Shown here: one piece after another, positions 1 to 11,260 of the stretch
Layout: every line of letters begins with the position of its first letter
How positions within the stretch are numbered: position 1 is the first letter of the stretch
Made by a program: the position numbers and the translations under genes
The notes under the pieces: generated by a model
The model's database searches: none
What the model was told of the DNA's origin: nothing
The model's input: only the letters and a program-made list of their open reading frames with translations
DNA from: a virus
Length of the DNA stretch: 11,260 nucleotides
Virus genome (UHGV): UHGV-1833968
Reading direction: 5' to 3' (one strand)

Positions 1-232
1 ATATTTCTCCTGTTGTACAAGCTTCCATAAGTTGGCAGATTATACACTGAAGATTACCTATAAATAGCTGTGCGGGATAGCAGATCAGTGCAAGAAGTAC
101 AACCAAGTGAACTGTGCGTATTCAGATACCTGGCCTAACGTTCGCGATAGCCGTCCCCTGCACGAAGCCATATATTAGATGTATTAGCTCAGACCTTATC
201 TGACAGGTTGAGTAGGTAGAATCTAATCAAAG

Positions 233-366
233 CTGACAGTCTGGTTTGGACTGTGAGTTCAACCGATGGATGCAACACACAGCGATCTACGGACATTACT
301 AGCATAGCTGTGTATTAATCATCGGGAAGCAGGTCAGTCCGCTCCTAGCACAGAGCAGACTGTCAG
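233..366. repeat. 11-bp perfect inverted repeat pair ctgacagtctg (233-243) / cagactgtcag (356-366), 112 bp apart, with a third copy of the CTGACAG heptamer at 200-206
   Basis: Exact reverse-complement match verified by hand. The second arm lies inside the loop of the 346-387 hairpin, so the two are nested. A further 6-bp hairpin acagtc-tggtttg-gactgt sits at 236-254. Confidence 0.55.
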
Positions 367-387
367 ATTAGGCTTTACTCTGTGCTA
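346..387. repeat. Perfect 10-bp inverted repeat (stem tagcacagag / ctctgtgcta) with 22-nt spacer, 35 nt beyond the G stop codon
   Basis: 346-355 tagcacagag and 378-387 ctctgtgcta are exact reverse complements. No flanking U/T run on either strand, so not a canonical intrinsic terminator. Confidence 0.6.
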
Positions 388-421
388 TAGATACGTTAGC
401 TCACTCCAGAGATCATACAAC

Positions 422-949
422 TTATTGCGGCATTTCCGGCCATTCAGGATTTGCAGGATCCACACGGCTGACCAGAACACTGTAGCGTTCCCATGCTTCC
501 AGTCGGCTACGCTCCTCATCTGTTGCCATATTCAGTCTGACAGAGCGTTCCAGTGGCTGAATGATAGTTTCAGCTTCGGAAAGCAAAGCTGACTTCTGTA
601 ATTCCGCCAGTTGCAGCTGTTCGTCTGCCGTATAAATCCGCTTAATCACGGCACCATCCTTAAACATCCATTTACCTGAGTCATCAGCACGTCGGTTGGC
701 GGTAATATCAGGAACCTCGACAACGCTAAAACCTTCAGGGTTGAGCGTTGAAGCATCTCTGGTGATGCCGACAATTATATTATTCTCATCGTAAACAATC
801 TTTATCGTGTCTTCCTGAAAATTACTTACTTCCTCATACCAGTTTTTTCCCTCTTCAGACCATAACCAGATAACATCAAAATTTTTTGTCAGTTGATATT
901 GGGCAACAGTTTTTGGATTACCCGCAGTAATATTTTTTAAATGCTGCAT
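422..949 (-). CDS. G: Tail fibre assembly protein (P2 gpG / Tfa-like chaperone)
   Basis: 175-aa ORF starting 3 nt downstream of the tail fibre gene stop. Protein runs MQHLKNI...[11 protein letters not shown]; size and position match P2 G. Very AT-rich (about 33-35% GC on sampled 60-nt lines), like the fibre distal end. Confidence 0.9.
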
Positions 950-952
950 AAA

Positions 953-3688
953 TTACACCTGTGCGACGTTATACCATGTGCCATTGATGTATTTTTGTAT
1001 TGGTCTGAATACTGCGGGGTCATCACCATCGACTTCACCGACAATACCAAGCCCGGTAATTACGTGCCCTGCTTTCTCATACATCACCCCTTTCTGCATG
1101 GTCTGGACAACACGTGTGCCAAGTCTGACATCTCTCACATAGCGGGAATCAAAGTTACCGTAATCCGAGGGATTAACACGCCCCGTAATATTTATGGTTT
1201 TATTACTTTGAACGCTTCCGGAGACAAAGCGCATAACATGGACGCTATTAGCATAAACATCCAGATTACCATCACCATTTTGTTTAAAGCCCGTGTCATT
1301 ATCACCCAAAACAATCGAATTACCGCCAAGAGCACTGGATGTTCCTATACCCAGAGCACCATTCAATTGACCACCAGATAACGGCAGTGCACCGACATCT
1401 CCCGCTGTAGGTTTTCGCGTTGTGGTATAAAACTCAGACCAGTCAGCCTCGAATCCGTAACCGTCACGAGCAGAACGATAAAAAATACCACCGTTCTTAT
1501 AATTAACGCGAAACTGGGCGGCGGGACAACTTCCTTCCCCGATATTAAAATGAAGAATTAACGTTGATGCCCCACCAATAGTTGCGTTATAGGCTCCGCT
1601 ACTCCAGTTCCATCCAACGGCTTTATCATTCGCAACGGTGTCTCCTGTTTTTCCTGAAGCAAATGCACCAATATTTTTCGGCGTCAGGTTAATATCTGAT
1701 GTTCCATCAAACGAAACGTTATTAATTTTACGGGCTGTTTTCAGCTTTGTTGCTGTCGCCGCATTGCCGGACAGTTCACCAGAAAGGCCAGCACTGAATG
1801 TCTGTTTCGCGCCCCATGTCTGGGCTTCGTCAATGATTGGTACTCGTCTTGTTGTGATCGTGCGGCTTCCCGGATTTCCTGAAATGCGCACCATAAAAAA
1901 GCGGTAGTTGGCTTTACTTACAGTGCTGCGCCATACATGCATTGAGCGCCCCGAACCAGAATCATCACTCGGACCGACTGAGATGTTTATCAGGTTGCCA
2001 TCAATGACGCCCCAGTCCATACCGTCGGGAATGTTGGTCATATTATCAAGCCGAACGGTTATCAGACTGCCCGGCACAAAATCGTAGGTCTGCCAGTCCA
2101 GACTGGATAGTTTTGCCACTGCGCCACCGATGCCCAGATTCAGAGGCAACGAAAAGGAGTTATATACTTCTCGCCATTCGGTCCATTTGCTCCCGGCATA
2201 GACGCGCTCAAAAGTGCGCCCCTGTGTGGTTTCTGATTTCCCTGTGGTTGTGTAACGCTGCCAGACAGATACACCATCAAAACGCCTGATTACTTCCAGT
2301 ATTCCAAGCAGTGTCGCTCCAGCGGTATCCTGCATTGGACCGTTTGACGCCTTCCCTGTAACGCTGTAAATGCCTGGCGAAGTCAGATCATTCAAATCAC
2401 CTTCGTAATAACGACATTCTGACTGATGGCCTACTCTTGACCACGGCTCCCACTGTGGGTTCTGTGCATTCCATATAGCAGAAAGGCAGCGAACATATAC
2501 GTTCCCACGGCGGGTCGTATAGCGTTGCGTGCGTGAGTACCCACCACCCTCAAGAACTTCAAGGAATCCCTGACCATAAATTCCTTCTTCCGGATAGTTG
2601 CGGTCAAATGAAGCGATAGAGCCACTACTGTTTCGCCATAAACCAAGATGCTCTGCGCCTCCTAGCGTGTTCAGGTCAATAGTTGTGCTCAGGGGGCGTG
2701 TTGCAGACTGAATCTGACGCCAGTAGATCCACGGACCGTCTGAGCCATTCCAGGTGCCAGAAAGATTACGCATATAAACATTGCCAGTTCTGGTGGTATA
2801 ACGCTGCATTCCGGAAAAATTACCGCCATTGAATACCTCAAGAACACCGACTGCACCGTCTTCAGGGAAATTTTTCTCCAGTGTTGCGTTGGAGGATGTG
2901 GATTTAGACCAGACACCCACATAAGCCTTAACTGGACCAAATGTATTGAGATCAGCATCAACCGGCATTTCGCCGTTGTTTTTCATAAACGTCAGGCTGG
3001 TAACACCAATATTGTCCAGAAAAGCTGATTTATCCTGGATATCTGCACCGTTCTGATTTTTCGCCAGACGTGAATTTGCGTTGTCATTTGCTGCCTTGAC
3101 CGCTTTTGGCGTTGCCGCCAGCTCTTCACTGGTGCTGTTTGTTGCACTGCTTAACTGAGTAAAACCTTTTTCTGTCAGCGTGGCGTCAGGATGGCGGCGG
3201 GACTGCTCATGCTCTGCGATTTTGTCATCGACGTAATCCTGCGTCGCCATCACTGTGCTGGCATCAATACTCAGCTCAACGGACGCCACGTTGCTGAGAA
3301 TAATAACCATGCGGCAGGTCTGCGCACGTCCGGAGCCTTCAGCCAGTTCTGGCTTATAGCTTTCAGCCATGTTGGATACCGCAATCAGTGTTCCGGCATC
3401 GTCATACAGACCAAGCTCACGCATCCAGAAGCCGCCCACTTCGGGCGGTACAACCAGTTCAGCCACAATATAGTTTTTATTCTTATTATCCACACTGACT
3501 TTATTCAGAGCGTGACGCCAGACCTCATGCACCAGTTTCGTCTGACCGGCATCCGGCACCGGTAATTTGCCATTACCGTCACCCACGGCCATTGCAGACA
3601 GGTTTACTTTTTTCCCGCCGGGGACAGTGGCGGCTGCCAGCTTTGCGGCTCCGGCAGTAGTGATAACGGTTTTAAATTTCGTGCTCAT
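953..3688 (-). CDS. H: Tail fibre protein (P2 gpH-like, mosaic, 911 aa)
   Basis: Uninterrupted 911-aa ORF. The N-terminal ~200 aa (MSTKFKTVITTAGAAKLAAA...EVWRHALNK...FWMRELGLYDDAGTLIAV) matches the conserved baseplate-attachment domain of P2 H from recall. The centre holds three tandem ~80-aa repeats. The C-terminal region (GGNSIVLGDNDTGFKQNGDG...GNFDSRYVRDVRLGTRVVQ...KYINGTWYNVAQV) is fibre-tip-like. Position between I and G fits. Confidence 0.9.
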   Translation of the reverse strand: MSTKFKTVITTAGAAKLAAATVPGGKKVNLSAMAVGDGNGKLPVPDAGQTKLVHEVWRHALNKVSVDNKNKNYIVAELVVPPEVGGFWMRELGLYDDAGTLIAVSNMAESYKPELAEGSGRAQTCRMVIILSNVASVELSIDASTVMATQDYVDDKIAEHEQSRRHPDATLTEKGFTQLSSATNSTSEELAATPKAVKAANDNANSRLAKNQNGADIQDKSAFLDNIGVTSLTFMKNNGEMPVDADLNTFGPVKAYVGVWSKSTSSNATLEKNFPEDGAVGVLEVFNGGNFSGMQRYTTRTGNVYMRNLSGTWNGSDGPWIYWRQIQSATRPLSTTIDLNTLGGAEHLGLWRNSSGSIASFDRNYPEEGIYGQGFLEVLEGGGYSRTQRYTTRRGNVYVRCLSAIWNAQNPQWEPWSRVGHQSECRYYEGDLNDLTSPGIYSVTGKASNGPMQDTAGATLLGILEVIRRFDGVSVWQRYTTTGKSETTQGRTFERVYAGSKWTEWREVYNSFSLPLNLGIGGAVAKLSSLDWQTYDFVPGSLITVRLDNMTNIPDGMDWGVIDGNLINISVGPSDDSGSGRSMHVWRSTVSKANYRFFMVRISGNPGSRTITTRRVPIIDEAQTWGAKQTFSAGLSGELSGNAATATKLKTARKINNVSFDGTSDINLTPKNIGAFASGKTGDTVANDKAVGWNWSSGAYNATIGGASTLILHFNIGEGSCPAAQFRVNYKNGGIFYRSARDGYGFEADWSEFYTTTRKPTAGDVGALPLSGGQLNGALGIGTSSALGGNSIVLGDNDTGFKQNGDGNLDVYANSVHVMRFVSGSVQSNKTINITGRVNPSDYGNFDSRYVRDVRLGTRVVQTMQKGVMYEKAGHVITGLGIVGEVDGDDPAVFRPIQKYINGTWYNVAQV
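2159..2938 (-). repeat. Three tandem, diverged ~80-aa repeat modules inside the tail fibre (aa ~251-335, 342-425, 438-510)
   Basis: Protein-level alignment of the translated ORF. Shared motifs: G-x-LEV-x-x-G, QRYTT(R/T)xGNVY(M/V)R, S-x-x-W, (E/I)-(P/Y)-W. Example cores: GVLEVFNGGNFSGMQRYTTRTGNVYMRNLSGTWN / GFLEVLEGGGYSRTQRYTTRRGNVYVRCLSAIWN / GILEVIRRFDGVSVWQRYTTTGKSETTQGRTFERVYAGSKW. Nucleotide coordinates are derived from aa positions and are approximate. Confidence 0.75.
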
Positions 3689-3698
3689 TGTTTCTCAC

Positions 3699-4229
3699 TT
3701 ATCCGGGATAAACAGTAATAACATCACCATCACAGACCACACCGCCTGTATACAGGTAGCCGGGAATGTCCTGGGTAATGTTCAGACCAATAAGGTGACG
3801 GCTTGCGGGTTTGGCATCAGCAATCAGTCGCTCCATTTCCAGATACATTTCCTCTGTGATGCCGCTTTCCAGTACACCAATATCGAGCCGGAAGGTGCCG
3901 GGCGGGTCATTGTTTTCCCACCACTCCGTCACATTGATGAGATAGCCGAGCGGCTCCACCACACGCCGGATTGCACCTATAGTGCCTTTATGACAGTGGA
4001 TGAAATAGGCATCGCGGATAACGGCGCGTTTTGTCGCTTCCGGCCACTTTTCATCCCACCTGTCGACCGAAAACGCCCACGCCAGCCACGGCAGCAGATT
4101 TGCCGGACAGGTGTTCGGGTTCCACAGTTCACGAATACTGACCGGCGTTTTTTCAATTTCCGCACAGGCTTTTGCGGCGGCGACTTCAAGCGGTGATGAG
4201 CCGGTCGGCAGCAGGCGCGAATCACTCAT
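3699..4229 (-). CDS. I: Baseplate assembly protein (P2 gpI-like)
   Basis: 176-aa ORF (MSDSRLLPTGSSPLEVAAAKA...), same size as P2 I. Lies between J and H; its start overlaps the J stop by 8 nt. Confidence 0.88.
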   Translation of the reverse strand: MSDSRLLPTGSSPLEVAAAKACAEIEKTPVSIRELWNPNTCPANLLPWLAWAFSVDRWDEKWPEATKRAVIRDAYFIHCHKGTIGAIRRVVEPLGYLINVTEWWENNDPPGTFRLDIGVLESGITEEMYLEMERLIADAKPASRHLIGLNITQDIPGYLYTGGVVCDGDVITVYPG

Positions 4230-5130
4230 CCGAGCCTCCGGTCACGACGCGGTATTCGGTACAGAAAGACGCCTGCGTACTGTTGAGCACGATGTCGGCC
4301 AGTGGTGCGGCCAGCTCGACACGCTGCACGCCTTCCACATGCAAAGCGGCATAAATGGCAGACAGACGGATGTCGCGCCCCAGCCGGTGCTGTGCCGTGA
4401 TGTACGCTTCCAGTTTTTTCACGGCGGCAGCGCGGATGGGTTCGCTTTCGGGACCAGGGTAAAGGTAAAGCGTGGCGTTTATCTGGTATTCAACGATGGC
4501 GGCAGACTGCACGGTCACGCGGTCGGCCACCGGCCTGACGTCCTCGCCATTAAGGGCGTTACGCACCACCGCCAGCAGGTCTTCGGATGCGACACCGTTA
4601 TTTTCACGTGACAGCACAGAGATGGTGACACAGGCCGGAGACGGACTGGTGACAGAGATATCCGCGACACGCCCGTCGGCACTGCGACCATGATACTGAT
4701 AGGCTCCCACCGACCCGGCAACGCTTAAACCTTCAAACGCCTGCTGAATACGCAGACGATAATCGGTGTCAGATTCCATCACTGCCGGTGTCGGCGGGAT
4801 GGTCGAATCATCTGCCGGGGTGATAGTCAGGCGCGTGGTGTTGTAATTGGCACCAATCACATCAAGGTCATTACCGGCAGCACAGGCCAGCATCACCGCC
4901 CGTGCGGCCTCATTCACACGCTGACGCCAGATAAGCTCACGATAAGCATTTTCCTCCAGCAGTTTGACGAGAGGCTCAGATTCCAGCATCAGGGTACGGG
5001 CGACCGCCTCCTGCTGGTCTTCCGGGTAAAGGGAAATCAGTGTCGCCTTGCGTTCGGCAAGAATGGTTTCAAAGTCCAGCTCCTCGACCACATCCGGTGC
5101 GGGTAGCTGGTTCAGGTCGATAATCGGCAT
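4222..5130 (-). CDS. J: Baseplate assembly protein J (P2 gpJ-like wedge)
   Basis: 302-aa ORF (MPIIDLNQLPAPDVVEELDFETILAERKA...), same size as P2 J. Follows W after a 4-nt gap. Confidence 0.9.
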   Translation of the reverse strand: MPIIDLNQLPAPDVVEELDFETILAERKATLISLYPEDQQEAVARTLMLESEPLVKLLEENAYRELIWRQRVNEAARAVMLACAAGNDLDVIGANYNTTRLTITPADDSTIPPTPAVMESDTDYRLRIQQAFEGLSVAGSVGAYQYHGRSADGRVADISVTSPSPACVTISVLSRENNGVASEDLLAVVRNALNGEDVRPVADRVTVQSAAIVEYQINATLYLYPGPESEPIRAAAVKKLEAYITAQHRLGRDIRLSAIYAALHVEGVQRVELAAPLADIVLNSTQASFCTEYRVVTGGSDE

Positions 5131-5134
5131 GGTT

Positions 5135-5482
5135 TCAACTCACAGGGATGGTTAACGAAAGTGGCTGGCCGGTGTCGTTGTGCTGGCCGGTTAACGTGAC
5201 CGTCATTCGCCCGTCAAAGCTGCGCGCCGTGGTGACAGATGACAGGGTGACGCGGGGTTCCCATTTCAGCACCGCCATGTAACAGGCGACCTTAATCTGC
5301 AACTCAAGCGCCGGGGTCTGCGGCTGGTCAATCATTGATGCCAGCAACGAGCCGTAATCACGACGCATCACCCGCGAGCCGACCGGTGTACGCAGGATAT
5401 CGCCGATACTCTGGCTGATATGCTCAAGGTCAGTGACAGTCTGGCCATCACTGCGATTCATTCCGAGATAACGCGCTGTCAT
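5135..5482 (-). CDS. W: Baseplate wedge protein W (P2 gpW-like, gp25-like)
   Basis: 115-aa ORF (MTARYLGMNRSDGQTVTDLEHISQSIGDIL...), same size as P2 W. Its start overlaps the V stop by 4 nt (ATGA-type coupling). Confidence 0.9.
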   Translation of the reverse strand: MTARYLGMNRSDGQTVTDLEHISQSIGDILRTPVGSRVMRRDYGSLLASMIDQPQTPALELQIKVACYMAVLKWEPRVTLSSVTTARSFDGRMTVTLTGQHNDTGQPLSLTIPVS

Positions 5483-6114
5483 AGAGGACTCCCGGTTGTG
5501 CCGCCGCTGTCGCCGGGGTGTTTATGGGTATGCAGTACCTTACCGTTTGATGAGAGTTCACCACCGGTGTGTTCAATGTTGCCGCGCATCGTCCCGCCCT
5601 TCTGCACTTCCAGCGTGCCGGTAATCAGTTTGTTAGTGCAGACCACTTCCGGTGTGTCCAGGGTGATGCGGGTTGACGCTTTCACCATGACCACCGGCAC
5701 CGTGGCAGTAACAGAATCAGAAGCCGTCACGCTGGCCGTTTTAATTCCGCTTACCGTGAGTGCACTGGTTTCGGGTTCATATTCAATCACCGCCCCGTCA
5801 GGGAAACGTATGTGCAGGGCATCCGCCGACGCAGACGGCGCGGGGTTATCGCCGGAATAAATCCCCGGCAGAACGAACGCCGTGTCAAGTTCACCACCCA
5901 CGGCCAGAATCAGCACCTGTTCCCCCACGGAAGGTGCCCACCATGTGCGCGAACGCCCGGCGCGATGGGTCAGCCACTGAAGCCAGTCGGTGCACATGCC
6001 GCCGGTCTGCACACGGCAGCGACCGGCGTTAAGGTCAGTTTCGACGACAAGGCCGGTGCGAATCATGTTGCGCAGTGCGCGCGCGAGTTCCTGAATATTT
6101 GCGAGAGTGTTCAT
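5479..6114 (-). CDS. V: Baseplate spike / assembly protein V (P2 gpV-like)
   Basis: 211-aa ORF (MNTLANIQELARALRNMIRTGLVVETDLNAGRCRVQTGG...) with His-rich C-terminal tip motif LHTHKHPGDSGG, as in the P2 gpV spike apex. First gene after a 66-nt intergenic gap, as expected for the start of the V-W-J-I-H-G operon. Confidence 0.9.
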   Translation of the reverse strand: MNTLANIQELARALRNMIRTGLVVETDLNAGRCRVQTGGMCTDWLQWLTHRAGRSRTWWAPSVGEQVLILAVGGELDTAFVLPGIYSGDNPAPSASADALHIRFPDGAVIEYEPETSALTVSGIKTASVTASDSVTATVPVVMVKASTRITLDTPEVVCTNKLITGTLEVQKGGTMRGNIEHTGGELSSNGKVLHTHKHPGDSGGTTGSPL

Positions 6115-6125
6115 AACGGGAAGGA

Positions 6126-6149
6126 TGCCGCCGGGTCATACCGGCGGCA
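6126..6149 (-). promoter_or_regulatory. Perfect 9-bp GC-rich inverted repeat with 6-nt loop in the S-V intergenic region (candidate operon-boundary element)
   Basis: Plus strand tgccgccgg-gtcata-ccggcggca at 6126-6134 / 6141-6149. It lies between the S stop (6181) and the V start (6114), 11 nt upstream of the V ATG on the transcribed strand. No U-run follows, so it is not a canonical intrinsic terminator. Function inferred only from position. Confidence 0.3.
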
Positions 6150-6180
6150 ATGTGACGATGAGGTGTCGGGAATGGCACAA

Positions 6181-6633
6181 CTAACGGTCGAGGTGAGCCA
6201 GGATAATCTCTTCAATCATCTGCACATCCTCACCGGTAAAGCCGAGCAGAGGACGCGCCGGATAATCAATTTTCTTACCGTCTTTCCGGTTTTCTTCCGA
6301 CAGACCGAACTGATGCACACTGGCGATTTTCGGTGACTTCCCGCCGTAAAACTCCATTGCTGCCTGTTCAGGGCTGGCGCGGATATGCAAAAAACGACTG
6401 GTGATAAGTTTCGCAAACATTTTTCGCTTAACGCGACCGGTCTTTTTTCTGGCGCTCTGCTGCTGGCGTGGTGCGTAGGGTGTGCCGTCCGGGGCTTTCT
6501 GTGCCATCACCCGGCGCTGCTGACTCTGCCGCAGACGTTTCGCCAGTTCGGCGCTCAGTCGCCGACGCCCTGACGGTGACAGCGATTCAATCAGTCCGGT
6601 CAGCCGGTCTTCAAAACGCTTAAACTCATTCAT
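6181..6633 (-). CDS. S: Tail completion protein S (P2 gpS-like)
   Basis: 150-aa ORF (MNEFKRFEDRLTGLIESLSPSGRRRLSAELAKRLRQ...), same size as P2 S. Its start overlaps the R stop by 8 nt. Confidence 0.9.
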   Translation of the reverse strand: MNEFKRFEDRLTGLIESLSPSGRRRLSAELAKRLRQSQQRRVMAQKAPDGTPYAPRQQQSARKKTGRVKRKMFAKLITSRFLHIRASPEQAAMEFYGGKSPKIASVHQFGLSEENRKDGKKIDYPARPLLGFTGEDVQMIEEIILAHLDR

Positions 6634-7093
6634 CCCACTTGCTCACCAGTTCGCCATTGATATAAAGCTCCACCGGGCGGGTGACCGGCTCCGGCGGCGG
6701 AGGTTCCGGGATATTCTTCACATGCAGCGCACCGTCAACCTCACTGACCAGCGTGCGCTCGGTCAGCATCAGGCTGATACTGATATCAAAGCTGCTGTCA
6801 TTGTTGATGTCTGCATAAAACGTGAAGCCCTTTTTCTGGCCTTCGTCGGTGGTCATGATGTCGGGCTGATTTTCCCGCAGCCACGCCAGCACCGGCACGA
6901 TGAGCAGGTCAAAATCACCGGTAAAGTCGGTCACAATCACATTGAGCGTGTAACGCTTTTCGAATGACAGCGACGTCGCCAGTGTGGAAGCAATACTCCC
7001 GTTATCCACGAATATCCGCAGCATCTCTGGACTGGTTTTCAGCACCGTGACGGCATCAGTCAGCGCCCTGCGCAGGCTGTCGGGTTTGAGCAT
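6626..7093 (-). CDS. R: Tail completion protein R (P2 gpR-like)
   Basis: 155-aa ORF (MLKPDSLRRALTDAVTVLKTSPEMLRIFVDNG...), same size as P2 R. Its 5' end overlaps the 3' end of lysC. Confidence 0.9.
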   Translation of the reverse strand: MLKPDSLRRALTDAVTVLKTSPEMLRIFVDNGSIASTLATSLSFEKRYTLNVIVTDFTGDFDLLIVPVLAWLRENQPDIMTTDEGQKKGFTFYADINNDSSFDISISLMLTERTLVSEVDGALHVKNIPEPPPPEPVTRPVELYINGELVSKWDE

Positions 7094-7346
7094 CGTTTTC
7101 GTCCTGACAGTGTTTAATCATTTTTATCTGGCTGGCACAGTGTGCCAGCGCGTTCTCAAGCTGCCGGATATCGGCACTTAAATCGCCGTTCTTCTCTGGG
7201 TCACTGCCCGGCATCGGGCAAAGACTCACTTTCGGGCAAGCGTTGTGGACAATCACTGGCGTCGGCGCAGGCCGGGCGCTGGTGCAACCGGCGCACAGCA
7301 TCAGGCAGGTCAGCACCGTACCAGCGGCGAAAATCTTCGTTTTCAT
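7056..7346 (-). CDS. lysC: Outer-membrane spanin lipoprotein LysC (Rz1-like), embedded out of frame in lysB
   Basis: The track ORF 7056..7463 contains an internal Met at 7346 giving a 96-aa product MKTKIFAAGTVLTCLMLCAGCTSARPAPTPVIV... with a signal peptide, Cys-containing lipobox-like segment and Pro-rich mature region. GAGG Shine-Dalgarno 8 nt upstream on the coding strand. Starts inside lysB in another frame and runs 38 nt into R, as in P2. Confidence 0.8.
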   Translation of the reverse strand: MKTKIFAAGTVLTCLMLCAGCTSARPAPTPVIVHNACPKVSLCPMPGSDPEKNGDLSADIRQLENALAHCASQIKMIKHCQDENDAQTRQPAQGAD

Positions 7347-7626
7347 TGAGTAACCTCGTGATGGTTTTCTCGCGCTGTGCTTCACGCTTCGCGGCGTTCT
7401 CCAGCTCCTGACGCAGTGCCACCTGCGCCAGCTCGTTTTTGTCTGCCCTGGTAAGGGCAACATGAAGCTGGTTTTTCAGCATGGTGATGGTCGTCTGCTG
7501 CCCGCTGGCGACATTGTTCGCCCTGTCCAGTGAGGCGCGCAGTCTGGCGTTTTCATGCTTCGCCAGAAACAGCCCCGCTACCGCCAGCGATAACAACACG
7601 ACCAGCACAATCATCAGCTTTGACAT
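7201..7626 (-). CDS. lysB: Inner-membrane spanin LysB (Rz-like)
   Basis: 141-aa ORF with N-terminal transmembrane segment (MSKLMIVLVVLLSLAVAGLFLA) followed by a charged, coiled-coil-like region. Same size as P2 LysB; contains lysC in an alternate frame. Confidence 0.88.
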   Translation of the reverse strand: MSKLMIVLVVLLSLAVAGLFLAKHENARLRASLDRANNVASGQQTTITMLKNQLHVALTRADKNELAQVALRQELENAAKREAQREKTITRLLNENEDFRRWYGADLPDAVRRLHQRPACADASDCPQRLPESESLPDAGQ

Positions 7627-8039
7627 AATTCCCGCCCCTCAAGACGCTGACGACAGGCTTTACGTATCAGCCGGAAAAACAGCGACGCCACAAGATAAAT
7701 CAGCGCGGTAAAAATCCACCCGGCAGCGACCAGCGAGATAAACGTCGCCACCATCACCACCAGAGCCGCTGCCCGTCTGCGCCACGGCACCGGCTGCAAA
7801 AACAGCGACGTGACAATCTTCACGGCCAGCGATTCCGGCGGCAGCTCTCGCCCGTAGCGTTCCAGCACATACTCAGTGGCATACACGCCGACACCAACGG
7901 CAACCACACAGATAACCGTCGCCAGAATCGCCCAGGCAGCGACAAAATTGACTGCCACGCTCTGCGGGTAAATCAGGGACAGTGCCAGCATCAGCGCCAG
8001 CGACACATTCAGCATCAGTGAAAGGGATAATTTCTTCAT
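7614..8039 (-). CDS. lysA: Lysis regulatory membrane protein LysA (putative antiholin)
   Basis: 141-aa ORF with multiple hydrophobic segments (MKKLSLSLMLNVSLALMLALSLIY...AAWAILATVICVVAVGVGVYA...). GGAG ribosome-binding site 9 nt upstream. Same size and position as P2 lysA. Confidence 0.85.
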   Translation of the reverse strand: MKKLSLSLMLNVSLALMLALSLIYPQSVAVNFVAAWAILATVICVVAVGVGVYATEYVLERYGRELPPESLAVKIVTSLFLQPVPWRRRAAALVVMVATFISLVAAGWIFTALIYLVASLFFRLIRKACRQRLEGRELCQS

Positions 8040-8053
8040 GGTGTTTACTCCGT

Positions 8054-8551
8054 TTAAGCCGGTACGCCGCCAGCGGTACGCCAGACGGTGACCAGTTTTT
8101 CCAGTGGATGCTCACGCTGACCGTAACCGGCACCCGGCAGGGACGCCCAGATATTGCGACAGCGTGACATGGCGCGCTCAATGCGTCCCGCCCGGATGTC
8201 ATCCAGTGCACCGCGTTCGCGGATCAACTGAATGGCGAGCCTGTCCTGTGACAACGGACTGAAATCCGGCAGGGCAAGCTGTTTGCGGTAATGCGGCCAG
8301 AACAGGTAAAGCTGCTGATAGCGACCGGAGGCCGTGGATTTTTCACCGCGACGGTTAAACACCTTCGCCGGTCGGCCATGTGCGAACGGGTGGTCACTGT
8401 AGTCGGTGAAAATTTCCGGCTTTCCGTCCAGTCCGGTGACTATCACGTCATAGCCCCGGTTTTTCGTCAGCGGATGATTCGCCGTCCCTTCGGACACGGC
8501 CAGCATGTCGAGAAAGGCGGCGATATTCTGATGCGTGTTAATTACCGGCAT
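8054..8551 (-). CDS. K: Endolysin (lambda R-like lytic transglycosylase; P2 gpK-like)
   Basis: 165-aa ORF with the catalytic-region motif FLDMLAVSEGT and C-terminal IWASLPGAGYGQ, both strongly reminiscent of the lambda R transglycosylase. Start overlaps the holin stop by 1 nt. Confidence 0.9.
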   Translation of the reverse strand: MPVINTHQNIAAFLDMLAVSEGTANHPLTKNRGYDVIVTGLDGKPEIFTDYSDHPFAHGRPAKVFNRRGEKSTASGRYQQLYLFWPHYRKQLALPDFSPLSQDRLAIQLIRERGALDDIRAGRIERAMSRCRNIWASLPGAGYGQREHPLEKLVTVWRTAGGVPA

Positions 8552-8832
8552 TACGGTTTCCCCCTGCCCTTAAAACGGCGCTGAATGGCAATCTCAATCA
8601 CCTGATAACCGGCGATGCCCAGCATGGAGCCGATGCCGCACACCGCAGGCAGTGACAGGTCAGGAAACTGCACCAGAACAACACCGGCAACCATCGAGAC
8701 AAAACCACCGAGCAACATGCGACCGATAAACAGACGCGGGGTGATGGGTTCACCACCGGCAAGCACCTTGCCGACAACAATCAGCACCCCAATCATGAAA
8801 AGCGACAGGACGCTTTTTTCTTCTGCTGTCAT
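8551..8832 (-). CDS. Y: Holin (P2 gpY-like)
   Basis: 93-aa ORF with hydrophobic transmembrane segments and a basic C-terminus (..RRFKGRGKP). Sits immediately upstream of the endolysin. Confidence 0.88.
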   Translation of the reverse strand: MTAEEKSVLSLFMIGVLIVVGKVLAGGEPITPRLFIGRMLLGGFVSMVAGVVLVQFPDLSLPAVCGIGSMLGIAGYQVIEIAIQRRFKGRGKP

Positions 8833-8835
8833 GCG

Positions 8836-9039
8836 TTACTCCCACAGATTGACAGTTTCAGCCACGGGCGCGGTCTGAACGTCGGGCAGTTCGACGGCGG
8901 TGCCGTGTGGCAGCACCGCACCCAGTTCAGCCAGTCCCGGATTTGCGGCGAGCACGGCCTCGACCACGCCCTCAGTGCGCCCGTAATACCGGACACAAAT
9001 GGCGTCGAGCGTGTCGCCCTGTAGCGCAAAGGTCTTCAT
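8836..9039 (-). CDS. X: Tail protein X (P2 gpX-like, LysM-like fold)
   Basis: The track ORF 8836..9108 has an internal Met giving the 67-aa product MKTFALQGDTLDAICVRYYGRTEGVVEAVLAANPGLAELG..., the size of P2 X. Its ATG overlaps the L stop (ATGA at 9037-9041). The 23-aa upstream extension is rejected. Confidence 0.82.
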   Translation of the reverse strand: MKTFALQGDTLDAICVRYYGRTEGVVEAVLAANPGLAELGAVLPHGTAVELPDVQTAPVAETVNLWE

Positions 9040-9548
9040 CAGATTTGACTCACGATGCAGCGCGGCTTGTCCTGGATACGCGCCACTGCCCAGCGCATAT
9101 CCCGCCACAGCTCATCAATGGTGCTGTCTATGCTGTCGGCCTTTTTGTCGCCTTTCGCACTGGCATCCACGCCGCGATAACGCTCATAAAGCGATGCGGT
9201 CGCCATCGCACACACGGCGCGCTCGTAGTAAAAAACTTTGATGCTTTCACCGTCGATGTCGTCCGCCGGGACGTCCGCCAGACGCGTAAAACCGGCAGCA
9301 ATTTTCTGTTCGCGGTACTCGTACAGCTCCGCATTCGTCTCCGCCATGCCTGACTTGATGGCCTCACGCAGACGGGCGGGGGCGACGGTCTGCTCAAGGC
9401 GCATACGTTCCCGGACGCGCTTCGGGTCGATATCGGGAAAAAAGAACGTGTTTTTAATCACCGGCTCGTCGCCTGCCGGTTGCGGGATGACCACCGTACC
9501 CTCACCGGACACGGGAGCCTCCTTTCGCGGAATAATCAGCGTCATCAT
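9039..9548 (-). CDS. L: Head completion / stabilisation protein L (P2 gpL-like)
   Basis: 169-aa product starting MMTLIIPRKEAP... with an AGAGG Shine-Dalgarno 5 nt upstream. The track ORF extends 20 aa further (start 9608) with no ribosome-binding site; the shorter start matches P2 L length. Confidence 0.82.
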   Translation of the reverse strand: MMTLIIPRKEAPVSGEGTVVIPQPAGDEPVIKNTFFFPDIDPKRVRERMRLEQTVAPARLREAIKSGMAETNAELYEYREQKIAAGFTRLADVPADDIDGESIKVFYYERAVCAMATASLYERYRGVDASAKGDKKADSIDSTIDELWRDMRWAVARIQDKPRCIVSQI

Positions 9549-9647
9549 GACTACCTCTGAAAAGTCGGGCGGTGGACGCCGGTACAGCGTCAGGTGATTC
9601 ACCCTCACTGACCGGCGTGCCGCCCTGGCGCGGGGCGCATTCGGTTG

Positions 9648-10391
9648 TTAACTGGCTTTCTTTTTCGGGCGTCCACGTTTTGCCGGTGTCACGCTCCGGG
9701 TCTTACGCGGGGTACGGGTGGCCGCTTTGGGCTGCGGCTCCGGCTTCGGTTTCAGCTCCCGCTCCAGTCGTTCAATCTCTTTTTTGACACCTGCCTGACA
9801 GTCGAGCTGTGTCGCACGTTGCAGGTGAGCCAGCGCACCGGCGGCATCACCACCATCACGCAGAAACAGACCGGTGATTTTGTGCAGCTTTGCGCGCACT
9901 TCATCAGGCATGTCAGCCGTGGCGGTCAGTTCAAGGGTCTCCGTCAGCAGGCGGGTATCCACAGACTCACCGGCAGCGTGAGCACGCATGGCCGCGAGCG
10001 CCACCTCCTCGGTGAACATGTATGGCGGGGTGCGGCGGTGTTTACCCGGCATGGTCAGACCGTACTTCAGGGCATAACGGGCAATCTCCAGCGCACCGGC
10101 AATATCGCCGGTATCCAGACGCCACAGCATGACCGTCATCAGAATGTCATCCTGTGCACCTTTGCCCTGCTCCAGCACGCCGTTCACCCACGGCAACCAG
10201 AACGGCAGCAGTTCGCGTTTTTTCGCGGCCTTCAGCTCTTTTGAATAAATCGCTTTCAGTGTGCGCTGGTCTGCGGCGAGCTTAACCAGCATCTGCTCAT
10301 AGACAGTTGCATGTCGCAGCGGGGCGGCTTCCCGCTGCGCGGTTATCGCTGCCGAGACCCGCATCATGTGGCGCTGTGCGGGACTCGTCAT
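9648..10391 (-). CDS. M: Terminase endonuclease (small) subunit M (P2 gpM-like)
   Basis: 247-aa ORF (MTSPAQRHMMRVSAAITAQREAA...) with a highly basic C-terminal tail (TPRKTRSVTPAKRGRPKKKAS). Same size as P2 M; directly follows N after a 3-nt gap. Confidence 0.9.
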   Translation of the reverse strand: MTSPAQRHMMRVSAAITAQREAAPLRHATVYEQMLVKLAADQRTLKAIYSKELKAAKKRELLPFWLPWVNGVLEQGKGAQDDILMTVMLWRLDTGDIAGALEIARYALKYGLTMPGKHRRTPPYMFTEEVALAAMRAHAAGESVDTRLLTETLELTATADMPDEVRAKLHKITGLFLRDGGDAAGALAHLQRATQLDCQAGVKKEIERLERELKPKPEPQPKAATRTPRKTRSVTPAKRGRPKKKAS

Positions 10392-10394
10392 CGG

Positions 10395-11260
10395 TTACGC
10401 TCCCGGCTCTGCGGTCGCCTTAGCCGGTGTGGAGAAATCACCGACCTTAATTTTTTCCACCAGACAACCGGCGGCGTAGTCCTCCACCACGTAATCAATG
10501 TTCATTGACTCGTAGTTCTCCACGCGGTCGAGTTTCGGGTTTTCCTCAATCACGCGGCGATGGCTGTCATCCATGTAGTAGATGGACAGGTTTTCCAGCT
10601 TCGTGATGAGCATCGCATCCGCCGGGAAGTACGGGACGCGTACCGCTGGCAGGTTGCCGATGCGTTTCTGGCTGATGATGACGTCAGCGGCCAGCATTTC
10701 GCTGTTGTCCTGCTCCTTGTTGACGATGGGGAAATACTTGTCCGCCAGTAGCTGACGCCCCACAATCACCACAAGGTCAGGGTCTTCCTGATACCACGGT
10801 TCAATCAGGTTGTTGGTCGCATCCATCACCAGTGCATCAAGGCTGGCATAATCACCGCCCTTACCCACGCGGATGACCTCAGAGGTGGTGTGCCCTTCCT
10901 CGTCAGTGACCTTGCTCATCACGCGCGCCGGGGCTTCATTGCGGTATTTCTGCAGCCAGCCGACCGCCACATCCTGCAACATCGGATTGCTGCTGCGGTC
11001 AGAGGTTTCGGCACGCTTCACGCCGTTAAAACCGGCCATGATGAAATCAAGGGACTGGCGTTTGATAATGGCGTTACGGATACGGAGCTGGAAATCCTGA
11101 TAACGCGCCCACAGGTCCAGCGTTTTGTAGCGGATATAAAAATCGAAGTTAATCTGGTCGCATTCGTACTTGTTTGACGCCAGCTTCGAGAAGTCCTTCG
11201 GCTGACGTTCGGTGCCACCGGCGGGGGCGGGGGGGCTGGGGGTGGGGGCGAATTTCAGGA
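10395..11260 (-). CDS. N: Major capsid protein N (P2 gpN-like), 5'-partial: start lies beyond the right window edge
   Basis: The reading frame is open from the stop at 10395 to the window end; I translated 11040-11260 by hand and it continues in frame (...LKFAPTPSPPAPAGGTERQPKDFSKLASNKYECDQINFDFYIRYKTLDLWARYQDFQLRIRNAIIKRQSLDFIMAGFNG...). The track's Met at 11039 is internal. C-terminus ...KVGDFSTPAKATAEPGA. Confidence 0.9.
   Translation of the reverse strand, partial: LKFAPTPSPPAPAGGTERQPKDFSKLASNKYECDQINFDFYIRYKTLDLWARYQDFQLRIRNAIIKRQSLDFIMAGFNGVKRAETSDRSSNPMLQDVAVGWLQKYRNEAPARVMSKVTDEEGHTTSEVIRVGKGGDYASLDALVMDATNNLIEPWYQEDPDLVVIVGRQLLADKYFPIVNKEQDNSEMLAADVIISQKRIGNLPAVRVPYFPADAMLITKLENLSIYYMDDSHRRVIEENPKLDRVENYESMNIDYVVEDYAAGCLVEKIKVGDFSTPAKATAEPGA
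11221..11249. repeat. G-run tract on the plus strand (G5-c-G7-ct-G5-t-G5) with G-quadruplex potential; encodes a Pro-rich segment of the capsid protein
   Basis: Plus strand gcgggggcgggggggctgggggtgggggcg. On the coding (minus) strand this is C-rich and translates in frame as ...APTPSPPAPAGG... within N. Confidence 0.5.

Follow-up and report, generated by a model that had tools for sequence, protein, structure and literature searches.

A simple core site of a tyrosine recombinase has an 8-8-8 layout, and heterospecific lox sites are used for cassette exchange. In the Cre/lox and FLP/FRT versions of this engineering method, inverted elements enclose an asymmetric centre of about 8 bp, and each cassette is provided with two centre variants. 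In nature, gene modules between short inverted Xer-type sites are found on Acinetobacter plasmids; these pdif modules are discrete, occur on various replicons and form arrays. Integron cassettes, each with one attC, likewise lie in arrays with imperfectly palindromic composite sites and a tyrosine recombinase gene at the array end. In phage P2, the interval between the tail genes G and FI is called the Z/fun hotspot in two papers, reportedly among them that of Nilsson, Karlsson and Haggard-Ljungquist (2004; Mol Biol Evol 21:1). P2 itself has two copies of an inverted repeat around fun(Z), and the left copy is labelled 'left inverted repeat' of the Z region in the GenBank records AJ512676-AJ512683, which stem from the 2004 study. 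While phage hotspots for defence and accessory genes are well catalogued, how their contents are exchanged is largely open, and a passage in Rousset et al. (2022) describes the exploration of what drives hotspot variability as only beginning.

We have analysed a window of 11,260 nt from the virus genome UHGV-1833968, a P2-type prophage of E. coli, whose left edge had been predicted to enter the Z/fun locus downstream of G. The general picture that emerged is that Z/fun cargo is probably, with a likelihood of roughly 0.6, a discrete site-specific cassette of the lox- or pdif-like kind, equipped with an L and an R site, and that the likeliest enzyme is a small tyrosine recombinase, which we call Rec. 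Such cassettes share with pdif modules their discreteness, their paired short inverted sites of tyrosine recombinase type, their occurrence on various replicons and their arrays. However, the 8-8-8 sites are not dif-like (dif consists of XerC and XerD arms and a 6-nt centre), they reside in enterobacterial phages and prophages, and there is a dedicated small recombinase gene by the site. In contrast to integron cassettes, each module is flanked by one site of either kind, a candidate promoter of their own seems to be present in at least some cassettes, and Rec reaches only 18.3 and 18.2 bits with integron-integrase models that have cut-offs of 435 and 265, respectively. The architecture agrees with that of heterospecific Cre/lox and FLP/FRT exchange, with the difference that the latter is a laboratory method and is not known as a natural system. 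P2 Z/fun has the same position between G and FI and the same left and right inverted repeats as the locus studied here, but the records AJ512676-AJ512683 lack the cargo described below. The present analysis adds the division of the repeat into a core of 24 bp and backbone-specific arms, the tandem junctions and the link to Rec, although part of this may already be contained in Nilsson et al. 2004. Since the hotspot and its repeats were known before, the finding that the edge of the window enters the hotspot is correct but by itself ordinary; interest is added by the uncharacterised cargo, by a short and widely shared core site and by a small recombinase family that is tied to this site. A literature search with the site sequences yielded nothing relevant, and cassettes of such kind are not described in the literature searched.

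All substantial ORFs of the window lie on the minus strand in P2 late gene order, with the late genes V-W-J-I-H-G ending in G before a gap. H, the tail fibre gene, is the ORF at 953-3688 according to PHROGs. The tail fibre assembly gene G occupies 422-949 on the minus strand, encodes 175 amino acids, matches phrog_136 over its full length (E = 1.2e-78), is annotated by RefSeq in matching genomes and closes the late operon V-G. Its stop codon at 422-424 is where the original prediction had placed the end of the gene. The statements that the 421 bp beyond G contain no ORF of 60 or more amino acids on either strand, and that all plus frames are stopped within the first 67 nt, proved equally accurate: the longest ORF wholly inside 1-421 has 38 amino acids, and the first stops of the three plus frames are located at 28-30, 65-67 and 48-50, so that no plus-strand gene enters across the left edge. 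In 1-421, no frame on either strand stays free of stops for more than 41 codons, compared to a median of 66 in 2000 shuffled sequences, only 1.1% of which had a run as short; the ORF shortage in this segment thus exceeds chance. Other gene gaps checked in the window measure between -13 and 107 nt. One of the short gaps, the 66 nt at 6115-6180, corresponds in strain S88 (locus L001 18115-19419) to a stretch that has a 'GTP pyrophosphokinase' gene between V and S; this RelA/SpoT-like gene has 1,080 bp and is located on the strand opposite to the late genes. From this sequence comparison, the V-S gap looks like a second small insertion point of the late region.

What lies to the left of position 1 was read from Escherichia coli ATCC 11775 and S88. 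Positions 1-1500 are 99.9% identical to about 36 E. coli chromosomes, and positions 1-421 are 100% identical to ATCC 11775, S88 and about 36 others. The H protein has 911 amino acids in the window, just as in S88, but 909 in ATCC 11775; the matching genomes thus serve as stand-ins, from which the window's own left flank is deduced. In ATCC 11775 and S88, the start of FI, the sheath gene, is 2,265 bp to the left of position 1, and three genes are present in the G-FI interval besides the 421-bp gap. Reading leftward, the order is G, the gap, a gene for a DUF5677 protein and rec on the minus strand, a gene for a hypothetical protein of 125 amino acids on the opposite strand, and FI. An empty hotspot with FI close by and no intervening ORFs, which the original prediction had named as its refutation, is at odds with this distance and these three ORFs: the hotspot holds cargo. 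In the genomes that are identical over 1-421, the other side is bounded by FI and its late promoter which, together with the late gene order, the GenBank-annotated repeat and the occupied interval, supports the view that the left edge lies inside the P2 Z/fun locus. The content of this locus varies among relatives, as detailed below. None of the three cargo proteins matched a PADLOC 2.0 model at E <= 0.01, which makes it fair to speak, as the original prediction did, of possibly novel cargo just outside the window. The cargo of this Z/fun locus is uncharacterised.

The DUF5677 gene encodes 280 amino acids on the minus strand, and its ATG consists of the three bases directly left of position 1. 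The match to DUF5677 (PF18928) has an E-value of 8e-10 and 39.5 bits, with a gathering cut-off of 27.1. The protein falls into phrog_4167 and the 125-aa protein, for which no Pfam match was found, into phrog_4155, both families of unknown function, while Rec is assigned to integrase families in PHROGs. Relatives of the DUF5677 protein are few, with 54 cluster representatives at E <= 1e-3, and a scan of the genome contigs with DUF5677 gave only two close relatives. In the literature searched, DUF5677 is mentioned without characterisation; of nine candidates that were cloned to screen for defence, one was a Bacillota DUF5677 protein, and it is not among the five reported as protective. For the function of the protein encoded here, a HEPN-like nuclease, with the HEPN fold and an Rx4-6H motif, may serve as a lead. 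Between ATCC and E2348, the DUF5677 gene (locus L003 10158-11000) differs by 6.1% at codon positions 1 and 2 and by 11.4% at position 3. For a conserved protein this is a high ratio, and selection on it may be relaxed or diversifying.

BLAST divides the 421-bp gap into two parts. Positions 337-421 are widespread: of 5,426 E. coli genomes, about 1,200 contain them, as do 70 phage records. They are 87-92% identical to the annotated 'left inverted repeat'; positions 1-336 are restricted to 56 E. coli genomes at a coverage of at least 80%. The original prediction had held that only the boundary of the hotspot is visible in the window. The boundary is indeed present, but 1-336 already belongs to the cargo cassette, and the window therefore holds more than a boundary. 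An nhmmer model of the repeat covers 336-428 on the plus strand and finds two further copies in the prophage, at 262-173 on the minus strand and next to FI (locus L003 8953-8861, minus strand).

Starting from G, the first element is the outer arm of the left inverted repeat, which extends over 361-421 and on to 428, overlaps the G stop and starts with TGTCAGATTAGG. This arm is specific for the P2 backbone, and lambdoid loci have another sequence after an identical 24-bp site. This site, at 337-360, is an L-type core with the sequence GTCCGCTC-CTAGCACA-GAGCAGAC, that is, two inverted 8-mers and an 8-nt centre, and it marks the G-proximal end of the cassette. An inverted repeat at 346-387, TAGCACAGAG-N22-CTCTGTGCTA, connects the L-site centre with the outer arm; it was predicted by folding and is seen in the Rfam alignment display. 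In the L-type rows, it exhibits G-C to A-T changes and one change from GAG/CTC to GAC/GTC, and lambdoid L flanks retain CCCTGTGCC, which matches it.

The core site is followed by a 74-nt spacer at 263-336 with an imperfect palindrome, whose arms (about 263-283 and 305-327) are paired in the fold. The spacer and the two repeat copies beside it together form an imperfect palindrome of ~256 bp with an arm identity of 67.5% over 120 nt, and the spacer recurs where the cassette is present in E2348/69 and Buttiauxella. The inner repeat copy, at 173-262 on the minus strand, is a relic of an R-type junction from another P2-like lineage: a degenerate site, TTGAACTCACAGTCCAAACCAGAC, runs from 262 to 239 and a P2-type R outer arm from 238 to 173. 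It scores 64 with nhmmer, has its closest relatives among R-type variants of other P2-like loci and is 71% identical to the FI-side repeat, with which it forms a direct repeat.

The remaining 172 nt at the left edge (1-172, minus strand) are the 5' region of the DUF5677 gene. They contain a perfect -10 motif, TATAAT, at 44 to 39 with a weak -35, and a ribosome-binding site, AGGAG, at 11 to 7, 6 nt before the left edge; the ATG follows directly in every matching genome. A scan with position weight matrices revealed no strong sigma-70 promoter; the TATAAT was the best minus-strand candidate upstream of DUF5677, and its promoter activity is something we infer from the motif. An intrinsic terminator on the minus strand was not found after G before position 8860 of locus L003, including the gap between G and DUF5677, so that, judging from the sequence, late transcripts may read through into DUF5677. 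In strain 98208, a copy of ISEc12 (IS21 family) has inserted in the leader of the DUF5677 gene at about window position 188-194 (locus L006 4193/6775); the two BLAST pieces, 1-194 and 188-421, overlap by 7 nt, which fits a target duplication.

A long segment that is poor in ORFs and precedes a gene could be a structured RNA, i.e., a long 5' leader, a small RNA or an antitoxin controlling DUF5677. Positions 1-336 move with DUF5677 in four contexts (the P2 prophage, a lambdoid prophage of E2348/69, a Buttiauxella MAG and the bacterium BS0013), and the minus strand folds with z = -2.26 (plus strand, z = -1.0). We nevertheless regard an RNA as very improbable. The fold stability is explained by the palindrome at the DNA level, a scan of 1-600 against Rfam at E <= 10 gave only noise (best hit 16 bits compared to a gathering score of 89), and one change in the hairpin, A to C, is uncompensated. 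The leader diverges by about 10% between ATCC and E2348 and by 3.6% between ATCC and Buttiauxella, close to the 12.8% and 4.4% at fourfold-degenerate sites; there is thus no sign of purifying selection, and the conservation reflects recent ancestry. More distant DUF5677 homologues (41-54% identity), which are located in lambdoid prophages or other contexts, have short and unrelated upstream regions without a leader, an adjacent called recombinase or a detectable repeat element, so that the leader is not a feature of the family. We give hardly any credence to the idea that 1-421 is a Fim-like invertible promoter switch that is flipped by the short recombinase. It is true that Rec resembles FimB and FimE in size and that inverted repeats lie 74 nt apart, but the inner repeat copy has a degenerate site, Rec reaches only 22.9 bits with an invertase model that has a cut-off of 222, and among the matches listed 1-336 is collinear in all 56 E. 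coli genomes at a coverage of at least 80%, with no inverted variant.

The preferred reading, a cassette bounded by L and R sites, rests first of all on the sites themselves. We aligned 91 unique copies of the repeat from P2-like viral contigs. Across these copies there is next to no conservation on the side of the cargo, followed by a steep rise at AAY-GTCCGCT. The L-type consensus, GTCCGCTC CTGGCACA GAGCGGAC, was derived from 83 unique copies with 77 different cargo-side flanks, and the R-type consensus, GTCCGCTC CTCGCTCA AAGCAGAC, from 74 unique copies with 70 different cargo-side flanks. Half-sites and centres are mostly conserved at 70-99%, with lower values at the first position of the centre and at that of the outer half-site. 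The two types differ in their centres, CTGGCACA in L and CTCGCTCA in R. Outward of the core, P2 loci continue with TGTCAGATTAGG at L and TGTCAGATTTGA at R, whereas in lambdoid loci L is followed by AACCACGCTAG...CCCTGTGCC on the ren/P side and R by TAGAAGGTTAGC on the nin side. L- and R-type sites bound cargo sharply in P2 loci, in lambdoid prophages and in tandem arrays. In the arrays, an L unit, 16-18 nt with a consensus of about AAnCTgACTGAnnTGAAG and an inverted R unit form a tandem junction; such junctions are present in Buttiauxella, BS0013, the loci L147, L151, L160, L162, L097 and L131, the Z region of P2-EC48 and ATCC 25922.

A simpler view would be that the repeats belong to the conserved P2 backbone, for instance as a terminator or insulator located past G and ahead of the FI promoter, and that cargo is swapped by ordinary homologous recombination within these flanks, with neither a dedicated site nor a dedicated enzyme. 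In all P2 Z loci examined, the repeats occur at both sides, conservation of the P2 outer arms is that of a backbone, and an intrinsic terminator lies between the R copy and the FI promoter region. Furthermore, no exact pattern match to an empty P2 site was obtained in viral contigs, and the smallest occupied P2 locus in about 1,100 E. coli genomes measures 630 bp. Plain backbone homology, however, leaves the lambdoid and tandem contexts unexplained: the cargo of lambdoid prophages and chromosomal arrays, the outer flanks of which are unrelated to P2, is enclosed by the same 24-bp sites with unchanged L and R centres, and the tandem junctions have a conserved 16-18-nt spacer. In addition, the loop or centre sequence itself is conserved, which a plain hairpin would not require. 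We therefore consider this explanation rather unlikely.

The cassettes, for their part, behave as discrete modules with inverted bounding sites, as two of them recur with site-precise ends in different flanks. Homology of the DUF5677 cassette stops at the L unit in all three flanks, beyond which ATCC 11775 has the P2 arm, E2348/69 a lambdoid arm, and Buttiauxella the tandem spacer and the next cassette. Including DUF5677, Rec and the 125-aa ORF, this cassette measures 2.38 kb, and its far end is an R-type site by the FI promoter region; the Buttiauxella copy is 96.8% identical to the P2 copy over 1,852 nt. The other recurring cassette measures 1,873 nt; its copy in L076, which adjoins a P2 arm, and its copy in L160, which adjoins the tandem spacer, agree with 97% identity. 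Across all contexts, 60 cassettes delimited by L and R sites were found to have lengths of 662-5,316 nt.

Two further loci were seen in the course of this comparison. In E2348/69 (locus L004 124-2119), a gene pair for an AAA ATPase and an HNH endonuclease is located after the rec pseudogene, and distant homologues (28-33%) follow rec in the viral contig L151 (5768-6956); this may be another cargo pair of the cassette system. In E. coli VG35A2 (locus L007 3997-5652), a cassette of a hypothetical gene and a ComF-family/PRTase-like gene lies between two inverted copies of the repeat. The P2-like element that harbours it has an ogr-like gene on one side of the cassette and the remnant of a tail gene on the other, and such sites thus mark a different slot, too.

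Rec has 194 amino acids and matches Phage_integrase (PF00589) with an E-value of 1e-17 and 65 bits (cut-off 27.1). The motifs LRGCD, KTG, HSMRRT, LGH and RYL, which would supply R, K, HxxR, H and Y, were read by eye and not from an alignment. The protein consists only of the catalytic domain of Xer-type enzymes, preceded by about 35 residues; it stays far below the cut-offs of the Xer, integron and invertase models, and a comparison with the sequences in PDB gave no match. DNA resembling rec is present in 942 of 5,426 complete E. coli genomes (about 17%). Rec homologues with 85-94% identity are encoded on many viral contigs without DUF5677, and in locus L152 rec adjoins the gene for a TIR/SEFIR protein.

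The argument for Rec as the enzyme comes from its position. In at least 10 different upstream contexts, homology begins at an R-type unit (...TCGCTCATAAGGGAC), the distance of which to the start codon of rec is exactly 39 nt, and the stretch from the R unit to the ATG reads AACCATACTCAAATCTCC-N8-GGAGATTTGAGT. On the DUF5677 side of rec, the R site is degenerate (GTTGACTT...), and the DUF5677 cassette may therefore no longer be separable from rec. The ribosome-binding site and start codon of rec are contained in a conserved 15-bp inverted repeat, CATACTCAAATCTCC-N8-GGAGATTTGAGTATG (locus L003 10049-10087), in which the Buttiauxella copy has a double change from C-G to T-A. Judging from this arrangement, the repeat could occlude translation or serve as a protein-binding site.

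One may ask whether the modules are site-specific but moved by another enzyme, either the host XerCD or a factor provided in trans, with Rec as a cargo gene or a decayed integrase. Rec is short, with its about 35 residues before the catalytic domain, is encoded by a pseudogene in E2348/69 and is absent from most P2 Z loci, for which it would have to act in trans. On the other hand, the L and R sites agree with E. coli dif in only 9 and 8 of 24 positions, no better than shuffled sequences, and rec abuts an R-type site at the fixed distance of 39 nt in its at least 10 contexts. Such a fixed spacing is typical of a recombinase that is encoded by its own site, as with intI and attI or xerS and difSL. 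An enzyme other than Rec thus appears unlikely to us, and we retain Rec as the candidate.

Two rec loci deserve separate mention. In ATCC 25922 (locus L172 4489-8780), rec is part of an apparent chromosomal array, in which L sites, R sites and a tandem junction are present; the array adjoins siderophore uptake genes, no phage genes are annotated nearby, and the first L site is still preceded by a P2-type arm, TAATCTGACA. The viral contig L169 (4001-4145) has a variant of the P2 locus in which only the first 35 codons of rec are left, fused to the FI-side outer arm. The junction with the repeat falls near model position 33, and the deletion therefore ends close to the core site.

Taken together, the sites, the cassettes and the location of rec lead us to the following model of exchange through L and R sites. 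A cargo module would be bounded by two core sites of 8-8-8 nt that differ in their centres. If two replicons recombined L with L and R with R, a clean exchange of their cassettes would result. Recombination between like sites within an array would free circles with one L unit, one spacer and one R unit, and these could insert at other places. The Rec family would be the likeliest catalyst of L and R recombination; the reaction and its crossover point are what we infer from the site anatomy. Such a model accounts for the sharp ends, for the sites shared by unrelated backbones, for the tandem junctions and for the fixed position of rec. No recombination product, empty P2 site or free circle junction was seen, and one observation is not predicted by simple exchange of L with L and R with R: in locus L076, an R-type site is located beside the P2 L-type outer arm. 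As a more far-reaching and distinctly tentative extension, which we would not favour over its negation, a single exchange system may dock at the Z/fun slot, at the lambdoid slot that follows the replication genes and at some chromosomal islands; its modules, each bounded by two heterospecific 24-bp sites, would be moved by the Rec family of about 190 residues.

Should the proposal fail, the hotspot is still occupied and its cargo still uncharacterised. If the L and R sites and Rec work as proposed, the ends of cargo would be predictable to the nucleotide, and uncharacterised cassettes, the DUF5677 cassette being one example, could be harvested systematically from P2-like phages, lambdoid prophages and chromosomal arrays. 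Exchange would be directly testable in culture-collection strains, e.g., ATCC 11775 and ATCC 25922. If true, the system would represent a natural counterpart of recombinase-mediated cassette exchange and would provide a mechanism for the reshuffling of phage 'defence hotspots'.

What the first reader, a model, noticed from the sequence alone, without database searches (positions are those of the whole stretch)
200..387. Nested perfect inverted repeats and a recurring CTGACAG heptamer in the non-coding region downstream of G
Within about 190 bp there is a perfect 10-bp inverted repeat (346-355 / 378-387, 22-nt spacer), a perfect 11-bp inverted repeat (233-243 / 356-366) whose right arm sits inside the loop of the first, a 6-bp hairpin (236-254), and three copies of CTGACAG or its complement (200-206, 233-239, 360-366). 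By my rough estimate a perfect inverted repeat of 10-11 bp is expected well under once by chance in 421 bp. None is followed by a U-run, so they are not classic intrinsic terminators. Possibilities are a protein-binding dyad array (regulator or recombinase site), a structured small RNA, or a boundary or remnant of an inserted cassette.
Basis: seen in the sequence. Interest (0 to 1): 0.45.

Follow-up and report, generated by a model that had tools for sequence, protein, structure and literature searches.

The report
Cargo-slot boundary repeats of P2 prophage
The nested inverted repeats are the two kinds of end-repeat that bound the swappable "cargo" slot of P2-like prophages, one of them already annotated in 2004, and they appear to belong to a widespread cassette-exchange system that travels with a small, highly conserved recombinase.

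Summary
All the repeats are at the stated coordinates, and two perfect inverted repeats of at least 10 bp occur in only 2 of 1000 shuffles.

Window 337-421 is the conserved "left inverted repeat" of the P2 Z/fun cargo slot (GenBank AJ512680-85; Nilsson 2004). Its core is a 24-nt palindrome, GTCCGCT-N10-AGCRGAC (337-360), followed by TGTCAG.

Window 179-257 is a relic of the opposite, "right", end type: two CTGACAG boxes 33 nt apart plus half a palindrome. It lies inside the resident cargo, a module of a DUF5677 gene plus a 200-aa tyrosine recombinase. That module also occurs in lambdoid prophages and in Buttiauxella.

Empty P2-like slots lack both ends. The late-operon terminator lies on the far side of the cargo.

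The same palindromes bound cargo genes in other prophages, chromosomal islands and an IncF plasmid. Sequence identity breaks inside the palindromes. In at least 17 cargo contexts the recombinase gene has a right-type palindrome about 45 nt upstream of its start codon, constant on the gene side and variable on the cargo side.

The best reading is site-specific cassette-exchange sites, and no catalysis has been shown. An invertible switch, a terminator and a known RNA family are rejected.

The parts
422..949 (-). Gene G (tail fibre assembly protein), last gene of the P2 late operon V-W-J-I-H-G. Its stop codon is at 422-424.
   Evidence: ORF list. RefSeq annotation of the identical locus in E. 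coli ATCC 11775.
337..421 (.). Long L-type end, the 'left inverted repeat' of the P2 Z/fun cargo slot. It is conserved at 87-92% in P2, Wphi, L-413C, the P2-EC phages and the Yersinia P2-like phages, whatever cargo they carry.
   Evidence: hits annotated 'left inverted repeat'; GenBank features; the alignment diverges completely left of 337. It is absent from empty slots.
337..360 (.). L-type core palindrome GTCCGCTCCTAGCACAGAGCAGAC (arms GTCCGCT/AGCRGAC, 10-nt centre holding TGGCAC-like TAGCAC). This is the proposed crossover site.
   Evidence: 48 unique L contexts. Mismatch profiles. The same cargo in P2 and in Buttiauxella is identical through the first ~15 nt of the palindrome and then diverges.
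361..366 (.). A degenerate second box, CGTTAG, lies at 394-399, 33 nt further out (TGTCAG or TGTAAG in other phages).
   Evidence: of 50 unique L contexts, 14 have box 1 and 10 also have box 2. The spacing is the same as in the R ends.
346..387 (.). Hairpin B, the perfect 10-bp inverted repeat TAGCACAGAG/CTCTGTGCTA. Its left arm is the centre plus distal arm of the L palindrome, so the two structures exclude each other. The right arm occurs only in P2-type L ends.
   Evidence: One pair changes A:T to G:C through intermediates. 3 of 11 variants have a central mismatch. ssDNA/RNA fold z-scores are -1.4 to -2.6.
179..257 (.). Relic of a long R-type end carried inside the cargo module. It comprises the outer terminus ATGTATTAGCTCAGACC, CTGACAG box at 200-206, CTGACAG box at 233-239, and half a palindrome GTCTGGTTTG (239-248). 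The cargo-side half is replaced, which creates the small hairpin at 236-254.
   Evidence: Direct repeat of the true right IR beside FI (49 nt at 71%; 23 nt at 91%, score 36 against a shuffle maximum of 26). 80% identity over 70 nt to an intact long R end in L032, E 1.6e-13. The same two-box layout occurs in P2, L032 and L074. It is present in every copy of the module, including the lambdoid one.
258..336 (.). 79-nt imperfect palindrome between the R relic and the L end (263-286/304-325). Its right part (311-336, TGTATTAATCATCGGGAAGCAGGTCAG) is a motif that recurs near palindromes elsewhere. Function unknown.
1..178 (-). 5' untranslated/upstream region of the cargo gene encoding a DUF5677 protein. 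Its ATG lies immediately left of window position 1, and the ribosome-binding site is the complement of about 5-12.
   Evidence: CDS at 5158-6000 of L003; window position 1 = L003 position 6001; Pfam; conserved in four contexts.

Best explanation
The interval is where two opposite-type ends of an exchangeable cargo slot face each other.

Window 337-421 is the L-type end that P2-like phages carry directly after gene G. It consists of a 24-nt palindrome (337-360), a TGTCAG box, a second degenerate box 33 nt on, and a P2-specific extension that forms the 10-bp stem.

Window 179-257 is a decayed R-type end: two CTGACAG boxes 33 nt apart plus the backbone-side half of the R palindrome. It came in with the resident cargo, a module made of a 194-aa tyrosine recombinase gene, a DUF5677 gene and window 1-336. 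The heptamers are the boxes of those ends.

Shown here: both ends are part of the insert, not of the minimal phage. Cargo changes exactly at the palindromes. The same palindromes bound cargo in unrelated replicons. The small recombinase gene always carries an R-type palindrome just upstream of its start.

Inferred: the palindromes are crossover sites of a tyrosine recombinase. Strand exchange occurs in the palindrome centre, after GAGCGA in R and around TGGCAC in L. Cargo is swapped by R-with-R and L-with-L exchanges, or through folded single strands as in integrons. The 200-aa recombinase is the enzyme.

In this particular prophage the cargo joined P2 precisely at the L palindrome. Its other junction is an illegitimate one: it cuts the recombinase's last 12 codons and a neighbouring terminator hairpin.
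For: Identity: the window is 100% identical to a P2-like prophage of E. coli ATCC 11775, S88 and APEC strains. Only 337-421 matches other P2-like phages, and GenBank AJ512680-85 annotate it as 'left inverted repeat' with a partner 'right inverted repeat' beside FI.

Boundary: in 12 phages with different cargo the alignment becomes conserved at window 337 and, on the other side, up to GCTTTGAGCGA.

Empty slots: three P2-like prophages have the G stop codon followed within 5 nt by the intrinsic terminator, with neither repeat.

Inverted-repeat relation: L against the reverse complement of R gives 33 nt at 79%, score 31 against a shuffle maximum of 24. The inner copy against the true R gives score 36 against a maximum of 26.

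Module: the DUF5677-recombinase module, including window 1-336, is 89% identical in a Rac-like prophage of E2348/69 and 97% identical in Buttiauxella.

Palindromes elsewhere: L-plus-R pairs lie between cargo genes inside multi-gene P2 slots. They also occur in Rac-like prophages, a chromosomal island, O157, BS0013 and an IncF plasmid.

Enrichment: 66 palindromes in 809 kb around recombinase homologues, against 0-9 for 20 scrambled palindromes. Homologues only 54-66% identical also have them, one with three in tandem right after the gene.

Junction inside the site: for R palindromes with the same backbone but different cargo, positions 1-13 differ in 0-16% of pairs and positions 14-24 in 14-65%.

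attI-like site: upstream of the recombinase ATG, at least 17 distinct contexts share the sequence up to GTCCCTTATGAGCGA and diverge from there.

Folding: L-R pairs fold as single strands with z-scores of -3.5 to -5.6.

Recombinase: the R-H-R-Y catalytic residues are intact, including in the window's strain. It is present in 848 of 5426 E. coli genomes and on 83 plasmids.

Literature: the inverted repeats flanking fun were proposed to enable site-specific recombination (PMC8987985, citing Nilsson 2004).
Against: No recombination product, circular intermediate or orientation variant was observed; all the evidence is comparative.

Most P2-like phages with these ends do not encode the recombinase, so it would have to act in trans or in another replicon.

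The 85-90 bp conserved ends could by themselves support homologous exchange among P2-like phages.

L and R centres differ (7 of 10 positions alike), so a simple L-by-R reaction is not expected for a classical tyrosine recombinase, and the reaction scheme is open.

The loci used are not independent samples; many are near-duplicates, and they were chosen through the recombinase or through the repeat.

Marine ICE copies of the recombinase (83% identical) showed no palindrome at the stringency used.

In the lambdoid copy of the module, homology stops just before where the L palindrome would be, not inside it.

The original 2004 paper could not be read.
Confidence: 0.68

Rival explanations
1. The repeats are only conserved flanks. 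Cargo is exchanged among P2-like phages by ordinary homologous recombination within the 85-90 bp ends and the neighbouring G and FI genes. The palindromes serve another purpose, such as insulating cargo transcription.
For: The ends are 87-92% identical among phages, which is long enough for RecA or phage recombinases. Most P2-like phages lack the small recombinase. The latest survey lists homologous recombination as one candidate mechanism (PMC13586616).
Against: The same palindromes bound cargo in lambdoid prophages, chromosomal islands, a plasmid and other genera, where no flanking homology to P2 exists. Identity breaks inside the 24-nt palindrome. There is a tight and evolutionarily deep association with one recombinase family.
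Confidence: 0.2
2. The stems act at the RNA level on the late transcript that ends with gene G, as a 3'-end stabiliser, a processing site or a U-less terminator. Alternatively they encode a small RNA.
For: The 10-bp stem is conserved in P2-type L ends. One pair switches A:T to G:C, with intermediates that are G-U only on the G-sense strand. The 236-nt region folds better than shuffles, z = -2.5.
Against: There is no Rfam match even at E = 10 and no T-run. The z-score is equal on the opposite strand. 3 of 11 variants carry an uncompensated mismatch in the middle of the stem. Empty slots do without it and place G directly against a canonical terminator. The right arm is missing from non-P2 L ends.
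Confidence: 0.08
3. The 11-bp repeats flank a fim-like invertible switch, flipped by the cassette's 194-aa recombinase to control the DUF5677 gene.
For: The recombinase has the size of FimB/FimE and gives a weak NCBIfam hit to tyrosine-type DNA invertase, 22.9 bits against a cut-off of 222. Perfect inverted repeats bracket 112 bp upstream of the gene.
Against: A query with 244-355 inverted finds no matching genome among 5426 complete E. coli genomes; the best match is 84.7%, explained by the segment's own palindromy. The uninverted form is at least 99% identical in 38 records. One arm belongs to the phage backbone element found in phages without the recombinase.
Confidence: 0.03
4. The repeats are chance matches in AT-balanced non-coding DNA.
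For: Single perfect 10-bp inverted repeats do arise in 6% of shuffles.
Against: Two such repeats together occur in 0.2% of shuffles. Both arms lie in elements conserved across phages and genera.
Confidence: 0.01

Closest known systems
Inverted repeats flanking the Z/fun region of P2-like coliphages (Nilsson, Karlsson & Haggard-Ljungquist 2004, Mol Biol Evol 21:1; GenBank AJ512680-AJ512685)
   Same: Window 337-421 is this element. It has the same position after G and 87-92% identity, and its partner lies beside FI. Site-specific recombination was already proposed for it (as summarised in PMC8987985).
   Different: This prophage has an additional, decayed right-type end inside the cargo. The cargo itself encodes a tyrosine recombinase. 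To my knowledge the 24-nt palindrome core, the L-R pairs between cargo genes, the empty slots and the link to a recombinase have not been described. I could not read the 2004 paper.
Integrons (IntI integrase, attI, attC sites, gene cassettes)
   Same: A tyrosine recombinase gene has a recombination site directly upstream that is constant on the gene side and variable on the cargo side (like attI). Imperfect palindromes of 65-70 nt between promoter-poor cargo units fold as single strands (like attC). Arrays of unrelated cargo genes occur.
   Different: The recombinase has 200 aa with no IntI-specific insertion (18 bits against a cut-off of 435). The sites have no RYYYAAC/GTTRRRY cores, and their sequence, not only their structure, is conserved. 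Cargo is bounded by two different site types in inverted orientation. Units are often multi-gene and carry their own regulatory regions.
pdif modules of Acinetobacter plasmids (XerC/XerD sites in inverted pairs around cargo)
   Same: Cargo modules are bracketed by inverted pairs of short palindromic tyrosine-recombinase-type sites. They are found in many replicons, with no transposase.
   Different: The sites are unrelated to dif (7-10-7 rather than 11-6-11). The associated recombinase is a dedicated mobile 200-aa protein, not chromosomal XerC/XerD (43 and 26 bits against cut-offs of about 330).
PeSL (promoter-early stem-loop) cassettes in T4-type phages (from my own knowledge, not checked here)
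   Same: Repeated stem-loop-containing sequences flank small accessory-gene cassettes in phage hyperplastic regions and are thought to drive their shuffling.
   Different: PeSL shuffling is ascribed to homologous recombination between repeats that also act as promoters. No recombinase is involved.
fimS-type invertible switches with FimB/FimE
   Same: Small tyrosine recombinase of about 200 aa, and short inverted repeats upstream of a gene.
   Different: No orientation polymorphism was found, and one repeat arm is a phage backbone element.
REP/BIME palindromic units
   Same: Pairs of inverted palindromic units with a short linker, lying between genes.
   Different: Only 1-3 copies per genome, and only in accessory regions. 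No RAYT transposase is present, and the sequence is unrelated.

Membership tests
P2 Z/fun-region 'left inverted repeat' | Lies immediately downstream of the stop codon of gene G in a P2-like late operon | tested here: met
   G is at 422-949(-) and the element at 337-421.
P2 Z/fun-region 'left inverted repeat' | Sequence homology to the repeat annotated in AJ512680-AJ512685 | tested here: met
   86.9-91.8% identity over 84-87 nt to the four annotated AJ records that matched, E 2e-17 to 1e-24. The features under the match are named 'left inverted repeat'.
P2 Z/fun-region 'left inverted repeat' | A partner right inverted repeat on the FI side of the cargo | tested here: met
   L003 3890-3952 (outside the window) is inverted to window 337-369, 33 nt at 79%, above all 500 shuffles.
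Intrinsic (Rho-independent) terminator | G+C-rich stem followed by a run of U on the transcribed strand | tested here: not met
   No site in 1-460 on either strand. The canonical terminator GGCGGGC..GCCCGCC plus T-run lies beyond the cargo, next to the FI promoter.
Integron (attC/attI with IntI) | Integron-type integrase (IntI family) | tested here: not met
   NCBIfam integron integrase scores 18.3 bits against a cut-off of 435. The protein has 200 aa and a catalytic domain only.
Integron (attC/attI with IntI) | attC core sites RYYYAAC ... GTTRRRY at cassette boundaries | tested here: not met
   The boundaries are GTCCGCT-N10-AGCGGAC palindromes. No GTTRRRY cores occur at the junctions.
Integron (attC/attI with IntI) | Single-strand folding of the cassette-associated site into an imperfect hairpin | tested here: met
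   L-R pairs fold with z-scores of -3.5 to -5.6, and 0 of 200 shuffles fold as well. This shows resemblance in how it may work, not membership.
Xer/dif-type sites (including pdif modules) | 28-bp site with 11-bp XerC and XerD arms around a 6-bp centre, recognised by XerC/XerD | tested here: not met
   Site geometry is 7-10-7 (or 8-8-8) and the sequence is unrelated. The recombinase scores 43 bits (XerC) and 26 bits (XerD) against cut-offs of 335 and 330.
Invertible DNA switch (fimS-like) | The segment between the inverted repeats is found in both orientations | tested here: not met
   No inverted form in 5426 complete E. coli genomes.
Any Rfam RNA family | Covariance-model match at or near the gathering score | tested here: not met
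   Best hits score 10-16 bits against gathering scores of 65-117, with E above 3.
Transposon / MITE with terminal inverted repeats | Target-site duplication and a transposase or transposase-derived ends | tested here: not met
   Comparison of empty and occupied slots shows no duplication. No transposase lies in the slot.
Tyrosine recombinase (Pfam PF00589) | Catalytic domain with the R..H-x-x-R..H/W..Y residues | tested here: met
   PF00589 at 65-68 bits against a cut-off of 27. In alignment A1 (numbering of the window-strain protein) H148, R151, H174 and Y183 are invariant, and the first catalytic Arg is provisionally R51. Y183 is retained in the window's strain, although the last 12 aa are replaced. 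Activity was not tested.

The most novel reading that the evidence does not exclude
A so far unrecognised, integron-like cassette platform in Gammaproteobacteria. Its parts would be:
- a 200-aa tyrosine recombinase that is extremely conserved (76-95% identity from Escherichia to Idiomarina);
- an attI-like half-variable palindrome 45 nt upstream of the recombinase start codon;
- two heterotypic 24-nt palindromes (L and R) that occur either as long ends or as attC-like L-R pairs.

Together these would move accessory and anti-phage cargo between P2-like phages, lambdoid prophages, genomic islands and conjugative plasmids. This would supply the missing mechanism for the rapid swapping of defence genes at phage hotspots.
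Probability: 0.4. Interest if true: 0.85.

Novelty: new member of a known kind. Interest (0 to 1): 0.6.

Why it matters
P2-like prophages are among the main carriers of anti-phage defence genes in enterobacteria. The most recent large survey (PMC13586616, 2026) concludes that cargo at their hotspots is swapped extremely fast, including with unrelated elements such as plasmids. [quoted passage not shown]

The repeats in this window point to a concrete, testable mechanism for one of the two P2 hotspots: defined 24-nt palindromes where cargo junctions fall, and a candidate enzyme that travels with some of the cargo.

If it holds, it gives three things:
- a rule for delimiting cargo units in prophages, islands and plasmids;
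- a way to predict exchange partners;
- a compact natural cassette-exchange system.

If it does not hold, the window still documents a clean example of the repeat-bounded Z/fun slot described in 2004, with an extra relic end.

Tried and rejected
- **Rfam:** scanning 1-700 at E up to 10 gave only noise.
- **Promoters and terminators:** the sigma-70 and terminator scans of 1-460 found nothing, so the promoter of the DUF5677 gene remains unlocated.
- **Invertible switch:** rejected by the inverted-junction search.
- **Transposon or MITE:** no target duplication and no transposase.
- **REP/ERIC-like dispersed repeat:** rejected, because the L-R pair occurs only 1-3 times per genome and in 1116 of 5426 genomes. 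A resemblance to ERIC that I recalled was not tested further and is not claimed.
- **Module left boundary:** I first took the left boundary of the module (L003 4485) for a second precise element end. Comparison with Buttiauxella and E2348/69 showed it is a truncation junction specific to the P2 copy.
- **Degenerate L end at window 130-199:** a possible one, not significant against shuffles.
- **Change-point analysis of flank homology:** uninformative, because the palindromes are conserved in all copies. Per-position mismatch profiles were used instead.
- **Covariation:** it cannot separate a folded-strand model from a symmetric protein-binding model, because both predict paired changes in a palindrome.
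- **Other searches that found nothing:** PADLOC finds none of the three cargo proteins. PDB sequence search finds no relative of the recombinase. The genome-contig scan with the DUF5677 protein returned only 2 loci. The 2004 paper is not in the library.
Full report
**1. The observation**

- a perfect 10-bp inverted repeat at 346-355/378-387;
- a perfect 11-bp inverted repeat at 233-243/356-366;
- a 6-bp hairpin at 236-241/249-254;
- CTGACAG at 200-206 and 233-239, and its complement at 360-366.

A fourth CTGACAG lies at 537-543 inside gene G. The whole window holds 7 copies against 1.3 expected.

In 1000 dinucleotide-preserving shuffles of window 1-421, a perfect inverted repeat of at least 10 bp appeared in 63. 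One of at least 11 bp appeared in 15. Two of at least 10 bp appeared in 2. No stem is followed by a T-run, and no promoter-like or terminator-like site is found.

**2. Where the window comes from**

The window is 100% identical to a P2-like prophage present in E. coli ATCC 11775, S88, several APEC strains and others. Its genes run on the minus strand: G is at 422-949, H at 953-3688, followed by I, J, W and V.

The 421 bases to the left of G are not simply 'downstream of G'. Immediately left of window position 1 starts a minus-strand gene for a DUF5677 protein. Beyond it lie a gene for a 194-aa tyrosine recombinase and a 125-aa hypothetical gene, and then the tail sheath gene FI. This is the Z/fun slot of P2, one of the two places where P2-like phages carry variable cargo.

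**3. The right part (337-421) is a known element**

Only 337-421 matches other P2-like phages, at 87-92%. In GenBank records AJ512680-AJ512685 this stretch is annotated as the 'left inverted repeat' of the Z region, with a 'right inverted repeat' beside FI.

I aligned 12 phages with different cargo. The sequences are unrelated up to window 336 and alike from 337 onward. On the FI side they are alike up to ...CTGACAGTCTGCTTTGAGCGA and unrelated after it.

The two ends are inverted repeats of each other: 33 nt at 79%, score 31 against a maximum of 24 in 500 shuffles. [quoted passage not shown] I could not read the original paper.

**4. Both ends belong to the insert, and the terminator is elsewhere**

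Three P2-like prophages have an empty slot (NCTC11151, WP2-W18-ESBL-08, EC556). In them the stop codon of G is followed within 5 nt by a canonical intrinsic terminator and then by the FI promoter region. Neither repeat is present.

In occupied slots the same terminator sits beyond the cargo, next to FI. This explains why the stems in the window have no U-run. They are not the operon's terminator.

**5. The anatomy of the ends**

The cargo-proximal core of each end is a 24-nt palindrome:
- L type: GTCCGCT nn TGGCAC nn AGCGGAC. In the window this is 337-360, GTCCGCTCCTAGCACAGAGCAGAC.
- R type: GTCYGCT nT GAGCGA nn AGCRGAC.

These were found.

In the 'long' form found in P2, the palindrome is followed on the backbone side by CTGACA, and by a second such box 33 nt further out. 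In the window's L end these are TGTCAG at 361-366 and the degenerate CGTTAG at 394-399.

Its right arm belongs to a P2-specific extension. The two structures therefore exclude each other. The stem is conserved in P2-type ends, but 3 of 11 variants have an uncompensated mismatch in its middle, and only one pair covaries.

**6. The left part (179-257) is a relic of the opposite end type**

Window 200-248 is a direct repeat of the true right end beside FI: 49 nt at 71%, with a 23-nt core at 91% that scores above all shuffles. Window 179-248 is 80% identical (E 1.6e-13) to an intact long R end in an unrelated viral contig, where that end begins right after a gene's stop codon.

The relic keeps the outer terminus, both CTGACAG boxes at the family's 33-nt spacing, and the backbone-side half of the palindrome (GTCTGGTTTG). 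The cargo-side half has been replaced, and this by accident or otherwise creates the small hairpin at 236-254.

The three heptamers are two boxes of an R end and one box of an L end. The 11-bp perfect repeat is the core shared by the two end types.

Between them lies a 79-nt imperfect palindrome (258-336) of unknown role.

**7. The cargo is a module that also lives elsewhere**

The recombinase gene, the DUF5677 gene and window 1-336 together recur at 89% identity in a Rac-like lambdoid prophage of E. coli E2348/69. There, homology ends at window 336/337. They recur at 97% in a Buttiauxella genome, where homology runs on through the first ~15 nt of the L palindrome and then stops.

E. coli A30 has the same P2 slot with the 125-aa gene but without the module.

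The module's other junction in P2 lies in the loop of a terminator hairpin and replaces the last 12 codons of the recombinase. It is therefore an illegitimate junction.

**8. The palindromes are a family of cargo boundaries**

Compact elements consist of an L palindrome, about 18 nt, and an R palindrome. They sit between cargo genes inside multi-gene P2 slots (phage 899, EC48, and a partial one in EC46). They also occur in Buttiauxella, strain BS0013, Rac-like prophages, a chromosomal island next to a TonB-dependent receptor gene, and O157:H7.

On an IncF conjugative plasmid of Shigella sonnei the palindromes occur singly rather than as compact pairs, and there they bracket betT/DUF2254, a hypothetical gene, and the recombinase with its neighbour.

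The compact element occurs in 1116 of 5426 complete E. coli genomes, at 1-3 places each. It is therefore not a dispersed repeat like REP.

As single strands these elements fold into long imperfect hairpins far better than shuffles: z = -3.5 to -5.6, with 0 of 200 shuffles folding as well.

**9. The link to a recombinase**

Recombinases 92-95% identical to the module's lie within 2-3 kb of the palindromes in the Rac-like and chromosomal loci.

Around 68 viral-contig homologues I found 66 palindromes in 809 kb, against 0-9 for 20 scrambled palindromes of the same composition. Homologues only 54-66% identical also have GTCCGCT..AGCGGAC palindromes. One has three in tandem directly after the gene.

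The most telling result concerns the region just upstream of the recombinase start codon. It reads: a short hairpin, then GGTT, then an R-type palindrome. In at least 17 different cargo contexts the sequence is constant up to GTCCCTTATGAGCGA and diverges from there.

Independently, I compared R palindromes that share a backbone but differ in cargo. Positions 1-13 differ in 0-16% of pairs and positions 14-24 in 14-65%. L palindromes show the mirror pattern less sharply.

Cargo junctions therefore fall inside the palindromes, as expected for strand exchange in the centre of a recombinase core site. The recombinase-proximal site resembles an integron attI.

The family is very large and very conserved. 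There are 7993 proteins at E below 1e-10, with 76-95% identity from Escherichia to Proteus, Pantoea, Idiomarina and Cycloclasticus. It is present in 848 of 5426 E. coli genomes and on 83 plasmids. The R-H-R-Y catalytic residues are intact. It is far below the cut-offs for XerC, XerD, integron integrase and DNA invertase, and it has no sequence relative in the PDB.

**10. Mechanism proposed, and what is only inferred**

Shown:
- the identity of the two elements in the window;
- that both ends are part of the insert;
- that cargo changes at the palindromes in many replicons;
- the association with the recombinase and its attI-like site.

Inferred:
- that the palindromes are crossover sites;
- that the 200-aa protein is the enzyme;
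- that cargo is swapped either by paired like-with-like exchanges (R with R, L with L, a natural counterpart of engineered cassette exchange with heterospecific sites), or through folded single strands as in integrons.

The centres of L and R differ (7 of 10 positions alike). A simple L-by-R reaction is therefore not what a classical tyrosine recombinase would do. Covariation in the arms (C:G to T:A at pair 4 in several contexts) fits both a folded-strand model and a symmetric-binding model.

**11. Rivals**

- **Homologous exchange within the conserved ends.** This can explain swaps among P2-like phages. It does not explain the same palindromes in replicons that share no flanks, the breakpoints inside the palindromes, or the recombinase link.
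- **An RNA role for the 10-bp stem.** This may coexist with the main explanation but has weak support.
- **A fim-like invertible switch.** Rejected: no genome holds the segment inverted.
- **Chance.** Excluded.

**12. Novelty and interest**

As far as I could establish, the following are new:
- the relic R end inside a recombinase-bearing cargo;
- the 24-nt palindrome cores;
- the empty slots;
- the L-R pairs between cargo units in many replicon types;
- the attI-like site of a conserved small recombinase.

[quoted passage not shown] Literature searches for such a system found nothing. The library is incomplete, however, and the 2004 paper could not be read.

I therefore file the window's feature as a new member of a known kind. 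I give the integron-like platform as the novel reading, at a probability of 0.4.

Noticed in passing
window 258-336: A 79-nt imperfect palindrome (263-279/309-325 and 274-286/304-316) lies between the R relic and the L end. It forms the strongest predicted stem of the region on both strands.
   Followed up: partly
window 311-336; also L016, L025, L053, L074: The motif TGTATTAATCATCGGGRAGCAGGTCAG recurs 0-50 nt from L or R palindromes in other cargo contexts, in either orientation relative to the palindrome. No explanation.
   Followed up: partly
window 537-543 (inside gene G): A fourth CTGACAG (TCTGACAG, identical to 199-206) lies in the 3' part of G. The window has 7 copies against 1.3 expected, and only three of them lie in the end elements.
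   Followed up: no
L003 5049-5087 (just outside the window) and all recombinase loci: A conserved hairpin, CATACTCAAATCTCC-N9-GGAGATTTGAGTATG, overlaps the start codon of the recombinase gene. It could occlude the start codon and ribosome-binding site, or be a protein-binding site.
   Followed up: partly
L007/L009 (Yersinia phage vB_YpM_22, E. coli phage 720R8), FI side of the slot: These P2-like phages lack the usual long R end. Instead they have the first few codons of the recombinase gene with its hairpin and R-type palindrome, acting as the cargo boundary.
   Followed up: partly
L013 3179-4552 and 2557-3192 (E2348/69 Rac-like prophage): An AAA ATPase gene plus an HNH endonuclease gene lie next to the decayed recombinase-DUF5677 module. 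They look like a defence-type gene pair in the same variable region.
   Followed up: no
L092-L096 (marine metagenome/ICE-like contigs) and L101 (Idiomarina CP025000): The same 200-aa recombinase (80-83% identical) sits between arsenic- and copper-resistance gene blocks in marine elements. In Idiomarina it sits beside an eptA/two-component cluster, whose far end carries a perfect R-type palindrome.
   Followed up: partly
L015 (E. coli IHE3034) and H58 (GPEC128-620): Two variants of the same slot. One has the recombinase gene truncated to a 153-bp remnant and a different FI-side boundary. The other has an IS3-family insertion inside the cargo.
   Followed up: no
L016 1164-1742: A Hin/Gin-type serine recombinase gene lies about 2 kb from the palindrome array in the Buttiauxella locus. 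Its relation to the array is unknown.
   Followed up: no

Follow-up and report, generated by a model that had tools for sequence, protein, structure and literature searches.

The window, by which we mean the whole 11,260-nucleotide stretch of UHGV virus genome UHGV-1833968, carries a tail fiber gene within a late operon of the order J, I, H, G (Table 1), with V, W, S, R and the lysis genes upstream as open reading frames and with Pfam assignments for J, I and the assembly protein. The order V-W-J-I-H-G, with a gpG-type assembly gene following H, matches the records of both P2 and L-413C. The reading frame of H is unbroken within this complete operon, and GC content falls across its 3' part and across G; a promoter and terminator scan of window positions 1-1000 returned nothing exceeding shuffle expectation. 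The encoded protein (gpH) is identical at 909 of 911 residues to WP_264723770.1, a RefSeq protein of an E. coli ECA64 prophage from which it differs by the two substitutions S261Y and R852K, and it shares 98.6% amino-acid identity over its full length with the tail fiber of Peduovirus P24B2 (YP_009877230). A search of NCBIfam returned no family for the gpH protein. We put at roughly 85% the probability that this locus is gene H of a P2-like (Peduovirus) E. coli prophage, encoding a long P2 fiber of the L-413C type: a linear mosaic with three pyocin knobs, which would be chiefly structural, and a distal part that would bind the lipopolysaccharide (LPS) core. The fiber type, its mosaic origin, its receptor-binding role and the repeat family are all already on record, and the allele is near-identical to annotated proteins.

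Table 1. Genes at the H locus and domains of the gene H product, in window coordinates.
Feature	Residues	Position	Strand	Evidence
Gene I, baseplate protein, upstream neighbor of H		3699..4229	(-)	Pfam Tail_P2_I E=3.2e-55
Gene H, 911-aa tail fiber		953..3688	(-)	ORF list; ATG start; stop codon 953-955; PHROG 381 tail fiber protein E=1e-205
N-terminal tail-collar (baseplate attachment) domain, P2 gpH-like	1-151	3236..3688	(-)	PF12571 (Phage_tail_fib) E=3.3e-57; 83% to P2 gpH 1-160
Phage_fiber_2 shaft repeat	170-211	3056..3181	(-)	PF03406 E=4.6e-21; also Mu S 110-176
Knob domain 1 (K1/R1)	241-327	2708..2968	(-)	knob HMM E=1.7e-36; pLDDT about 85-90
Knob domain 2 (K2/R2)	334-420	2429..2689	(-)	knob HMM E=1.7e-35; hhalign
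Knob domain 3 (K3/R3), most diverged copy	427-510	2159..2410	(-)	knob HMM E=3.5e-25; hhalign
Fourth beta-domain	524-622	1823..2119	(-)	knob-like by predicted fold only
Conserved linker, SGELSGNAATATKLKTARKINNVSFDGTSDINL	626-670	1679..1813	(-)	98-100% identical in 7/7 relatives compared
Phage Mu S' (G(-) fiber)-like domain	671-768	1385..1678	(-)	PDB 8ju3 residues 320-417, E=4.4e-49, about 85%; weak Pfam gp37_C
P2 gpH-like distal tip: gp37-type needle motif and chaperone-dependent C-terminus	770-911	956..1381	(-)	P2 gpH; S16 gp37 tip 6f45; Mu S 426-503
Gene G, tail fiber assembly protein (tip chaperone)		422..949	(-)	Pfam Caudo_TAP E=6.7e-34; 89% to P2 gpG

An earlier, sequence-only reading had described a mosaic fiber with a P2-type anchor in its N-terminal ~200 residues, some 240 residues longer than P2 H (669 aa) and carrying a triplicated internal module, and the comparison with P2 gpH (NP_046775) bears this out. 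Residues 1-207, which include the Phage_tail_fib and Phage_fiber_2 matches, are 83.6% identical to P2 gpH 1-207, P2 homology stops at residue 207, and the protein exceeds P2 gpH by 242 residues, with the triplicated module making up much of the extra length. P2 gpH has neither knob domains nor a Mu S'-like segment, and its middle (208-470) is unrelated. Likeness to P2 resumes distally, where residues 770-845 align with P2 gpH 477-534 at 67% identity and residues 846-911 with its last 66 residues (604-669) at 83%; the needle motif GDNDTGFKQNGDG is common to both proteins, and the tip of P2 gpH carries about 56 additional residues. The PF12571 collar, the P2 H-type tip and the position in the late operon, which P2 shares along with a gpG chaperone 89% identical to the assembly protein here, together mark the product as a P2 gpH-type fiber.

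The segment preceding the P2-type tip has its counterpart in phage Mu, as the chain of Mu S' (8JU3) is closely similar to this domain, which sits here between the knobs and the tip. In Mu S (5YVQ) the C-terminus further matches residues 836-910 and the shaft repeat matches residues 167-233. For S/S'-type switching, neither an alternative fiber gene nor an invertase was found in the window by ORF list and Pfam, which show a single fiber gene and a single assembly gene; the likeness to Mu is one of protein segments only. The linker upstream of the Mu-like domain forms the downstream conserved flank of a variable cassette and, by our own reading of its sequence, may resemble fiber shaft repeats. 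A predicted structure of residues 505-911 has a mean pLDDT of 57.8, being poor outside the fourth domain and below 50 in places within the distal 290 residues, and all predicted structures are monomer models only. The C-terminal 142 residues of P2 H type, the Mu S'-like segment and the fourth beta-domain are features beyond those recorded by the earlier reading.

The three internal repeats are homologous, with a similarity well beyond chance. Because self-BLASTP of the whole protein gave the diagonal only, contained HSPs being culled, segments were aligned by Smith-Waterman against shuffled sequences, with z=32 for R1-R2, 4.7 for R1-R3 and 2.7 for R2-R3. Alignment of per-repeat family profiles with hhalign, over at least 72 columns in each pair, gave 99.8% (E=8e-30), 96.9% (E=1.6e-10) and 94.4% (E=9e-8) for the same three pairs. 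Searched with an HMM of the unit, gpH shows exactly three copies, at 241-327, 334-420 and 427-510, and P2 gpH none. The sequence-only reading was thus right about three tandem diverged repeats, and the motif that it singled out (G-x-LEV, QRYTT, Y-x-R, W-x-x-W) corresponds to the unit's conserved core. Of the two findings that it held would tell against it, unrecognizable homology among the repeats did not materialize; the other, identity to an already characterized fiber, largely applies, the protein being 99.8% identical to the RefSeq protein and 98.6% to that of P24B2, and of the L-413C gpH type.

The profile-HMM search that the same reading had proposed for naming the repeat family also succeeded. 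Even with E-values as high as 10 allowed, Pfam returned nothing credible for the middle region, whether taken whole or as single repeats, and a single-sequence PDB search with residues 228-635 gave no match; the pooled repeat profile alone reached the pyocin fibers, matching 6cl5 (E=1.8e-5), 6cl6 (1.5e-4) and 6ct8 (2.1e-4) over profile positions 6-86. Knob2 is the part of the pyocin fibers that these matches cover, and Knob1 is matched below threshold. The predicted five-strand layout is the same in K1, K2 and K3, in keeping with the knob-type antiparallel five- or six-stranded beta-sheet with connecting loops, and close homologs carry the NCBI name "pyocin knob domain-containing protein". From profile and predicted fold, the repeats are assigned to pyocin-knob domains, an already named family, with a unit of ~85 residues. 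R1 and R2 pyocin fibers (6CL5, 6CL6, 6CT8/6CU2) have two knobs, compared with three, perhaps four, in gpH, and in the pyocins the knobs are followed by an iron-containing shaft and a lectin-fold foot, whereas here a Mu/P2-type tip follows with a separate Caudo_TAP chaperone. A kinship with beta-propeller lectins, considered from a Foldseek search with the four-domain model, was rejected, the matches (TM 0.11-0.18) being in our view an artifact of tandem small beta-sheets.

The long mosaic fiber type was first described in L-413C, a plague-diagnostic phage, whose gpH (NP_839867, 913 aa) agrees with the protein described here in gene position, length and domain order and is 81.7% identical to it overall. 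As summarized in a later source (PMC7460101), the mosaic published by Garcia et al. 2008 comprises 207 N-terminal and 137 C-terminal P2-like residues around a foreign middle. In 30-residue windows, identity between the two proteins is 93-100% over residues 1-235 and 97-100% over residues 631-911. The middle (241-630), with its three knobs at equal positions, consists of different alleles, at 48% identity for K1, 69% for K2, 45% for K3 and 71% for the fourth domain. The differences are limited to this region, with dS saturated, and are old, recombined alleles. Our protein is of the L-413C type, which at about 911-919 residues combines collar, fiber repeat, three knobs, fourth domain, Mu S'-like segment and P2 tip. 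It aligns collinearly over its full length with the fibers of L-413C, YpM_50, YpM_22, phage 899, PhiR44_1 and P24B2, and all four relatives scanned with the knob HMM gave three matches, at the same positions in L-413C, phage 899 and PhiR44_1 and at shifted coordinates in Shigella phage JK23 (P0054).

Among otherwise near-identical fibers, no other region varies nearly as much as the knobs, which have 45-98% identity compared with at least 97% in the flanks. Knob dS ranges from 0.8 to above 2 and flank dS from 0.006 to 0.18; dN/dS is well under 1 in all modules that allowed an estimate, and the knob values of 0.07-0.18 indicate purifying selection on old alleles with no arms-race signature. Relative to P24B2, K1 and K2 show a few nonsynonymous and zero synonymous differences, numbers too low to speak for selection. 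Recombination has a hotspot in the knob cassette, where old, highly diverged alleles are exchanged within conserved flanks. A second, independently exchanged hotspot consists of the extreme tip and the N-terminal half of the chaperone, fiber residues 846-911 and the N-terminal half of assembly protein G switching allele together in relatives. The same three-knob cassette occurs in the JK23 protein, named in its source as a large distal tail fiber subunit, and in proteins with other fiber domains, from which it follows that the triplication is no recent event in the lineage of the window. Copy number differs among related fibers, with one knob in P0085 (a 679-aa P2-type fiber) and P0102, two in P0094 and P0106, and three in gpH.

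For the gpH of L-413C, experiments have confirmed the role of receptor-binding protein and the receptor has been mapped; the protein binds Yersinia pestis cells (PMC7460101, PMC3182234). The sequence-only reading had supposed a receptor specificity probably unlike that of P2. At the level of the receptor this finds no support: according to Filippov et al., L-413C and P2 vir1 share, on Y. pestis, the same critical residue, the terminal GlcNAc of the LPS outer core (PMC3182234). The common requirement agrees with the P2-type tip and gpG-type chaperone that these fibers share. Host range and plating efficiency are unlike between L-413C and P2 vir1, which leaves room for some difference in specificity. 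A receptor-recognition hotspot of coliphage P88, HR2 (716-746), was considered for transfer to gpH and rejected, since the paper on it describes a differently built fiber, with 65% identity to P2 gpH from end to end and a gp34-like fold at residues 426-612 (PMC5285337), whose numbering is, to judge from that description, unlikely to carry over to gpH.

In linear order, the P2-type N-terminal collar, which docks on the baseplate, is followed by a single Phage_fiber_2 shaft repeat, the three tandem pyocin knobs, the fourth beta-domain, the Mu S'-like domain and the P2 H-type distal tip. By homology, the fiber would be a homotrimer whose tip is folded by the gpG-type chaperone encoded directly downstream. 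Residues 631-911 would, by homology to L-413C gpH, bind the LPS core, where on Y. pestis the terminal GlcNAc would be critical and inner-core heptoses would contribute. Each knob may form a small five-stranded sheet packed around the trimer axis, so that the string of knobs would act as a beaded extension of the shaft, adding length and folding nuclei and exposing variable loops. The knobs would thus be mainly structural, possibly with auxiliary low-affinity contacts to sugars. Variation lies somewhat more often outside the strands in K1 and K3 (p about 0.015) and not significantly so in K2. This loop bias in K1 and K3 is compatible, as weak evidence, with a trimeric bead whose sheets lie at the three-fold axis and whose loops face outward.

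It is conceivable, if on balance unlikely, that the knobs contact no ligand at all and serve purely as spacers and folding nuclei, with copy number setting only the length and reach of the fiber. The variation from one to three knobs among related fibers fits this idea, as does the probable contribution of knob-like domains to trimer folding (PMC6116203). However, many deeply diverged and repeatedly exchanged alleles would be unexpected of pure spacers, and small-molecule mimics of LPS are bound to Knob2 in the R2 pyocin structure (PMC6116203). The opposite possibility, which we consider doubtful, is that the knob cassette rather than the tip is the principal determinant of host range, its variable loops binding strain-specific sugars of the outer core or O-antigen such that exchange of the cassette retargets the phage. 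Beyond the contrast in identity between knobs and flanks and the enrichment of variation outside the strands, there is precedent in R-type pyocins, in which Knob2 is the most variable part and has been proposed to outweigh the C-terminal lectin domain in setting the killing spectrum (PMC6116203), and knob-like domains occur in saccharide-binding fibers and spikes. As the knobs are also the most variable part of the present fibers, this precedent makes a larger role in host range possible. Against it, L-413C, YpM_50 and YpM_22 differ clearly in knob alleles, share the same tip and each have Y. pestis as their recorded host; P2, which is without knobs, requires the same critical GlcNAc as L-413C (PMC3182234); and knob dN/dS is low. 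That the gene is a decaying remnant of a defective prophage and its repeats meaningless duplication debris is effectively refuted. The window is indeed prophage and some relatives have IS insertions nearby, neither of which is specific to such decay. Against it, the frame is intact and the operon complete, dN/dS is well below 1, and fibers of the same length at 92-98% nucleotide identity belong to phages with sequenced genomes, for several of which Y. pestis or E. coli is the recorded host.

Alongside the chiefly structural role that we prefer for the knobs, the three-knob cassette could, as a tentative and rather improbable proposal, serve P2-like fibers as a second specificity module that can be exchanged on its own. 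If so, the same LPS-core-binding tip combined with other knob alleles would yield another host range or adsorption efficiency through lateral contacts with sugars, which would account for the upkeep of many deeply diverged knob alleles in E. coli prophages and for their shuffling within conserved flanks. Comparison with the H genes of P2, L-413C and P24B2, as the sequence-only reading had suggested, supplied the mosaic boundaries: a conserved anchor (1-235), a variable knob cassette (~241-510, reaching ~625 in L-413C), a conserved stretch (626-845) and a tip (846-911) varying in step with the chaperone. This map poses the testable question of what tandem knobs add to host range, and its boundaries, of modest practical value, could help fiber engineering for the retargeting of phages and tailocins.

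The protein encoded by the fibre gene has a P2-type N-terminus and exceeds P2 gpH (669 aa) by 242 residues, as confirmed by the ORF list, Pfam searches and alignment, and the three tandem diverged repeats that a sequence-only reading had proposed within it proved to be real. In segment-wise Smith-Waterman comparisons against 300 shuffles, repeats R1 and R2 scored z = 32, R1 and R3 z = 4.7, and R2 and R3 z = 2.7; no other pair of fibre segments gave a comparable signal. Profiles made from 15-20 homologues of each repeat were then compared by hhalign, which covered the whole unit each time, with probabilities of 99.8% for R1-R2 (E = 8e-30), 96.9% for R1-R3 (E = 1.6e-10) and 94.4% for R2-R3 (E = 9e-8). 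Scanned with an HMM of the unit, the fibre shows exactly three copies, at residues 241-327, 334-420 and 427-510, and P2 gpH shows none. The repeats are thus recognisable as homologous by sensitive profile methods, and their pooled alignment contains a common core of D-L-N, G-x-W/Y, N-x-P-E, G-x-L-E-V, Q-R-Y-T-T, Y-x-R and W-x-x-W.

Searches of Pfam, NCBIfam and, with single sequences, the PDB assigned the repeats to no family. The pooled repeat profile matches the fibres of R1 and R2 pyocins by sequence (6cl5, E = 1.8e-5; 6cl6, 1.5e-4; 6ct8, 2.1e-4), spanning the whole unit on the stretch named Knob2 by Buth et al. (PMC6116203), with a second, weak match on Knob1. This profile search names the family as the pyocin knob, and the repeats are hereafter K1 to K3. 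Homology to P2 gpH covers residues 1-207 (84%), 770-845 (67%) and 846-911 (83%), P2 gpH having about 56 additional residues between the stretches that match the latter two. The G(-) fibre S' of phage Mu (8ju3) shares about 85% identity with residues 671-768, and the C-terminus has further matches in Mu S (5yvq) and in the tip of S16 gp37 (6f45). Between the assembly protein and P2 gpG, identity is 89%.

The window represents the late region of a P2-like prophage, with the gene order capsid and terminase, lysis, R, S, V, W, J, I, fibre ORF and assembly gene, all on the minus strand (ORF list, Pfam). The baseplate, lysis and head genes have a GC content of 0.56-0.60, which falls to 0.41-0.48 in the 3' third of H and in the assembly gene (window 500-2000), as expected for imported modules.

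Coordinates of the fibre gene and of other features in the window
Feature	Position	Strand	Remark
Tail fibre ORF, 911 aa	953..3688	-	
Tail fibre assembly gene, 175 aa	422..949	-	Directly after the fibre ORF in late region order
Overlapping Rz/Rz1-type spanin genes (LysB/LysC in the ECA64 annotation)	7056-7626		From the ORF list; out-of-frame overlap, ordinary in P2-like phages

This fibre is of an ordinary, already described type, nearly identical to annotated proteins. A chromosomal prophage of E. coli ECA64 is 98.6% identical to the whole window, and its RefSeq fibre protein differs at 2 of 911 residues. Peduovirus P24B2 matches the fibre gene at 98.3% nucleotide and 98.6% protein identity, several Yersinia and Escherichia P2-like phages at 92-93%, and gene H of L-413C in two pieces. 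In 30-residue windows, identity of the fibre to L-413C gpH (913 aa) is 93-100% in residues 1-235, drops to 33-87% in 241-630 and returns to 97-100% in 631-911. A summary of Garcia et al. 2008 (in PMC7460101) describes L-413C gpH as a mosaic with P2-like N-terminal 207 and C-terminal 137 residues and a foreign mosaic middle.

Seven relatives keep at least 97% identity in the anchor and in residues 626-845, and K1, K2 and K3 vary independently among them, from 45% to 98%. The knobs have dS of 0.8 to above 2 (saturated) and dN/dS of 0.07-0.18, against dS of 0.006-0.18 in the flanks; the knob variants are old alleles that recombination has shuffled between conserved flanks, and recent local adaptation does not account for them. 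In K1 and K3, positions outside the predicted strands are modestly more variable (p about 0.015), with no such excess in K2. In PhiR44_1 and P2SIDE7, a change of allele in fibre residues 846-911 (43%) comes with one in the assembly protein's N-terminal half (68-69%); lower last-module identities in other relatives are an artefact of gap columns from 919-aa proteins. The assembly gene and residues 846-911 (window 422-1150) form a second unit of exchange that behaves independently of the knob cassette.

The cassette of three knobs and a fourth domain recurs in a Shigella phage JK23 protein named by its source as a large distal tail fibre subunit (58% identical across 99% of the query), and in proteins with Collar/Phage_fiber or Gp34_trimer domains. 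Among other fibres, a single knob occurs in P0085, a 679-aa P2-type fibre, and in P0102, and a pair in P0106 and in P0094, which carries an S74 chaperone domain. Of 5426 complete E. coli genomes, 398 carry the knob cassette, and since 34 of the 476 matching places (window 1814-2983) are plasmid-borne, carriage by phage-plasmids is suggested. One example is a 47-kb plasmid, where the protein is annotated 'phage tail protein'.

Domain order, module families and recombination pattern can be read directly from these comparisons. By homology, the fibre would be a homotrimer anchored by its collar domain, with the gpG-type chaperone helping to fold the tip and the distal part binding the LPS core. 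gpH of L-413C binds Y. pestis cells (PMC7460101), and, according to PMC11464564 citing Williams et al. 2008, R2 pyocins with its receptor-binding domain kill Y. pestis. Neither L-413C nor P2 vir1 plates on Y. pestis once the outer core has lost its terminal GlcNAc (waaL mutant), and inner-core heptoses contribute to adsorption (Filippov et al., PMC3182234). The earlier suggestion that receptor specificity differs from that of P2 thus finds no support in the available experimental literature. The alternative is a major part for the knobs in specificity, of the kind proposed for pyocin Knob2; it seems unlikely here. P2 has neither knobs nor the Mu S'-like segment, yet shares the terminal GlcNAc as a receptor element with L-413C, and YpM_50, YpM_22 and L-413C, which combine differing knob alleles with the same tip, all have Y. 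pestis as recorded host. Both points place primary receptor recognition probably in the distal part. The knob string would then serve mainly as a beaded extension of the shaft and an aid to trimer folding, and might make auxiliary contacts with sugars.

Window 1-421, downstream of the assembly gene, is non-coding, and a scan of it yielded no consensus for a promoter or a terminator. In prophages of E. coli S88, MS7163, N53 and N62 the matching region is broken into three pieces and has an IS21-like ISEc12 element and a gene annotated 'GTP pyrophosphokinase', neither of which is in the window. Just past window position 1, the closest complete genome, that of E. coli ECA64, carries genes for a DUF5677 protein, a short (about 195 aa) tyrosine recombinase and a hypothetical protein; this trio lies between G and the sheath gene, in the place that the non-essential fun(Z) takes up in P2.
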